64,000 nucleotides of DNA, taken from positions 32,907 to 96,906 of the forward strand of contig JAKFYB010000007.1 in the NCBI GenBank assembly GCA_021731085.1, read 5' to 3'. The notes under the pieces are model-generated. The model did not search any database and was not told the DNA's origin. It saw nothing but the letters and a program-made list of their open reading frames with translations. This document shows positions 1 through 64,000 of the stretch, in pieces. The DNA comes from Dehalococcoidia bacterium. GTDB lineage: Bacteria; Chloroflexota; Dehalococcoidia; DSTF01; JACRBR01. Position 1 is the stretch's first letter. Every line of letters starts with the position of its first letter. The translations under genes were made by a program, and so were the position numbers.

Positions 1-564
1 CGACGAGAAGAACACCGTCCGCCCTTCGCTGACGGCCTCCTCCAGCAGGCGCACCACTTCATCCTGTACCAGCGGATCGAGGCCCGATGTCGGCTCGTCG
101 AGGATCAGCACTTCCGGTCGGTGCATGAGCGCCTGCACCACGCCCAATTTCTGCCGATTGCCTTTCGACAGCGCCCGGATGCGTTTCGTCGGGTCGAGAC
201 CAAGCCGTTCGCACAACGCATCCCGGTATGTAGCGTCTTTCTTCTCTGGCCGAAACGAATCGATGTAGTTCAGGAATTCGTTCCCGCGCATGCCTTCGTA
301 CAAGCGCAGGTCGCCAGCGAGATAACCGACGCGCTTCCGCACTTGGACGCTTTCGCGCTGGCAGTTAAACCCCATGACAAACGCGCTGCCCTCATCTGGA
401 CGGATCAAGTCGAGCAGGATGCGAATCGCCGTCGTCTTGCCTGCCCCGTTCGGCCCGAGGAACCCGAAGATGCGCCCGGCATCAACCGTCAGGTCGATGC
501 CACCGAGCGCACGCGTCTCGCCGTAGTGTTTCACCACGCCGCGTAGTTCGATGGCGGCTGTCAT
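1..564 (-). CDS. ABC transporter ATP-binding protein (partial; 3' end runs off the window start)
   Basis: Not in the ORF track because it runs off the edge. Reverse translation from ATG (cat 562-564) gives MTAAIELRGVVKHYGETRALGGIDLTVDAGRIFGFLGPNGAGKTT (Walker A), then LSKGNRQKLG (signature-like) and LILDEPTSGLD (Walker B). Confidence 0.85.
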   Translation of the reverse strand, partial: MTAAIELRGVVKHYGETRALGGIDLTVDAGRIFGFLGPNGAGKTTAIRILLDLIRPDEGSAFVMGFNCQRESVQVRKRVGYLAGDLRLYEGMRGNEFLNYIDSFRPEKKDATYRDALCERLGLDPTKRIRALSKGNRQKLGVVQALMHRPEVLILDEPTSGLDPLVQDEVVRLLEEAVSEGRTVFFSS

Positions 565-596
565 GTAGCCAGTGTACGAGCTTTGCGGCCAACGCC

Positions 597-965
597 TTAG
601 GGCCGATCGACCCTCGCCAGAAGCGCATCAACGTCCTTCGCGAAGTAGATCTCATTCCCGCGATCGCACTCGATGATGAAATCCCGCAATGCATCGCTAG
701 CCGCTACCTGTGTGGAGACGTCGCCAACGATGGCCAGCTGCATGCGGTAGTTGATCACCTTTTGCATAAACTCCCCAGCCATCCCTGAGCGCAGTCGCAG
801 GAACTCAGGATCCAGCCGCTCGACCGGCACGACGATTACGCGCGCACCCGCATTCATCGCCGCCTCAACGAGATCGCGCGCGCTTGCGGCGCTGCCGATG
901 AGCGCGCCCTCTGTAGCAACGAACAGGCACATGCTTCGAACAGCGGTACCTAGTTCCTCGTCCAT
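597..965 (-). CDS. DUF4180-like small protein
   Basis: ORF 597..1172 trimmed to internal Met70 (MDEELGTAV...). The upstream part overlaps the divergent gene at 1048. The C-terminal half resembles DUF4180 proteins, which are often found next to ABC ATPases. Confidence 0.55.
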   Translation of the reverse strand: MDEELGTAVRSMCLFVATEGALIGSAASARDLVEAAMNAGARVIVVPVERLDPEFLRLRSGMAGEFMQKVINYRMQLAIVGDVSTQVAASDALRDFIIECDRGNEIYFAKDVDALLARVDRP

Positions 966-1047
966 ACCCGCGATTGTAGTAATGGGAGAGCCGATTCGAC
1001 AACCGACTACGGGTCCCCTTCGCCGAAAGTCACAGTAGACTCTCTCC

Positions 1048-2079
1048 ATGGCAGAGAATCCGCAGGCGTACGCCGAACCTGAGCTCACAACCGCCGTGCA
1101 GCTCTGCGGCGCGGACGGGCGGATGAATCCGGATGCCGTCGGCTGGTCACGACGTCCCGTCCACGCCTGCAACCTGCCGGATTCGCTTCAACGGAAAAAG
1201 AAGTGGAACTACTGGGCCGTCACCAGCAACGATCTGTTCTTCTCCGCAACGATCGCCGACATCGAGCGCTTGCAGCTCGGTGGTGCATACATCTTCGAAC
1301 GCCGTACGAAGCGCCACATCGACAAGGCCGTCGTGCGCTCTCCGGGCTCAATCATCATCCCAGAGACTGTTAGCGGCGATATGGTGATCGAACATCCTGC
1401 GATGCGAGTCGCGCTCACCGATGAGGGAACTGGCACGCGGATTCGTGTTGCGGCCGCGGACTTTGGTGGCATGCCCCTCGAGGCCGACATCCTCATCCAG
1501 CGGCCCACCGGCCACGAAACACTCAACGTCGTCATCCCCTGGACGCCAACGCAGTTCCAGTTCACGTCCAAGCAAAACACGCTGCCCGCATCCGGCTTCA
1601 TACAACTCGGCGATGAGCGCTTCGAGCTGGCTCAACCGGCGTTCGGCTGCCTTGACTACGGGCGCGGCGTGTGGCCCGAACACACGATCTGGAACTGGGG
1701 TTCAGCGTCCGGCATACAGAACGGCACGACCGTCGGCCTGAACCTCGGCGGCAAGTGGACGGACGGCACCGGCATGAACGAAAACGGCGTCTGCATCGAC
1801 GGGCGGCTGACCAAGATCAGCGAGGATCTGGTCTTTGAGTACGATCGAACGGCGATGATGAAGCCATGGCGCGTTCGCACCGTCGTCTCCGATCGCATCG
1901 ACCTCACCTTCGAGCCCGAGTACGAACGGGCGTCCGAGAGCGGCAGGCGCGACAGCTACTTCACAACCGCGAGCCAGATGTTCGGGTGCTACTCCGGGTA
2001 CATCGCACCCGACGACGGCCCGACGATTCAGGTGAGCGACCTCTTTGGCTGGATCGAAGAGCACGAAGCCCGCTGGTAG
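1048..2079 (+). CDS. DUF2804-like conserved hypothetical protein
   Basis: 343-aa ORF with non-artefactual composition. The KKKWNYWAVTS motif and the length are typical of the DUF2804 family (recalled from memory). Confidence 0.6.
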   Translation: MAENPQAYAEPELTTAVQLCGADGRMNPDAVGWSRRPVHACNLPDSLQRKKKWNYWAVTSNDLFFSATIADIERLQLGGAYIFERRTKRHIDKAVVRSPGSIIIPETVSGDMVIEHPAMRVALTDEGTGTRIRVAAADFGGMPLEADILIQRPTGHETLNVVIPWTPTQFQFTSKQNTLPASGFIQLGDERFELAQPAFGCLDYGRGVWPEHTIWNWGSASGIQNGTTVGLNLGGKWTDGTGMNENGVCIDGRLTKISEDLVFEYDRTAMMKPWRVRTVVSDRIDLTFEPEYERASESGRRDSYFTTASQMFGCYSGYIAPDDGPTIQVSDLFGWIEEHEARW

Positions 2080-2226
2080 TCCCCGCAACGTAGGGCGTCG
2101 CGGGCGCATGACGCCCTTCGCGACAGCGCCGTCAGAACCTCACTAAAGAGTTCAGTCGATCCTCTGTGCTTCTGTGTCTCTGTGTTTTTTGGCGATGCCC
2201 GCAGACCGGCGCGCTACCCTGAAGCC

Positions 2227-3183
2227 ATGGACCTCCGGTTCGAAGACCCAGCCATCCTCCTCCTTCTGCTGGCTGTGCCTGCGCTAGCTGTCATCGCCCT
2301 CTGGTTCCGCAGCGACGGCGGCGCTATTCGCGTCGGCGACATCGCCCCGGCCGCGCGCGCGCATCGCACATGGCGCGTACGGCTCGAACCATGGCTGCCG
2401 GTCTGGCGCCTGCTGGCCGTCACGCTGCTCATCGTCGCCATGGCGCGCCCTCAGCGCGGCGAAGCTGCCACCGAGTCCGAGGGCGAAGGCATCGACATCG
2501 TCCTTGCGTACGACCTCTCGTCGAGCATGTCCGAGCCCTTCGCGCGCGGCCAGTCGCGCCAGGACGCCGCCGAAGATGTCCTCAAACGCTTCATCGAGGC
2601 ACGTGAAAACGACCGCGTCGGCCTCGTCGTCTTCCGCGAACGCACCCTCACGCTCAGCCCCCTCACCGTGGACTATGACGCCCTGAGCAGCGTCGTCGAG
2701 TCCGCGCCCTCCATTCGTCTCGACGACGCGACGGCCATCGGGTCGGCAATCGCCGAATCCGTGCGAGCGCTGGAGTCTTCGGAAAGCGCCAGCAAGATCG
2801 TCATCCTCCTCACCGACGGAGAGAACACCGCCGGCGACATCGAGCCGCTTGCCGCTGCTCGCATCGCCGAGAGTCTCGGCATCCGCGTCTACACGGTCGG
2901 CGTCGTCAGCATCACCGCCGGGCAGCAGCAGTCCACCCTCAATGTCGACGAAGCCGCCCTGCGCGAAATCGCCAGTGTCACCGGTGCCACGTACAATCGC
3001 GCCGAGGATCCCGCCGCCCTCGATCAGATCTACACCTCGATCGACGATCTCGAGAAGTCGCGCTTCGCGACCATCGAACTCACGCGCTACGACGAGATCG
3101 CGCCGTGGCTGCTCGCCGCTGCGGCGATAGCCCTCGCGCTCGAGATCTTGTTGCGCTCGACGTATTTCCGGAGGGCGGCATGA
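2227..3183 (+). CDS. VWA domain membrane protein, BatA-like
   Basis: The N-terminus has two TM segments. The VWA MIDAS motif reads DIVLAYDLSSSM, followed later by ILLTDGENT. A C-terminal TM is present. Start trimmed to MDLRF. The stop overlaps the next start (ATGA at 3180-3183). Confidence 0.8.
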   Translation: MDLRFEDPAILLLLLAVPALAVIALWFRSDGGAIRVGDIAPAARAHRTWRVRLEPWLPVWRLLAVTLLIVAMARPQRGEAATESEGEGIDIVLAYDLSSSMSEPFARGQSRQDAAEDVLKRFIEARENDRVGLVVFRERTLTLSPLTVDYDALSSVVESAPSIRLDDATAIGSAIAESVRALESSESASKIVILLTDGENTAGDIEPLAAARIAESLGIRVYTVGVVSITAGQQQSTLNVDEAALREIASVTGATYNRAEDPAALDQIYTSIDDLEKSRFATIELTRYDEIAPWLLAAAAIALALEILLRSTYFRRAA

Positions 3184-4982
3184 CGTTCGGTTCGCCCGCC
3201 TTCTTCTGGCTCATGCTGCTCGTGCCGGTGTGCATCGCGGCGAGCGTCTGGTGGCTATTCTGGCGGGCGCGCGCTCGCCGTACCTTCGGTGGCATCGCCG
3301 ATGAGCCGGGAGCCGCGAAGGCCGCCCTGTTTTTGACGCCCATCCTGCTAGTCGGCGCGATTGGGCTGGCCGTGTTTGCCGCCGCGCGCCCGCAGTTCGG
3401 TGAGAGCACCGATGCGCTCGAACAGCGCGGCATCGACGTTGTCATCGTGCTCGACGTTTCGAACAGCATGACAGCGACCGATGCTCCGCCGAACCGCCTC
3501 GGCCTCGCCCAGACGGAGATCGCCGCCTTCCTCGAGCGCTCTCGCGGCGACCGCGTCGGCCTCGTGCTCTTCGCTGCGCAGCCGTTCCTGCGGTCGCCCC
3601 TGACGTCCGATCTCCTTGCGCTCTCCGGCCTAGTCGGTGGCGTCGACGAAGAGCGCGCGCTCCTCGACCCTGGCTCCGACCTCGGCTCCGCGATCAACCG
3701 CGCCGCCGCCATGCTCGAGGAGAGCGACACCGAAACGCGCGTAGTCCTCGTCGTCTCGGACGGCGAAGACTTCGGCACCGCAGCCGAGTCCGCTGTCGCA
3801 TCCGCCGCGCGCGACGGCGTACGCGTATACACGGCAGGTGTCGGCACCGCCGAAGGCTCACCCGTGTTGGATCTCGATGCACGCACCGGCATCGTCACAG
3901 CGCGCGTCGATCCGGAAACTGGCGAAGCTGTCCTTACGCGCCTCGACAGCACCTCCCTCCGCCTGCTCGCCGAATCAGGCGGCGGACGCTACCTCACCCT
4001 CGGCGACGACGGCTCGCTCGCGGAACTCGCAGGCGAGTTCGAAGGTCTGGAGGCAACCTCGTTCGGCGAGGAAGACGCTACGAATCCCGTCGAGCGATTC
4101 CAGGTGTTTGCCGCCCTTGCGCTGCTTCTGGCCGATATCGAACTGATGTTGCTCGCGATTCCGCGCCGCAAGGGCGTGCGCGGTGGTTCGGCGGCTAAGC
4201 TCTTGCCCGTGGCCGGCTCCGCGATGTTCATTGCCGCTGTCTGTGGCACAACGGTCGCTGATGTGAACAACGATGCCAACGCGCAGTACAAGCAGGGCGA
4301 ATACGTCGCCGCGCTCGACAGCTATCGCACGGCACAAGCCTTAGACGGCAACGACGAACCGGAGCTCAACCACAACGCCGGCAACGCCCTCAATATGCTC
4401 GCCCGCTACGAGGAGGCGATCGAGGAGACGCTACGCGCTCGCGCGTGTGGGGTCGCCGACGACCCCTGCGATCCGGTGACGCTTGCCCGCATCGAGTACG
4501 CACTTGGCAATCACTACGTCGGCGCGAACCGTCTGCGCGACGCGCTGGAGGCGTACCGACGGGCGCTGCTCGCCGACGGCACCGACAACGACGCGAAGGC
4601 GAACTACGAGCTGGCGTCGCGCTGGCTCACACCGACGCCCGATGCGACGCAGTCCGCCCCCATCGGCACCCCAACCGCCGGCGGCGAGGAAGGCGAGCCC
4701 GGCTCCGGCGCCGACGATCCCGGCGCGGAAGCGACGCCCGGCACCGGGGAAGGTGGCACACCAGACGACGCAGGCGGCGAACTAGAGACACTGCCGGCCG
4801 ACCCCTCAGAACTAACGGACGAACAACTCCAGCAGGCCCTCGACGAAGCGCTCGCTGGAATCGAAGAAGAGTTCACTCCCGAGGAAGCCCAGCGCCTCCT
4901 CGAACTGCTAGCCGAAGAAAACCGCCGCGGCATCGAATCCGCCGCCGAAGACATCATCCGCCCGGACCTTCCCGACTACTAA
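3180..4982 (+). CDS. VWA domain plus TPR protein, BatB/BatC-like fusion
   Basis: Start is MTFGSPAFFWLMLLVP (TM). The VWA motifs are DVVIVLDVSNSM and VVLVVSDGEDF. TPR-like repeats (YKQGEYVAALDSYRTA..., NALNMLARYEEAIE) follow a central TM, and the C-terminal tail is acidic. Confidence 0.8.
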   Translation: MTFGSPAFFWLMLLVPVCIAASVWWLFWRARARRTFGGIADEPGAAKAALFLTPILLVGAIGLAVFAAARPQFGESTDALEQRGIDVVIVLDVSNSMTATDAPPNRLGLAQTEIAAFLERSRGDRVGLVLFAAQPFLRSPLTSDLLALSGLVGGVDEERALLDPGSDLGSAINRAAAMLEESDTETRVVLVVSDGEDFGTAAESAVASAARDGVRVYTAGVGTAEGSPVLDLDARTGIVTARVDPETGEAVLTRLDSTSLRLLAESGGGRYLTLGDDGSLAELAGEFEGLEATSFGEEDATNPVERFQVFAALALLLADIELMLLAIPRRKGVRGGSAAKLLPVAGSAMFIAAVCGTTVADVNNDANAQYKQGEYVAALDSYRTAQALDGNDEPELNHNAGNALNMLARYEEAIEETLRARACGVADDPCDPVTLARIEYALGNHYVGANRLRDALEAYRRALLADGTDNDAKANYELASRWLTPTPDATQSAPIGTPTAGGEEGEPGSGADDPGAEATPGTGEGGTPDDAGGELETLPADPSELTDEQLQQALDEALAGIEEEFTPEEAQRLLELLAEENRRGIESAAEDIIRPDLPDY

Positions 4983-5045
4983 GGCAGGGCGAGCGGCCGC
5001 GCGAAGCGACCGCAGCAATTGTGAAGCTGAAGGGCTTGGCGATCG

Positions 5046-5074
5046 TTGATCTAAATGCTCAGGCGTGATACATT
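5046..5074 (+). promoter_or_regulatory. candidate sigma70-type promoter (TTGATC-N17-TACATT)
   Basis: -35 TTGATC at 5046-5051 and -10 TACATT at 5069-5074 with a 17-nt spacer. It sits about 100 nt upstream of the 5180 start. Confidence 0.35.
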
Positions 5075-5179
5075 TTCACTCCCGTGAGCCCGCCTCATGG
5101 ACAGCTTCAACGGCAACGATAAACCGCGACGCGCGGTACGAGTGTGCCCCACAAACGTGAGGGCGGGAGGTTCATCGGC

Positions 5180-5746
5180 GTGCATGTAACACCATCAGCG
5201 CGTGAAGCACTCTCAAAGCTGTTGGTTCGCCGTAACACCCCCGATCGATGCCTTCGTCTCAATACCAACCTCGGTAACTACCGCTTCGTGATCGATGAGC
5301 CGATCGAGCACGACATCATCTTCAACTTCGAGGAGCGCCAGGTGTTGGTCGTCTCGGAGACCGTCGCCCGCGATCTCTGGGGCATCACCGTTGACACGAC
5401 GCTCGGCGAGGACGGCAAGCAGAAGCTCATCTTCCGCAAGGCCAAGCACGGCGAACCGCTCGAGGCCGTCCGCGATGACGCGCCGATGGTGCCGCCGGAA
5501 TGGCGCGCCGAGCAGCACGCGCTCCTACTCGAAGAGATCGCCGAGATCGGACGCCAGATCCAGTCGCTGCGCGGCCGCACGAAGTCCGCTGTGCGCGAGC
5601 AACTCCACACACTCGAAGCATCGCGCCAGCAGAAGTGGGATGCCATTCGCTCAATCTGGGCCGGCGATGGCGGCTGGCACAAGCTCAACGGTATGGGCGC
5701 TCCAACAGAAGAAGTACAGGCGCCGACCGCGGCCACAGTAAAGTAG
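5180..5746 (+). CDS. hypothetical protein (N-terminal beta-rich domain plus C-terminal coiled-coil-like region)
   Basis: ORF 5144..5746 trimmed to GTG at 5180, which is preceded by GGGAGG at 5165-5170 (9-nt spacing). Composition is non-artefactual. No family recognised with confidence. Confidence 0.5.
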   Translation: MHVTPSAREALSKLLVRRNTPDRCLRLNTNLGNYRFVIDEPIEHDIIFNFEERQVLVVSETVARDLWGITVDTTLGEDGKQKLIFRKAKHGEPLEAVRDDAPMVPPEWRAEQHALLLEEIAEIGRQIQSLRGRTKSAVREQLHTLEASRQQKWDAIRSIWAGDGGWHKLNGMGAPTEEVQAPTAATVK

Positions 5747-5785
5747 CGTGATATCCCCGAAGGATCGGGGCGGAACGGAGTTCTT

Positions 5786-5986
5786 GTGACGGCAGTTGAC
5801 TTACGAGACGGCGAATCAGGCGAACACCTGCTGACGCGCTTCCGCCAGGCGGTGCAGCGCGATGGCATTCTGCGTGAAATCAAGCAGCGGCGGCACTTCA
5901 TCCCGAAGAGCGAACAGCGGCGCATCGCCCAGGCGAAGGCCGCGCGCCGCCGCCGCCGCGCAAAGCGCCCCGCACCAACGATGTAG
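5786..5986 (+). CDS. rpsU: 30S ribosomal protein S21
   Basis: 66 aa with a GTG start. The sequence ...GESGEHLLTRFRQAVQRDGILREIKQRRHFIPKSEQRRIAQAKAARRRR matches the S21 pattern (RRF+R...G+L.E++RR..YEKPS..R+), recalled from memory. Confidence 0.85.
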   Translation: MTAVDLRDGESGEHLLTRFRQAVQRDGILREIKQRRHFIPKSEQRRIAQAKAARRRRRAKRPAPTM

Positions 5987-6020
5987 TCTCGCGCCGCCGC
6001 GATAGTTGTGAATCGATAGC

Positions 6021-6050
6021 GCCCGCCTACGCGGGTGTTTTCGTTTTTTC
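6021..6050 (+). terminator. rho-independent terminator after rpsU
   Basis: Stem GCCCGC/GCGGGT with loop CTAC (6021-6036), followed by the T-rich run GTTTTCGTTTTTTC. Confidence 0.6.
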
Positions 6051-6068
6051 GAGATTGTGTTGACGGAA

Positions 6069-6090
6069 GCGCGGGCTTTTCAGCCCGCGC
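6069..6090. repeat. REP-like hairpin, copy 1 (GCGCGGGC-TTTTCA-GCCCGCGC)
   Basis: Perfect 8-bp stem. The same element with similar flanks occurs at 8573-8594 and 42502-42523. Confidence 0.7.
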
Positions 6091-6149
6091 GTTGCGTTTG
6101 GCACGGCGTTCACGTGTGATGTGAGAGAGCGCGCGCACCCCGACACGCA

Positions 6150-7337
6150 CTACACGAGCGCCGACCCCGAAGCCGCCTCAAGAATCCGCAGACTCAACTC
6201 CGTCCCCACAGAAAGCGCCGCCTCGTCGAAGTCAAACTTCGGGTGATGATGCGGATACACATGCTCCCCGCTCGTCGGCGCCGCGCCCAGCAGGAAGTAC
6301 GCACCCGGCGCCTCCTCGAGGAAGTACGACATATCGTCCGCGCCTGTCACACTCGCACCGCCTACGTTCTCAGCGCCGAGCATTGCCGCCGCCGTCGCCT
6401 CGACCAGCGCTGCTGCTTCCGGATCGTTGACCACCGCCGGCAACGTCGACGAATCGAACTGGTACTCCGCGCCGAATCCCTGAGTTACGCCAGCAACGAT
6501 CTGTTCCGCGCGCTTCAACACGCGCGCAAGCACGTCGGCGTCGAACGTCCGGATAGAACCCGACATCATCACCTCGTTCGGGATGATGTTCCCGCGCACT
6601 CCGCCGTCGATGCGCCCGACGGTGAGCACAGCGGTCGAAGCCGGATCAACGTTGCGACTGACGACGGATTGCAACGCAACAACAACATGCGCCGCGGCCA
6701 GGATCGGATCGACAGTCTGGTGCGGCGCCGCCGCGTGCCCACCACGCCCTCGCACGATGATCCGGAAGTGCGTCGCCGCAGCGAAGATCGCGCCCGGCAC
6801 AACCAGCACCTCGCCTGTCGGATTGCTCGCCCAGATGTGCAGCCCGAACACGCGCTCCACGGTCGGCTCACGCATCACGCCTTCTTCGATCATCCGCTTC
6901 GCGCCGCCGACGTGCTCTTCGGCCGGCTGGAACGCGAACCGCACAGTCCCTGCGAGCGACGCACGCGAGCGCTGGACTAACTCCGCCAGCGACAGGCCAA
7001 TCGCGACATGCCCATCGTGGCCGCAGGCATGCATCGCCCCGTTCGTCGACGCGAATGAATGACCCGTCGCTTCATCAAGGGGCAGTCCGTCGATATCTGC
7101 ACGCCACATCAGATTCGGCCCCGGCTGCCCGCCACGTACAATCGCCGTCACGCCCGTTTCGGCAATCGCCCGCACGTCGTCGAGCCCAAGCTTCACCAAC
7201 CGCTCCATGATGAGCGCCTGGGTCCGGTGCTCCTTCGTTGAAAGTTCAGCGTTCTCGTGCAGGTCGCGCCGCAACGCAATCGCGCCAGCCTCGAGCGCAA
7301 CAACTGCAGGCCTAATCGTCGGTTCGGTCATGGGCAA
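6150..7337 (-). CDS. M20 family amidohydrolase (M20D, N-acyl-amino acid amidohydrolase/hippuricase-like)
   Basis: 395 aa. Motifs HACGHDGH and FQPAEE, plus the dimerisation-domain pattern, are typical of peptidase M20D. Confidence 0.85.
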   Translation of the reverse strand: MPMTEPTIRPAVVALEAGAIALRRDLHENAELSTKEHRTQALIMERLVKLGLDDVRAIAETGVTAIVRGGQPGPNLMWRADIDGLPLDEATGHSFASTNGAMHACGHDGHVAIGLSLAELVQRSRASLAGTVRFAFQPAEEHVGGAKRMIEEGVMREPTVERVFGLHIWASNPTGEVLVVPGAIFAAATHFRIIVRGRGGHAAAPHQTVDPILAAAHVVVALQSVVSRNVDPASTAVLTVGRIDGGVRGNIIPNEVMMSGSIRTFDADVLARVLKRAEQIVAGVTQGFGAEYQFDSSTLPAVVNDPEAAALVEATAAAMLGAENVGGASVTGADDMSYFLEEAPGAYFLLGAAPTSGEHVYPHHHPKFDFDEAALSVGTELSLRILEAASGSALV

Positions 7338-7368
7338 AAGGGTATCCGGCTACGGCTGGGGGACAACG

Positions 7369-8454
7369 CTAGCCAGCGTCGCCCGGCATCAACTTCACAC
7401 CCGCCTCTAGCGTCTTTCCGGCCGCAACGGTCGCACCGTTCGCCAGCACGGCATCCGTCACGACAGCGCCGGCGCCGATCGAACATCCGGCCGCGATGAT
7501 GCTGTTCGTGATCGTCGCGCCGTCACCGACAAGGGCGTCCTCCCATAGCGCGCTCCCCACGATCGCCGCGCCTTCACCAACGCGCGTCCGTGCCCCGATC
7601 ACCGTAGGTCCCGTGATGCGCGCACCCACACCGACGCGTACGCCGTCGCCCAATGCGATCATGCCCCCAAACGTCACACCGTCGCCAACGGCTGCGCCAT
7701 CGTGGCCGAGGACATCCACGCCCGCGTCGCGCGTTTGGCGTTCCAGCAACAGCCGCATGGCGATGAAGTAGCGCTCCGGCGAGCCCACGTCCACCCAGAG
7801 GTCTTCCTCGAACCCCTGCACACGCAAACCGTCGGCGATGATCCCCGGAAACAGCACACGCTCCGAAAACCCGTCGCGGATCGCCGTCTCGTCGTCCGGA
7901 ATCCGGTCGAGCATCTCGGGCTCCCACAGCCACGTCCCCGCGTTGATAAGGTTGCTTGGCTCTTCGCCTTGCGGCGGCTTCTCGACGAAGCGCCGGATAC
8001 GGAGATCGTCCTCGACTTCGGCGACGCCGTAGTCCCAAGGGTCGTGCACCGCGGCGAGCGACATGCTGAGCGTCGCGCCCCTGCTCCGATGGAGTGCGAT
8101 CATCGCCGCCAGATCGACGTTCGTGATGATGTCGCCGTTACAGACGACGAGCGTGCCAGTCGCGCCGGCGAAGCGCGCCGCCTCCTTGACCGCCCGTCCC
8201 GACCCCAGCGGCCGATCCTCGTACGAGTACGAGATTCGCAGCCCAAGCGCCGCGCCGTCGCCGAAGAATTCCTCGATCTCCTGCACACCCTGCCCGCACG
8301 CCATCACGATGTCTTCAACACCATGCTGCTTCAGATTGCGAAAGCGATACTCCAGCAGCGGCACGTTGACGACAGGCACCAGTTCCTTGCGCCGCGCATA
8401 CGTCAGCGGTCGCAGCCGTGTCCCGGCCCCACCAGCAAGAATGATTGCGAACAT
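7369..8454 (-). CDS. NDP-sugar pyrophosphorylase (mannose-1-P guanylyltransferase/glucose-1-P nucleotidyltransferase-like) with C-terminal left-handed beta-helix
   Basis: Trimmed to MFAIILAGGAGTRLRPLT (the G-x-G-T-R-L signature). The C-terminus has hexapeptide repeats (VGDGVTFGG..., IGARTRVGEGAAIVG...). Confidence 0.85.
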   Translation of the reverse strand: MFAIILAGGAGTRLRPLTYARRKELVPVVNVPLLEYRFRNLKQHGVEDIVMACGQGVQEIEEFFGDGAALGLRISYSYEDRPLGSGRAVKEAARFAGATGTLVVCNGDIITNVDLAAMIALHRSRGATLSMSLAAVHDPWDYGVAEVEDDLRIRRFVEKPPQGEEPSNLINAGTWLWEPEMLDRIPDDETAIRDGFSERVLFPGIIADGLRVQGFEEDLWVDVGSPERYFIAMRLLLERQTRDAGVDVLGHDGAAVGDGVTFGGMIALGDGVRVGVGARITGPTVIGARTRVGEGAAIVGSALWEDALVGDGATITNSIIAAGCSIGAGAVVTDAVLANGATVAAGKTLEAGVKLMPGDAG

Positions 8455-8572
8455 GCGCCAGCTTATCGGACGCCGCGGCGTGTGAGACTGTGTAGCGCGG
8501 GCCTTCACCCGCGCGGGTCTGGACCGCGGTCCCCAGCGCGCTTTGCAAGATGATCACCGCTCGAACGACGGA

Positions 8573-8594
8573 GCGCGGGCTCTTCAGCCCGCGC
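8573..8594. repeat. REP-like hairpin, copy 2 (GCGCGGGC-TCTTCA-GCCCGCGC)
   Basis: Same 8-bp stem as copy 1. The flanks ACGGA...GCGTT and GTGTGATG are shared with copy 1. Confidence 0.7.
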
Positions 8595-8643
8595 GTTCGT
8601 GTGATGAGATGCATCTCCGCGATGCGCTCCAGAGCCCGCGACC

Positions 8644-9975
8644 CTACACCGCGACCGCCTCCCGAACCACCGTCGGCATCACCACGATCGCGTCTGACAC
8701 CTCGATCGCCGCCGACAGACACACCTGCGTCAGATTCCGGTCGATGTCCCGTGCATCGTTCGCGAAGAACAGGTTCTCGGCCGACGACGACCGCAACGGC
8801 ACGAGGTTCTTGATGTTCTCAGGCGTTCGCCGCGCGCCGACAACCTTCGCGTCAGGTATCGTGCGCTCCACGACCGCAGCCTCCTTCCATCCAACAAAGT
8901 GCTTGTCCAGCCCAACCACGAGTTCGTCGCGCCGCTGTTGTCGGAGCCTGTCGTCCGCCGCCTCTTCCGGCGTCAGGTACGCCGTCGCATGCAGCATCTG
9001 GCACCCCGCCGGCGCCAGGTTCGGCGCAGCCTCGCTGTGGATGCTGTAGTACAGGCTTCGCTGCACGTCGAACACGAAGCTCAGGTCGTCGCGCACGATG
9101 CGGTCGAACCCAAGATCGATGCAGTAAGCGCGCACGTCCTGCAGTCCCGACCACTTCCGCAGCTCCATCTTCAGCGTCGAGTCATCGGGTGCGATCGCTG
9201 GCGCGTCCTGCGGCGGCAGCGTGCACACAAATGCGTCGGCTTCGTAGCGGCCGTCGCGCGTGATTGCCGCAGAAATGCGTCCACCATCAATTTCCAGCGG
9301 GTCGACGGTCGCGCCCTGCACGATAACGCCACTATTCGATTCGATGTCCTCGGTCCAGGCGTCGTACATCGTCTTCCACCCGCCGTGCATGTAGCCCACG
9401 AAGTCCTTCGCGAACAGGCTGCGCTGCATGTGTCCGAGGAACCATGCAGCGCTCAATTCGCCCGCCGGGTTCGTGTATGAATTCACCACCGCGAACGCCA
9501 TCATGAACTCGATGATCGCCGGGTCGTCGGTCTTGGACTCAACCCACTGGCACCACGTCACATCCGGCGACAGCTTCTCGAGCTTCTCCCCACGGATCGC
9601 AAGCATCACTTTCGCGACCTGCAACCGACCGCCGACGGAGAACAGCCCGCTCGTCATGAGCTGGTGCGCCTTCGCGCCCATCGACGCGAACCGCTCGTGG
9701 TGCTGCCAGTAGCTGCGTGTCGCCTCCGGATAGCCGCACGTCGGCACATCCCGTCCGAGCCGGCCCATGACGTCGGCCAGCACGCCGGACTCAGGCGTGC
9801 ACATGCCGTGCGGGCCGTAGTTTAGCGTGAACCCTTTGTCCTTGTACGTGTTGGCGCGCCCGCCAACGACATTCCCCTTCTCAAGGATCACGACCTTCTT
9901 GCCTTGCTTCGCCAACAACGCCCCCGTCGCCAGCCCGCTCACGCCCGCGCCGATGATCACTACGTCTGTCTTCAT
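8644..9975 (-). CDS. FAD-dependent oxidoreductase, phytoene desaturase (CrtI)/amine-oxidase superfamily
   Basis: Trimmed to MKTDVVIIGAGVSGLATGALLAKQGKKVVILEKGNVVGGRA (a GxGxxG dinucleotide fold with the GGR motif). The start overlaps the sigma-gene stop (ATGA at 9972-9975). Confidence 0.8.
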   Translation of the reverse strand: MKTDVVIIGAGVSGLATGALLAKQGKKVVILEKGNVVGGRANTYKDKGFTLNYGPHGMCTPESGVLADVMGRLGRDVPTCGYPEATRSYWQHHERFASMGAKAHQLMTSGLFSVGGRLQVAKVMLAIRGEKLEKLSPDVTWCQWVESKTDDPAIIEFMMAFAVVNSYTNPAGELSAAWFLGHMQRSLFAKDFVGYMHGGWKTMYDAWTEDIESNSGVIVQGATVDPLEIDGGRISAAITRDGRYEADAFVCTLPPQDAPAIAPDDSTLKMELRKWSGLQDVRAYCIDLGFDRIVRDDLSFVFDVQRSLYYSIHSEAAPNLAPAGCQMLHATAYLTPEEAADDRLRQQRRDELVVGLDKHFVGWKEAAVVERTIPDAKVVGARRTPENIKNLVPLRSSSAENLFFANDARDIDRNLTQVCLSAAIEVSDAIVVMPTVVREAVAV

Positions 9976-11030
9976 GACTGCGTACCTTTCTGAGGCCAGC
10001 CAAGCACAGCCCGCCCCATCACTTCCGTTGCCTTCTCCGATTCGCCCTGCATCAGCAGTGCCGTGAACTCCTTGTAGATGCCGCCCGGTGTGCCAGGCTC
10101 CAGCGGCACGTCTGCCTGCGCCCGCACGAACCGCACCGTACGCTGCAGCTGCTTGTACGCCGGCCCACATCGGTCGCAGAGAGCGATATGCGCCCGTATG
10201 CCGTGCGCCGTCTTCTCCGGCAGCTCTCCTTCGATCAGATCCGAAAACAGCTCCTCGATCTCATCGCACGACAGCGCCGTCGATGCACTGCTAAGTGCTG
10301 TCTGCTCACTGCTGTTTGCTGTTTGCGCCTTGCTCTTTGTCCTGTGCTCCTTGCCCTGCGGCGCCGCCGCCTGCCTCGGCCCACCGGCCCGCTGCACTCG
10401 TCCTGCCCACAAACACCCGTCGCACTCGTTGTCTTCGTCGACGAGCGCGCAGTGGTGCTCGTACACGTCCGCCATCTTCTTGCGCGCGCGGTGCAGCTCC
10501 GTCTTCACCGATGCCACCGACGCACCGATCGCGTTCGCCGCTTCCTCACGCGAAAGCCCAAGCTGGTCGCACAGCGTGATCGTCGCCCGCTGCTTCGCCG
10601 GTAACGACATCGTCACGCAGTTCACGCACGTCGCCGCAACTTCCTTCACCTCCACCGCGCGCTCGGGCGATAGGTACAGCGTCTGTTCCATCTGCTGCAC
10701 CAGTTCGCCGTTCTCGCGGAACCACTCCCAACGCTTGTCGAGATCCCACGGCTTCTTCGAGCGCTGCTGGTCGAGGCAGGCGTTCGTCGCGATCTTGTAC
10801 AGCCATGTCCGCATCGTCGAACGCAGCTCGAAGTCGGCGATGTGAAGGTAGGCCTTGAGCAGCGTCTCCTGCACGAGGTCCTCGGCTTCTTCGGGCGATC
10901 CGGTCATTTTCAGGCACAGACGTAGGAGGCCGGCGCGGTGTTCTTCCGCGAGCGACCCGAAGGCGTCGCGGTCGCCGGCCCTGGCGCGCTCAAGCAGCGC
11001 GAGTGCGGATGTCGGAGCCCGGTCATCCAC
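9972..11030 (-). CDS. ECF (sigma-70 family) sigma factor fused to a Cys-rich segment and a ZAS-type anti-sigma domain
   Basis: Sigma region 2 reads EDLVQETLLKAYLHIADF...TWLYKIATNACLD. Sigma region 4 reads LPAKQRATITLCDQLGLSREEAANAIGASVASVKTELHRARKKM. These are followed by HHCALVDEDNECDGC, a linker, and C-x25-H-x3-C-x2-C (CDEIEE...AHIALCDRC). No TM segment is present. Confidence 0.85.
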   Translation of the reverse strand: MDDRAPTSALALLERARAGDRDAFGSLAEEHRAGLLRLCLKMTGSPEEAEDLVQETLLKAYLHIADFELRSTMRTWLYKIATNACLDQQRSKKPWDLDKRWEWFRENGELVQQMEQTLYLSPERAVEVKEVAATCVNCVTMSLPAKQRATITLCDQLGLSREEAANAIGASVASVKTELHRARKKMADVYEHHCALVDEDNECDGCLWAGRVQRAGGPRQAAAPQGKEHRTKSKAQTANSSEQTALSSASTALSCDEIEELFSDLIEGELPEKTAHGIRAHIALCDRCGPAYKQLQRTVRFVRAQADVPLEPGTPGGIYKEFTALLMQGESEKATEVMGRAVLGWPQKGTQS

Positions 11031-11053
11031 GCCTGTTTCTCCCTTCCACTTAC

Positions 11054-11082
11054 TTAGACGGGAGGTGGGGACTAAAGGTTAC
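11054..11082 (-). promoter_or_regulatory. candidate ECF-type promoter (GTAACC-N16-CGTCTAA on the minus strand)
   Basis: The minus strand reads GTAACC (11082-11077), a 16-nt spacer, then CGTCTAA (11060-11054). This resembles the AAC-N16/17-CGTC ECF consensus. GGAAGGGAG lies 8 nt before the ATG at 11030. Confidence 0.35.
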
Positions 11083-11164
11083 ATCGCCCGACTTCCAGCT
11101 TCGGCGTCGAACGGCTACCGTGCACATTGCCACCACCAGCGCGTCCAGAAGAAAGAGGCCCAAG

Positions 11165-12007
11165 ATGAAATACGGCGTCATGATGTTCCCGACGGACTAC
11201 GCGATCCCCGTGACCGAGCTCGCCCGCGCGGCTGAAGACCTCGGCTTCGAATCGCTGCTCTTCCCCGAACACACGCACATCCCCGCGAGCCGCAAGACGC
11301 CATGGCCTGGCGGCGCGGAACTGCCGAAGGAGTACTCACACACGCTCGATCCGTTCGTTGCGATGGCCGCCTCGGCCGCCGTGACGACGACGCTCAAGGT
11401 CGGTACCGGCATCTGTCTGGTCATTGAGCGCGACCCGATCACGCTTGCGAAAGAGGTCGCCAGTGTCGACCACCTGTCCGGCGGCCGCGTGCTCTTCGGT
11501 GTCGGTGGCGGCTGGAATATCGAAGAGATGGAGAACCACGGCACGAAGCCATCGCAGCGCTGGAAGATCATGCGCGAACGCATTCTCGCTATGAAGGAGA
11601 TCTGGACGAAGGACGACGCCGAGTACCACGGCGAGCACGTCAACTTCGACCCCATTTGGTCTTGGCCCAAGCCCGTCACGAAGCCGCATCCGCCGATCCT
11701 CATCGGCGGCGACGGACCGCGCACGTTGCAGCGCGTGCTCGACTACGGCGACGAGTGGATGCCGATCGCTATGCGCGGTACAGACCTCAAGGCCCGCATC
11801 GAGGAACTCCAGACGATGGCGAAGGACGCGGGCCGGCAGCAGATCCCCGTGTCGGTCTTCGGCGTCCCGCCCCGTGCGGATTTCGTTGAACGGATGCGCG
11901 CGCTGGAAGACGTCGGTGTTCACCGCATCTTCTTCGGGCTGCCGCCGGCGGATGCGGCAACCGTCATCCCGCTCCTGCGCGCGGCAGCGGAAGTGGCGAA
12001 AGGCTAG
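11165..12007 (+). CDS. LLM-class (luciferase-like) flavin/F420-dependent oxidoreductase
   Basis: Trimmed to MKYGVMMFPTDYAIPVTELARAAEDLGFESLLFPEHTHIP. The GGRVLFGVGGGWN motif is typical of the family. The stop shares a CTAG with the convergent gene. Confidence 0.8.
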   Translation: MKYGVMMFPTDYAIPVTELARAAEDLGFESLLFPEHTHIPASRKTPWPGGAELPKEYSHTLDPFVAMAASAAVTTTLKVGTGICLVIERDPITLAKEVASVDHLSGGRVLFGVGGGWNIEEMENHGTKPSQRWKIMRERILAMKEIWTKDDAEYHGEHVNFDPIWSWPKPVTKPHPPILIGGDGPRTLQRVLDYGDEWMPIAMRGTDLKARIEELQTMAKDAGRQQIPVSVFGVPPRADFVERMRALEDVGVHRIFFGLPPADAATVIPLLRAAAEVAKG

Positions 12008-13170
12008 AACACCGGCCCCAACGGCGACATACCCAAAACCACGCGTCCGGCGTCCTCCATCATCGTGCGCTGCACAACAATGTGGCCCAGAAGTGCGTGT
12101 GAGTCGCGCAGGCTGCGCTCGAACACATTTTGCGTCGACAACGCGCTGCCGCCCGCCGCGCGATAGCAGACGTCGACCACGTTCGCTGACGCTTCGGCTG
12201 CGTGCACCGTCCCTCGCCGGATGCGCGCTCGCTGCTCCATCGTCACTTCATCGCCACGCAAGATCGTCTCCCACATGCCGGCGATGCCCGCGTAGTGGTA
12301 GTCGCGTGCTGACTCCAGGATCGCCTGCGACTTCGCTACGTCATATTGCAGGCCAGAATGCTCCTTGATCTTTGACCGCGTGTAGAGCGAAGCCTTGCCA
12401 GCGGCGAGGTCGATCAGGCCGTCGAGCGCTGCTCGCGCGATACCTAAGGCGACAGTAGCGACCGCGACACCGAAGAAGGACGCTAGCACGCGGAAGATGG
12501 GTGCGTCGTGATAGCGCTTCGACTGGAATGCCCGGAACGTGCGCTCGTCGGGAACGAAGACGTCGTCGATCGTGTACTCCGTGCTGCCGGTGCCGCGCAT
12601 GCCGCCGACGTGCCATGTATCGAGCACTGTCACATCGCTCTTCGGCACGACGACCTGGCGGATCATCGGCAGGCCGCCGGTCTCTTCCATGCGCGGCTTG
12701 TCGCCGTCCATGACGATGCAATTCGCGATCACCCACGTTGCCTGATGCATGCCGCTGCCCCAGGCCCATCGGCCCGTAACGCGCACGCCGCCGTCGGCGG
12801 GCGTCGCCCGACCTCCGGGTGCGAGTCCGCCAGCGATACAGGCGTCCGGCCCGGCGAGCATTTCTCGCGCGACGTCGGTTGGCATGAAGCCGGCAAGCAT
12901 CATCGTCGCCGAGCCGATCATGAAGTTCCAACCAGCTGAGCCGTCGTGGTACGCAAGCTCCTCTGCGACCTTGGCGTAGGTCAAAGGCTCTGCACCTTCT
13001 CCGCCGAAGTCCTGCGGCAGAAGCAGGCGGTAAAAATTGCGGCGTACGAACGCATCGGCAATTTCGTCCGGAAGGCGACGCAGTTCGTCGCCCTTCGACC
13101 GGTTCGCCTCGATGAGGGGACCGAGCTCACGCGCTCGTTCCAGCAGATCTGTTGATGCAACCGTGACCAT
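12004..13170 (-). CDS. acyl-CoA dehydrogenase family protein
   Basis: Trimmed to MVTVASTDLLERAR. It has the three-domain ACAD-like pattern (…GGMRGTGSTEY…, C-terminal helical domain). Confidence 0.75.
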   Translation of the reverse strand: MVTVASTDLLERARELGPLIEANRSKGDELRRLPDEIADAFVRRNFYRLLLPQDFGGEGAEPLTYAKVAEELAYHDGSAGWNFMIGSATMMLAGFMPTDVAREMLAGPDACIAGGLAPGGRATPADGGVRVTGRWAWGSGMHQATWVIANCIVMDGDKPRMEETGGLPMIRQVVVPKSDVTVLDTWHVGGMRGTGSTEYTIDDVFVPDERTFRAFQSKRYHDAPIFRVLASFFGVAVATVALGIARAALDGLIDLAAGKASLYTRSKIKEHSGLQYDVAKSQAILESARDYHYAGIAGMWETILRGDEVTMEQRARIRRGTVHAAEASANVVDVCYRAAGGSALSTQNVFERSLRDSHALLGHIVVQRTMMEDAGRVVLGMSPLGPVF

Positions 13171-13208
13171 GTCGCCTCCGGTTCTGTTGCGACCGATAGA
13201 CTGCCACG

Positions 13209-14501
13209 ATGCCACCACGCGACCGATCCCGCAAGATCACCAAAGCTGCACGCGACCTCCTCCCAGGCGGCGTCGACTCCCCAGTACGCGCCTTCAGTGC
13301 CGTCGGCGGTGAGCCCATCGTCGTCGCCTACGGTAAGGGATCACGCATCTGGGACGCCGACTCTAACGAGTACGTCGACTGGGTGGGATCCTGGGGGCCG
13401 CTCATTCTGGGACACGCCCATCCCGCTGTCGTCGAGATCATCCAGCGCGCCGCCGAGCGCGGCACCAGCTACGGCGCGACGACAGAGCTCGAGGTCGAGC
13501 TCGCGCGTATCATCTGCGGCGCTGTCCCCTCAGTCGAACAGATCCGCTTCGTCAGCAGCGGCACCGAAGCGACGATGTCGGCTGTCCGCGTGGCACGCGC
13601 CTTCACTGGCCGAGACAAGATCCTCAAATTCGAGGGTTGCTATCACGGCCACAGCGACGGTCTGCTCGCAAAGACTGGCTCCGGCGTCGCGACGCTGTCA
13701 CTGCCAGATAGCGCCGGAGTGCCGGCGTCGTTCACGGCCGAGACGCTCGTATCACCATTCAATGATCGCGACGCTGTCGAACGGCTCTTCGCCGCGCATG
13801 ATGGCGCGATCGCCGCCGTCATCGTCGAGCCCGTCGCCGCCAACATGGGGCTCGTCCCGCCGGACGCGGGCTTCTTGCAGTTCCTCCGCGAGATCACCGA
13901 ACGCAACGACACCGTCCTCATCTTCGACGAGGTGATCACCGGCTTCCGCCTCGCGTATGGCGGCGCCCAGATGTACTACGGCGTCGTGCCCGACATGACG
14001 TGCCTGGGCAAGATCATCGGGGGCGGCCTGCCCGTTGGCGCGTACGGCGGCCGACGCGAGATCATGCAGATGGTTGCGCCCGCTGGCCCCGTCTACCAGG
14101 CGGGCACCCTCTCCGGAAACCCGCTTGCGATGGCCGCCGGCATCGTCACCCTTCGCGCGCTCACGAACGAGGGCATCTACCGCGGCCTCGACGAGATGGG
14201 TGCGCGCCTCGCCGAAGGTCTGCGCAATGCCGCGCGCGAAGCCGAGTGCGAGAACGTCACTGTCGCCCAGCTCGGCTCGATGCTCACCGTCTTCTTCGCG
14301 CAAGAAGCGCCCCGCGACTACACCACCGCGAAGGGGGCCGACGCCGAACGCTACGCCCGCTTCTTCCGCGCCATGCTCGACGCCGGCGTTTACCTGCCGC
14401 CGTCACAGTACGAAGTGATGATGTGCGGCCTCGCCCACCAACAGCGCGACTTCGACGAAACGCTCGCCGCGGCGAGGCTCGCGTTCGTGGCCGCACGCTA
14501 G
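13209..14501 (+). CDS. hemL: glutamate-1-semialdehyde 2,1-aminomutase
   Basis: Motifs LLPGGVDSPVRAF, DWVGSWGPLILGHAHP and FDEVITGFRL, with the PLP lysine region CLGKIIGGGLPVGAYGG. Confidence 0.92.
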   Translation: MPPRDRSRKITKAARDLLPGGVDSPVRAFSAVGGEPIVVAYGKGSRIWDADSNEYVDWVGSWGPLILGHAHPAVVEIIQRAAERGTSYGATTELEVELARIICGAVPSVEQIRFVSSGTEATMSAVRVARAFTGRDKILKFEGCYHGHSDGLLAKTGSGVATLSLPDSAGVPASFTAETLVSPFNDRDAVERLFAAHDGAIAAVIVEPVAANMGLVPPDAGFLQFLREITERNDTVLIFDEVITGFRLAYGGAQMYYGVVPDMTCLGKIIGGGLPVGAYGGRREIMQMVAPAGPVYQAGTLSGNPLAMAAGIVTLRALTNEGIYRGLDEMGARLAEGLRNAAREAECENVTVAQLGSMLTVFFAQEAPRDYTTAKGADAERYARFFRAMLDAGVYLPPSQYEVMMCGLAHQQRDFDETLAAARLAFVAAR

Positions 14502-14516
14502 TCACGATTCATCGCA

Positions 14517-14816
14517 GTGCGGAGGATGACAGTGGCGCGAAGACCAGATCTGTTCGACAAAGGGCGAGTCCGCGAAGGCATTATCAAGGCAGGATGCCCT
14601 GAGGCGTATGCAGACGCATACCTCATCGACATGAAGTTGTTTGTGCCGCTACTCTTTCGAGAGTTGGGCGCGGATGAAGTCTTGCGCCTGGTCAACGCCA
14701 CGCGCACCGAGCTTGGCCTCAAGGATGAAGACACCTATTGGAAGGACGGCGCGAAGTACTTCGTGCAGTGGGCGACGGATGCGCTGGAAGCTTACAAGGC
14801 CTCGAAGAAGGTCTGA
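14517..14816 (+). CDS. hypothetical protein
   Basis: 99-aa ORF with plausible composition, in the same direction as its neighbours. No family recognised. Confidence 0.4.
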   Translation: MRRMTVARRPDLFDKGRVREGIIKAGCPEAYADAYLIDMKLFVPLLFRELGADEVLRLVNATRTELGLKDEDTYWKDGAKYFVQWATDALEAYKASKKV

Positions 14817-14868
14817 CCATACGCCGTCTTTAGTGGCCTATACTGCATGAGATCGGAGAACACGCACA

Positions 14869-15378
14869 ATGTTTGGACGAATGGTCGGCACCGTACGCCG
14901 CAATCACGCCCTCGAGCACGCGACGATCACCGTCATGCTCCGCAAGATCGGCCACGATGTGCGCATGGTCGGTCGCGCGACCGGCGATGGCTACTTTCTC
15001 TACGCCAACGTCCCGACCGAACTGCTCGAAGAGTCAACGAACGAAGCGCTCGCCCGGCTCAAGAGCGGCGAGGGCCACCTCGCCGTCACGCCGTTATGCG
15101 GCACGAACATCGCGGTCGCAGGCGCAATGACGGCGCTCGCCGCGCTCCTTGCGATCGGCAGCAGCGGCAGCCGGGCCAGCAAGTTCCCGAACGCGATGAT
15201 GGCGTCGATGCTCGCCGTGGTCGCCGCGCAGCCGGTTGGGCGGCTCGTGCAGAAGCACCTGACGACGAGTCCCGACCTTTCGGACACAGAGATCATCGAG
15301 ATCCGCGAAGGCGGTCGTGGCGGCACGAAGTTCCACAAGGTGCTGACCCGCCGCGCCGCACCGGCCGTCGACGCCTAA
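14869..15378 (+). CDS. conserved hypothetical protein (NHALEHAT motif, hydrophobic central region)
   Basis: 169-aa ORF with good composition. The competing 434-aa ORF 14847..16151 is Arg/Pro-rich and overlaps the opposite-strand phosphatase, so this frame is preferred. Confidence 0.55.
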   Translation: MFGRMVGTVRRNHALEHATITVMLRKIGHDVRMVGRATGDGYFLYANVPTELLEESTNEALARLKSGEGHLAVTPLCGTNIAVAGAMTALAALLAIGSSGSRASKFPNAMMASMLAVVAAQPVGRLVQKHLTTSPDLSDTEIIEIREGGRGGTKFHKVLTRRAAPAVDA

Positions 15379-16037
15379 CGCAGCACGTCCTTCAACAGCA
15401 TCCCGCCCTCAAGACCCGCCAGGTGCGCGAGGTCGTTCGCCCGTTCGACCATGCGCTCGCGGCCACCTTCACCCCAACTCGTGAGCACCGTGATCCCCGT
15501 CGGGTGTGCCGCAAAGTGCGCGTAGTCGAGTGCGTCGTCGGTCATCTGCAGCCACGCCGCGATCAACATCCGGATCGTCCCGCCGTGTGTGACGAGGATC
15601 GGCAATCCACCACCATCATCAAGCTCGTTGAGCAACGACCGCGCCCGCGCGTAGAACTCAGCTCCCGTCTCAGCGCCGGGCACCATGCGCGTCGCCATGC
15701 GCATGTCTCCTGCGTCCGGCCACTTCGCGCGGGCGTCCGCCATTGTCATGTTCGCGGAGTCGCCGTTGTTGTATTCGCGCAGCCGCGCGTCCATCTCGAC
15801 CTCAACGCCGAACGCTGCGGCAATGTGCTCCGCCGTCTGGCTCGCCCGCACGAGATCGCTCGCCAATATGCGCACGGGCGCATCCGTAATCTCCGCCTTG
15901 AGCCGCGCCGCCGCGAGCCGCGCCTGTTCGTGCCCCAGAGTGGTGAGCGGCGTGTCCGTCCAGCCGCCGGTGAGCCCGCGGACGTGGTGTTCGGACTGCC
16001 CGTGGCGGATGAGAATGACGGCGGCTGGCGTTGGCAT
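15375..16037 (-). CDS. histidine phosphatase family protein (phosphoglycerate mutase-like)
   Basis: VILIRHGQSEHH (RHG catalytic motif) and a later ...LVTHGGTIR motif. Confidence 0.85.
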   Translation of the reverse strand: MPTPAAVILIRHGQSEHHVRGLTGGWTDTPLTTLGHEQARLAAARLKAEITDAPVRILASDLVRASQTAEHIAAAFGVEVEMDARLREYNNGDSANMTMADARAKWPDAGDMRMATRMVPGAETGAEFYARARSLLNELDDGGGLPILVTHGGTIRMLIAAWLQMTDDALDYAHFAAHPTGITVLTSWGEGGRERMVERANDLAHLAGLEGGMLLKDVLR

Positions 16038-16113
16038 GTGACGCTCCTGCGGCGGCCAGAATACCTGTTAGAGTGCCCGTGGCAACCACATGCCATGTGT
16101 CGAAGCGCCACAG

Positions 16114-16189
16114 GCCCCCGTAGCTCAGTGGACAGAGCACCGGACTTCTAATCCGACGGTCGCAGGTTCGAATCCTGCCGGGGGTGCCA
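16114..16189 (+). tRNA. tRNA-Arg (anticodon TCT)
   Basis: Manual cloverleaf: acceptor GCCCCCG/CGGGGGT, D-arm GCTC-AGTGGACA-GAGC, anticodon arm CCGGA-CTTCTAA-TCCGA (27:43 mismatch), T-arm GCAGG-TTCGAAT-CCTGC, and an encoded CCA. Length is 76 nt. Confidence 0.9.
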
Positions 16190-16277
16190 CCCGCTCCGAT
16201 TCCGCGAAAGCACGCACAGCGCGGAATACGCCGGGGCGCGACCCCAAGACAGGCGCCCGACCCTCCTCGACCGCGGA

Positions 16278-16850
16278 CTACAAGCCGCGCGATGCCGTGG
16301 GCTCATACTGCAAGGCTATTGCCCCCGAACTGAATTCCTGCCTGTTCACGAGCTTCAGGTCGACGTACTTCGATAGCCCCGCGAACAATGTCGGCCCGTG
16401 GCCCGCGAGCCTCGGATGCACGATGAATTCGTACTCATCGATCAACCCCAGCTCCGTCAACGCCAGCGGCAGTGTCACGCCTCCGACGTACAGTCCCTCG
16501 CCCGGCTCCTGCTTGAGCTGCCGAACGGCCTCACCAAGATCCCCGCGCACGAGCTCCGCGTTCCAATCCACCTCGGCCAACGTGCTCGACACGACGTACT
16601 TCCTTGCCTGATCGATCGTTCGCGCGAACGGCTCCATCGAATCGGTCATCCAGTCCGGCCTCACGCCCGATGGTGCCGGCCGCCACGCGGCCTCCATCAT
16701 CTCGTACGTCACGCGGCCGAATAGGAGCGCATCGGCCCGAGCGAGAATCTCGGTCACGTGTCGATACGATTCTTCGTCCGGAGGTATCCCCGCGTTGTGA
16801 TCGACACACCCGTCGAGCGTGACATTGATGGAGTATCGAAGAGGTCGCAT
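16278..16850 (-). CDS. dihydrofolate reductase family protein (RibD C-terminal domain-like)
   Basis: MRPLRYSINVTLDGCVDH... and GGVTLPLALTELGLIDEYEFIVHP are typical of the family. Confidence 0.8.
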   Translation of the reverse strand: MRPLRYSINVTLDGCVDHNAGIPPDEESYRHVTEILARADALLFGRVTYEMMEAAWRPAPSGVRPDWMTDSMEPFARTIDQARKYVVSSTLAEVDWNAELVRGDLGEAVRQLKQEPGEGLYVGGVTLPLALTELGLIDEYEFIVHPRLAGHGPTLFAGLSKYVDLKLVNRQEFSSGAIALQYEPTASRGL

Positions 16851-16929
16851 TGCTTAAGGTCCCTCCACTGAGAGCCCTTCGTGAACCGAAGTCTCCCCGG
16901 GCGACATGAGGTCGTTCAGCGGACGCACC

Positions 16930-17538
16930 TTACGAAGCGTCGAAAGGAACGCCGGCACCTGTGATGAACTGCCGGATCTGCGCCGCGTGCTCCGTCGTGT
17001 GAACGACGAGGCTCGTGATAATGAATGCGTGTGGCTGCCCGCCGAAACGATGAGCCGCCGGTAGCGGCGTCGCCGCCTGCTCATCAGTGATGCTGGCCAG
17101 CTTGTTGTGCACGAGCTCGCGGCAATGGTCGACGTACCCCAGCACCTCCGTGCGCGCCCAGGCTGTCGGCAGGCTCGGAAGGTCGCGCCAGTGCGGATGC
17201 CCCGCGAACGGCGGCGGCGGTGACCACGGGCCGAACTCGCCGTTCAGGTCATAGTCGAGGACTTCGAGCGCATGCCACGCCACGCTCCACGGCGTCGATC
17301 GCCGTGCGACCCATCCCTCGACCAGGGCGTTGCGTTGTGCGGCGTCGGTGATCGGCTTCCAGTCCGGGCCGAGAAACTGGTGATCGGCGCCCGGAGCGGG
17401 AACCTCCCACATGCTCGCTTCCCACAGCTCGTCCGTGCAGTCCCCCACCGCCGCCGCTAATGATTCCAGCGCCTGTACGAAGCTGCGACTGACGCCCTCC
17501 ACCCAAATTGATGCCATGGGCGTCAGCATAGAACCCAT
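16930..17538 (-). CDS. DinB family protein
   Basis: ORF 16930..17781 trimmed so it does not overlap the upstream VOC gene. Candidate Mets are at 17538, 17529 and 17517. It has the His-rich four-helix pattern (…AWHALEV…, …VVHTTEHAAQI). Confidence 0.7.
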   Translation of the reverse strand: MGSMLTPMASIWVEGVSRSFVQALESLAAAVGDCTDELWEASMWEVPAPGADHQFLGPDWKPITDAAQRNALVEGWVARRSTPWSVAWHALEVLDYDLNGEFGPWSPPPPFAGHPHWRDLPSLPTAWARTEVLGYVDHCRELVHNKLASITDEQAATPLPAAHRFGGQPHAFIITSLVVHTTEHAAQIRQFITGAGVPFDAS

Positions 17539-17584
17539 GAGCTCATGGGCAAGGCTCACGCAACGGTTCTTCGGGCCGACAGCA

Positions 17585-17965
17585 CTATCGCTGGGCGGGC
17601 TGGAACAGCTCGATCGGATTGCCCGATGGATCCTCGAGCAAGATCTGCTTCCCACCTGGCCCGCTGATGATGTCGTTACGGAAGCGCACGCCCTCTGCGC
17701 GCAACCGCTCAACCTCGACATCGATGTCTTCGACGATGAAGTGAATGCGGTTCCATCCACCCGGAATCGGCTGCGCGCCATCCGGCATCGGCCGCCCAGC
17801 GGAGCTCTGCGGGCCGCTCAGCAAGATGCGCAGGTTGCCCTTGAACACATCGGCGAAAGCCGGCGCATTCATGCCGACGGTGAAGCCGAAGTGCTTCGTG
17901 TAGAAGTCGACGGACGCAGGAACGTCGTTGACCATGTAGCGGACGCTGACAGTTTCCTCGGACAT
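17585..17965 (-). CDS. VOC family protein (glyoxalase/bleomycin-resistance fold)
   Basis: 126 aa with motifs VDFYTKHFGF and LEDPSGNPIELFQ. Confidence 0.85.
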   Translation of the reverse strand: MSEETVSVRYMVNDVPASVDFYTKHFGFTVGMNAPAFADVFKGNLRILLSGPQSSAGRPMPDGAQPIPGGWNRIHFIVEDIDVEVERLRAEGVRFRNDIISGPGGKQILLEDPSGNPIELFQPAQR

Positions 17966-17968
17966 GGA

Positions 17969-18817
17969 TTACCTCCCTCTTGCGGTGTCGTGTTGGATGG
18001 CGTGAAGCAAGAACCGTACGCGGCCTTCAATGTCCGCCGCCGTGCGCTCGAACGCCGCGTACCGCTGGCGCTCTGTGCCCTCTTCGCTCGCCGGGTCGGC
18101 GATGCTCCAGTGGATGACCTCGGGGTCGCCCGGAAACTCCGGACAGACCTCCCTAACCCGGTCGCACAGCGTGATCACGTAGTCGAAGCGCCGACGCGCG
18201 AACCGGCTCAGGGGCTTCGATTCGCTCGAACTGATGTCGATGCCACGCTCGCGCATTACCTGCACCGCGCTTGCATGCACACGCTTGGGATGGCTGCCTG
18301 CGCTGTAAACCTCGATGGCATCGACCGCGAGATCCCGCAGCAGCGCTTCCGCCATCTGTGAGCGAGAGCTGTTGCCCGTGCATAGAAACAACACGCTGGT
18401 GGGCCGCCTCCCCTGCGCTGTTCGGCGAACGCCAAAGGGCGGTGAGAGCGCGAGCCCCGGATGGAGCGCGCCGCCCGCCGCCGCCAGAAGCTCACCGCAC
18501 CGATTGAGGTCAACGCGGTAGTACGCATCTCGCCCATCGAACGAACTCTTTCGCATCGACACGACCTTGCCTGCCCGCAAGCGGGACAGGTGGTACGAAA
18601 CGAGATTCTGCGGCTCACCCAGCGCCGCCGTCAGCTCCCGCACCTGCTGGTCACTGCGCGCCAGCTCGCTAAGCAACTGCCAGCGCAATGGATGTCCAGC
18701 TAGCCGTAGAAAGGCCGGCGGCGCAGTCTTTGGATGAAGCGCGTTACTCACGGCTGAACAATACATCAATTGTAATTGATAGATCAAGGGTATTTGATGG
18801 ATATTCGTGAGGGTCAC
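17969..18817 (-). CDS. ArsR-family HTH regulator fused to an LMW-PTP-type (thioredoxin-coupled) arsenate reductase
   Basis: The N-terminus has an ArsR wHTH (LRLAGHPLRWQLLSELA...LVSYHLSRLR). The C-terminus has LFLCTGNSSRSQMAEAL (a CX5R P-loop) and ITLCDRVREVCP (a C-x6-C pair). The start is uncertain: GTG at 18817 or ATG at 18766. The first 17 codons are atypically AT-rich. Confidence 0.8.
   Translation of the reverse strand: MTLTNIHQIPLIYQLQLMYCSAVSNALHPKTAPPAFLRLAGHPLRWQLLSELARSDQQVRELTAALGEPQNLVSYHLSRLRAGKVVSMRKSSFDGRDAYYRVDLNRCGELLAAAGGALHPGLALSPPFGVRRTAQGRRPTSVLFLCTGNSSRSQMAEALLRDLAVDAIEVYSAGSHPKRVHASAVQVMRERGIDISSSESKPLSRFARRRFDYVITLCDRVREVCPEFPGDPEVIHWSIADPASEEGTERQRYAAFERTAADIEGRVRFLLHAIQHDTARGR
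18766..18779. promoter_or_regulatory. inverted repeat TCAATT-GT-AATTGA in the AT-rich leader of the ArsR-ArsC gene (candidate operator)
   Basis: Perfect 6-2-6 palindrome in the only AT-rich stretch of this locus. TACAAT is present on the minus strand next to it. Confidence 0.3.
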
Positions 18818-18869
18818 TCCCAGCTAGCCCACAGCCGCTCGGGACATCCGGAGCCGACAGCGCGGGGTC

Positions 18870-19808
18870 CTAGCGAGCCAGCCGTTCGAACAGATTCTGC
18901 GCGTTCGTCGAGTCGATGGCGGCGCACTCCTCGGTAGCCAGGCCGTCCCACTTGTCAAACTGCCCGGTGAAGTACGAGACGGCGCTGCCCGGGGCAAACG
19001 GCCAGTCTGTGCCGAACAGGACATGATCTCGCTTCGCGAACTGCAGCAAGGACGGCAAGGCTGCAGGGCTGCCGGAGAGCGCGATGTCGAAGTAGAAGCT
19101 ACGGAACTCCTCGAGGACATCGTTCATGCCACGTCCGGTCACACCGGCGATCGTCAGCGCAAATCGGTGTGCGGCGTAGGGCACGAAACCGCCTGCGTGC
19201 GACAGGATGAAACGGATCCGCGGATACCGCCGGATGACGTCGCTACGAACCAGGTTGAACGCAGCCCGGCTCGTGTCGAGGAGAAAGTCCGCTGCGAACG
19301 GCGGGATGCCTTCGACCGAGGGCCCGGGAATGTTCGCCGGATGCACAAACACGACCGCGTTCCGCGCATCCAGCTCCTCCATCAGCGGATCGAACTCCGG
19401 AACTCCGAGGTACACACCATTGCTGTTTGCGAGCAGCGTCACGCCATCGGCGCGCAAATGATCCAGCGCGTACTGTGCCTCGGCAATCGCGCGCGCTACG
19501 TCCGGCAGCGGCACCGTGCCGAAGAACCCGAAGCGGTCGGGATACTCCCGCACCAGCGCCGCGCTGAATTCGTTGACGGCGCGCGCCATGTCGGCGGCCT
19601 CCGCAGGTTCTCCGGGCGTCGTGCCCGGCGTCGACACGGAAAGGATCGCCGTGCGGATACTGTGGCGGTCCATGAGTTCGAGCGCGTCGCCGGCAGTCCA
19701 GCCCGGGAGTGCTAGGCCGGCAGCCGCTTCCACACCCTTATCGCGGAGCCACCGGGCGTACTCCGGAGGCACGACGTGTTGATGAACATCTATTCGTCCG
19801 GCACTCAC
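18870..19808 (-). CDS. amidohydrolase family protein (amidohydrolase_2, ACMSD-like)
   Basis: RIDVHQHVVPPEY is the metal-binding HxH. The later ...VFVHP... and ...ILSHAGG... motifs plus a C-terminal FGTDWPF motif follow. Confidence 0.8.
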   Translation of the reverse strand: MSAGRIDVHQHVVPPEYARWLRDKGVEAAAGLALPGWTAGDALELMDRHSIRTAILSVSTPGTTPGEPAEAADMARAVNEFSAALVREYPDRFGFFGTVPLPDVARAIAEAQYALDHLRADGVTLLANSNGVYLGVPEFDPLMEELDARNAVVFVHPANIPGPSVEGIPPFAADFLLDTSRAAFNLVRSDVIRRYPRIRFILSHAGGFVPYAAHRFALTIAGVTGRGMNDVLEEFRSFYFDIALSGSPAALPSLLQFAKRDHVLFGTDWPFAPGSAVSYFTGQFDKWDGLATEECAAIDSTNAQNLFERLAR

Positions 19809-19901
19809 ATTCAGACTCCCGCGCCAACACTACACTGTCACTTCTCCAAGGACGCGATGCTACTCTAGCGGAGCGAGACACCTTGTTCGGAGGAGATCAG
19901 C

Positions 19902-20849
19902 GTGCGATTCGGCCCCGACTACCCTGACACAACCTACGTCCCTCATGCGCACCCGGAGCGAACATTTGATACCGGCGAGGTTGTGCTCAACTACGCCGTC
20001 GCCGGCGATGAGAGCCTCCCGGCCCTGCTCCTGGTTCCCGGCCAGTTCGAGTCATGGTGGGGATACGAAAAGGCGATGCCGCTGCTGGCTGAGCACTTCC
20101 AGGTTTTCGCGGTCGATCTCCGTGGGCAGGGCCGTTCGACGCGGACGCCCGGCCGCTACACGCTCGACAATATGGGCAATGATCTCGTCAGGTTCGTCGC
20201 TCACGGCATCGGGCGGCCCGTCATCTGCAGCGGGCTTTCGTCAGGCGGCGTGTTGTCGGCGTGGCTCTCGGCATATGCGTTGCCGGGACAGATCCGCGCG
20301 GCCGTGTACGAGGATCCGCCGTTGTTCGCCTCTGAAACAACGCCGGCCATTGGCCAGTCCATCAAACAATCGATCGGCGGGATGTTCGCGTTGTGGAACA
20401 AGTACCTCGGCGACCAGTGGAGTATCGGTGACTGGGACGGCATGGTCGCCGCGGCGCCGCACGAACTGCCGCCCCACCTCGTTCCACTCTCGAAGGCGCT
20501 GCTCTCCGGCGACGGACCTCCACAGAACATGAAGGAGTATGACCCGGAATGGGGGCGCGCATTCTGGACCGGCACGGTCGCCGCCAGTTGCGATCACGAG
20601 CGGATGTTGTCGTCAGTGAAGTGCCCTGTCCTCATGACGCATCACTTCCGCATGATCGACGCGCAGGGCCGCCTCCTTGGTGCGCTCTCCGATATCCAGG
20701 CCGAGTACGCGCGCACCCTGGTGGAGAAGGCAGGCAATGCGGTGACGTACCAGTCCTTCCCGCGGATGGGCCACTCCATGCACGGTCAGGATCCGGAGCT
20801 CTTCGCGAAAACGCTCGTCGACTGGGCAACAGCGCTGGCTGCCGCCTGA
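19902..20849 (+). CDS. alpha/beta hydrolase
   Basis: LLLVPGQFESWW..., the nucleophile elbow CSGLSSGG and a C-terminal GHSMH. Confidence 0.8.
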   Translation: MRFGPDYPDTTYVPHAHPERTFDTGEVVLNYAVAGDESLPALLLVPGQFESWWGYEKAMPLLAEHFQVFAVDLRGQGRSTRTPGRYTLDNMGNDLVRFVAHGIGRPVICSGLSSGGVLSAWLSAYALPGQIRAAVYEDPPLFASETTPAIGQSIKQSIGGMFALWNKYLGDQWSIGDWDGMVAAAPHELPPHLVPLSKALLSGDGPPQNMKEYDPEWGRAFWTGTVAASCDHERMLSSVKCPVLMTHHFRMIDAQGRLLGALSDIQAEYARTLVEKAGNAVTYQSFPRMGHSMHGQDPELFAKTLVDWATALAAA

Positions 20850-20904
20850 ACAACACGAGCCGGCGCGTTTCACCTTGATGAATGGTTGAGCACTCGCGCG
20901 GCGC

Positions 20905-21666
20905 TCAGCGTCCCGCAAGCAAGTATCGCGCCAAAAACTCGCGTGATGCGTGCCATGCCTCTACAGGCACAGCGCTGTGAGCACCCGGGTGCGCGATCAA
21001 GCGCTTGTCCTTCGCCCCGATCAGGTCAAACAACTCCAGCGCGCCGTCGCGGTCGAAGATCTCGTCGTCCCATTGCACCATGAACATCACCGGGCAAGTT
21101 ACCTCCGGCGCGTCAGCACGATGCCGCGCTTCGATATTGCCGCGCCGAGCACTAGGCCCTGAAAGCCCGCACGCGCCCAGCACCGCGACGCTGATCCGGT
21201 CGTCCGAAGCGACCAGTGGCAGCCCGAACATCGTCCCCATCGATAGGCCCCAGTACCCCACGCGTGTCGCGTCGAATCGCCCCGAAGCCAGCAGCGCATC
21301 GAGCGACGCAGACCAGTCCGCGTTCATCCGGTCGAACGTGTCCGTCCGCCTCCATAGTTCGTGATACGCCGGATGTCCAAGCTTGTCACCGGAATCGACG
21401 ATTGGTCCGCGCTCGCCGTGATCGATCGCATCGATCGCGCACACACCGATGCCATTGCGCCGCACGAACAGCCGCGCCATCGCCAGCCCCGCGGGATTTC
21501 GCTTCTCGCTCTGCCCACCGTGCCCCAACAACACGAGCGGAATCGGCCCCGTCGGTTCCTCTGGCATCCACAGAATGCCCGGGATTTGCTCGCCACCGCG
21601 CTCGACGAAGAACGGCCGCTCCCACACCCTTCGACACAACCACATCAGATCGCCAGTCCATCGCAT
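20905..21666 (-). CDS. alpha/beta hydrolase (dienelactone hydrolase-like)
   Basis: LVLLGHGG... and the nucleophile elbow YWGLSMGT. The C-terminus carries a His (HPGAHS). Confidence 0.7.
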   Translation of the reverse strand: MRWTGDLMWLCRRVWERPFFVERGGEQIPGILWMPEEPTGPIPLVLLGHGGQSEKRNPAGLAMARLFVRRNGIGVCAIDAIDHGERGPIVDSGDKLGHPAYHELWRRTDTFDRMNADWSASLDALLASGRFDATRVGYWGLSMGTMFGLPLVASDDRISVAVLGACGLSGPSARRGNIEARHRADAPEVTCPVMFMVQWDDEIFDRDGALELFDLIGAKDKRLIAHPGAHSAVPVEAWHASREFLARYLLAGR

Positions 21667-21732
21667 TCTCCTGATTCCGCACCCCGGCCGAGCGTCTTTC
21701 GAGCAAACGTGCCGCCCCGCTCCATTCTCAGA

Positions 21733-22455
21733 TTAGTCCGCGATGGACAGACTCACCGCAAACACAAAGCCAAACGCCGTGAACATACCTGCGCGGGCTC
21801 CGCCCTGCCGGTACGCCTCCGGCATCAAGGTGTTCGTGAGCATCGCCAGGATCGCACCCGCGGCGAACGCCTCCGCCCGGTGCCCCGTTAGCGAGGGCCG
21901 CGCGTCAAACATTGCGTACCCAAGCGCCGCACAGCCAGCGGAAAGCGCAGCGATGCCCACCCACATCAGGAACACGTGGCTGCGCTGCCAGCCAGCCGCG
22001 GTCAGGCTCGTCGTCGCTCCGATCGCCATCGGAACGTTCGACACAATCAGCGCAACGATGTACGCGGTCGAACTGGCGCCACCCACCAGCGAAATTCCCA
22101 GCACAAACGACTCTGGTGCGCCGTCCAGCACCTTCCCGAGCACGATCGCAAGGCCGCGACCATCGACGACTTCGTCCCCTGGCGCGATGTCCTTGCCGCT
22201 CAGCTGCTCGATGAGCCAGTCGCCAACCGTGAAGGCAAGCGCCCCGGCAAATATGTAAAACGCGACGCCGCGCACGCCCTCATCAACAACAGCCTCGCCG
22301 AGCAGCTCGTACACGACCGCACTGATAAGCGCGCCGCCACCAAACGCCAGCACAAGCCCGACCACGAGCGGTCGCGGACGCAGGAACACGGCTACAGCGC
22401 CACCCAGAATCAGTGCCGATCCGGTGAGCGAACCCCAGAGCGCTGCTTCAAGCAT
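21733..22455 (-). CDS. ZIP family metal transporter
   Basis: About 8 TM segments. The sequences ...GKVLDGAPESFVLG... and ...IVSNVPMAIG... are typical ZupT-like motifs. Confidence 0.75.
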   Translation of the reverse strand: MLEAALWGSLTGSALILGGAVAVFLRPRPLVVGLVLAFGGGALISAVVYELLGEAVVDEGVRGVAFYIFAGALAFTVGDWLIEQLSGKDIAPGDEVVDGRGLAIVLGKVLDGAPESFVLGISLVGGASSTAYIVALIVSNVPMAIGATTSLTAAGWQRSHVFLMWVGIAALSAGCAALGYAMFDARPSLTGHRAEAFAAGAILAMLTNTLMPEAYRQGGARAGMFTAFGFVFAVSLSIAD

Positions 22456-22525
22456 TGATCACTCACGCTGTCTCGTCACCAGCAGTGGTCTGTCGCATGC
22501 AGCGGCACTGCTCAGTCGGCACTCG

Positions 22526-24040
22526 CTATGACGCTGCACCATCATCAAGCTTCGGCGCGTCCATTACCGACATGCTCGAGATCTCCTCGTCGTCGGAAGC
22601 CTCCCAGAACGTCTTAAACACACCGGACTCCTCCGGCGGAATCTCCGTCCCCATCTTCGCACTCAGCCGCAGAAGGCCCAGGATGACGACGTAGAACACC
22701 GCTGGCATGATGAACAGCACGAGACTGACGGTCGTCCAAGTCGCCAGCGCCGCAAGTCCCAGCAATGGAATGATCGTGAGTGCGCTCTCGGAGAGGTTCC
22801 GGATCGCGAACGCACGGCCCTGGTATGCCACAGGAACCCGCCGGTTCAGGTACGTTTTTACCGAGTTGTCCGTCAAACCCATACCAAAACCGACAGGTAG
22901 GCTGATGAACATCGCCAGCTGGACCTTCTCGTTGATCTGATCGATGTTGAACAATTCCACGAGCCAGTGGATCGGGTTGATGACATTGAGAAAGTCCACG
23001 ATGCCTTGATTGATCAGCCCGAGACCGACGAGACCGGTTGCCAACATCAGGAATCCGACGCCGGCCGTCACGCGCTCGCCAAATCGCTTGATCATCGGCG
23101 GCACGATAAATAGCGAGAGCGTCATGCCGACGCCAGCCATACCCATCACGAACACCGTGTTCGCCGGGTCTGTGTCCAGCACTTCGTACACGAACGTCGG
23201 CGCAAGCGTGCTGATGATCTGGTAGCCCATTCCACCTACGGCTGACACGCCGATCATCGTCATGATCGAGCGGTTGGCGAACAGCCACCGCATCACGGCG
23301 CTGTAGTCCTGCTTCGGCCGTACGAACTTGCCGGCTGCCACATCCCTCGGTGAATCCGCCTGGACGATGCGGGTCATTGCCAGCAACAACAGCACGGCGC
23401 AGGCGACGAACACGGCGTTCGTACCGGCCACGTGCAGCAGGATGGGCGCCATGAACGCCGTCCCCGCTGCCGTGCCGATGCTCGACACCATCCCCATCAC
23501 GGAGTTCGCCGTCGCGAGTTGCGCCTCCGTGTTCACGAGCGGCACGAGCGTCTGTTCGGCCGGGCTGGCAATCTGCGTCAGGCTCGTCACAAGGAAGACG
23601 AGCATGAAATACACGGCGATCGTATCGTCGAAGAAGAATGCGACGCTCAGACAAAGAGCCGCATCCAGCAAGTACACGCCCGCCAACGCGACACGCTTTG
23701 GCAGCGAGTCAGAGATCGCGCCGCCGTACAGCGCGAAAATGATGCCGGGGATCAGCGCGGCAATTCCAATAAGCGACGATGCGAATGCGCCGCCGCCGAG
23801 GTAGATGACACCGACGAGCGACGCGTACCTGACGGAGTCGCGCCCCATGTCGGCGAAGAACTTAGCGGCGAGGAGATGCTGGAACTTCGGCCGGCGCACG
23901 ACGGACGTATCAGGAAGGAAGTAACCCATGATCCCGAACACCGCTCGCTCCGGTGCGCCGGTGACGGGATCAAGCTTGCCAATCGCCCCAAACGCGCGTT
24001 GCTCTCGCGCTGCACTTCCCTGCGGAGGTTGATTGGCCAT
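22526..24040 (-). CDS. MFS transporter
   Basis: 504 aa with 12 or more predicted TM segments. The ...GGAISDSLPKRV... loop motif is MFS-like. Confidence 0.75.
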   Translation of the reverse strand: MANQPPQGSAAREQRAFGAIGKLDPVTGAPERAVFGIMGYFLPDTSVVRRPKFQHLLAAKFFADMGRDSVRYASLVGVIYLGGGAFASSLIGIAALIPGIIFALYGGAISDSLPKRVALAGVYLLDAALCLSVAFFFDDTIAVYFMLVFLVTSLTQIASPAEQTLVPLVNTEAQLATANSVMGMVSSIGTAAGTAFMAPILLHVAGTNAVFVACAVLLLLAMTRIVQADSPRDVAAGKFVRPKQDYSAVMRWLFANRSIMTMIGVSAVGGMGYQIISTLAPTFVYEVLDTDPANTVFVMGMAGVGMTLSLFIVPPMIKRFGERVTAGVGFLMLATGLVGLGLINQGIVDFLNVINPIHWLVELFNIDQINEKVQLAMFISLPVGFGMGLTDNSVKTYLNRRVPVAYQGRAFAIRNLSESALTIIPLLGLAALATWTTVSLVLFIMPAVFYVVILGLLRLSAKMGTEIPPEESGVFKTFWEASDDEEISSMSVMDAPKLDDGAAS

Positions 24041-24306
24041 CAGTAGCTCGCAGAAGAGAAGTCTTGCCCAGCCGTTGCGGAAGTATATACGCGCCCCCGA
24101 TGCTGAAACATATCTGGCGACGACAGTGCAGTTGTTCCGCGCTGCATGCTTTGCCCTCGTGCACCAAATGCACGGATGAGATCCGGAGCGTCCGCGTCGG
24201 GCGAGCTCGGATCATGGGCAGAGTGCCCATCGGGGCGCACAGCCGGGGCGTCTGCGCCACATGACCGTGCTCAGCGGTCACGGCGCATGTTCTGTAACCT
24301 CACGGG

Positions 24307-24843
24307 ATGGTGGTTAAGCGGAAGCTTGGTGAGTCTGGTCCGTCGCGGGCTGTGCGCGTGAAGTCGATGACGATTCGCGAGTTTCTCGCGCTCGTCGATG
24401 ACGGCGTGCGTGGAGGCCTCGGTAAACAGTACGCGGCATTCGAGTCGCGCCAGCGGTTTGGGTATGTGCAGTACGCCCGGGCAGAGCCGGGGCGCGGCTC
24501 TCCGTTCGAGGGCGGTGCACGCCGCGCGACGCAAGCCGGCTGGATGCACTACGAGATCTGGGTGCAGCGCAAGACCCAACGGCTCGAGATCGGGCTGCAC
24601 TTCGAGGGAGACCGCGAGCGATCGTACGCAGCGGCAGGGCTGCTCGCGGAGCGGGCGATAGACATCGCCGCAGCAGTAGGGCCGGAGTACGAGCTGGAGG
24701 AGTGGACGGCGGCGTGGACGCGGCTGCATCGTTCGTTCGCCGCGCCGGTTCTGTCGGCGGAGCTGGCGGCTGACGCGGCATCGAATGCCTGCCAACTTAT
24801 TCGCGGGATGGAGCCAGTACTCAAGAAAGTCGGCCTACGATGA
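24307..24843 (+). CDS. hypothetical protein
   Basis: 178-aa ORF (alternative start MTIREF at 24367). Composition is plausible. No family recognised. Confidence 0.45.
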   Translation: MVVKRKLGESGPSRAVRVKSMTIREFLALVDDGVRGGLGKQYAAFESRQRFGYVQYARAEPGRGSPFEGGARRATQAGWMHYEIWVQRKTQRLEIGLHFEGDRERSYAAAGLLAERAIDIAAAVGPEYELEEWTAAWTRLHRSFAAPVLSAELAADAASNACQLIRGMEPVLKKVGLR

Positions 24844-24859
24844 TCAAGCAGGCTTTCGG

Positions 24860-25717
24860 ATGCTCGTAGACGCACACGTCCACCTCCAGCCACACGGGTC
24901 GAAGCCGCCAATGACGCTCGCGCGCATCGAAGAATATGTGCGTGCGGCGGAGGAGCGCGGAGTCTCGGCGATCTGTCTGACGGAGCACCTGTTCCGGTTC
25001 GAGGAGGCATTTCGGGCGCTGCACGGTTGGTGGGATGCGGATCCGGATCCGAGGCTGGCGTCGATGGTCGGCGGGTACTGGCAGGATCATGTGTCCGGGA
25101 GCGTGACGGACTACGTGCGCGTCGTCGAGCAGGCGAAGAGCGCAGGGCTGCCGGTGTACCTGGGGATCGAGATGGACTGGCTGCCGGGGAAGGGCGATGT
25201 GCTGCTCGACTTCCTCGCGCCGTACGACTGGGACATCGTGCTCGGGTCGGTGCACTACGTCGGCGCGTTTGGTATCGACGATCCGGCGTTTCTGTTCGAG
25301 TGGGAGAAGCGCGACATCACGACGGTGTGGTCGGAGTACGGTGCCCTCATGCACGAGCTTGGTGAAAGCGGGCTGGCGGATGTACTGACTCATCCGGACG
25401 TGTTGAAGAAGCAGGGCCACCGGCCGGCGGACGAGACACCGCTACACGCAGCGATCGTTGATGGGGCTGTTGCGACGGGGACCGCGATCGAGTTGAACAC
25501 GAACGGACTGCGGCGGTGCGATGAGATCTTTCCGGCGATGCCGCTTGTGGAGCGAGCGCATTCGGCGGGGCTGGCGATCACGCTGGCGTCGGACGCGCAC
25601 GAACCGAAGTATGTGGGGCATGAGCTTGATGCGGCGACGGCGTGGGCGCGCGCGGGCGGGTTTACGGAGGCGTCGTACTTCGTCGGTCGGCAGCGACGCG
25701 GGTATGAACTCGAATAG
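24860..25717 (+). CDS. PHP-domain histidinol-phosphatase family protein (HisJ-like)
   Basis: Trimmed to MLVDAHVHL (the PHP HxH), then ...LTEHL..., ...GSVHY..., ...LTHPD... and ...SDAHEP. Confidence 0.8.
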   Translation: MLVDAHVHLQPHGSKPPMTLARIEEYVRAAEERGVSAICLTEHLFRFEEAFRALHGWWDADPDPRLASMVGGYWQDHVSGSVTDYVRVVEQAKSAGLPVYLGIEMDWLPGKGDVLLDFLAPYDWDIVLGSVHYVGAFGIDDPAFLFEWEKRDITTVWSEYGALMHELGESGLADVLTHPDVLKKQGHRPADETPLHAAIVDGAVATGTAIELNTNGLRRCDEIFPAMPLVERAHSAGLAITLASDAHEPKYVGHELDAATAWARAGGFTEASYFVGRQRRGYELE

Positions 25718-26200
25718 CTATCGCGCGCTGTATCTGCCGGACTTACCGCCCGACTTCTTCAACAGCCGAATCTTCTCAATGCGCATGGCGCGGTCGGCGG
25801 CTTTGCACATGTCGTAGACGGTGAGGGCGGCGACGGTTACGGCGGTTAGGGCTTCCATTTCAACGCCCGTCTTGCCGGTGGTGCGGATAGTAGCCGAGAT
25901 GTCGATGACGTGCGCCTTTTCGTCGGGCGTCAGGATAACGTTGATGCCGGTGAGCTGGAGCGGGTGGCACATCGGGATGAGTTCGTGCGTCTTCTTCGCA
26001 GCCATGATGCCGGCGATCTGCGCAACGGCGAGGACGTCGCCCTTGGCGACGCCGCCTCGCTGGATGAGGGCGAGGGTGTCCGGCGACATGACGATGCGGC
26101 CGGCTGCGGTGGCGGCGCGGGCGGTGTCAGGTTTGTCGGAGACGTCGACCATTTTGGCGCGGCCGCGGGCATCGATGTGTGAGAGTCTCTTTGCTGGCAT
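25718..26200 (-). CDS. moaC: cyclic pyranopterin monophosphate synthase
   Basis: [18 protein letters not shown], the [28 protein letters not shown] signature, and ...[13 protein letters not shown]. Confidence 0.92.
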
Positions 26201-26236
26201 GGGAGTAGTTTAGCGGTCAACCGTCAGCGGTCAGCG

Positions 26237-27253
26237 CTATTCCGCGGCGGTGTTGGCGATCGCGGTGTCTTCGGCGGTGATTTCGGCTTCGAGGCGGGAG
26301 GGGTTGCTTACGGTGCGGGTGGCTTCCCAGGCGATGGCGCGGCGGATCCCTTCTTCGGGCGTGACTTCGTCGATGTAGGCGACGTCGCGGCGGAAGGCGG
26401 AGTCGTCGGCCGTCATGCTCTGGGCGAAGTTGATGGAGAGCCGGAGATGATCGGGGAGGTGGGTGTCGGGCAAGCCGATGATGTCGCCTCGCCAGCCCCA
26501 GATCTTCGCACACACCTCGAGCCACTGTCGCTGCGTCAGTGGCGGGTCGACCGGAGCGTTGTAGATGTGTCCGAGAGCTCGATCGTCGGTTGCAGCGAGC
26601 ATGACGGCGCGCGCGATGTTGCCAACGTAGGCGCGAGGCCAGATCCAATCGAGCGCAGCTTGAGGTGTGACGATGACGGGACGCTCGGCCTGGAAGCGGC
26701 GGACCTCGACGTAGAGGCGCCGCTGGTAGTCGCCTTCGCCGTGCACGGCCGGGAGGCGGAGGATGGTGCCGGGCATTTCGGGGTCTGACACGTAGGCGCG
26801 CTCGACGGGGATCTTGTCGTAGATGTCCATCGCCGGGGTACCACTCCCGCGATACGGGTAGAGCTTCTCTCGCAGGGGCGAGGCTTCCGTCAGTGGGAGC
26901 GGTTCGATCGGTCCGGACTCGCTGCCATGCATGCGTCCGTACGCGCGGTAGACGTCGATGCTGCTGATGGCGAGGGTGCGACGGACGTTGCCGCGAAGGG
27001 CGGCGGTGGTCAGAACAGCGTCCTCCTCAGACATGCAGGCCATGTCGATGGCGACGTCGGCTGCAAGCTCGCGGAAGGTTGCGGTGTGCTGGTCGATGCC
27101 AGCGCGGTCGCCGTGGATGTGGCGAAGGGGCGGTGCGTCTTCAGATTCAGTTTCGCCGCGGTGGAAGAGCACGACGTCGTGTCCGGCGTCGTGAAGTTCG
27201 CGCACGACGGCGGCGCCGATGAAGCGCGTGCCTCCGATGACGAGCACTTTCAT
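26237..27253 (-). CDS. NAD-dependent epimerase/dehydratase family protein
   Basis: Trimmed to MKVLVIGGTRFIGAAVVREL, a GxxGxxG Rossmann motif. The longer ORF would overlap the divergent gene's leader. Confidence 0.8.
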   Translation of the reverse strand: MKVLVIGGTRFIGAAVVRELHDAGHDVVLFHRGETESEDAPPLRHIHGDRAGIDQHTATFRELAADVAIDMACMSEEDAVLTTAALRGNVRRTLAISSIDVYRAYGRMHGSESGPIEPLPLTEASPLREKLYPYRGSGTPAMDIYDKIPVERAYVSDPEMPGTILRLPAVHGEGDYQRRLYVEVRRFQAERPVIVTPQAALDWIWPRAYVGNIARAVMLAATDDRALGHIYNAPVDPPLTQRQWLEVCAKIWGWRGDIIGLPDTHLPDHLRLSINFAQSMTADDSAFRRDVAYIDEVTPEEGIRRAIAWEATRTVSNPSRLEAEITAEDTAIANTAAE

Positions 27254-27394
27254 TCTTCTACAGTAGCAATGACGGGTGGGCGGTTGCACTACCGGATGGT
27301 CGGTTTTGTGTCTGGTTGTGCGACACTTGCTACGGGCCGGCGACATGTAGGTCGGCCCGACAAGTTGGCGTGCGTGCTCGGAGGACGAATCTAT

Positions 27395-28660
27395 ATGGCT
27401 ACATCTACGGCGCCGGCTTCAAATGCGTTTGATGATGCGCGGTCGCAGTTGCGGGCGGTCGCGGGGCGGATCGGGCTCGACGCGGGGATGCTGGATGTGT
27501 TGAGTAACTGCATCCGCGAGTTCACGGTGAACTTTCCAGTCCTGATGGACGACGGAAGCGTGCGCGTCTTCACGGGATACCGGATCCATCACAACGAAGT
27601 GCGCGGGCCGGTCAAGGGTGGGCTTCGGTACAGCCTGAATGTTTCGCTCGACGAGGTGCGGGCGCTCTCGATGTGGATGACGTGGAAGTGCGCAGTGGTC
27701 GGCTTGCCCTATGGCGGCGCGAAGGGCGGCGTGGTCGTGGATCCGCGAGCGTTGAGCAAGGGCGAGCTTGAGCGGCTGACGCGACGATTCGCAACGGAGA
27801 TCAGCGTGATCATCGGCCCGGACGAGGACATACCGGCGCCCGACATGGGCACGGACGGCCAGACCATGGCGTGGATCATGGACACGTACTCGATGCTCCG
27901 CGGGCACTCGGTGCCGGCGGTGGTGACGGGCAAGCCTGTGTCGATCGGCGGCAGTGTTGGGCGCGTGGAGGCGACGGGCCGTGGCGTGCTTTTTACGGCG
28001 ATGAAGGCGTGCGCGGATCGCGGGATGTCACTCAAAGGCGCGCGGGTCGCCGTGCAGGGGTTCGGAAACGTGGGCTCCGTAGCGGCGAAACTCCTCGACG
28101 ACGCTGGCGCGATCATCGTGGCGTTGAGCGATACGAACGGGGCTATCTATAAGGAAGACGGGCTCGGCGATATCGATGCGATCCTGGCGGCGCAGCGGCA
28201 GCACGGCTTCATACCGGAGGGGCATCCGGGCGTGCATATCACGAATCAGGAACTGCTGGCGCTGGATGTGGACATCCTGATCCCGGCGGCATTGGAGGGC
28301 CAGATCCACCGCGGGAATGCGGGTGCGGTGCGGGCGAAGATGATCATCGAGGCGGCGAACGGACCGACGACGCCGGAGGCCGACGCCGTGCTCAACGCTG
28401 CGGGCGTATTCGTTGTGCCGGACATTCTTGCGAACGCGGGCGGTGTGGTGGTGTCGTACTTCGAGTGGGTGCAGGACCTGCAGTCGTTCTTCTGGGAGGA
28501 GCATGAGGTCGAGACACGACTGCAGCGCATCATGGACCGTGCATACGACGAAGTGAAAGCGATCCGCGAGCGAGAGCAGTGCACGATGCGCGAGGCGGCC
28601 TACATCCTGGGTGTGTCGCGGGTTGTGGAGGCGATCAAGGTGCGGGGGATTTTTCCGTAG
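27395..28660 (+). CDS. Glu/Leu/Phe/Val dehydrogenase (glutamate dehydrogenase-like)
   Basis: Trimmed to the ATG at 27395, preceded by GGAGGA. Motifs are GPVKGGLRY, WMTWKCAVVGLPYGGAKGG and VAVQGFGNVG. Confidence 0.9.
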   Translation: MATSTAPASNAFDDARSQLRAVAGRIGLDAGMLDVLSNCIREFTVNFPVLMDDGSVRVFTGYRIHHNEVRGPVKGGLRYSLNVSLDEVRALSMWMTWKCAVVGLPYGGAKGGVVVDPRALSKGELERLTRRFATEISVIIGPDEDIPAPDMGTDGQTMAWIMDTYSMLRGHSVPAVVTGKPVSIGGSVGRVEATGRGVLFTAMKACADRGMSLKGARVAVQGFGNVGSVAAKLLDDAGAIIVALSDTNGAIYKEDGLGDIDAILAAQRQHGFIPEGHPGVHITNQELLALDVDILIPAALEGQIHRGNAGAVRAKMIIEAANGPTTPEADAVLNAAGVFVVPDILANAGGVVVSYFEWVQDLQSFFWEEHEVETRLQRIMDRAYDEVKAIREREQCTMREAAYILGVSRVVEAIKVRGIFP

Positions 28661-28709
28661 CGTTTGTCGCAGGTGGCCCACTACCTCAGGCTAACTCCCG
28701 GTTCAGCCC

Positions 28710-29864
28710 TTAGCGCGCAAACGGCATGCCGTCTGCGAAGGCGTGTTCGAAGAAGCGGGTGCCGATGCGGTGGTAGCCGGTGTTGTTGGGGTGGAGGCCG
28801 TCGGGCAGATCGCCCGTGTCGGCTTCGCCGAAGAGCTTCAGTCCGTCGAGGTAGTGCAGGTTGTCGTCGCCGAGTGTGCGTCGGCGTTCCACCGTGTCCG
28901 CGATGATCTCGCGGATGCGGCGGAGGGTGAGGCAGCCGACTGAGAGCGCGGGCGGGCGATCGACGACGCCGAAGACACCGGACGCATCGGGAACGGTCGG
29001 GCCGGGGCGGTCTTCGGCGGCGGGGCAGATGATGGGCGAGACGACGAGGTACGGCGTTGTGGGATGACCGTCGCGGACGGTGTCGATGAAGCCATTGAGC
29101 GCGGAGATGAACGTGCGCTCTTTCAGCGACTCGGCGTTTACGACATTGATGCCGACTTTCATGCTGATGACGTCGACGTCGAGATCGCGGATGGTGCGCG
29201 CGACGAACTGATCGAGATGGCACTGGCCACCGAGGCCGATGCTCTGGAGATCCGCGTTGGCGAGGCGTGCAGCGACGGCGGGCCAAGTGTTGGTCGGGCC
29301 GTCGGCCTCCATGCAGTGGCTGATCGAGCTGCCGTAATGGACCCAGCGTCGGGCGGCCTGTTGCTGCGCAGCGGTGGTCGCTTCGGTGCGAGCGCCATCG
29401 CTCACGGATAGCTGGCGGAGGGCGACAGTGGCGGTCTGGGGCAGCCAGATTTCGACGCGCTTCATTCCGGCAGCGAGGCCGCTGAAGCGCACGGCCGAGG
29501 GCTCGCCGCGTTCGAGTGTGCCGGTCGTCATCGGGCGCTGGATGACAATACGGTTGCCGGAGGCCAGTGGGCGGCGTTCGACCAGTGCGCCATCGACGAT
29601 GAGATCAATGACGGCGGGGCGTTCGGGCATGCCAACGTAGGCGAGCGTCGTCGGGAGGAGTTCGAGTTCGATCGCGGTTGCCTCGGTCGTGAGTTGGAGG
29701 CGGACGCCGGATGTCATTGCGACCATGAGGTCGACCATGGCGTCGGGGAGTTGGTCGCGCGTCCAGGCGGGGAGACGGCGCGGGGCGAGGCCGATCGAGC
29801 GGTGGTCGAAGTCGAGGGCGCCGGCGATGCGGACGGGGCCGTGTTCGAGTGGGATTGATTGCAT
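28710..29864 (-). CDS. SGNH/GDSL hydrolase family protein
   Basis: Trimmed to MQSIPLEHG. Block I is HYGSSISHC and block V is DGLHPN. An N-terminal beta-sandwich-like domain is present. Confidence 0.75.
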   Translation of the reverse strand: MQSIPLEHGPVRIAGALDFDHRSIGLAPRRLPAWTRDQLPDAMVDLMVAMTSGVRLQLTTEATAIELELLPTTLAYVGMPERPAVIDLIVDGALVERRPLASGNRIVIQRPMTTGTLERGEPSAVRFSGLAAGMKRVEIWLPQTATVALRQLSVSDGARTEATTAAQQQAARRWVHYGSSISHCMEADGPTNTWPAVAARLANADLQSIGLGGQCHLDQFVARTIRDLDVDVISMKVGINVVNAESLKERTFISALNGFIDTVRDGHPTTPYLVVSPIICPAAEDRPGPTVPDASGVFGVVDRPPALSVGCLTLRRIREIIADTVERRRTLGDDNLHYLDGLKLFGEADTGDLPDGLHPNNTGYHRIGTRFFEHAFADGMPFAR

Positions 29865-30023
29865 GGTGCGCCTCCGTGTTGGCGAAGTGTCGCAGGCGTG
29901 GGGGAAGGGGCAAGCGAGGGTTTTGGGCGCTGTCGCACGCGGGATGGTTGGCCGGCGAGAGCGCGGGCTGAAATGAACGCCATCGTCCATCGGCGGCACT
30001 TCACACCTGCACGCGCTCCGGGA

Positions 30024-30893
30024 CTATGGCTGTTCGATGACCCAGGCTATGGCGTCGAGGACGGCCTGGGGGTTCTGTTGGTGGATCATGTGGCCGGCGT
30101 CGTCGATAAGGGTGTGCTTGCCGCGGGGGACGCTGGCCGCGAGGTCGGCGTGGGATTGCAGCCAGAGTTCTCGGTCGTCGAGCGGCGACTTGAAGTTGGC
30201 TATCTGTTCAGGTGAGTTGGCGGTGAGGACGGCTATGGGGATGTCGGGCAGGGGTTCGGCGTCGAGCAGCCAGCGTGCGTCGTCGTTCCAGGGCTCGTAC
30301 TCGAGACGGTAGCCCTCGGGGAGTTTCGCGATTAGGGCCGCCTTTTCGGGATCATCGAGCACGGACGGCACGGCGAGTTGATACGCCGGCAAGCGCGGGT
30401 CGACCATGACGATGCCGGCGACGTTCTGCGGGTACTGGTGGGTGTACTTCAATGAATAGAGCGCACCCGCAGACAACGGTACGAGGACGTACGGGGGACG
30501 CTCGCCAGCGGCCGCCAACAGCCGGTCGAGCTCGTCGGCGATGGTTGTGGCGTCGCGTGGCGCCGGGCCGGGCTCGCTCTTGCCGGTGCCGGCGCGGTCG
30601 TACGAGCACGCGCGCCACTGTTGTGTGGCCTGTTGGCGGAAGCCTTCAAACACATCGACGAAAGGCATCGCGCCGTTTTCGAAGATGATGGTCGGCGAAC
30701 CATGGCCGTCGCTCTGCCCATCGCAGCGGAGGGCGAGGCTGTATCCGCCGACGTCGATCATGCGCTCACCTTCCGGCTGTGGTGCGGGTGTGGGCGCGGG
30801 TGCGTTGGCGCCGTCACTATCGGCACAGGCGGCGAAGAGCGGGAGGACGACGCTGGTGATCATGGTGGCGAACATCTGCTGGCGGGCGTTCAT
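30024..30893 (-). CDS. alpha/beta hydrolase, predicted lipoprotein
   Basis: Lipobox VVLPLFAAC. It has ...PLSAGALY... (a nucleophile-elbow variant) and a C-terminal DDAGHMIH. Confidence 0.7.
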   Translation of the reverse strand: MNARQQMFATMITSVVLPLFAACADSDGANAPAPTPAPQPEGERMIDVGGYSLALRCDGQSDGHGSPTIIFENGAMPFVDVFEGFRQQATQQWRACSYDRAGTGKSEPGPAPRDATTIADELDRLLAAAGERPPYVLVPLSAGALYSLKYTHQYPQNVAGIVMVDPRLPAYQLAVPSVLDDPEKAALIAKLPEGYRLEYEPWNDDARWLLDAEPLPDIPIAVLTANSPEQIANFKSPLDDRELWLQSHADLAASVPRGKHTLIDDAGHMIHQQNPQAVLDAIAWVIEQP

Positions 30894-30984
30894 GTGGGTG
30901 GAGGATCACGGGCGGACACCCGACGCGCAAGCGAAAGGCCCGCCAAATCGGCGGGCCCTTCATGTTTATTGAGTCAGCGTGAGG

Positions 30985-31485
30985 TCAGCAGTTCGCCGCG
31001 CCCTCGAAAAGCATGGTGTAGTAGATCTTGCCATCGGGTGAGACAGCAACGCCGGTTCCCATGCGAGTGTAGTGGCAGTTCAGGATGTTCTTGAGGTGCG
31101 GGGGGCTGCCCTCCCACATGATGACGGCGCGCTTGGCAGTATTGTCCCAGTCCCAGTTGTTCCAGGCGATGTTCTCGCCGCCCCATGCGTGGGTGTAGCC
31201 GCGGCCATCCATTAGGCAGACGAAGTTGCAGCCGTCCGGCGGGTCGTGGCTAAAGTAGTCCTTCTGGGCCATGTCGCGCGAGCGGATGCGGGCGACTTCG
31301 ACGAGCTGGGCATCCGGCTGAAGCGGCGGCAGGCCATTCTTCGCGCGGATGGCGTTGATGCCCTGGTACGTATAGAGCTCAGCCTTCACTTCCTGGCTAC
31401 AGCCTGTGAGGAAGGCCATGGCGGCCAGCCCAAAGGCGAGCAATGAAAGAACTGCGAGTTTTGTGCCGCGGCGACTCTGGGGCAT
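30985..31485 (-). CDS. CAP/SCP (PR-1-like, YkwD-type) domain lipoprotein
   Basis: Trimmed to MPQSRRGTKLAVLSLLAFGLAAMAFLTGC (lipobox). Motifs INAIRAKNGLPPL, YFSHD and GENIAWN. Confidence 0.8.
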   Translation of the reverse strand: MPQSRRGTKLAVLSLLAFGLAAMAFLTGCSQEVKAELYTYQGINAIRAKNGLPPLQPDAQLVEVARIRSRDMAQKDYFSHDPPDGCNFVCLMDGRGYTHAWGGENIAWNNWDWDNTAKRAVIMWEGSPPHLKNILNCHYTRMGTGVAVSPDGKIYYTMLFEGAANC

Positions 31486-31989
31486 AACCGGCTCCTCTCC
31501 TGAGAAGAGGATCGGCATGGTCGGGGATTTCCTGATGCCCTGTAGGGTAAAACCCTTAAGGAAATGTGAAACCGCAGCTTCGAGGAACGTCATGCCGTGC
31601 CTTTTGCTGTCCCTGCCGGCCGCGCGGCTAACGCGCGTGCGGCGATGCGTGTTGTGAGACCCGCATCATTCATGCCGCTATGGATACCGACGTGTTCGTT
31701 TCGTTCGTTGAGCCGGAACCACCATGCACCGGCGACGGTCACGGTATACCAGCTATGGCCAGGCCGAAACCTTGCATTCCGCAACATCGGCGCGGGATCT
31801 GGGGCGCTATGTTAAGTCCCCTATATGAGCGCAATAGAAAGGCCCAATACATCGAACGAAAAGCCGCATGATGAACTTGACATGATTCTTTCGAATGGAG
31901 GGTTCTGCCGCCGCGAGCGGCGCGGGAACATGAGCCTTCCGCGCGTCGTCGAGAGCACTGAGGGCATGGCACGTGGTCCGAATGACCGC

Positions 31990-32019
31990 TTGACAGCGTT
32001 CTTGAGACGCCCCTAAGAT
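31990..32019 (+). promoter_or_regulatory. sigma70-type promoter (TTGACA-N18-TAAGAT)
   Basis: Perfect -35 hexamer at 31990-31995. The -10 TAAGAT is at 32014-32019. This places the TSS about 20 nt before the riboswitch P1. Confidence 0.55.
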
Positions 32020-32045
32020 CGAACCAGTACAAACGAATATGTAAG

Positions 32046-32157
32046 AGCCGAGTCTCCGTTCGCGGAGAGCGGGGGACCCACCAGGATCCCGGGCTGAACT
32101 CGTCGAAGCGCGAGAGGGGCACCTTCTCCCCTAAGCCGCCAGCTAACCTCGCAGGCT
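32046..32157 (+). promoter_or_regulatory. c-di-AMP riboswitch (ydaO/yuaA class)
   Basis: Conserved blocks are AGCGGGGGACCCA (32068-32080), GGGCUGAAC (32091-32099) and CCGCCAGCUAACCUCGCAGGC (32136-32156). There is a hairpin CUCCG-UUCG-CGGAG (32054-32067) and a closing helix AGCC(32046-49)/GGCU(32154-57). These match the B. subtilis ydaO leader as I recall it. Confidence 0.85.
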
Positions 32158-32158
32158 A

Positions 32159-34042
32159 ATGAAGGTCGGACCCATCCAACACATGGACGACCTTACCCCT
32201 ATCGATCATTCGCACGGAGGCGCTGGCACCCCAGCACAGCCTCATTCGAGAACACGCGCTCGCGCCCGCACCGCGACGAGCGGCTTCCGCGCGGCGTGGA
32301 CCCCAGTTGAAGCGCCAGAGTTCGGCGACGTGCCGGAGACGACGCGCAATGGTGGCTCGTCGGGAGCGCCCGCGTGGCTGGCTCGCGCGGAAGAGGCTGC
32401 GGCACTTGGCCTCACACCACCACAAGCAGCGCTGACGCTCGACCTGCCGCACCTCGCGCAGCCTGTCGTTGATTCGACGACCGCCGTCCGCCAGCGCATG
32501 CACGTGGTCACGTTCGGCGACCGCGTGTTGCAGCGTGTGCTGGAGGCCCTTCCATTTCTTTGTGCGCTGACGTTGATCACGTCACTGGTGTGGGGTGCGA
32601 TCTGGTTTCCGATCGGCCTCGTGATCATGCTGTTGGGGTTCGACGTGTACTGGGCGTGGCGCTCGCTGAACAACGGCGTGCACTCATATCGCGGCTACAA
32701 GGCGATCCAGGCGACTTCCCTGATCGACTGGAAGCGGAAGTACGAAGCGGAAACAACACTCTTGCCGCCCGGCACCGAGCGCGATCTGATCGCTTGGGAT
32801 GACGTGCGCCATCTCGTCATCATCCCGACGTACAAGGAATCGCTGGAAAAACTGCGAGCAACCGTGGGCAAGCTCGCCGAGAGCGAAGTTGCGCACGAGA
32901 AACTGCTCGTCGTGCTGGCGATGGAGGGCGCAGACGCCGAGGCACCGGAGCGGTTCGCGCGGTTGCAACTTGAGTTCGGGCGGAGCTTTCTCGCCTTTGT
33001 GGGCACGACGCATCCGTCGGACATCGTCGGTGAGGTACGTGGGAAGTCATCGAACGAGGCGTGGGCCGCGAAGCAGGCAAAGGTCCTGTTCTGCGACGAG
33101 ATGGGCTTCAGCCTGAATCACCTGACGATCACAAGCTGCGACGCTGACACGCTCTTCCACCCCCGCTACTTCAGCGCGCTGACGTACTACTTCGCGACGA
33201 ACCCGAAGCGCTATCGCACGTTCTGGCAGGGCCCCATCTTCTACTACAACAACGTCTGGGACGTGCCCGCGCCGCTGCGCCTTCAGAACAGCCTCGGTGG
33301 CATCAACCACCTCGCCAAGCTGATGCGAAAGTACGTTGTGCTGTTTCCGCAGTCCACGTACAGCCTCAGCATGCGCATGTGCTACGAGGTCGGGTACTGG
33401 GACGTCGACGTCGTGCCGGAAGACTGGCACATGTTCCTCAAGTGCTTCTTCGAGCTGAAAGGCGAGCCCACCGTACAGCCGATCCTGCTGCCGGTAGGCA
33501 ATGACGGCGTGCGCGCCCACAGTTACAACAAGACGTACTGGGAGCACTACCAGCAGGCGCGCCGTCACGCCTGGGGATGCAGCGACATTCCATACGCACT
33601 GCGCCAGTTTCACCGCCATCCGGAGATCCCGTTTCTGACGCGGCTGCGGCGGACGTGGAGCCTGTCGGAGAACCACGTTCTCTGGTCGGCGCAGTGGTTC
33701 TTGATCACAGGCGTCGCGGCGAACATTTCGGCGGCGTCGTGGGGCGGGTTCCTGGGGTTGCACCCGTTCGCGCAGGCGAACACGCCGGACTGGTTCATCC
33801 AGACTTCGCGCTGGATCCTCATGCCGTGCATGATTCCGCTGGTTCTGATGATCATCCTCGATATGCGGATGCGGCCGCCGCGTCCGAAGCGCTGGCCAAT
33901 CCTGCTGTACCCGGTGCAGTTCGCAATGTGGTTCTTGATGGCGCCGATCACGCTGTTCTTCACCGCGATGCCGGCGCTCGATGCGCAGATCCGGCTCTTC
34001 CTCGGTCGGCGGCTCGAGTACAAGGTGACCGAGAAGGCCTGA
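32159..34042 (+). CDS. membrane-embedded family-2 glycosyltransferase (processive polysaccharide synthase-like)
   Basis: There are 2 TM segments before and about 4 after a cytoplasmic GT-A domain. Motifs are VIIPTYKES, TSCDADT, PEDWHMF and QQARRHAWG (QxxRW-like). The low-complexity N-terminus of about 113 aa makes the start uncertain (alternative Mets at 32183 and 32498). Confidence 0.75.
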   Translation: MKVGPIQHMDDLTPIDHSHGGAGTPAQPHSRTRARARTATSGFRAAWTPVEAPEFGDVPETTRNGGSSGAPAWLARAEEAAALGLTPPQAALTLDLPHLAQPVVDSTTAVRQRMHVVTFGDRVLQRVLEALPFLCALTLITSLVWGAIWFPIGLVIMLLGFDVYWAWRSLNNGVHSYRGYKAIQATSLIDWKRKYEAETTLLPPGTERDLIAWDDVRHLVIIPTYKESLEKLRATVGKLAESEVAHEKLLVVLAMEGADAEAPERFARLQLEFGRSFLAFVGTTHPSDIVGEVRGKSSNEAWAAKQAKVLFCDEMGFSLNHLTITSCDADTLFHPRYFSALTYYFATNPKRYRTFWQGPIFYYNNVWDVPAPLRLQNSLGGINHLAKLMRKYVVLFPQSTYSLSMRMCYEVGYWDVDVVPEDWHMFLKCFFELKGEPTVQPILLPVGNDGVRAHSYNKTYWEHYQQARRHAWGCSDIPYALRQFHRHPEIPFLTRLRRTWSLSENHVLWSAQWFLITGVAANISAASWGGFLGLHPFAQANTPDWFIQTSRWILMPCMIPLVLMIILDMRMRPPRPKRWPILLYPVQFAMWFLMAPITLFFTAMPALDAQIRLFLGRRLEYKVTEKA

Positions 34043-34189
34043 TCTAGTTCGTGGCTCGTAGTTTTTGGTGATGGTTCACCAGTCGTGTTCGCTGGCTCGT
34101 GCCAAGGAATAGCGCTTGACGATGTGCGCCCATTTCTTGGCGCATCGCCGAATCATTGCTCGTCTCACCCTTTCGCCATGATCGCGCGT

Positions 34190-34206
34190 TGATCACAATG
34201 ATCACA
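34190..34206 (+). promoter_or_regulatory. tandem direct repeat TGATCACA-A-TGATCACA abutting the start codon
   Basis: The repeats lie at 34190-34197 and 34199-34206. The last base is the A of the ATG at 34206. Confidence 0.25.
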
Positions 34207-35069
34207 TGACACGATCAGCACACGCACCACTTCGTATCGATCTTGCCGGTGGCTGGACGGACGTCCCTGCATTCGCCGACGAAGATGGCGGCGCGGTCGT
34301 CAACGTGACGATCAACAAGTACGTGCGCGCGACGCTCGGTGAAGATGATGCGCTGACGTACGAACGCGATGTGCCGGCCGCCGGACTCGGCGCGTCGGCG
34401 TGCGAGCATGTGCTGGCGGAGGCGTTGCGCGATCCGGACGCCGATCTCGATGACATCGCCGAGCGCGCGTTCGCGGCGGAGACGACAGAGGGCGTCGTCG
34501 GTGGGCGGCAGGATCAGTACGCCGCGTGCTATGGCGGCCTGAACTACATGCAGTTCGTCAAGCCAGTGCGCGGGCGTGGGCCGGTGCAAATCGAACGTCT
34601 CGAGATGCCGGAATCGCATCTTGCGGGCCTCGAGAAGCGACTCGTGCTGGTCGATAGCGGTGTGCAGCGGCTGTCGGGCGACATCCATAAAGCCGTCTGG
34701 GGCGCCTACTCCCGGCACGATAACGAAGTGACCGGCGCGCTGCTCTCGCTGAAGACGCTTGCGAAGGCGATGCGCGACGCGATCGCGGGCAGCGACTTCG
34801 GCGGCATCCGCCAGGTGATCGCCGAGAATTGGATCCAACAGAGGCGCTTGCACCCATCGGTCACGAACGCGGACGTCGAGGCGCTGTTTGACGTGGCGAT
34901 GCGCAAGGGGGCGAGCGCCGGGAAAGCCTGCGGCGCGGGCGGCGGCGGCGCCCTCGTGTTCTACGCATCTTCGGATGCGGACGGGGTGGCGCTGCGGCAG
35001 CATCTGCGTGGCGAGGGCCTGGCAGTAGTCAATTTCGGCTTCGTGACGGAAGGTCTTGAGGACCTGTAG
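34206..35069 (+). CDS. GHMP-family sugar kinase-like protein (HddA/fucokinase-type N-terminus)
   Basis: APLRIDLAGGWTDVP...GGAVVNVTINKY, plus the C-terminal GASAGKACGAGGGGALVFY. The protein is short (287 aa) and its motif II is degenerate (PAAGLGASA). Confidence 0.65.
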   Translation: MTRSAHAPLRIDLAGGWTDVPAFADEDGGAVVNVTINKYVRATLGEDDALTYERDVPAAGLGASACEHVLAEALRDPDADLDDIAERAFAAETTEGVVGGRQDQYAACYGGLNYMQFVKPVRGRGPVQIERLEMPESHLAGLEKRLVLVDSGVQRLSGDIHKAVWGAYSRHDNEVTGALLSLKTLAKAMRDAIAGSDFGGIRQVIAENWIQQRRLHPSVTNADVEALFDVAMRKGASAGKACGAGGGGALVFYASSDADGVALRQHLRGEGLAVVNFGFVTEGLEDL

Positions 35070-35139
35070 GCCGACTCAGCCGGTCGGGCTGCCTGCTACC
35101 ATTCGAGCATCGGTTAGACGAGACGAGAGGGCTCCCACG

Positions 35140-36378
35140 ATGGAACGGACACGCGTCGTCATCACGGGCATAGGCGCCATCACGGCGATCGGAAACGACG
35201 CCGAGACGTTCTGGCAGGCGCTCGTCGCCGGTACCAACGGCATCGGCCCGATCACCCTATTCGACGCGTCGAAGCACTCCGTACGCATCGCCGGCGAAGT
35301 TAAGAACTTCGAGCCAACCGACGTAATGGACTACAAGACGGCGCGACGCTCGCACCGTCTTTCGCATTTGGCCGTGAAGGCCGCACGCGAGTCTCTCAAT
35401 TCCGCGAAGATCGAGCTGAACGATGAACTGGCGCGCGAGATAGGCTGCATCATGGGGACTAGCGGCGGCGTGTTCGACATGGGCAACCAGGAGCTTGTGA
35501 TCGAGACGCGAGGGCCGAACAGGGTCGACCCGCTGATTATCCCGAAGCTGGGACCTCACATGGCATCCGGCCGCATCGGCCGGGAGCTCGGCTTGCGTGG
35601 GCCCAACAGCTCGATCGGCAGCGCCTGCGCCAGCGGTACTGACGCGCTGGGCCACGCCTGGGCGATGCTGCGCAACGGCGACGCCGAGATCATGCTTGCC
35701 GGCGGCACCGACGCAATGATCCATCCGGTCACCGTTGGCACGATGGCCTTGATGGGCGCGCTGGGCAAGGACTACAACGACACGCCGGAGAAGGCATCGC
35801 GCCCGTTCGACCTGCACCGTGACGGCTTCGTGCTCGGCGAGGGTGCGGCCGTGCTCGTGCTCGAGACGCTGGAGCACGCACAATCACGCGGCGCGACGAT
35901 CATGGCTGAGTACATCGGCCACGGTTGGTCATTCGATGCTCTCGATGACGCCGCGCCGGACGCTGAGGGTCAGTCTCTCTCGATGGCACGCGCGCTGAAG
36001 TCCGCGCAGATCGCGCCGGACGAAGTCTCGTGGATCAACGCGCACGGCACGGGCACGCCGTACAACGACCGCACGGAGACGAAGGCGATCAAGATGGCGT
36101 TCGGCGAGGCCGCGGCGTACAAGATTCCGGCGAGCAGCATCAAGTCGATGATCGGCCACAGCACAGCCGCGGCGGGCGCGATCGAGGCCGTCGCGTCCGT
36201 GTTGGCGATCCGCGACAACAAGATCCCGCCAACGATTAACCTCGATACACCTGACCCGCAGTGTGACCTGGACTACGTGCCGCACGTCGCGCGCGACGCA
36301 AAGGTCGATACGGTGCTGAGCAACAGCTACGGCATGGGTGGGCAGAACAGCACGCTGGTGTTTCGACGATTCAGCTAG
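35140..36378 (+). CDS. fabF: beta-ketoacyl-ACP synthase II
   Basis: Trimmed to MERTRVVITGIGAITAIG. The active-site Cys is in SIGSACASGTDA, with His motifs NAHGTGTPYND and KSMIGHSTAAAG. Confidence 0.88.
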   Translation: MERTRVVITGIGAITAIGNDAETFWQALVAGTNGIGPITLFDASKHSVRIAGEVKNFEPTDVMDYKTARRSHRLSHLAVKAARESLNSAKIELNDELAREIGCIMGTSGGVFDMGNQELVIETRGPNRVDPLIIPKLGPHMASGRIGRELGLRGPNSSIGSACASGTDALGHAWAMLRNGDAEIMLAGGTDAMIHPVTVGTMALMGALGKDYNDTPEKASRPFDLHRDGFVLGEGAAVLVLETLEHAQSRGATIMAEYIGHGWSFDALDDAAPDAEGQSLSMARALKSAQIAPDEVSWINAHGTGTPYNDRTETKAIKMAFGEAAAYKIPASSIKSMIGHSTAAAGAIEAVASVLAIRDNKIPPTINLDTPDPQCDLDYVPHVARDAKVDTVLSNSYGMGGQNSTLVFRRFS

Positions 36379-36438
36379 TCAACCCGTCAGCTTGTCAGTC
36401 CGAACCTCCAGGCTCCAACCTCCTTCTTCTATCGTCGA

Positions 36439-38394
36439 TCAGGGGCACTGCCCCGACGGCGAGATGAAGCTCGCGAGGAGGCCCTGGTCGGCGGGGTTCC
36501 AGACGCCGTCCTTGTTGATATCCACGCCTACTACGCGGAACGCAGGATTGGTGATCGCCGTCGCGAGCATGCCCATGTCCGCCACGTTCACGATGCGGTC
36601 GACGTTGAGCGACGCCGCCTCGCACCCGTCATGGCTGCCCGTCGTCGAGCCGTCGCCATCGCCTTCTGCCGCGACGATGCTGCTGTTGTAGAAGCAGAAC
36701 TCGATGCGGTCGGTGATCTTGTCACCATCGGTGTCGGTGGTGGGGCCGCATGCAGCGACCAGCGGCTTGCTGGCAAAGCTCGCGGGGTTTGTTCCGAGCA
36801 CACATTCGGCGTTGTCGAGGAAGCGGTCGGCATCCGTGTCGCGGTTCGTCGCGACGAGCGGGCCGCTACTGTTGCAGCCCACGGGCTCGGCGGCGTCGAG
36901 CAGGCCGTCGTTGTCGTCGTCAGGGTCGCAGTCGTCGCCCATGTTGTCAGAGTTGATCCACGTGAGGTCGTCCTGTGCGTAGGGCGGCGTGAGGTCGACG
37001 AAGTTGCGATCGCTGTTTGTCTGCGCCGGATTGGCGTGCAGGGGGCAGTTGTCGGCGGGGCCGGCAATGGTGTCGGCGTCAGGGTCGGCGATGAGGCTGG
37101 CGATCGCGCGCCAGACGTCGAGGCGCGGCGTCGTGATGCCGCTCTTGGGGTCGGTGCGTGGGACGCCGTTGGACTCGAGCGCTGTCTCGACCTGCGCTGA
37201 TGTGAGGCTAGCGTTGAACGACCACAGCAACGCCGCTGCCGCTGTCGCATGCGGCGTCGCGATCGATGTCCCGTACGAGATCGATGTGCCGCCGCCGAGC
37301 CCCGAGGTGGTGATCTGCCCGCCGGGCGCAAGCACATCGAGACTGCTCGCGGAGTTGCCGAAGCAGACGACGCGGTCGAAGCGTGGCGACTCCGAACACG
37401 GGACTGTGTTCACTGGCACGCTGCTAGTGTCGTCCCAGACGCCGCCGACGGACATGACGTTGCTGACGCAGGCGGGGAAGGCGAGTCCCGTCGTGAAGCC
37501 TTCATTGCCGGAGGCGGCGATGACGAGCGTGTTCGAGGCGTAGAGCGTGTTCACCGCGGTTGTGAACGGCGGGAAGATGGCATCGCAGGATGTCCCGTGA
37601 TTCACTCCGTCCGACAGGCTCATGCTGACGGCGCGCACCTCCGGGTGGTTAGTGATGATGTCGTTGAGCGCGGCGAGCGCGTCCGAGAACGAACCACCGC
37701 CTGCGGCCGATACCACCTTGTACGCCGCGACCTGCGCGTCCGATGCGATGCCAAGCGGCGCAACGTTGCCGGCCGACGTGATCACGCCCGAGACGCGCGT
37801 TCCGTGTCCGTTGTCATCCTCGGCGCTGCCGGGGCCGCTGCTACTGGTGCCGCCGAGCGGACAACCGGCGAGTATGAAGCATTGCTCGAACGCGATATCG
37901 TCGAGAAGATCCGGGTGGTCGGTGTCGATGCCTGTGTCGATGACAGCGACGGTTACGCCCGTGCCGGTGACACCGAGGGCCATGCGCGTTTCGTCGGCGC
38001 GGATCATGCGCGCACTTTCGATCAAGGCGAGGTTGATCTCACGGTCGGGCGTGACACTGCGAACGCCCGGATGCGATTTCAGCGCGCGCAGGCCATCGGC
38101 ATCGACGCTCGCGACGAAGGCGGGTACGCCATCGAATGCGCGCTCGACGACGACGCTGTCCGGCAGCTCGGCGGTTACATCGGCGCTGGCTGCCGAGAGG
38201 CGTTGCGTGAGTGCGTCGCGATCGGTGCGTTCGGCCGGGAGCAGGGCGGGCACGTCGAGTTCGACGATCACGCGCGTGGTGGAACCGGCGATGACGACGC
38301 CGGTCGCGGGATCCCCGGGAGCGCGGGCCGGCACGAAGGCGAACACCGCGGTTAGGAGGGCCCAGCCGGCAAGGACACGGAGCGTCGTACGCAT
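36439..38394 (-). CDS. secreted S8 (subtilisin-like) serine peptidase with C-terminal TSP3/dockerin-like Cys-rich module
   Basis: A signal peptide is present. The catalytic motifs are VAVIDTGID (Asp), GHGTRVSG (His) and GTSIATPH (Ser). The C-terminal 215 aa are described in the findings. Confidence 0.88.
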   Translation of the reverse strand: MRTTLRVLAGWALLTAVFAFVPARAPGDPATGVVIAGSTTRVIVELDVPALLPAERTDRDALTQRLSAASADVTAELPDSVVVERAFDGVPAFVASVDADGLRALKSHPGVRSVTPDREINLALIESARMIRADETRMALGVTGTGVTVAVIDTGIDTDHPDLLDDIAFEQCFILAGCPLGGTSSSGPGSAEDDNGHGTRVSGVITSAGNVAPLGIASDAQVAAYKVVSAAGGGSFSDALAALNDIITNHPEVRAVSMSLSDGVNHGTSCDAIFPPFTTAVNTLYASNTLVIAASGNEGFTTGLAFPACVSNVMSVGGVWDDTSSVPVNTVPCSESPRFDRVVCFGNSASSLDVLAPGGQITTSGLGGGTSISYGTSIATPHATAAAALLWSFNASLTSAQVETALESNGVPRTDPKSGITTPRLDVWRAIASLIADPDADTIAGPADNCPLHANPAQTNSDRNFVDLTPPYAQDDLTWINSDNMGDDCDPDDDNDGLLDAAEPVGCNSSGPLVATNRDTDADRFLDNAECVLGTNPASFASKPLVAACGPTTDTDGDKITDRIEFCFYNSSIVAAEGDGDGSTTGSHDGCEAASLNVDRIVNVADMGMLATAITNPAFRVVGVDINKDGVWNPADQGLLASFISPSGQCP

Positions 38395-38516
38395 GGCGCG
38401 ATTGTACGCCTGCGGAGACGTAAAGTCACCAGGCCGTCAATCACATGGGCACAGGGCGCGACCTGAAGTGCCCTCACGGTGCCGGCTGAATGGCCGCGCT
38501 TTCGCCCGCTCGCTCG

Positions 38517-40325
38517 CTACGGGCAGACGCCGAACCGGCTGGCGAGGAAGCCGGAATCGGCGGGATTGAAGACGCCGTCCTTGTTCATGTCCATGTTTAC
38601 GAGCTTTGCGGGCGGCCCAACACGCGTCATCTCGGCCGAAAGAAGGCCCATGTCAGCAGGATTGACGGTGCTGTCGCCGTTGATCGAGGCGACCTCGCGT
38701 CCGTCGTTGCATAGATCGCCGTCGGTGTTCGCGTTGGCTGGATCGCTGTTGTAGTAGCAGACCTCAATGCGCGTCTGGATGCCGTCGCCGTCCGCATCCG
38801 TCGTCGGGCCGCAGGCGGCCACCGCTGGCGTGGAGCCCGCGTTGTTCGGATTCGTGCCAAGCGCGCATTCGGGGCCGTCGAGGAAGCGGTCACTGTCGGT
38901 GTCGCGGTTGGATGCGTTCAACGCTCCGCTGCCGTTGCAACCGATCGCCTCCGACGCATCGAGCACGCCATCGTTGTCGTCGTCCGTATCGCAGGCGTCG
39001 CCCATGTTGTCCGACTTGATCCACGTCGCGTCATCCTGCGTCGAAGGTGGCGTCTGGTCGATGAAGTTGCGGTCGTTGTTCACCTGGCTGGCGTTTGAGA
39101 TTGTTGGGCAGTTGTCGATCTGATCACCGAACGTGTCGGCATCCTGATCTTCGAGGACGAGCTTCTGGATCGTGCCGCCAAAGTAGTCGGCGAGGTAGAG
39201 CTCGCCTGATGCGTCCTGGCCAAAGGTGCTGATGAAGTAGGAGGTATCGAGCAACAACGTCTGTGACCACGGCGGGCCGCTGCCCGGCGTGCTGTGCCAA
39301 ATCCGGCCTGAGCAGAAGTCGCCGTATATGTACTCACCGTCGTAGGAGGGCGAGATGCCGCGGTACAGGTAGCCGCCGGTGACGGAGCACTCGCCTGCTC
39401 CCTGCGTATAGTCGAGCACTGGCGGCGTGAGCGACGGGTGCGAGCAGCCGACGCCCTCGTTGATGTAGCAGCCGAAGCCCTCCATGATGCGCCACCCGTA
39501 GTTCAGTCCGCCGGGGCTGGAGTTTGGTTCGAAGTCGATCTCCTCGCGCACCTCCTGGCCGACGTCGCCGATCAGTAGGTCGCCGGTCAAACTATCGAAG
39601 CTGATGCGCCACGGGTTGCGAAGGCCGTACGCCCAGATCTGGTCGAGGCCGGGCGTTGCGCCGGCGAACGGGTTCGTCGCCGGGATGCCGTGGTACGGCG
39701 GCGCGAGGACACTTTGATCGACATCGAGCCGCAGGATCTTCCCGAGCAGCGTGTTGAGGTTCTGCGCGTTGTTGCCGGGGTCGCCGCCACCGCCGCCATC
39801 GCCGATCGCGACGTAGAGGTAGCCGTCCGGCCCGAAGGCTAGCTGGCCGCCGTTGTGATTGGTGAAGCCGGGGTGAGAGATCGTTAGGAGCGGCACGCCG
39901 GATACGGGGTTGGCGACGTTAGGGTTGGAGGAGACGGTGTAGCGGGCGATGACGATGTTACTACTGGTATCTGTGTAGTGCACGTAGAAGTAGGGAGTTG
40001 CGGGGTAGTTTGGGTGGAAGGCGAGGCCGAGGAGTCCTTCTTCGTCGCCGCTGATGCCAACGACAGGAGCTAGGTTCAGGAAGGGCGTGGAGATGGTTGT
40101 CGTGCCGTTCAGGATGCGGATGCGGCCCGTCTTCTCGACGATGAACAGGCGGCTATCGCCAGCGTGTTCGATGCCGACGACCTGCGTGAAGCCGGTGCCA
40201 ACCTGCGAGAGCGTAATCGGGCCGAGCGCCTCCGCAACGTCGGCGGACTTGTGGGAGCTGGTTGTGCTGAGCGCGGCCGCCAGCATGATTGCGAAGGCGA
40301 CGGTTAGTACGGCCGGTCGGGTCAA
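38517..40325 (-). CDS. secreted PQQ-dependent sugar dehydrogenase (sorbosone/glucose dehydrogenase-like beta-propeller) with the same C-terminal module
   Basis: A signal peptide is present. Motifs ...EEGLLGLAFHPNY..., ...HNGGQLAFGPDGYLYVAIGDGG..., ...GLRNPWR... and ...NYGWR... are typical of the SGDH family. Confidence 0.85.
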   Translation of the reverse strand: MTRPAVLTVAFAIMLAAALSTTSSHKSADVAEALGPITLSQVGTGFTQVVGIEHAGDSRLFIVEKTGRIRILNGTTTISTPFLNLAPVVGISGDEEGLLGLAFHPNYPATPYFYVHYTDTSSNIVIARYTVSSNPNVANPVSGVPLLTISHPGFTNHNGGQLAFGPDGYLYVAIGDGGGGGDPGNNAQNLNTLLGKILRLDVDQSVLAPPYHGIPATNPFAGATPGLDQIWAYGLRNPWRISFDSLTGDLLIGDVGQEVREEIDFEPNSSPGGLNYGWRIMEGFGCYINEGVGCSHPSLTPPVLDYTQGAGECSVTGGYLYRGISPSYDGEYIYGDFCSGRIWHSTPGSGPPWSQTLLLDTSYFISTFGQDASGELYLADYFGGTIQKLVLEDQDADTFGDQIDNCPTISNASQVNNDRNFIDQTPPSTQDDATWIKSDNMGDACDTDDDNDGVLDASEAIGCNGSGALNASNRDTDSDRFLDGPECALGTNPNNAGSTPAVAACGPTTDADGDGIQTRIEVCYYNSDPANANTDGDLCNDGREVASINGDSTVNPADMGLLSAEMTRVGPPAKLVNMDMNKDGVFNPADSGFLASRFGVCP

Positions 40326-40521
40326 GCGACACCATCCTCTAAATCAACATGATTGGTTTGAACGTGCCCTGAAGGCGGTGGACGCGTCGGCGAACGCGCC
40401 CAGTGTAATCGCCGTTTCGTCAAGTAGACACAGCCAAACGTTAATTCTTGTGATTTATCCCAAGTCGTGCTTTCACACACGGGCCGTCCGCTGCGGAAGT
40501 TATATCGATCACGTGACAGCG

Positions 40522-41517
40522 ATGCACTCGCGCTATAGCGGGCCACTCATCGCTCGAAAACGCTGCTACATTGCTCATGTGAAAGCTCACGACGACAACG
40601 CGGCCGCACACGGCATCACGCTTCCTGATGGACGACGCCTCTGCTACGAGGAATACGGCGATCCGGGTGGATTCCCTGTGTTCTACTTTCATGGGTCGCC
40701 GGGATCGCGCCTCGAAGGGCGGTTGGCTCACGAGGCGGCGCTACGGCAGCACGCGCGCATCATCGCGCCGGAGCGTCCCGGTTACGGCTGCTCGGACTTT
40801 CAGCGCGGGCGCCAGTTCGATGATTGGCCCGCGGATGTGGCGGCGCTTGCCGATGTTCTCGGCATCGATCAGTTTGCGGTGGTTGGGTTGTCCGGCGGTG
40901 GGCCGCACGTGCTTGCGTGCGTTGTCGCGATACCGGAGCGTGTCATCGGCGCAGCCGTGGTCAGCAGTGCGGGGCCGGTCGATGCGTACCACGCGCGAAG
41001 CAAGAGCACGGTCGGGCGCTGGCTGCGCAAGGCAACGATGCCGGTCGCGCGCTTCTTCATCAAGGGTGGAGTGCGGCTCCTGCCGTGGGCGATCAAGCGA
41101 AAAAGCGCGAAGGATATGAACACATACGTCGACAAGAAAGTGCTTGGCCGTCTGGAAGAACGCGAGCGATTCCGGGCGGACGTCGTGGAGGCGCTACGAC
41201 CGGGCGCAAAGGGCGCCGTGCACGAGTTCGACCTGCACACGCGTTCATGGCCGTTCTCGCTGTCGGATGTTGGCGCGATGATCCATCTCTGGCACGGCGA
41301 CGCTGACACGGTCGTCCCGATCGATATCGGTCGCTACGTGGCAAATCACCTTCCCCGCTGCCAGCCGCGGATCCTCACCGGCGAAGGTCATCTGCTGATC
41401 GTCGATCATATCGTCGAAGTGCTCGCGGCTGTGACGGCGGACGCGCGCACTAACGCTCGCGATCGGAACCCCGTGGTGAGCAAGAGCAACGAAGCGGTTG
41501 CGCAGTCCGCCGGCTAA
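40522..41517 (+). CDS. alpha/beta hydrolase
   Basis: ORF 40054..41517 trimmed (ATG at 40522, or GTG at 40579). Motifs FYFHGSPGSRLE and the nucleophile elbow VVGLSGGGPH. The C-terminus carries GEGHLL. Confidence 0.8.
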   Translation: MHSRYSGPLIARKRCYIAHVKAHDDNAAAHGITLPDGRRLCYEEYGDPGGFPVFYFHGSPGSRLEGRLAHEAALRQHARIIAPERPGYGCSDFQRGRQFDDWPADVAALADVLGIDQFAVVGLSGGGPHVLACVVAIPERVIGAAVVSSAGPVDAYHARSKSTVGRWLRKATMPVARFFIKGGVRLLPWAIKRKSAKDMNTYVDKKVLGRLEERERFRADVVEALRPGAKGAVHEFDLHTRSWPFSLSDVGAMIHLWHGDADTVVPIDIGRYVANHLPRCQPRILTGEGHLLIVDHIVEVLAAVTADARTNARDRNPVVSKSNEAVAQSAG

Positions 41518-41541
41518 TCACCCACCACCAATCACCAATCC

Positions 41542-42426
41542 CTAGTTTGCATCCCACATCTTCGACGAAGCCTTCATGAAGCGCAGCATCATGATCATTG
41601 ACGCAACAGCATCACCGCCGCCAGGCTCGCGCAGAAACGTCTCGAACCAGACGTATTCGGTTTTCGGGGTGACGCCCAGCGCGAGGATGTCTCCGTCGAC
41701 CTCGTAGTCGTGTTCGGCGAAGACGGGGCCGTTGATGTGCTGCACTTCGATCGCGCCGTAAAGGCCGACGGCGCGGCGCACGGGCATGCGCTGCTGGACG
41801 GCAACCATCGCGTGCACGACGACACCCGGGTTGAGGATCGGCCCGCCCCAGGGCGATGCGCCGGTGTACCAGTCGAGCGGCTCAGTGAGTGCCTTGTTGC
41901 GCGCGAAGATCTCCGGCTCGTCGAGGCCGACGCGCGTTGCGATGGCATCGAGGTGTTGGCCCGCATGCATCTCCGACAGGATGTGCATTTCGCCGGGCTC
42001 GCGCCGCTCCGCCAGCTTGCGGCGCAGCAACGACGGTTCGGATGGCATCCCTACCGAGGCCGTGCCTTCAAGCACCTGGAGGCCGTCGTCGCGTTCCATC
42101 CAGATGTTGATCTGCGAATCGCTATCGGCTGATGGGGCGTGGGCAAGCGGCCGCACGGCCTCGTTGTCAACGGTGGCGTTGCGGAAGTAGCACGAGATAT
42201 TGCCGGTCTCGAACCAGCGCTCACCGAACGCGCGCATCAGAACCGGCGGGAACTGCTCCATATGGATCGAGCCGGCCACAGTGCCGCCGCGAAAGCCGAG
42301 CTTCGATGCGGTGTTGTCGTCGTGGATGCTGCCCTTCTGCGTCTGCGCGAGATTGCGCGGGCGGCGATAGGGGCCGATGAGGACGCCATTCTGTTCGATG
42401 ATGTCGTTGTGGGCGATGGTGGTCAT
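41542..42426 (-). CDS. hypothetical protein (possibly a double hotdog fold)
   Basis: 294-aa ORF with good composition. The family assignment is not secure. Confidence 0.5.
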   Translation of the reverse strand: MTTIAHNDIIEQNGVLIGPYRRPRNLAQTQKGSIHDDNTASKLGFRGGTVAGSIHMEQFPPVLMRAFGERWFETGNISCYFRNATVDNEAVRPLAHAPSADSDSQINIWMERDDGLQVLEGTASVGMPSEPSLLRRKLAERREPGEMHILSEMHAGQHLDAIATRVGLDEPEIFARNKALTEPLDWYTGASPWGGPILNPGVVVHAMVAVQQRMPVRRAVGLYGAIEVQHINGPVFAEHDYEVDGDILALGVTPKTEYVWFETFLREPGGGDAVASMIMMLRFMKASSKMWDAN

Positions 42427-42501
42427 GGATGCACCTCCAAGGCCACGATCGTACCATCGCCTGTCAAGCGCTGCGATTGGCGATGACGGCGAAAACGCGG
42501 A

Positions 42502-42523
42502 GCGCGGGCTTTTCAGCCCGCGC
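42502..42523. repeat. REP-like hairpin, copy 3 (GCGCGGGC-TTTTCA-GCCCGCGC)
   Basis: Identical stem and loop to copy 1. The 5' flank GCGGA is shared. Confidence 0.7.
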
Positions 42524-42552
42524 TCACTCTTCGCTACTGTGCCTCTCTCTGC

Positions 42553-42939
42553 CTAGCTGTCGCTCTTCTTGCCGCGCTTGAGCTTGAGCTTGCGCAACAG
42601 ACGCTTGTAGCGCTGGTCGCGGGAGGCGTGCTGCACGGCGGACTCGAAGTCGGCGGCGGTAAGTGCGGCGAGCGCCTTATCGGCGGAGAGCCCGCCCTTC
42701 ATCTTGCGCGACATGGCGACGGCCGCGATGAGGGTCGCGGTACTGGAGACGACGACGGCGGCGCCGGCGTAGGCCTTGTACTTGCCCGACATCTCCGGGA
42801 ACTTCTGCACTGCGCGCGAGGCGAGGTTGAGCGTCTTCTTCGTGCCCGCGTCCACGTGATCCGCCTCGGAGACCGACTCCCAATCGAACTCGTCCTCGAT
42901 CTCGTCGGGGTGGACTACTTCGTCTGCTTTGATGGCCAT
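42553..42939 (-). CDS. hypothetical protein with one central hydrophobic segment and a basic tail
   Basis: 128 aa. The N-terminus is acidic, a TM-like segment AYAGAAVVVSSTATLIAAVAM follows, and the tail is KRLLRKLKLKRGKK. Confidence 0.45.
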   Translation of the reverse strand: MAIKADEVVHPDEIEDEFDWESVSEADHVDAGTKKTLNLASRAVQKFPEMSGKYKAYAGAAVVVSSTATLIAAVAMSRKMKGGLSADKALAALTAADFESAVQHASRDQRYKRLLRKLKLKRGKKSDS

Positions 42940-43000
42940 CGTGTGCTTCCCTTCTATGGAGGCTTCGGGCGGAGCCCGCGTCCTGCGGGCAGGATTTCCG

Positions 43001-43486
43001 TTAGTTCGCGCCGCGGATCTCGCGCATCGTGTGCACGATCTCGATCGCGGTGAGCGCTGCTTCGCGGCCCTTGTGTCCTGCGCTGCCGCCGATCCGCGCC
43101 AGCGCTTGCTCCTCGTTGTCCGTAGTCAGTACGCCGAAGATCACCGGCACTCCACTGTCCAGCGCCGCGCGCTGGATGCCGCCGGCCGTCTCCGACGACA
43201 CGTAATCGAAGTGCGGCGTGTCGCCCCGGATGACGGCCCCAAGGCAGACGACCGCGTCGTACTTACCTGTTTCGGCCAGCGTCTTCGCGACGATGGGCAG
43301 TTCGAAGCAGCCGGGAACGTCGATCGAGGTCAACGTGTCCGGATCGAGCCCGTGGGCGCCCAACTCCTCACGACAGCCATCGTACAGGGGTTGGGTTACG
43401 TGCGCGTTAAACCGCGCTACGACGACGGCGAGCCGCATGCCCGTCGCATCGAGACCGCCCTCATGGCTAAAACCGCCCTTGGTCAC
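43001..43486 (-). CDS. ribH: 6,7-dimethyl-8-ribityllumazine synthase
   Basis: LDATGMRLAVVVARFN..., VPGCFELP and GAVIRGDTPHFDYV. A GTG start at 43486 follows GGAGGAG. The ORF-track ATG at 43513 is the alternative. Confidence 0.88.
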   Translation of the reverse strand: MTKGGFSHEGGLDATGMRLAVVVARFNAHVTQPLYDGCREELGAHGLDPDTLTSIDVPGCFELPIVAKTLAETGKYDAVVCLGAVIRGDTPHFDYVSSETAGGIQRAALDSGVPVIFGVLTTDNEEQALARIGGSAGHKGREAALTAIEIVHTMREIRGAN

Positions 43487-43606
43487 CTGACTCCTCCGGG
43501 TTCCACGAAGCATAGCAACCCGTCGGTGCAGGATGAGGGATCGCGGGCGGCGGCGAAATGGTACGTCCGTACCATCTTCAGGCCGATGTCCATAGCGGGC
43601 GCGGAG

Positions 43607-44431
43607 CTATGAAGCGGCTGCGACGCGGGCCTTCAACTCATCGAGCACGGCCCATGACACTGCGTCACGCGGAATCCAGTCGTTGAACGACCACGCCTCC
43701 GACTGGTTGCAGTGGCTGACGACGCAGTCGAGGTCCATTGCGCCGATGCCGGGCACATCCCAGACCATACGGTAGTGCCAGCGCAGGTCCACGACGACGG
43801 CGGATGACGCGTCCTGCCAGACCTTGAGAAACCGCGCGACGTAGGTTGGGTCGCCTGAAAGAAACTTGTCGAGGACACGCTTGAATGCGGGACTCGGCTC
43901 TTCGAGATCTTCGCCGCCGCGAAAGTGACCCTTGTACACGGCAGCCAGCGATCCCACTGCCTCGTCCCAGTTCAGGAGGCGGTCGGCGAAGCGGGGGTCG
44001 CTCGCAACGGCAAGCATGCTGCGTTCGGACACGTCCTGGAATTCGCTACTGAGATCGACGCCCCAAACGCGCTCCATGATGCTGTTGGTAAAGACGACCT
44101 CGGATGCATCATTGAGCACAAACGCGGGCCATGTGAGGCGGTCGAGTTCCGCCTGTGACTCCTCCGGCGACAGATCGAGTTCCGTCACGCGCGGGACAAT
44201 CTCGCGGTTGTCGGCCGCATAGCCTGCGGCTTCGAGGATGGCGTTGCGTTCCATGACGGACACGTGGAGCGCGTCGAGGATTGCGATGAGGTACGGGCGC
44301 GACGGATGGCGCTTTCCCTGCTCATAGGCCTTTACGGTCGGCAGCGAGACGTGGGAGCGCGCGGCAAGGTCGGCCTGGGAAACGCTGAGCCGCGTCCGAG
44401 CGGTGACAAGAAGTGCGGACCAGTCGCTCAT
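43607..44431 (-). CDS. XRE-family HTH regulator with MmyB-like C-terminal ligand-binding domain
   Basis: HTH region LSVSQADLAARSHVSLPTVKAYEQGKRHPSRPYL. The C-terminal domain of about 190 aa has the MmyB-like pattern (PAFVLNDASEVVFTN...). Confidence 0.7.
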   Translation of the reverse strand: MSDWSALLVTARTRLSVSQADLAARSHVSLPTVKAYEQGKRHPSRPYLIAILDALHVSVMERNAILEAAGYAADNREIVPRVTELDLSPEESQAELDRLTWPAFVLNDASEVVFTNSIMERVWGVDLSSEFQDVSERSMLAVASDPRFADRLLNWDEAVGSLAAVYKGHFRGGEDLEEPSPAFKRVLDKFLSGDPTYVARFLKVWQDASSAVVVDLRWHYRMVWDVPGIGAMDLDCVVSHCNQSEAWSFNDWIPRDAVSWAVLDELKARVAAAS

Positions 44432-44481
44432 AGCCGAAGAATATAAGAATCATTCGGACGTTGGAAGGTCAGTGGTTGGCG

Positions 44482-45309
44482 TCAGTTGTCGGGCGGTGAG
44501 CTCTTGCTGGTGATGCGGGTCAGCACCTCCCACGAAGCGGCGTCAGTCGGGATCCAGTCGGTGAAGAGGAGTCCATCCGGCTCCGAGGCTACCGTCACGA
44601 GGCCGCGAAAGCGCACCTCGCCTTCATTCGGATCGCGCCAGATCACGGGAAACTCCCACCGCACGCGCGGCACCAGTGGCTCCGCCTCCTGCCACACTCG
44701 CACGAGCACATCGATATATTCGGGTGGGCCGGCCTTGAAGCGGTCGACGGCAGGCGCGAGATGCGCACTGGGACTGTTGAGCGAATCTGGTCCGCGGGGA
44801 TGGCCCTTGAATACGCCTGCGATGAACGCAAAGACCTCTTCGCGATTCACGATCCGGTCGACGAACCGGGGCTCTGTGGCAAAACTCAGCACGTTGCGTG
44901 TGTACTTGTCGGGAAACTCGCGTTCCAGGTCGATGCCCCAGAGGGCGATGGCCGCATCGTTCGCGAAGAAGACTTCCAAGAACTCCGACCCAACGGATGC
45001 GGGCCATGGACATGACTTGATGTGGTCGCAGGCCTCGTCGAGTGTGAACATGAAGCCGTCGCGCAGCCAGGGCCCCAACTCGAGTCCGTCCGTCGCATAG
45101 CCGGCGAGCTTCAAGATGGCGTTGCGCTCTGACCGGTCTACACGAAGCGCGTCGAGCATCGCAGTCAAATACGGGCGCGAAGGGTGACGCTTGCCCTGCT
45201 CGTACGACTTGACGGACGGCAGCGACACGTGGGAGCGTGCGGCCAGATCGGCCTGGGAGAGACCAAGCCGGACGCGCGCTTCATAGAGCATGGCGAACCA
45301 CTCGCTCAT
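44482..45309 (-). CDS. XRE-family HTH regulator with MmyB-like C-terminal domain (tandem paralogue)
   Basis: LGLSQADLAARSHVSLPSVKSYEQGKRHPSRPYL. It aligns along its full length with the gene at 43607..44431. Confidence 0.7.
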   Translation of the reverse strand: MSEWFAMLYEARVRLGLSQADLAARSHVSLPSVKSYEQGKRHPSRPYLTAMLDALRVDRSERNAILKLAGYATDGLELGPWLRDGFMFTLDEACDHIKSCPWPASVGSEFLEVFFANDAAIALWGIDLEREFPDKYTRNVLSFATEPRFVDRIVNREEVFAFIAGVFKGHPRGPDSLNSPSAHLAPAVDRFKAGPPEYIDVLVRVWQEAEPLVPRVRWEFPVIWRDPNEGEVRFRGLVTVASEPDGLLFTDWIPTDAASWEVLTRITSKSSPPDN

Positions 45310-45350
45310 ATGGCGATAGTAGTCCTGTCAGCACCATTTCGTATATAGCA

Positions 45351-45375
45351 CCAGGGATACCGTTTGTATCCCTGG
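45351..45375. promoter_or_regulatory. perfect inverted repeat CCAGGGATA-N7-TATCCCTGG upstream of the MmyB-like regulator (candidate operator)
   Basis: The arms are 9 bp each and lie 42 to 66 nt upstream of the ATG at 45309. They sit next to an AT-rich TATATA element. Confidence 0.35.
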
Positions 45376-45458
45376 GTATCGTTCCCCCGCTCGTCTGGTC
45401 GCTCCGAACCTGCTCAGTCGCGAGGGTCGCCGCTCGCCGAACGCCGGATGCCGCACGA

Positions 45459-45998
45459 CTAGCGTCCGACGGGCGCGCCTGCCATCGCCTTGATGCTGGC
45501 AAGGTGGCCGCCGCCCACGTGGTCAATGAGCACGCCGCCTTCCAGGAGCTGTTGCGTCGTGACTTCAGCACCGTCAGCGAGGCTCAGGGGACTCTTGCGG
45601 TCGAGCTGTTCGTCGGTCAGGCCGCGGATGTAGGCAGCGATCGGCCTCGCGCCGTCGCGGATGGTCTTGAGTACGTCGTCCTTCGTGGCGTTCGCCTCGG
45701 CGGCGGCGCGCGCGTCGTTCCGGCCATTGACCTCGGCCCATGTGAAGGCCGAGAGTGCCTTGTCGCCGTCAGCTGCCGGCATGAAAATCTCGCTCTCGAG
45801 GGGGAACTGTCCCGCTATGTGCGCGGCGACCTGCGCCGTCGTCCAGGGTGCCTCGCACTCCGCGTTCCACTTGTCGTCCGGCACGGCCTGCACCGCCGTC
45901 TCGAACTCCGCGACTGCACTCTCGAACCGCTGCGCCACCTCCGTCGATCGCTGTCCCACAATGACCTCCCTATTGTATTCAAGCGCCGCGACCCCCAT
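45459..45998 (-). CDS. DinB-like/maleylpyruvate-isomerase N-terminal-domain family protein
   Basis: ...WTTAQVAAHIAG... is the metal-binding His helix. The C-terminal ...LIDHVGGH... follows. Length is 179 aa. Confidence 0.6.
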   Translation of the reverse strand: MGVAALEYNREVIVGQRSTEVAQRFESAVAEFETAVQAVPDDKWNAECEAPWTTAQVAAHIAGQFPLESEIFMPAADGDKALSAFTWAEVNGRNDARAAAEANATKDDVLKTIRDGARPIAAYIRGLTDEQLDRKSPLSLADGAEVTTQQLLEGGVLIDHVGGGHLASIKAMAGAPVGR

Positions 45999-46144
45999 CG
46001 CGGTTGCCCTTCACAAGCAGGATGCCCCGCAAGCAGCCGCGTACACAGTGAATGCGTTCACACAGAGTGGGCTTGTAGGGGTCGACCTATGTGTCGGCCC
46101 GTCATTGGCCGGATGAATCCCCGGTTTCGGTACCCGCGTTAGCG

Positions 46145-46675
46145 TCAGGCGCGACGCCAGATTGGCTCGAGGTCGCGCTCGCCATCGTCCCCCGCTTCCG
46201 GCAGGCGGTATTCGTCGTCATCGTCCAACAGATACAGCGCTTGTGCCGCGAGCAGTTCGCAAAGTTCGAGCCCGAACTGGACGAGGATCTTGAAGTCCTC
46301 GGGCGCCGTCGCCGGGTCAGCGTCGTCATCCATGACGGTGACGGCGGGGACAACGGCTGTGACGTAGGTGTTCGTGATGTAGAGCGACAGGTCGAGGCCC
46401 TTGAGCTTGCCCTGCACTTTCATTGCCGTCTCACGCTCGGCGTCGAGCTGACCGAGGCCATCGGCAATCGACGCGACGGCCTGGTCGCCCACCTCGGGCA
46501 CACCGATCGTGACGCTGTCGATCTTGTCGAGCGAGTACTCGAGCGCGGCGGCGGCCTCCGGCAGCGTCGCCGGATCGATGCCGTCGACGTAGACGGCGAA
46601 GGTGAGGCTACGCTTAACGAGCTCGTTGAACTGGAGCCAGGGGTTGGTCGTGAGATCTTCGTACGTCTTGGGCAT
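46145..46675 (-). CDS. hypothetical acidic protein
   Basis: Trimmed to MPKTYEDL. There is no signal peptide and the C-terminus is very acidic (LLDDDDEYRLPEAGDDGERD). No family recognised. Confidence 0.45.
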   Translation of the reverse strand: MPKTYEDLTTNPWLQFNELVKRSLTFAVYVDGIDPATLPEAAAALEYSLDKIDSVTIGVPEVGDQAVASIADGLGQLDAERETAMKVQGKLKGLDLSLYITNTYVTAVVPAVTVMDDDADPATAPEDFKILVQFGLELCELLAAQALYLLDDDDEYRLPEAGDDGERDLEPIWRRA

Positions 46676-46723
46676 CTTGCTGGGCCTTCCTCTCGCTTCA
46701 TTGCCACCAAACACCGACGCGGC

Positions 46724-47224
46724 CTATTGGGCAGGGCAACTCAGATCAACGTCCACATCATTCTCTGTCGCGATGTCCTGCAGGGGCTGGCACGTCGCAT
46801 TAAACTCAGCAGTCAGATTGAAAAGCTCATCATTACCGGCAGCCTGCCGTAACGCATCGATTGTCTCAGCTGCCTGTACGTCATCGTTCACGTCTTCGGT
46901 CGCGTCAAGAACTGCCTCGCCAGCTTCGACAGCTTCATCGTGCGCGTCGGCGGCCTCGTCCGGAGGCGCAAGCGCGTTCATACCGTCGAGGAAGCTGTCC
47001 AGGCTGTCCGACATCGATTCGAATGCATCCTTCAACTCCTCCAGATCGTTGGATTCATTGAACGTCGCGAACGCTTCGTTCGAATCGGCCTCGTAGTCTT
47101 CAACTAGGCCTTCGACCTCCTCGAAGTACGCGTCCAGCGAAAACGCATTGCCGTCATCATCACAGCCCGCGAGCAGGAATGCGGCGCACACCATCGTCGT
47201 GATACCAAGTACGAGGCGGTTCAT
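46724..47224 (-). CDS. acidic lipoprotein, unknown family (paralogue 1)
   Basis: Trimmed to MNRLVLGITTMVCAAFLLAGC (lipobox). The conserved C-terminus is FNATCQPLQ...DLSCPAQ. Confidence 0.6.
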   Translation of the reverse strand: MNRLVLGITTMVCAAFLLAGCDDDGNAFSLDAYFEEVEGLVEDYEADSNEAFATFNESNDLEELKDAFESMSDSLDSFLDGMNALAPPDEAADAHDEAVEAGEAVLDATEDVNDDVQAAETIDALRQAAGNDELFNLTAEFNATCQPLQDIATENDVDVDLSCPAQ

Positions 47225-47286
47225 GCGTTCCTTCCATCTCCCGACGTCAGCCTGCCGCAATTGCGAGATGACCGGCGATCTCGAGT

Positions 47287-47805
47287 TTACTGCGGGCAGT
47301 CCAGCTCGATCTCGACACCGTTGTCGCTGGCGACTTGCTGTAGAGGCGCGCACGTCGCGTTGAACGCGTCGCTCAGTTCCTGCAATTCCGCGCTGCTTGC
47401 CGTTTCGACGAACGCATCGACGCTCTCGGTCGCCTGCGCGGCCTCGTTGACTTCCTCAAGCTCGGCTAGGAACGGTTCGCCGGCGCTCATGACATCCGCC
47501 TCAGCCGCTTCCGCCTCCGCAGGTGTCGCCAGTTCATCGAGCGCGGTGAGAAAATCGCTCAGGTCCCCCGGCAGCAAGGCGAATGCAGTCTTGAGTTCAT
47601 CCACGTCGTCCGAGTCATTCAGGACAGAGAACGACGCGTCGTTATCAGCGACGTATGCGTCCACCAGGCCGTCTACCTGATCGAAGTACGCCTGCAGCGT
47701 CAACGTTTCGCCTTCCTCCGCTGCATCGTCATCGCCTCCACCGCATCCACCCGCCGCGAACAGCGTGAAAACTACGATAGGCAGGGCTACCAACAAGCGC
47801 TTCAT
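47287..47805 (-). CDS. acidic lipoprotein, unknown family (paralogue 2)
   Basis: Trimmed to MKRLLVALPIVVFTLFAAGGC (lipobox). The conserved C-terminus is FNATCAPLQ...ELDCPQ. It is collinear with 46724..47224. Confidence 0.6.
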   Translation of the reverse strand: MKRLLVALPIVVFTLFAAGGCGGGDDDAAEEGETLTLQAYFDQVDGLVDAYVADNDASFSVLNDSDDVDELKTAFALLPGDLSDFLTALDELATPAEAEAAEADVMSAGEPFLAELEEVNEAAQATESVDAFVETASSAELQELSDAFNATCAPLQQVASDNGVEIELDCPQ

Positions 47806-47840
47806 GCGATTTCCTCCTCGCGGCAATACCAACTGCTTCC

Positions 47841-49025
47841 CTACGGATACACCAACTCGCGTTCCAGCAGCGCTCGCGCAATCACAACCCGCTGCACCTG
47901 TGAAGTGCCTTCGACGATCATGAGCTGCCGCGCGTCGCGGTAGTGGCGTTCGAGCGGGTGGTCCATCATGTATCCCTGGGCGCCCAGCACCTGCAGCGCA
48001 TCGGATGAAACCTTCACCGCCGTCTCCGTCGCGAAGGCCTTGGCGATGCTCAGGTACGCCGCGTGCTCGCGCGAGTACAGCCCCTGATCCACGCGCCACG
48101 CTCCCTGGTACACGAGCAGTCGCGCCGCTTCGATCGCGATCGCCATCTCCGCGAACATGAACTGGATCGCCTGCAGCTCCGCGATCGGCTTGCCGAACGC
48201 CTCGCGCTGCCGCGCGAACTCGAGCGCGTACGTCATCGCGCCCTCCGCGAGGCCGACGCCGCGCGCGCCGACGACGGGGCGGCACGAGTTCAAGGTCATC
48301 ATCGCGTGGTTGAAGCCCTGACCTTCGGCTCCACCGATGAGGTTCTCGCGTGGGACGCGCACGTCTTCGAGCACGATGTCAGCCGTCGGCACCCCGCGCA
48401 CGCCCATCTTGCGATCCTGCCCTGCCACCTTGAACCCCGGTGAATTCGTCTCGACGATGAAGGCGGCGATGCCCTTCGGCCCGGCGACGGCCGACGAAGC
48501 GCCGTTCGTCTGCGTGCGCGCGAAGCAGATGATGTAGTCGGCGACGGTGCCGCCGCTGATGTACATCTTCTCGCCGTTGATGATGTAGTCGTCGCCGTCC
48601 TTCTTCGCGCTGGTCTCGAGATTGCCGGCGTCAGAGCCGTGGTTCGGCTCTGTCAGGCAGAACGCGCCCTTGATCTCGCCGGAGGCAATCCCCTTGCCGA
48701 TCCACTGCTTCTGCTTCTCGTCGCCGCCGATCATGACGGGCTGCGTCGGGAGGGCGGAGAGTAGCAGCATGAGGCCCGAGGCGCAGCAATACTTCGCAAC
48801 CTCTTCGACCGCGAGCGCGAGCGCGAGCATGCCCGCGCCCGACCCGCCGTATTCGGTCGGGATTGTGAGGCCCGTGAGCCCCGTGTCGGCGAAGGCCTGG
48901 AAGATGTCCTGCGGGTACTCGCCCGTGATGTCGAGCTCGGCGGCGCGGGGTGCGATGACGTCCTTAGAGACGCGGCGGGCCGTCTGCTGGATCAGGCGAT
49001 GTGATTCTGAGAGTTCGAAGTCCAT
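47841..49025 (-). CDS. acyl-CoA dehydrogenase
   Basis: Trimmed to MDFELSESHRLIQQTARR. Motifs CLTEPNHGSDAG, the catalytic-base region YEGTSQ-like IVEGTSQVQR, and RDARQLMI. Confidence 0.88.
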   Translation of the reverse strand: MDFELSESHRLIQQTARRVSKDVIAPRAAELDITGEYPQDIFQAFADTGLTGLTIPTEYGGSGAGMLALALAVEEVAKYCCASGLMLLLSALPTQPVMIGGDEKQKQWIGKGIASGEIKGAFCLTEPNHGSDAGNLETSAKKDGDDYIINGEKMYISGGTVADYIICFARTQTNGASSAVAGPKGIAAFIVETNSPGFKVAGQDRKMGVRGVPTADIVLEDVRVPRENLIGGAEGQGFNHAMMTLNSCRPVVGARGVGLAEGAMTYALEFARQREAFGKPIAELQAIQFMFAEMAIAIEAARLLVYQGAWRVDQGLYSREHAAYLSIAKAFATETAVKVSSDALQVLGAQGYMMDHPLERHYRDARQLMIVEGTSQVQRVVIARALLERELVYP

Positions 49026-49212
49026 GGTGCCTCGGCTGTGTGGAGCGCGGGCGCCCTCGCCCGCGGCAGATACGGGCAGGGTACTGGGGCTGGGCACTCG
49101 GCGCGAGACTGGTCGATATCCAGTTCGCCCCGCTGTAGCGTCAATAAACGGTGTACACTCCGTCTTAACTCCAAGATTGCCAATCAGCAAAGTACAAAGT
49201 AAGTGAGGACAC

Positions 49213-50643
49213 ATGCGGGCTCCCGCTCCTACAAGAATCTCCATCGCGGCGCTGGTTGCCGTCATCGGTCTACTCGCCGTGTTTGGCGGCACCCGTCCGG
49301 ACAGCGTGTCAGCTGCCGCCTTCATCGTGACTAAGACGGCGGACACGAACGACGGGACGTGCAACGCCGACTGCTCGCTGCGCGAGGCCGTCGTCGCCGC
49401 CAACGCACTTCCTGGGCACGACAACATTTCGATACCGAACGGGATCTACGCGCTCACAGGGGCTGCGGGCGAAAATGCGTCGGCAACCGGCGACCTCGAT
49501 GTCACCGACTCCGTTTCGTTCAACGGCTCCGGTATGACGACGACCCAGATCAACGGCAGTAGCATCGAAAATACGATCGAAGTGTTCGACAGTGCCGCGA
49601 CGCTCATCCTGACGGATCTGTCCGTGGGCAACGCGGACGGCGATGGGGTGCACGCGGCGGCCTCGAACGTCAGCCTCTTGAACGTCGTTGTTGGCGAAAA
49701 TACCGACGATGGCGTGGAGACGACGAGCGGCAATGTGGAACTCCTCAGCGCATGGGCGGCTGGGAACCTCAGCGACGGAATCGTCACGACCTCCGGCAAC
49801 GTCACCGTCACGCGCAGTACAGTCAGCAACAACGGGGACGACGGCGTCGAGACCGCTACCGGCAATATCATAACGACGAACTCGACGATCTCCACGAACA
49901 CCAGCGACGGACTGGTTGTGGAGGACGCCAACATCACGGTGAACTGGTCGACGGTCGCGTTGAATGAGTCCGAGGGTGTACAGGCAACGGAAAGCGGGCT
50001 GATCGTTTTCCACGGCGCGCTGATTGCCAACAATACGGAAGCTGACTGCTCGCCAACCGTCGAAGCCAGCGACAACAGCATGGACACAGACGGTACCTGC
50101 GACCTTAGCGGCGGCGAGGTCTCCAACGGCACCGCAAACCTGGGGCCGCTGCAGAACAATGGCGGCCCAACGCTGACACACGCGTTGTTGACGGGAAGCG
50201 ACGCGATCGACGCCGGCGGAGCGAGCTGCCCCGAAGACGACCAGCGTGGCGAAGAGCGATTCCAGGGCGCAGCCTGCGACACCGGCGCCTACGAAGGCGT
50301 ATCGACCGCGCCAACATCGACGCCAACGGCGCAAGCGACTGCTACGCCGTGCACAGGTGCGTGTCCGACGGCGACACCGACAACCGAAACCATTCGGACG
50401 CACACACCGACAATCACAACTACGCCGGCGGCAACGACCACGACCGCACCTTCGACCGGCACTCCGCCAGCAGCGACCGCAACAGCGAACACCGGCGGCG
50501 AGGGCGGCGACACGATCACGCCACCAGACACGGGCACCGGCCCTGGCGGCGGCCATTCGGGGCCGGGTTTGCTGGTTGCAGCGATGTTGATTGCGGTTGT
50601 GGGCATGGCGGCGATCGCGGCGGGTAGGAAGCTGCTTCGCTAA
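49213..50643 (+). CDS. CSLREA-motif, parallel beta-helix surface protein with Thr/Pro linker and C-terminal sorting-signal-like tail
   Basis: Signal peptide, then TNDGTCNADCSLREAVVAAN. Repeats of about 22 aa follow (DDGVETTSGNVELL, SDGIVTTSGNVTV...). Next is LGPLQNNGGPTLTHALL...DQRGEER...CDTGAYEG, a T/P-rich linker, and PPDTG plus a TM plus RKLLR. Confidence 0.8.
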   Translation: MRAPAPTRISIAALVAVIGLLAVFGGTRPDSVSAAAFIVTKTADTNDGTCNADCSLREAVVAANALPGHDNISIPNGIYALTGAAGENASATGDLDVTDSVSFNGSGMTTTQINGSSIENTIEVFDSAATLILTDLSVGNADGDGVHAAASNVSLLNVVVGENTDDGVETTSGNVELLSAWAAGNLSDGIVTTSGNVTVTRSTVSNNGDDGVETATGNIITTNSTISTNTSDGLVVEDANITVNWSTVALNESEGVQATESGLIVFHGALIANNTEADCSPTVEASDNSMDTDGTCDLSGGEVSNGTANLGPLQNNGGPTLTHALLTGSDAIDAGGASCPEDDQRGEERFQGAACDTGAYEGVSTAPTSTPTAQATATPCTGACPTATPTTETIRTHTPTITTTPAATTTTAPSTGTPPAATATANTGGEGGDTITPPDTGTGPGGGHSGPGLLVAAMLIAVVGMAAIAAGRKLLR

Positions 50644-50690
50644 GACGTCCGCGGCACAGGGCCACGCGCCTGGTCAGGGTCGAAGATCAG

Positions 50691-51173
50691 ATGGACGACC
50701 ACGTTCAAACGGGCCTCAAATTCGTCCCGATCTGGCGGAGGCTCAACGACGATCTGATTCGGCTCCTCCACGCGATCCCGGACGACAAGCTCGACTGGTC
50801 GCCGCGTGACGATCTGTGGGGCTTCCGCCGTCTCCTCGTGCATCTCGCGGCAGCGCGCGAGGAGTGGATGACGCGCGCTATCGACGATGGCGTGTGGAAC
50901 GTTGTCGACGGGCGGGATCACGAAACGCAGCAGGTCAGCAAGCCCCACATCGAAGAGATGCTACGAAGGACGTGGGATCGGATCGAGCACGTCTTCGCTG
51001 ACCAGGCGCAACTCGACGCCACGTACCGTGACAAGTGGTGGGACAAGGCCCCGCTGTACGACGGCCACTGGGTTGCCTTCCACCTCCTCGAACACGACAT
51101 CCACCACCGGGCGGACATGTTCCTGTACATGTCCCTCATGGGCGAGAAGCCGCCGCAGGTCTGGACTGTCTAG
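50691..51173 (+). CDS. DinB family protein
   Basis: ...LLVHLAAARE... and WVAFHLLEHDIHHRADM are the DinB His motifs. Length is 160 aa. Confidence 0.8.
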   Translation: MDDHVQTGLKFVPIWRRLNDDLIRLLHAIPDDKLDWSPRDDLWGFRRLLVHLAAAREEWMTRAIDDGVWNVVDGRDHETQQVSKPHIEEMLRRTWDRIEHVFADQAQLDATYRDKWWDKAPLYDGHWVAFHLLEHDIHHRADMFLYMSLMGEKPPQVWTV

Positions 51174-51190
51174 CGGCACCCCGCGAACGA

Positions 51191-51919
51191 TTACCTCCCG
51201 AACACCGACACGATGTTACGGCTCGCTCCGTCGTACGGCCTCCGGTCCCACGCACCCCACCGCTCGCGCAGCCGCAGCCCCGCAATCCGCGCCATCAGGT
51301 CCATCTCCGACGGCCAGATGTGTCGCGTGACGATCGGGAACAGCCGCACGCCGCCCGGCGACAGCGACACGTGACTCTCGTCGAGGAGCTGCGTCACTGG
51401 GTCGTAGCGCGCCACATCCAGCCGCACTTCCTTCAGCTCGACCGACTCCGCATGCACGTACTGATTGTCGCTGAGGTGCAACGCTCCGTGCGGGAGCGCC
51501 TCAACGACGAAGACTCCGTCATCCGTGAGGTGGTTGGCGACGTTGATGAAGCACTGCACCTGGTCGTCCTGCGTCAGCAGATTGTGGATCGTGTTGTAGA
51601 CGACGTAGATGAGGCGATATGTGCTATCTACGGGCACATCGCGATAGTTCCCCATCGTCACCGGGATGTCCGTACCACCCGGCTGCGTGCGCAAGACATC
51701 AACCATCGCCTGCGATATCTCGATGCCGTCGAGGCGGACGCCTGTCGCCGCCAGCGGCCGCGCGATCCGCCCGGTGCCGATCGCCAATTCGAGCGCGCGT
51801 TCATCGCCTGCAAGATCTCGCAGAAACGCCACCGTCTCGTCCTCATCCCCGCGCAGACGATATGGATCGCCTTCCGCGATCGCCGGCCCAAAACTCTTCG
51901 CCGGATCAAAATCCTTCAT
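51191..51919 (-). CDS. class I SAM-dependent methyltransferase
   Basis: Motif I is ALELAIGTGRIA. The ATG overlaps the stop of the upstream gene (ATGA at 51916-51919). Confidence 0.8.
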   Translation of the reverse strand: MKDFDPAKSFGPAIAEGDPYRLRGDEDETVAFLRDLAGDERALELAIGTGRIARPLAATGVRLDGIEISQAMVDVLRTQPGGTDIPVTMGNYRDVPVDSTYRLIYVVYNTIHNLLTQDDQVQCFINVANHLTDDGVFVVEALPHGALHLSDNQYVHAESVELKEVRLDVARYDPVTQLLDESHVSLSPGGVRLFPIVTRHIWPSEMDLMARIAGLRLRERWGAWDRRPYDGASRNIVSVFGR

Positions 51920-52917
51920 ACGATGTCATCTCCTTGAAGTAGGTCTCCCTTGCTGTTTCCTTCGCTCGCTCCCCTCTCCCGCTCTGGGAGAGGGGCCGGG
52001 GGTGAGGGCCCCGCGATGTCATCAAGCACCGCCTCTATCGACCGGCGTCCACGCGCGACCTGCGCCGGAAACGTCTCCTTGTAGTACGGCAGCGCCCCCG
52101 CGCCCATCAACGCCCAACCGCGAGCCCGCACCCACGTCGCGTCGTCCGGCTGCATCGCCTCGCGAAAGATGCGCCTCCCTTCCGGAGGCAGCACCGTCCA
52201 AGCGACGCTCATGTCGCACGCCGGATCCCCGCCAGCCCCCAGGCAACCGAAATCGATCACGGCGCTCAGCCGTCCGTCGTGGACAAGAATGTTGCTCGAA
52301 GCCATGTCCCCATGGATCCAGACCGGCGGCCCTGTCCACTTTGGCGCTGAGAGCGCCTCCTCCCACGCATCGCGGAGCGCATCCGTGTCCACGATCCCTT
52401 CCCAGTGCGGAAAGGCTTCGCGCAAACGCTCGTCTCGCGCAGCCAGCGGCACGCCTCGATAGAAGCTGTGCGCGCCCGGTGGCGGCCCATCGGTCGGGTC
52501 GATGCGCTGTAGCGACTGGACGAAGCGCGCGACATCGAGGGCGAAGTCGCGCCCACTGGCGCGATCGGGCGTCGCGTCCTCGCCCGGCATCCAGGGCGAG
52601 ACAACCCACTGGAAGGGAAATCCCTCTCCAGGCTCGCCCTTCGCAAGCGGCACCGGGATGGCCACCGAAAGCTGCGGCGCCAGCCAGGGCAACCATCTAC
52701 ATTCCTTCTCAGGCTGGCCCGCCGCCCACTCAATCCGCGGCAAGCGAACGGACATCGCTTCGCCGAGCCGGTAGATCGCGTGGTCAGTCCCGCCATGTGG
52801 CAGAGGCTTGATCGGCAGGTCCGCCCACTGCGGATGCTGCCTCAGTAACAATCGCCGCACCAGATCGACGTCAGTGTCGATCTCGTCGGCATGCATGCGG
52901 ACCGTATTCACAAACAT
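51916..52917 (-). CDS. aminoglycoside phosphotransferase (APH)/kinase-like family protein with a repeat-derived C-terminal extension
   Basis: WIHGDMASSNILVHDGRLSAVIDFGCLGAGGDPACD is the Brenner/APH motif HGD..N plus DFG-like. The last approximately 30 aa (GPSPPAPLPERERGASEG...) are encoded by a hairpin element. Confidence 0.8.
   Translation of the reverse strand: MFVNTVRMHADEIDTDVDLVRRLLLRQHPQWADLPIKPLPHGGTDHAIYRLGEAMSVRLPRIEWAAGQPEKECRWLPWLAPQLSVAIPVPLAKGEPGEGFPFQWVVSPWMPGEDATPDRASGRDFALDVARFVQSLQRIDPTDGPPPGAHSFYRGVPLAARDERLREAFPHWEGIVDTDALRDAWEEALSAPKWTGPPVWIHGDMASSNILVHDGRLSAVIDFGCLGAGGDPACDMSVAWTVLPPEGRRIFREAMQPDDATWVRARGWALMGAGALPYYKETFPAQVARGRRSIEAVLDDIAGPSPPAPLPERERGASEGNSKGDLLQGDDIV
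51971..51995. repeat. perfect 10-bp hairpin CCCCTCTCCC-GCTCT-GGGAGAGGGG followed by GGCCGGGGGTGAGGGCC, inside the 3' end of the APH-like CDS
   Basis: Read directly from the sequence. In the opposite frame it encodes PSPALGEGPGVRA-like peptides, which are typical of dispersed GC-rich repeat elements. Confidence 0.5.
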
Positions 52918-53246
52918 CTCCTCGAATCACGTACACGTAGATATGCCCCGCGGCATGGCCGCGAGGTGATGTGAGTGCGCAAGTCCGGAGGAGATGTGGT
53001 TGTCGGCTAGTCCGCGGCTCTCATCCGGCAGGCGCGAGAGGTAGATGTTGAGAACATTGTCGTGCCTCCATCGAGTCGTTGGCCGGATGTCCACGGCCAC
53101 TGCGCGAACTGTAGAGATTGGACTAACGAGTTGTCAAACCGCTGTGGCACAACTCTCCGTTTCCAGTGTCCAGCCTCTAGCTTCCAGCCTCGCTATCTTG
53201 ATGCTGACAACGCCAAAGGACACCCTTCCTACAAAGGACCGCCATC

Positions 53247-54212
53247 ATGACGACCGTCAAGGACTTCATCACTCGCAACTATCGCCACTTCAATGCAGCC
53301 GTCGTCATCGACTCGGCACAGGCCTACGTCGACCATCTGGCCGGTGGCGGGAAGATGCTCGTGACGCTCGCGGGCGCGATGTCTACGGCGGAACTCGGCC
53401 TGTCACTGGCCGACATGATCCGCGCAGGCAAGGTGGACGCGATCTGTTGCACGGGCGCGAACCTTGAGGAAGACATCTTCAACCTCGTCGCCCACGATCA
53501 CTACGTCCGCGTCCCCAACTACCGCACATTGTCGGACGCCGATGAGGTCGCGCTGCTCGAAAAGGGCCTGAACCGCGTTACCGACACCTGCATCCCCGAA
53601 GAGGAAGCGATGCGCCGCATCGAGCGACGCGTCCTCGAACTGTGGAAGCAGGCGTCGGCGAAGGGCGAGCGCTATTTCCCGTACGAGTACATGTACCTGC
53701 TCATCGAGAGCGGCACGATCGATGAGTTCTTCCAGATCGACCCGAAGGATTCATGGATGGTCGCGGCGTGTGAGAAGAAGCTGCCCATCTTCGTCCCCGG
53801 CTGGGAGGACTCAACGCTGGGCAATGTGTTTGTCGCCGCTGCCATTCGCGGCGACGTGCAGTACAACTGCGTGAAGTCCGGCCTCGAAACCATGGGCTGG
53901 CTCGTCGACTGGTACAAGCAGAACACCGTCGACGCATCGATCGGCTTCTTCCAGATCGGCGGCGGCATCGCGGGCGACTTCCCGATCTGCGTCGTGCCCC
54001 TCATTCAGCAAGACCTCAAGCAGGACTGCAAGCTCTGGGGATACTTCTCGCAGATCTCCGACAGCACGACGTCCTACGGGTCCTACAGCGGCGCCGTGCC
54101 GAACGAGAAGATCACCTGGGGCAAACTGGCCGTCGACACGCCGCGCTTCGTCATCGAGTCCGACGCAACGATCGTCGCCCCGCTGATGTTCGCGTACATC
54201 CTGGAGCAGTAA
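53247..54212 (+). CDS. deoxyhypusine synthase family protein (bacterial homologue)
   Basis: 321 aa. The sequences ...MLVTLAGAMSTAELG..., ...DAICCTGANLEEDIF... and ...FQIGGGIAGDFP... are typical of the DHS/homospermidine-synthase-like fold. Confidence 0.8.
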   Translation: MTTVKDFITRNYRHFNAAVVIDSAQAYVDHLAGGGKMLVTLAGAMSTAELGLSLADMIRAGKVDAICCTGANLEEDIFNLVAHDHYVRVPNYRTLSDADEVALLEKGLNRVTDTCIPEEEAMRRIERRVLELWKQASAKGERYFPYEYMYLLIESGTIDEFFQIDPKDSWMVAACEKKLPIFVPGWEDSTLGNVFVAAAIRGDVQYNCVKSGLETMGWLVDWYKQNTVDASIGFFQIGGGIAGDFPICVVPLIQQDLKQDCKLWGYFSQISDSTTSYGSYSGAVPNEKITWGKLAVDTPRFVIESDATIVAPLMFAYILEQ

Positions 54213-54227
54213 CGCCGGAGTCTCTTG

Positions 54228-54575
54228 CTAGCCATCGATCGACACGGTGGGTTCAGGTTCCTCTGCGAACAGAATCGCTTCCGCCTCTTCCGCGTCTCGC
54301 CTGCGAACCAGGACTTCCCAGCCCCATAACTGCGGCGAAACGCCACCGGGCATGAAGGGCCCCTGCCGGTTGCGCACATACGCCGGCATCCCCAGCGCAT
54401 CAAGTTTCGCGCGCATCACCTCGATCTCCATGTGTGCGCCCGGCCCTGCAACAACGACCGGCTCGTCAGGATCACCCTCGTCCGTCGCAGGGCGGGTTGC
54501 GCTGTGCAGCAGCCAGCCGATCAGGAGCATCACGATGATCGCGGTGATCGCGGCAAGAAGAACGAACTCCGACAT
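54228..54575 (-). CDS. DUF2007-like (putative signal-transducing) domain protein with N-terminal TM
   Basis: TM segment FVLLAAITAIIVMLLIGWLL. The C-terminal domain of about 70 aa (EIEVMRAKLDALGMPAYVRN...VLVRRRDAEEAEAIL) is DUF2007-like. Confidence 0.55.
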   Translation of the reverse strand: MSEFVLLAAITAIIVMLLIGWLLHSATRPATDEGDPDEPVVVAGPGAHMEIEVMRAKLDALGMPAYVRNRQGPFMPGGVSPQLWGWEVLVRRRDAEEAEAILFAEEPEPTVSIDG

Positions 54576-54746
54576 CCAACCTCCGCCAAATGCGCAGATC
54601 CTGACACGACGGTGTCACCTGAAGCAGCATATCCTCACGCCCACTGCCATCACGCTGTCAGGACGTGTCTCGTAGCATGGCCATCGAGCGTCTGGAGGAC
54701 GGGCGCCCGCCCTCCCCCGCCGCAGCAAGACTCATAGGAGCCGCGC

Positions 54747-55124
54747 ATGCAGATCGGACAGTTCGCCATCAACCTCACCAGCGATAACCCGGAGCGCACG
54801 AACGCGTTCTATCGCGACACGATCGGCCTTGAGCCGGAGCCGTCGATGGGCGACCACGCCAACAAGATGGCGGGCGCCATCCTCTTCCTCGACGGCCACA
54901 GTGAGATCAAGGGTGCGGCGAAGGAGCCTCAGCGCGCGCTCCTCGACTGGTTCGTCGGCGACGCGAAAGCGGAGCGCGAACGTCTCGAAGCGAAAGGCGT
55001 CGCGTTCATTCGTAAGGAGGGACGCGAGTACTGGGGCGGTATCATCTCGACATTCACCGATCCCGACGGCAACTACATTCAGCTCATCCAGTTCGACGCC
55101 GAGGCCGCCCAACAGTCGGCGTAG
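54747..55124 (+). CDS. VOC family protein (array member 1)
   Basis: AFYRDTIGL..., EGREYWGGIISTFTDPDGNYIQLIQF. Confidence 0.8.
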   Translation: MQIGQFAINLTSDNPERTNAFYRDTIGLEPEPSMGDHANKMAGAILFLDGHSEIKGAAKEPQRALLDWFVGDAKAERERLEAKGVAFIRKEGREYWGGIISTFTDPDGNYIQLIQFDAEAAQQSA

Positions 55125-55161
55125 ACCGGCGACCGACGACCAACGACCAACGAGGCACCAC

Positions 55162-55521
55162 ATGAACGTCACGGCACTCATCATCAACATCAACAGCGTC
55201 GACCCGAACGGACTCATGGCGTTCTACACGGACGTGGTTGGCCTACCAAAGCATCCGGACGAAAACCGCGAGAGCACGCTCATGCTCGGGCCGGTCGAGC
55301 TCGTCTTCGATAGCCACAGCGAGGTCAGCGGCAAGTCCGCCCAGCCTGCCCGCATCATGCTGAACCTCTTCGTCGATGATCTCGCCGCCGAACAGAAGCG
55401 CATCGAAGGCCACGGCGTGAAGTTCATCCGCAGCGCTGGGCGTGAGTACTGGGGCGGCGTCTTCTCGACGTTCGAAGATCCAGATGGAAACTACGTCCAG
55501 CTCGTCGAGTTCAAGCCGTAG
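55162..55521 (+). CDS. VOC family protein (array member 2)
   Basis: Trimmed to MNVTALIINI. AFYTDVVGL..., AGREYWGGVFSTFEDPDGNYVQLVEF. Confidence 0.8.
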   Translation: MNVTALIININSVDPNGLMAFYTDVVGLPKHPDENRESTLMLGPVELVFDSHSEVSGKSAQPARIMLNLFVDDLAAEQKRIEGHGVKFIRSAGREYWGGVFSTFEDPDGNYVQLVEFKP

Positions 55522-55575
55522 CGGCTTCATCGTCGGGACTGGTCGCTAGACCTGTCCACCAGAAGGAGAACAACC

Positions 55576-56280
55576 ATGGAAGTCCTAAGTCTGACGATCG
55601 GGTTGAACAGTACCCAGCCAGAGAAGCTTCACCAGTTCTATGCTGACCTGATCGGCCTCAAGCCGAATCCCGACTCAGGCGGCCTGATGGCAGCGTCGAC
55701 CGGGATCTTCATCGACGGTCACAGCGACCTCGCTGGCCCCACGAAGGAGCCGCCGCGCACCATGTGCAACTTCGCCGTAGATGATGTCGTGAAGGAGCAG
55801 GCTCGGCTCGAAGCAGCTGGCGTGAAGTTTCTCGGTCGTCCCTCGCAGGAACCGATCTCGTTCTCGACATTCATCGATCCCGACGGCAACTACGGCCAGA
55901 TCTTCAGCATGGAGGGCGCGCCTCCCGAAAACGAATTCTTCGCCGTCCAGCGCTTCTCCGCCGATACTCAGCGTCTCCGCTCGTTCTATCGCGACGTCGT
56001 CGGCCTATCCGACGACCACCCTGAGCTCGGGAGCCCGTTCCTGGCCGGTGAGTCCGCGATCTACATGGGCGAGCACAGCGACGTTCACGGCCCGTCGCAA
56101 GAACCAGCCCGGATCATCCTCAATTTCTTCGTCGAGGATCTCACGGCGGAGCAGAAGCGCATCGAGGGTCACGGCGTGAAGTTCACCCGCACGGCTGGCC
56201 GAGAATCCTGGGGCGGGATCATCTCGACGTTCCCGGACCCAGACGGCAATTTGCTGCAGCTCATCGAGTTCAAGCCGTAG
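55576..56280 (+). CDS. tandem two-domain VOC family protein (array members 3a and 3b)
   Basis: There are two successive modules. The first ends ...FSTFIDPDGNYGQIFSM and the second ends ...GRESWGGIISTFPDPDGNLLQLIEF. Confidence 0.8.
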   Translation: MEVLSLTIGLNSTQPEKLHQFYADLIGLKPNPDSGGLMAASTGIFIDGHSDLAGPTKEPPRTMCNFAVDDVVKEQARLEAAGVKFLGRPSQEPISFSTFIDPDGNYGQIFSMEGAPPENEFFAVQRFSADTQRLRSFYRDVVGLSDDHPELGSPFLAGESAIYMGEHSDVHGPSQEPARIILNFFVEDLTAEQKRIEGHGVKFTRTAGRESWGGIISTFPDPDGNLLQLIEFKP

Positions 56281-56293
56281 TGGAGGGCGAAGT

Positions 56294-56653
56294 ATGCAAC
56301 CCGTAGGCTTTGGGTTTGTCCTGACGACGGAAAACGTCGATCGCCTCAACACCTTCTATCGTGACATTGTCGGTCTGCCGCCGCTGCCGGAACTGGGGCC
56401 ATATGCGCACAACGTCGGTGGCGGCGTCGCGATGTTCATCCAGGGTCACAGCGAAACGATGGGGATGGCAAAGGAGCCGTCGCGATGGCTCCCCGGCATC
56501 ACAGTGCAGAACCTCAAGGAGGAGCAGTCGCGGCTAGAAACAGCCGGTGTGTCGTTCATTCGAAGAGAAGGCCGTGAGGAGTGGGGCGGCATCATATCCA
56601 CCCTAGTAGACCCGGACGGGAACTACATCAACATCATGGAGTGGGCGGGGTAG
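56294..56653 (+). CDS. VOC family protein (array member 4)
   Basis: TFYRDIVGL..., EGREEWGGIISTLVDPDGNYINIMEW. Confidence 0.8.
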   Translation: MQPVGFGFVLTTENVDRLNTFYRDIVGLPPLPELGPYAHNVGGGVAMFIQGHSETMGMAKEPSRWLPGITVQNLKEEQSRLETAGVSFIRREGREEWGGIISTLVDPDGNYINIMEWAG

Positions 56654-56675
56654 CTTCGAGCGGCGGTCACCAGCT

Positions 56676-57620
56676 CTAAAACTCCGCGAACTCGTCCGCG
56701 AAGAGAGCCACCGCCCCGCCTGTGTGCCAGAACACGACCGTCGCGTCGCGCTCGATTCGGCCGGAGCGTACGGCGGCGATGAGCCCGGCCATCGCCTTGC
56801 CCGTGTACACCGGATCGAGCAACAGCGCCTCCGTCGTCGCGGCGAGACGGACGGCATCGCGCGCCTCTTCGGTGATCGATGCGTAGTGCGGGCCGCAGTG
56901 GTCGGCGATGATCAGTTCGCCCATCGGCTCGGTTCGTGCGGCGAGCACGGCAGTCTTCTTGGCCAGCCTTGGGATGCTTTCGGTCAGCGGCCAGGGCGGG
57001 CGCGATACATCGATACCGAGCACGCGCACTTCCCTCGGAAGGCCAGCGAGCAGTCCAGCATGCGTGCCGCCGCTGCCATCGGCGATCACGATCCAGTCGG
57101 GCGGCTGCGCCATCTGTGAGAGTAGTTCGTCGGCCGCATGCACGTACGCCAGCGCACCGACGGGCGTCGCGCCACCGACGGGCATGTCGTACGCCGTCTC
57201 GCCGATCGCGGCCGCGCGCTCCTTCACGAGACCTTGCAGCACGCCCCAGTCTTCACTGCCGGCGAACGTGATCTCCGCACCAAAGAGCCGGTCGAGCAGG
57301 ACGTTGGCGGAATCGTGATCCGGCTCATCGCCCCCGAGAATGAGGATGCAGCGCAGGCCGAGCTTCGCGCAGGCGGCCGCCGTCATGCGGCAGAAATTCG
57401 ACTGCTGGCCGCCCGTCGTGATGATCGTGTCGCAGCCCTTGTCGATCGCGTCCTTGAGGAGGAAGTCGAGCTTGCGCGCCTTGTTGCCGCCCATCGCGAG
57501 GCCGGTGAGGTCGTCGCGCTTCACCAGCACGCGCACGCCAAGTTCGGCGCTCAGCCGCGGCGCTTCGTCCAGCGGCGTCGGCAGGATGGACAGCGGCACA
57601 AAGGCTGGCTTGTCTGTCAT
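56676..57620 (-). CDS. PLP-dependent D-cysteine desulfhydrase/ACC deaminase family protein
   Basis: GGNKARKLDFLL contains the PLP Lys. It is followed by TGGQQSNFCRMTAAA and ...GSGGTHAGL. The ATG overlaps the folK stop (TAATG at 57618-57622). Confidence 0.82.
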   Translation of the reverse strand: MTDKPAFVPLSILPTPLDEAPRLSAELGVRVLVKRDDLTGLAMGGNKARKLDFLLKDAIDKGCDTIITTGGQQSNFCRMTAAACAKLGLRCILILGGDEPDHDSANVLLDRLFGAEITFAGSEDWGVLQGLVKERAAAIGETAYDMPVGGATPVGALAYVHAADELLSQMAQPPDWIVIADGSGGTHAGLLAGLPREVRVLGIDVSRPPWPLTESIPRLAKKTAVLAARTEPMGELIIADHCGPHYASITEEARDAVRLAATTEALLLDPVYTGKAMAGLIAAVRSGRIERDATVVFWHTGGAVALFADEFAEF

Positions 57621-58177
57621 TAGGCCTCCGCGTCATCGTCGCTGTCGTCGTCCGGATCGTCGTCCAGGCCACCGAATCTCGCCCAGGAAGGCCCGGCGAT
57701 GTGTTCGATGTCATCATATTCGGCGTCGTCCGCGAGCTCACCGATCGTTACGCCGCGCTTCGGATGCGTGACGTCTGAGGCGAGTTCGGCGAGCGGCAGC
57801 AGCACGAAGTTGCGGGCGGCGATGAACGGATGCGGGATCGTAAGCGCGTCCGTTTCGAGAACGATGTCGCCGTAGAGGAGGATGTCGATGTCGATGGGGC
57901 GCGCGGACCATTTGGGTGCGGGACGCCGGCCGATGCGGTGCTCGATCTCCTTCACGAAGTGGAGCAGGTCTTCGGGTACGAGTTCGGTGTTAATTTCGGC
58001 GACGGCGTTGCGAAAGTCGGGGCCGGGTTCGGCGTCTTCGAGAACGAGCGCTGGTGATCGATATAGCGACGATACGGCGACGACAGTGCAGCGTTCCGCG
58101 AGCCAGCCCAACGCTAGCCGCAGGTTTGCTTCGCGGTTGCCAATGTTTGCGCCAAGGCCGAGGAAGACGCGCGTCAT
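57620..58177 (-). CDS. folK: 2-amino-4-hydroxy-6-hydroxymethyldihydropteridine diphosphokinase with acidic C-terminal tail
   Basis: Trimmed to MTRVFLGLGANIGNR. Motifs ...SSLYRSPA..., ...RWSARPIDIDILLYG... and ...LTIPHP.... The tail is GGLDDDPDDDSDDDAEA. ATGA overlaps with folP. Confidence 0.88.
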   Translation of the reverse strand: MTRVFLGLGANIGNREANLRLALGWLAERCTVVAVSSLYRSPALVLEDAEPGPDFRNAVAEINTELVPEDLLHFVKEIEHRIGRRPAPKWSARPIDIDILLYGDIVLETDALTIPHPFIAARNFVLLPLAELASDVTHPKRGVTIGELADDAEYDDIEHIAGPSWARFGGLDDDPDDDSDDDAEA

Positions 58178-59049
58178 TCGTCCGCCTTCCAACCGCGGAC
58201 GATCGCGTCCGTGACGAGCGCCACCTGCTTCATCTCGCGGACGTCGTGCACACGCACGATATCCGCGCCATTCGCGATCGCCAGCGCCACCGAAGCCGCC
58301 GTGCCAAACAATCGATCTTCAACCGGCGCGTCGCCCAACACCGTCGCGATGGTCGACTTCCGCGATGTGCCGACAAGCAGCGGGAGACCAAGCGCTCGTA
58401 GCACAGACAACCGCCGCAGCATCTCGATATTCTGTTCCGGCCGCCACCCGAACCCAAAGCCCGGATCGGCGATCAGCATCGAGGCTGGCAGGCCCGCGCG
58501 TTTGGCGATCAGCATGGACTCTCGTAGTCCGGCCGCGATGTCGGCGATCACATCTCCGGACGCGGCGCGGTTGCGCTGGTTGTGCATGATGCACACGGGC
58601 ACGCGCGCGTCCGCCGCCACCTCCGCAAGCACAGCGTCTCGCCGAAAGCCATAGATGTCGTTGAGCATGTGGGCGCCGGCGTCCATCGCTGCACGCGCGA
58701 CTTCTACCTTATAAGTGTCCACGCTAATCGGCATGTCAGGCAGGGCGATGCGTATGGCCGCGACCACCGGCACGACACGCGCGATCTCCTCCTGTGGCGT
58801 GATCTCGTCGAAGCCGGCCTCGCTCTTCGTAGCGCCGGGCCGGGTCGACTGGCCGCCGACATCGAGGATGTCAGCACCATCCGCCGAGAATTGCCGCGCC
58901 AGCGCAACAGCCGCCTCAACCGACGACAGCCCGTCGCCCGAGAACGAGTCTGGTGAGACATTCACGATGCCCATGATGTGTGTGCGCTCGCCCCACGCAA
59001 ACTCACGCGGACCGATGGTCATCGTTGGGGAGAGGTAGGCCGTCGTCAC
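58174..59049 (-). CDS. folP: dihydropteroate synthase
   Basis: IMGIVNVSPDSFSGDG, DILDVGGQSTRPG and ...VGTSRKS... . Confidence 0.9.
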   Translation of the reverse strand: MTTAYLSPTMTIGPREFAWGERTHIMGIVNVSPDSFSGDGLSSVEAAVALARQFSADGADILDVGGQSTRPGATKSEAGFDEITPQEEIARVVPVVAAIRIALPDMPISVDTYKVEVARAAMDAGAHMLNDIYGFRRDAVLAEVAADARVPVCIMHNQRNRAASGDVIADIAAGLRESMLIAKRAGLPASMLIADPGFGFGWRPEQNIEMLRRLSVLRALGLPLLVGTSRKSTIATVLGDAPVEDRLFGTAASVALAIANGADIVRVHDVREMKQVALVTDAIVRGWKADE

Positions 59050-59088
59050 GACGCGTGCAATGCGCTATCGGGAACAACGCTCGCCTGC

Positions 59089-59868
59089 CTACGCATTTCG
59101 CACCATCAGCCCGCCATCCACGACGAGAAACGCGCCGTTGATGAAGCTCGACGCCGGCAGCGCGAGACTGAGCGTCGCGTGCGCGACCTCCTCCGGCTCG
59201 CCATAGCGCTTCAACGCAACGCGCCGCCGCGCAAACTTCGTCTTCGCCTCGTCGGGGATTGGCGCCGTCATACCTGTCTTGATCGGGCCGGGACAGATCG
59301 CGTTCACGTTGATGCCGCGCGGCCCAAGCTCCACAGCCATCGAGCGCGTCAGGCCGATGACGCCGTGCTTCGCCGCTGTGTACGGACTGCCGCCAGCCGT
59401 CGCACCAAGTCCCTCTGTCGACGCGATGTTCACGATGCGGCCCTCGCCGTTACGAGCCAGATCATCGACGCACGCGCGAATCAGACGCGCCTGTGCTGTG
59501 AGGTTGACCGCGAACGTCAACTCCCACGCCTTCTCCCAGAAGTCATGATCAATCGGCGCGCCGACGGAGATGCCCGCGTTGTTGATCAGGATGTCGATCG
59601 GCCCCAGGTCGCCGCGGATCTTCTCGACAAGCGCTGGAATCGCGGCGCCATCAGCGAGATCGGCGACATACCCGTTGGCCGTGCCGCCCGCGGCACGAAT
59701 CTCTTCGACGACGGCGTTCAATGCATCGGCGGTCCGGTCGACGAGTGCCAAGTGCGCGCCTTCATCCGCAAAGACGAACGCGGTCGCGCGGCCCATCCCG
59801 CTCGCCGCGCCCGTAATGATCGCGACGCGTCCGTCGATCGACCTGCTGAGTGTGCTGAGCTTTGCCAT
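59089..59868 (-). CDS. SDR family oxidoreductase (FabG-like)
   Basis: Trimmed to MAKLST... . Cofactor motif VAIITGAASGMGRA, then NNAG and the catalytic YTAAKHG. Confidence 0.85.
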   Translation of the reverse strand: MAKLSTLSRSIDGRVAIITGAASGMGRATAFVFADEGAHLALVDRTADALNAVVEEIRAAGGTANGYVADLADGAAIPALVEKIRGDLGPIDILINNAGISVGAPIDHDFWEKAWELTFAVNLTAQARLIRACVDDLARNGEGRIVNIASTEGLGATAGGSPYTAAKHGVIGLTRSMAVELGPRGINVNAICPGPIKTGMTAPIPDEAKTKFARRRVALKRYGEPEEVAHATLSLALPASSFINGAFLVVDGGLMVRNA

Positions 59869-59977
59869 AGCGCAGATCTTATCCGCGATCACACACGCGG
59901 CCAACTTCAGTCTCGAACCGACCGTCACCGGCCGCCACAGTCGTAGACCGGCGCCAACAGCCTGCTCAGAGCCGGAG

Positions 59978-60340
59978 TCAGGTTTCGAGCAGCACGAGCA
60001 GCTTCTTGGGAGCCGTCATGCGGTAGCTGTCGCGGATGAGATCGGCTGCTTGCGACCAATCCACGGCGCCTTCCATGTTGACGCCAATCCAGCCCATGTG
60101 GCCGACATACTTCGGGCGGTAGTAGCGGTCTGGTTCGTTCTCGATGAGCAGCTCCTGCAGGCCTGGTGCGCCCTTCACCCAGAGGCCGACGACGGGGTCG
60201 CCGTGGTGGTAGTCCTCCCACGTCGCGAACAGCTTCTTGCCGACAAACCACGCCGGCTCACCGTGCGATGGCCGTTCGGTCGTCTCGGGCATCGCCAGGC
60301 AAAGTTCACGAACGCGGTCGATGGGCGTCTTCTTGGGCAT
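59978..60340 (-). CDS. MmcQ/YjbR family protein
   Basis: 120 aa. The sequence ...LCLAMPETTERPSHGEPAWFVGKKLFA... is typical of the family. Confidence 0.7.
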   Translation of the reverse strand: MPKKTPIDRVRELCLAMPETTERPSHGEPAWFVGKKLFATWEDYHHGDPVVGLWVKGAPGLQELLIENEPDRYYRPKYVGHMGWIGVNMEGAVDWSQAADLIRDSYRMTAPKKLLVLLET

Positions 60341-60424
60341 GGTGCTCTATCAGTCGCCAGTCGTCAGTCAATCAGTCATCGCAATCGGAGACACTGCAAC
60401 CGACGACCGACGACTCACCACCAC

Positions 60425-61699
60425 CTAATCAGCGTACTTCTTGAACACCAAACACGCGTTTTGGCCACCGAAGCCGAAGCTGTTCTTCAACACGACGTTC
60501 ACTTCGCCGAGGTTGCGAGCGGTGTTGGGGATGTAGTCGAGGTCGCAGTCCGGGTCGGGGTACTCCTGATTGAGGGTGGGTGGCACCCAGCCGGTGAGGA
60601 TCGACTGGACGCAGGCGACGGACTCGATCGCGGCTGACGCGCCGAGCGTGTGGCCGATCTGCGACTTCGTGCTGCTGATCGGCACCTGGTACGCGTGCTC
60701 GCCGAACGCGCGCTTCATCGCGACGGTCTCGTACTTGTCGTTCATCTGTGTCGACGTGCCGTGCGCGTTGATGTAGTCGACGTCCTGCGGCTTCACGCCC
60801 GCGTCGATCATTGCCGCGGTCATCGCCGCGGCTGTGGACTCGCCGTCTTCCACCGGCACGACGACGTGATGTGCATCCGACGTGCAGCCGTAGCCCGCGA
60901 ACTCGGCGAGGATCGGCGCGTTGCGCGCCTTCGCGTGCTCCAGCGTCTCGATCACGAAGACGGCCGCACCTTCGCCGGACACGAACCCATCGCGCTTCGC
61001 GTCGAAAGGACGGCTGGCGGTCTGCGGCGAATCGTTGTTTGTGGAGAGCGCCTTCATGACCTGGAACGAGGCGAGACCCAGTTCCGAGAGACCTGCCTCG
61101 GTTCCGCCGGTGATCATCACATCAGCGCGCCCTGCGCGGACTACTTCGAGCGCCTCGCCCATGGCGTTGCCGGCAGAGGCGCAGGCCGTCGTGATGGAGT
61201 AGTTGATGCCCTTGAGGCCGTGCTTCATCGCGACGTGTGCGGCGGCCATGTTCGGGAGCATCTTCACCATATAGAAGGGATCCATGCGGCGCACGCCCTT
61301 CTGCGTGATGTCCTTCACGGCCTGGTCAGTATCCGGAAAGCCGCCCATGCCGTTGCCGAAGAGGACGCCGACGCGATACGGGTCTTCCTTCGTGAAGTCG
61401 ATCTGCGATTGCGCGAAGGCGCCCTTCGCGGAGGCCAGCGCGAGTTGCGCAAACCGCGCCATACGTCGTGCCTCCTTGCGGTCGATGTACTCCTCCGGCA
61501 CGAAGTTCTTGACCTCGCCGCCGATGTGAACGTCGTAACCCGTCGTATCGAACTGCGTGAGGATGTCGATGCCCGACTTACCGGCGAGCGCGTCCGCCCA
61601 GAACTCGTCAACCGTGTTGGCGAGCGGGTTGAGGGTGCCCATGCCGGTGATGACGACGCGGGTGCGTCCGCGGTGGTCGTGGCCGTTGGAGTTACTCAT
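60425..61699 (-). CDS. fabF: beta-ketoacyl-ACP synthase II (second paralogue)
   Basis: Trimmed to MSNSNGHDHRGRTRVVITGMG. The active-site Cys is in SITTACASAGNA, with NAHGTSTQMND and KSQIGHTLGASA. Confidence 0.88.
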   Translation of the reverse strand: MSNSNGHDHRGRTRVVITGMGTLNPLANTVDEFWADALAGKSGIDILTQFDTTGYDVHIGGEVKNFVPEEYIDRKEARRMARFAQLALASAKGAFAQSQIDFTKEDPYRVGVLFGNGMGGFPDTDQAVKDITQKGVRRMDPFYMVKMLPNMAAAHVAMKHGLKGINYSITTACASAGNAMGEALEVVRAGRADVMITGGTEAGLSELGLASFQVMKALSTNNDSPQTASRPFDAKRDGFVSGEGAAVFVIETLEHAKARNAPILAEFAGYGCTSDAHHVVVPVEDGESTAAAMTAAMIDAGVKPQDVDYINAHGTSTQMNDKYETVAMKRAFGEHAYQVPISSTKSQIGHTLGASAAIESVACVQSILTGWVPPTLNQEYPDPDCDLDYIPNTARNLGEVNVVLKNSFGFGGQNACLVFKKYAD

Positions 61700-61865
61700 A
61701 GATGTAGAAGCGTCCCGAGGCGCATGAGGTGAGGCCGCCGTACGGAGAGAATCGCCGAAGGAGACCGCCAGTCGGTCGTACATCCTAACGCGGCAGTCTG
61801 GGCGAACGTAGGTATGTACTACGCCCGCGTAGTACAAATGAACCATATGACCGATGCTCGCGAGG

Positions 61866-62645
61866 CTAGGGCTTTTGGGCGCAGACTGTCCACAGCACCA
61901 TGGTCGGCCAGCTAAGCGCCGGGTCGTCCAGCCGGGCGAGATCGGCCTCGATCTCCTCCTCCGTGACGTCACCGGCGGCGATCATATCGCCCCGAACCTG
62001 CTCGAAGTTGGCGCGCATCAGCCGCGAAAAGACGGTGCCGCCCTGAAAGTGGCGAGCGTGCGCCTCCGCATCAACGTTCTTCAGTCCGAGGGATCGCAGC
62101 AGCGGCGGGAGCTTCCTTCCGAATCGGAGATCCGCGCCGCGCCGCGTGAGCACGGCCTGGCTCGCGACGTAGGTCTTGAGGAGATGCTCGCTCAGAAAGT
62201 GCTCCGGATCCGCGCGCATCGACAGACTCTCGAACTCCTGCAGCACGAGCCACCCGCCGGGCTTCAACGCCGAGATCATCTTCTCGACGGCGCGCTCTCG
62301 CTCGGGCACATGGATGAGCACGAGCCGCGTGTGCGCGACATCGAACACGCCTTCTTCGATCGGGTCGTTCGCGATGTCGTGTTGGCGGACTTCGACATTG
62401 CCCGCCGCGATGCCGTCGAGAAAGCGCGTGTTGATGTCCGTGACGAGCACGCGACCTTGTGCGCCGACCCGATCGCTCATCCACTTGGCGACGGATCCTG
62501 ATCCACCGCCGACTTCGAGACAACGCGATCCAGGCTTCACGACCGGAGCCAGGTGGCGGATAGTTACCGGGTCGTAGAGCACCTCCAGCGCGCCGAATCG
62601 CTGCTCAGTTTCCGCGGCGGCGTTATCGAATGCGTACTCTGGCAT
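61866..62645 (-). CDS. class I SAM-dependent methyltransferase
   Basis: Trimmed to MPEYAFDN. Motif I is CLEVGGGSGSVA. Confidence 0.8.
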   Translation of the reverse strand: MPEYAFDNAAAETEQRFGALEVLYDPVTIRHLAPVVKPGSRCLEVGGGSGSVAKWMSDRVGAQGRVLVTDINTRFLDGIAAGNVEVRQHDIANDPIEEGVFDVAHTRLVLIHVPERERAVEKMISALKPGGWLVLQEFESLSMRADPEHFLSEHLLKTYVASQAVLTRRGADLRFGRKLPPLLRSLGLKNVDAEAHARHFQGGTVFSRLMRANFEQVRGDMIAAGDVTEEEIEADLARLDDPALSWPTMVLWTVCAQKP

Positions 62646-62749
62646 GCTTCGACCTCCCCACAACTGTGACACACGCAGTGCAGCGACGCGACTACGCAAC
62701 CTAGCGTGACGACGGCCCTCCGCTAGCTATCGCTTAGGCTGTTACCCAT

Positions 62750-63553
62750 ATGGAGAACGAATCGCGCTGGGAAGTGCTGCGGGCGGCGTCTCCCCTGCAT
62801 CCTTCGGCGGTGTGGCGAAGCGGTGATGTCGTCATTCGCGCGGTCGGATCGTGGACGCCCTCGGTCCACGCCCTGCTGCGGCATCTGGAACAGGTTGGGT
62901 TCGACGCCGCCCCACGGCTCGTCGGCTCGGGGTTGGACGAAGAAGGGCGTGAGACCCTCACCTACATCGATGGTGAATTTACACAACCAGGCCCCTGGAC
63001 ACCCGATGGTGTCGGCGCTGTGGGTGCGCTACTGCGGTCGTTACACACAGCGACGGTTTCATTTGCGCCGCCCGAAGGCGCGTCCTGGTACTCCTGGTTT
63101 GGACGCGTGCTTGGCGACAAGCCCCGCGTCATCAGCCACTGTGATGTCGCACCCTGGAACATCGTCGCCCGCGGCGGCCGTCCGATCGCGCTGATCGACT
63201 GGGACTTCGCCGGCCCTGTCGATCCCATCGTCGAACTGGCGCAGGCTTGCTGGCTGAACGCCAAGCTCTACTCGGACGATGTCGCTGAGATCGAAGGACT
63301 TCCCCCGCTGGATGACCGAGCGCGCCAGCTCCGCGCGATAGTCGATGGATATGGCCTTGCAGCCAGGGATCGTGCCGGGTTCGTCGACCGGATCGTCGAG
63401 TTCGTGGTTCACGCAACAGCGAACGAAGCCGACGAGTTGCAAGTGACGCCAGAAACAGAAGAGCCGGGACTGACGTGGGCTCTCGCCTGGCGGGCTCGCT
63501 CCGCCGCCTGGATCTCGCGCCACCGAGGTGTCTTGCAAAACGCGCTCGCCTGA
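62750..63553 (+). CDS. phosphotransferase (APH/choline-kinase-like) family protein
   Basis: ISHCDVAPWNIVARGGRPIALIDWDFAGP is the HxDxxxxN plus D motif. Confidence 0.75.
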   Translation: MENESRWEVLRAASPLHPSAVWRSGDVVIRAVGSWTPSVHALLRHLEQVGFDAAPRLVGSGLDEEGRETLTYIDGEFTQPGPWTPDGVGAVGALLRSLHTATVSFAPPEGASWYSWFGRVLGDKPRVISHCDVAPWNIVARGGRPIALIDWDFAGPVDPIVELAQACWLNAKLYSDDVAEIEGLPPLDDRARQLRAIVDGYGLAARDRAGFVDRIVEFVVHATANEADELQVTPETEEPGLTWALAWRARSAAWISRHRGVLQNALA

Positions 63554-63572
63554 TCCCCTCTGACCACGCGTC

Positions 63573-64000
63573 CTACCGCGAAGCCAACCGAACGCTATCG
63601 CTCTCGATCCCGAGCACCCACTCCCGCACCGCGGCGACGAACGCAAGCGCCCCGAATGCGACTACCGCGCCGCGCTCGCCAGCCTCGGCGACGGCGGCCT
63701 CGTACGCATCCGGCAGTGTCCCGAACGTCGTCACCGGCGCGTCGTACGGCCGGAACGCCGCCGCCAATTCTCGCGGATCGGCGGCGCGCGCGGAGGGCCA
63801 GCCGCAGACAAACACCGATGTCGCAAACGGCGCCGCCTGCTCAGCCATCGCCGTCACATCCTTCCCGCCCAGCGTCCCGAACAACAGCACCGCCGACTTC
63901 AACCCGAAGTCTTCCCGCAGCGCCGTCTCCATGCGCTTCACCGAATCCCCGTTGTGCGCGCCATCGACGATGAGCATCGGTTTGCGCGTCAGCACCTCCA
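63573..64000 (-). CDS. folC: bifunctional folylpolyglutamate synthase/dihydrofolate synthase, C-terminal part (5' end beyond the window)
   Basis: ...MLIVDGAHNGDS... is the Mur-ligase C-terminal domain DGAHN motif. The reading frame stays open to the window end. Confidence 0.75.
   Translation of the reverse strand, partial: EVLTRKPMLIVDGAHNGDSVKRMETALREDFGLKSAVLLFGTLGGKDVTAMAEQAAPFATSVFVCGWPSARAADPRELAAAFRPYDAPVTTFGTLPDAYEAAVAEAGERGAVVAFGALAFVAAVREWVLGIESDSVRLASR

Follow-up and report, generated by a model that had tools for sequence, protein, structure and literature searches.

In the window, the 64,000-nucleotide stretch of DNA analysed here, a c-di-AMP riboswitch forms a self-contained unit with its promoter and a single GT2 membrane glycosyltransferase gene. 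The arrangement of this unit and of its counterparts in related genomes suggests, at roughly even chances in our estimate, a natural ON-type c-di-AMP riboswitch through which high c-di-AMP would switch on an autonomous hyaluronan-synthase-like synthase in Chloroflexota. The features of the unit are collected in Table 1, where residue numbers count from ATG 32159, the first codon of an open reading frame (ORF) of 627 aa (32159-34042).

Table 1. Features of the riboswitch-GT2 unit in the window.
Feature	Position	Strand	Remarks
-35 box TTGACA	31990-31995	+	Identical hexamer at the same relative position in close-clade loci; near-consensus in distant loci
-10 box TAAGAT	32014-32019	+	N18 spacer from TTGACA
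c-di-AMP riboswitch aptamer, predicted	32036-32173	+	RF00379 match; P1-to-P1 core 32046-32157
Pseudoknot 5' strand ACCUUC	32121-32126	+	Loop of P7-type hairpin (GGGG 32116-32119 / CCCC 32128-32131)
First in-frame ATG, start as originally predicted	32159-32161	+	Adjoins P1 (1 nt after); not conserved
Pseudoknot 3' strand GAAGGU, also left arm of platform hairpin	32161-32166	+	Pairs with ACCUUC 32121-32126
Expression-platform hairpin	32162-32194	+	7 bp AAGGUCG/CGACCUU plus 4 bp CCAU/AUGG, 7-nt loop
Conserved start codon, M of MDDL...	32183-32185	+	26 nt after P1
GT2 membrane glycosyltransferase gene	32183-34042	+	619 aa from ATG 32183; stop TGA 34040-34042
N-terminal extension, Ala/Pro/Thr/Gly/Arg-rich	32183-32503	+	Poorly conserved; pLDDT below 40
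Two N-terminal transmembrane helices	32525-32641	+	Residues about 123-161
GT-A catalytic domain	32801-33628	+	Motifs, Pfam, AF2 model, Foldseek
IPTYKE	32822-32839	+	Residue 222
SCDAD (DxD)	33134-33148	+	Residue 326
PEDW (ED)	33416-33427	+	Residue 420
QQARRHAW	33551-33574	+	Residue 465; Q-x-x-R-H
C-terminal membrane region with interface and TM helices	33656-33988	+	Residues about 500-610

A covariance-model search matched the aptamer region to RF00379 (c-di-AMP) over the full model (positions 1-134 of 134) with a score of 78.8 bits, above the gathering threshold of 38 (E = 1.2e-16), and thereby bears out the original prediction of a ydaO-class aptamer. The P1 helix pairs AGCC (32046-32049) with GGCU (32154-32157), and the CUCCG-UUCG-CGGAG hairpin as well as the blocks AGCGGGGGACCCA, GGGCUGAAC and CCGCCAGCUAACCUCGCAGGC align to conserved positions of the model. 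Apart from a remark on Shine-Dalgarno (SD)-like purines discussed below, every sequence feature listed in that prediction was found where it had been placed. The aptamer is positioned as a cis-regulatory element, on the same strand as the ORF, with a promoter on one side and the ORF on the other. Judged by its sequence, this is a genuine c-di-AMP riboswitch aptamer, expected to bind c-di-AMP. The riboswitch had also been credited with its own promoter, and that site is real and conserved across relatives: TTGACA-N18-TAAGAT is the sole sigma-70-like site within 31500-34400 (chance expectation 0.7), is identical in ~25 related species and near-consensus in ~50 more, and lies at a similar distance from P1. 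The transcript is predicted to start at ~32026, about 20 nt before P1.

The linkage of riboswitch and GT2 gene, which the original prediction proposed to check in homologues, is kept in 76 of the 78 assessable species-level Dehalococcoidia/Chloroflexota genomes (43-78% protein identity), where the aptamer lies directly upstream of the gene in the same cis-regulatory placement. The linked RF00379 matches score 70-95 bits and are lower only in two 5'-cut copies (L060, L029); two further loci (L059, L065) are cut at a contig end, and L074 and L075 contain no RF00379 aptamer at E <= 1. None of the six neighbouring genes in the window recurs among 80 related loci. Since no neighbouring gene is conserved, we regard promoter, riboswitch and GT2 gene as a stand-alone unit. 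The host is an uncultured member of the Dehalococcoidia (Chloroflexota), and the unit occurs in Chloroflexota from soil and groundwater.

The riboswitch had been described as fused to the start codon of its gene. The first in-frame ATG does lie 1 nt past P1, but the conserved start is ATG 32183, whose methionine (M9) is nearly invariant in the protein alignment. A start is present at +20 to +26 in 27/27 close-clade loci (ATG, but GTG in L014). In relatives a TTG stands where the window has ATG 32159; it shares the reading frame of the ORF in only 14 of the 27 close-clade loci, and several relatives have an in-frame stop between the equivalents of 32159 and 32183. In L201, a 97%-identical relative from an independent assembly, the counterpart of ATG 32159 falls outside the reading frame. 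We rejected ATG 32159 as the start on account of its missing conservation and the frame in L201. Also rejected was a start further downstream, at M114 (ATG 32498) with GGAGG 32217-32221 as its SD: M114 is preceded by a conserved W47-E-P49 motif (P49 is invariant and W47-E48 occurs in most of 20 aligned sequences), and because no start codon lies in frame between 32183 and this motif, including after the GGAGG, a start beyond 32183 is excluded. The GCAGG inside P1 had been named as the sole SD-like purines of the leader; GAAGG 32161-32165, after P1, is another. For ATG 32183, GAAGGU is the only SD-like element upstream, at a long spacing of 16 nt, and may act as its SD.

GAAGGU is also the 3' strand of a pseudoknot. 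A pairing of 6-8 bp between the P7 loop and the tail after P1 is present in 76/76 leaders, and its two strands change in step (ACCUUUC/GAAAGGU, ACUUUCC/GGAAAGU, AGCCUUC/GAGGGCU, GCCUUUC/GAAAGGC). As the registers of P7 loop and tail shift between clades in the MAFFT alignment, fixed-column pair counting was set aside and covariation was scored by per-sequence duplex energies with a permuted-partner control. Cognate strands average -9.17 kcal/mol versus -7.55 +/- 0.25 kcal/mol for permuted partners, with 0 of 2000 permutations as good, a comparison uncorrected for phylogeny. The same topology is seen in the crystal construct (4QLM) quoted in PMC5393176, where the P7 loop pairs with a strand 3 nt after P1, and single-molecule FRET has shown that c-di-AMP promotes the pseudoknot (PMC11963983).

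The expression-platform hairpin, in which the same strand forms the left arm, has a folding energy of -12.2 kcal/mol in the window (z -2.8), is present in the minimum free energy fold of the whole leader, and fully pairs the start codon AUG 32183 in its upper stem. In most relatives its homologue is an intrinsic terminator; the U-run of that terminator has been lost in the window (CGACCUUACCCC) and likewise in L201. All of the leaders (76/76) fold a hairpin at -10 kcal/mol or lower, and in 70 of them it is followed by at least five U within 8 nt. Under a strict definition a terminator is called in 63/76, always starting no more than 10 nt from P1 (median 3), and 62 of these 63 share 4 nt or more with the pseudoknot strand. 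When that strand is blocked, the hairpin loses stability: its mean energy goes from -15.7 to -6.5 kcal/mol, and the value for the window from -11.5 to -3.6 kcal/mol.

As a control we used 98 background c-di-AMP aptamers upstream of other genes. A terminator follows within 105 nt in 17 of the 98, starting a median of 27 nt after P1; it shows no overlap with the pseudoknot strand in 13/17 and an overlap of at least 4 nt in only 2, so that the overlapping layout is rare among background aptamers (2/98). The terminator is separate from the aptamer in L182, the background aptamer most similar to the GT2-linked ones, and also before Kup, KtrA and KamA-like genes. Two loci, L093 and L169, are candidates for further ON-type members of the class. 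In the GT2-linked leaders no third element capable of anti-termination precedes the U-run, in contrast to the canonical OFF leaders among the controls. Canonical OFF platforms either separate the terminator from the aptamer and build an anti-terminator of P1/pseudoknot nucleotides, or place the SD in a pseudoknot with which no hairpin competes; the GT2-linked leaders have neither arrangement.

According to the platform rule used in the field, an aptamer that overlaps the terminator stem points to an ON switch and an aptamer that lies apart from it to an OFF switch, the OFF case having been validated for a c-di-AMP switch (PMC9337991). Because pseudoknot and terminator share a strand here and are hence mutually exclusive, the rule predicts ON. 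We lean towards this reading of the leader architecture, an ON switch in which the pseudoknot would compete with a terminator/start-codon hairpin. The earlier proposal had been an OFF switch in which P1 sequesters the SD; a separate, conserved platform hairpin that contains the pseudoknot 3' strand predicts the opposite direction.

In the proposed mechanism, the GAAGGU strand 3' of P1 would have two mutually exclusive partners, the P7 loop or its downstream complement. In most relatives, the hairpin with its U-run would form when no ligand is present and transcription would terminate; with c-di-AMP bound, the strand would be docked in the pseudoknot, no terminator would form and the gene would be transcribed. 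In the window lineage, the ligand-free hairpin would sequester AUG 32183 and ligand binding would expose it, a form of translational gating that looks like a translational version of the logic in the relatives. Since the window has no U-run, the transcriptional mechanism is drawn from the relatives only. With GAAGGU held in the pseudoknot of the ligand-bound form, translation in the close clade would have to rely on a weak or absent SD or on breathing of the pseudoknot. Taken by itself, the pseudoknot duplex (-8 to -13 kcal/mol) is weaker than the hairpins (-12 to -20 kcal/mol), so that ON switching would depend on the co-transcriptional order of folding and on stabilisation by the ligand.

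We consider it unlikely that the leader is instead a conventional OFF switch, in which the ligand would close P1 and the pseudoknot, bury the ribosome-binding region and repress the synthase, whether through GCAGG in P1 for AUG 32159 or through GAAGG in the pseudoknot for AUG 32183. Precedent is on the side of this reading: the natural c-di-AMP riboswitches tested so far are all OFF (PMC11963983), although the founding and crystal-structure papers, which lay outside our search, may note rare ON candidates, and switches of the Thermoanaerobacter type have their SD in the 3' strand of the pseudoknot (PMC11963983). The leader itself offers an SD-like GAAGGU 10-16 nt upstream of the conserved AUG, an AUG at 32159 that adjoins P1, and a hairpin that, having lost its U-run in the window, could be a relic. 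However, AUG 32159 is unconserved and its equivalent in the nearest relative lies in another frame, and the ligand-free strand would form the terminator/start-codon hairpin, which leaves an OFF switch no ON state. In the distant clades, SD and start lie 40-150 nt past the terminator and are left free by the pseudoknot, and the missing anti-terminator sets these leaders apart from the canonical OFF leaders of the control set.

A functional aptamer with a more complex output, either ligand-dependent read-through combined with ligand-dependent SD masking (a band-pass or pulse response) or control chiefly of mRNA stability via the hairpin, seems to us quite improbable. In the close clade, start codon, terminator and SD-like strand do all fall within the hairpin and pseudoknot taken together, and terminator loops of distant clades are sometimes complementary to sequence past the U-run (e.g. 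L052, L053), which points to refolding in the full-length mRNA. The simpler ON model nevertheless covers all clades, and the distant ones have a clean layout of aptamer, terminator, spacer and SD. It is very doubtful that regulation has decayed in the window lineage, with largely constitutive expression and the aptamer an evolutionary leftover, for although the U-run is missing in both the window and L201, the window aptamer still scores 78.8 bits, its pseudoknot and hairpin are intact with an upper stem remodelled to pair the AUG fully, a P7-loop change in L201 preserves pseudoknot pairing via a G.U pair, and several other relatives lacking the U-run also retain a hairpin at -10 kcal/mol or lower.

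The regulated gene had been read as a membrane GT2 with the architecture of a processive synthase; the domain search and the model bear out the GT2 and fit that architecture. The ORF matches PF13632 (Glyco_trans_2_3) with 41.6 bits (cut-off 27). Hydrophobic segments span residues 123-161 (two helices) and 553-607, and amphipathic helices begin at about residue 500. Of the D, DxD, ED and QxxRW motifs that mark processive synthases, DxD (SCDAD) and ED (PEDW) are invariant, and the last reads QQARRHAWG in the window clade versus QxxRWAWG in the wider family, with H replacing W. An AF2 model built from 79 diverse sequences reached a pLDDT of 94.3, compared with 55 for an earlier model from 20 close homologues, and shows a Rossmann-like GT-A core between 2 N-terminal and about 4 C-terminal helices. 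Its best Foldseek matches are the Chlorella-virus and Xenopus hyaluronan synthases, PcManGT and BcsA (E 7e-9 to 1e-7), with TM-scores of only 0.41-0.53 and high rmsd. Two profile searches of PDB sequences gave nothing significant (best PcManGT, E 0.046), no NCBIfam model matches the ORF, and the distant family members are all named "hypothetical". The N-terminal extension of ~115 aa is probably disordered and cytoplasmic, and is absent from most distant family members in the alignment. On the strength of the model, the enzyme is a hyaluronan/cellulose-synthase-like membrane GT2 and a putative sugar-polymer synthase.

The original prediction knew of no polysaccharide synthase among the targets of this riboswitch class, and in the literature we searched no GT2 synthase is named as one. 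The new target is a stand-alone membrane GT2 family kept with its riboswitch in at least 76 species-level Dehalococcoidia genomes. If the ON reading is correct, a turgor/K+ messenger would be tied positively to the production of an envelope or extracellular glycan, a logic akin to that of osmoregulated periplasmic glucans, which are made at low osmolarity. The literature treats c-di-AMP riboswitches as OFF-only, and a 2025 study that engineered an ON version called the natural output OFF (PMC11963983). If natural ON switches of this design are widespread, the class would gain a further mode of regulation, scaffolds for ON biosensors would be ready to hand, and c-di-AMP would prove to induce genes rather than only repress them. 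The riboswitch-GT2 unit also offers a handle on the envelope biology of a largely uncultured, environmentally abundant class of bacteria and a testable link from osmotic/K+ signalling to glycan synthesis.

In its aptamer, the unit shares the ydaO/kimA class (RF00379) with B. subtilis kimA, Dehalobacter ablA, Streptomyces rpfA and C. glutamicum nlpC; every helix is present, and the P7 loop likewise pairs with the post-P1 strand in a pseudoknot. It departs from described members in its target, a GT2 synthase in place of K+/osmolyte transporters and wall hydrolases, and in its platform. Described members are OFF switches, in which the terminator lies apart and P1/pseudoknot nucleotides form an anti-terminator (PMC9337991) or the pseudoknot masks the SD (PMC11963983), whereas in the GT2-linked leaders the pseudoknot strand is the left arm of the terminator. 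The closest parallel within the class is ON-riboCdA (Chen et al., Sci Adv 2025, PMC11963983), where an engineered stem-loop that competes with the pseudoknot converts the switch to ON: c-di-AMP favours the pseudoknot, the stem-loop opens and the initiation region is freed. The best design has an 11-bp stem with a 7-nt loop, and the window hairpin has 7 + 4 bp with a 7-nt loop. ON-riboCdA is artificial and purely translational, while the GT2-linked family mostly carries an intrinsic terminator, with start-codon sequestering as the apparent variant in the window. Outside the class, in the Geobacter c-GAMP switch of pilM and the Na+-I switch of kefB, the 3' part of the aptamer overlaps the terminator stem and the ligand blocks termination, as proposed here, although their folds and ligands are unrelated to those of the c-di-AMP class. 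The enzyme most resembles class I hyaluronan synthase (7SP7, 8SMN), BcsA (4P00, 9B8V), chitin synthase and PcManGT (6YV7). As in these proteins, a GT-A domain is predicted to lie between a pair of N-terminal TM helices and a C-terminal set of interface and TM helices, with DxD, ED and Q-x-x-R-(W/H) motifs; unlike them it has, in the window clade, H for W in QxxRW and carries the probably disordered N-terminal extension. As with hyaluronan synthase, the GT2 gene in the window stands alone.

At curated thresholds, the only riboswitch that Rfam models identify in the entire window is a match to RF00379 (c-di-AMP, ydaO/yuaA; 78.8 bits, E 1.2e-16, model positions 1-134; gathering score 38). This covariance score supports the c-di-AMP aptamer of the original prediction, whose listed sequence features are present in the region. 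The proposed promoter also held up: TTGACA-N18-TAAGAT is the only sigma-70-like promoter in 31500-34400, and ~25 close species share its hexamers exactly, with near-consensus versions in the remaining loci. We file the RNA as an RF00379 member with a variant expression platform. Elsewhere in the window, a tRNA gene (Rfam, 70.8 bits) has the anticodon loop CUUCUAA, which indicates tRNA-Arg(UCU).

The downstream glycosyltransferase (GT2) has >1000 homologues, the named ones being 'glycosyltransferase family 2 protein [Dehalococcoidia bacterium]'. Using one genome per GTDB species, we recovered 80 GT2 loci (43-78% identity), all from Dehalococcoidia/Chloroflexota MAGs. RF00379 lies directly upstream on the same strand in 75/80 at Rfam gathering thresholds, scoring 70-95 bits except for a 5'-cut copy in L060 (38.5). 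A further locus, L029, has a 5'-cut aptamer, two (L059 and L065) were left out as not assessable because the locus ends at a contig end, and only L074 and L075 truly lack it. The riboswitch-GT2 pairing is thus shared among relatives, with the aptamer kept in 76 of the 78 assessable loci. L074 and L075 come from groundwater Chloroflexi and represent a GT2 subclade (~45% identity); in L074 the GT2 gene follows 45 nt after a 510-aa ORF that has no Pfam match.

None of the neighbours in the window (GDSL lipase, alpha/beta hydrolase, CAP/YkwD protein, GHMP-kinase-like protein, FabF, S8 protease) recurs beside GT2 in other loci; the unit therefore consists of a promoter, a riboswitch and a single gene. 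The secreted CAP/YkwD-family protein is encoded divergently, upstream of the riboswitch promoter, and is syntenic only in L201, a relative whose leader is 97% identical. Profile matches of the GHMP-kinase-like ORF, to HddA or fucokinase, cover just the C-terminal two thirds; the ORF lacks the N-terminal ~100 residues and overlaps the start of FabF (beta-ketoacyl-ACP synthase II) by 14 nt; this pair lies 3' of GT2 in L201 too, and not in other relatives.

Coordinates of features in the window and in related loci
Feature	Location	Position	Strand
tRNA gene	window	16114-16186	
CAP/YkwD-family gene	window	30985-31593	minus
Promoter	window	31990-32019	
RF00379 match	window	32036-32173	+
P1 (aptamer closing helix), AGCC / GGCU, paired strands	window	32046-32049 / 32154-32157	+
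P7-type hairpin loop, ACCUUC	window	32121-32126	
Pseudoknot strand, GAAGGU	window	32161-32166	
GT2 ORF	window	32159-34042	
Post-P1 hairpin	window	32162-32194	
CAC GGA GGC codons	window	32214-32221	
GHMP-kinase-like ORF	window	34206-35069	
FabF gene	window	35056-36378	
510-aa ORF	L074	1265-2797	
GT2, riboswitch-less subclade	L074	2842-4497	
GT2, riboswitch-less subclade	L075	359-2020	
Post-U-run complementarity	L052	~990-1080	
Post-U-run complementarity	L053/L058/L069	~2870-2930	
Post-U-run complementarity	L030	~2100-2125	

The loop of the P7-type hairpin is complementary to GAAGGU, 3 nt after P1. This pairing spans 6-8 bp in 76/76 leaders, and both strands vary together between clades: cognate duplexes average -9.17 kcal/mol against -7.55 +/- 0.25 for permuted ones, with 0/2000 permutations as good, in a comparison that ignores kinship. 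It is the known pseudoknot of the c-di-AMP class; PMC5393176 quotes a crystallised construct with loop CUCCUUC and 3' tail GAAGGAG at the same positions. Directly 3' of P1, every leader also has a hairpin (<= -10 kcal/mol in 76/76), and in 70/76 a U-run (5 or more U in 8 nt) comes next, as in an intrinsic terminator. The hairpin reads GAAGGUCGG..loop..CCGACCUU in the close clade and has different sequences elsewhere with pairing maintained. GAAGGU doubles as its left arm. Among the 63 of 76 leaders passing a strict terminator definition, the left arm starts <=10 nt from P1 in all 63 (median 3) and shares at least 4 nt with the pseudoknot strand in 62. When the pseudoknot nucleotides are barred from pairing, the mean hairpin energy weakens from -15.7 to -6.5 kcal/mol (-11.5 to -3.6 in the window). 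Several distant clades carry, just past the U-run, sequence complementary to the terminator loop and right arm (e.g. UUCGUGAUUCGGG ... CCCGAAUCGCGGAA), which suggests an extra refolding step in the read-through mRNA, before a strong SD.

As controls, metagenome contigs were searched with the conserved CCGNCAGCTAACCNCG block as an exact pattern, which gave 120 other c-di-AMP aptamers, none before the GT2 family and 98 of them usable. Terminators occur within 105 nt in 17/98, with left arms starting a median of 27 nt after P1; overlap with the pseudoknot strand is absent in 13 of the 17 and amounts to 4 nt or more in only 2. The background aptamer closest to those of the GT2 family (L182; 88% identity to the L040 aptamer, GC 0.67) has the canonical three-element layout, in which the pseudoknot strand comes first and a distinct terminator follows, its 3' part complementary to that strand. 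The terminator is also separate behind aptamers before Kup, KtrA and KamA-like genes. These layouts argue that the overlap is a property of the GT2 leaders and not of the class or lineage.

The original prediction had P1 fused to the start codon at ATG 32159, which is a coincidence of the window lineage. Close-clade loci have TTG there, which shares the ORF frame in 14 loci and not in 13, and an in-frame stop precedes the conserved start in several; in L201, an independent assembly with the same synteny, one extra base between the two positions puts the matching ATG out of frame. Most homologues in the protein alignment start at MDDL, M9 of the window ORF, and in 27/27 close-clade loci an ATG (GTG in L014) follows P1 by 20-26 nt. 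The W47-E-P49 motif (P49 invariant, W47-E48 in most of 20 aligned sequences) requires a start upstream of 32297. By these comparisons, the conserved start is ATG 32183. The close-clade start codon falls within the upper stem and right arm of the hairpin, and ATG GAC GAC CTT TTT TCx, encoding the conserved M-D-D-L-F-S, is itself the terminator right arm and U-run. The window and L201 are outliers that keep the hairpin and have lost the U-run (CGACCUUACCCC, giving MDDLTP). The window hairpin (-12.2 kcal/mol, z -2.8) appears in the whole-leader MFE fold, and its upper stem CCAU/AUGG pairs AUG 32183 fully. Further into the coding region, ~60 nt after P1, CAC GGA GGC (His-Gly-Gly; CACGGAGG) is kept at the nucleotide level in L001-L024, L031 and L039 of the close clade. 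It yields a perfect GGAGG with no in-frame start codon after it. Possible explanations are a protein motif (VHGG..P.IKP), involvement in an RNA structure, or an SD-like site within the gene for pausing or standby.

The OFF output originally inferred agrees with reviews and case studies, which describe the c-di-AMP class as OFF, and with PMC11963983, which states this for natural c-di-AMP riboswitches. In the validated OFF case of PMC9337991, a c-di-AMP switch, the left shoulder of a distant terminator is paired with P1 and pseudoknot nucleotides only when ligand is absent. The same paper gives the Breaker laboratory rule, which predicts ON for an aptamer overlapping the terminator stem and OFF for one lying apart, so the GT2-leader layout, with the pseudoknot strand within the hairpin left arm, predicts ON instead. 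Single-molecule data in PMC11963983 have c-di-AMP promoting the pseudoknot, and a stem-loop inserted after P1 to compete with it turned the switch ON. From the overlap rule and the mutual exclusion of hairpin and pseudoknot, we predict that the GT2-leader riboswitch is an ON switch. Without ligand the hairpin would form, serving as terminator in relatives and as start-codon trap in the window; with ligand the pseudoknot would form, giving read-through and an exposed start. Two points weigh against an ON switch: an SD for AUG 32183 is missing or masked in the bound state, and the hairpin is more stable than the pseudoknot duplex alone. Two background aptamers, L093 (on the minus strand, ~600 nt short of a contig end) and L169, also have the pseudoknot strand inside the terminator left arm, one before a NuoB/hydrogenase-small-subunit-like ORF and the other before a Veg-like ORF, and may be further ON-type members.

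In the literature searched, every named target is a transporter, an osmolyte gene or a wall hydrolase, in line with the view that a polysaccharide synthase is new among them, and no natural ON c-di-AMP riboswitch is described there, the founding papers lying outside that search. Small zinc-ribbon proteins (CPRC...C..CG, ~70-85 aa), a target type that the reviews consulted do not name, are encoded downstream of the high-GC riboswitches in L182 (minus strand) and L177, both of which have the canonical OFF layout.

The 627-aa ORF is a GT2, as proposed, matching PF13632 (Glyco_trans_2_3) at 41.6 bits (cut-off 27) and no NCBIfam model; we file it as a GT2/PF13632 member of putative processive synthase type. 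Residues 1 to ~115 are low-complexity and weakly conserved, and the remainder is highly conserved through an invariant C-terminal LEYK.TEKA. DxD (SCDAD) and ED (PEDW) motifs are invariant, and the window clade has Q-A-R-R-H-A-W-G where the wider family has Q-x-x-R-W-A-W-G. That wider family (2667 representatives at E <= 1e-3) includes other Chloroflexi, Patescibacteria (e.g. P0276) and one dinoflagellate transcript, all uncharacterised; the last (P0238, Polykrikos kofoidii, 1000 aa) is fused to a ~400-aa N-terminal region. No solved structure is significantly similar by sequence. An AlphaFold2 model of residues 116-627, built from 79 diverse sequences (pLDDT 94.3, pTM 0.93), has as its top Foldseek PDB matches Chlorella-virus and Xenopus hyaluronan synthases, PcManGT and BcsA (E 7e-9 to 1e-7, TM 0.41-0.53), and the best reading of the enzyme is a putative stand-alone synthase-translocase resembling hyaluronan synthase.
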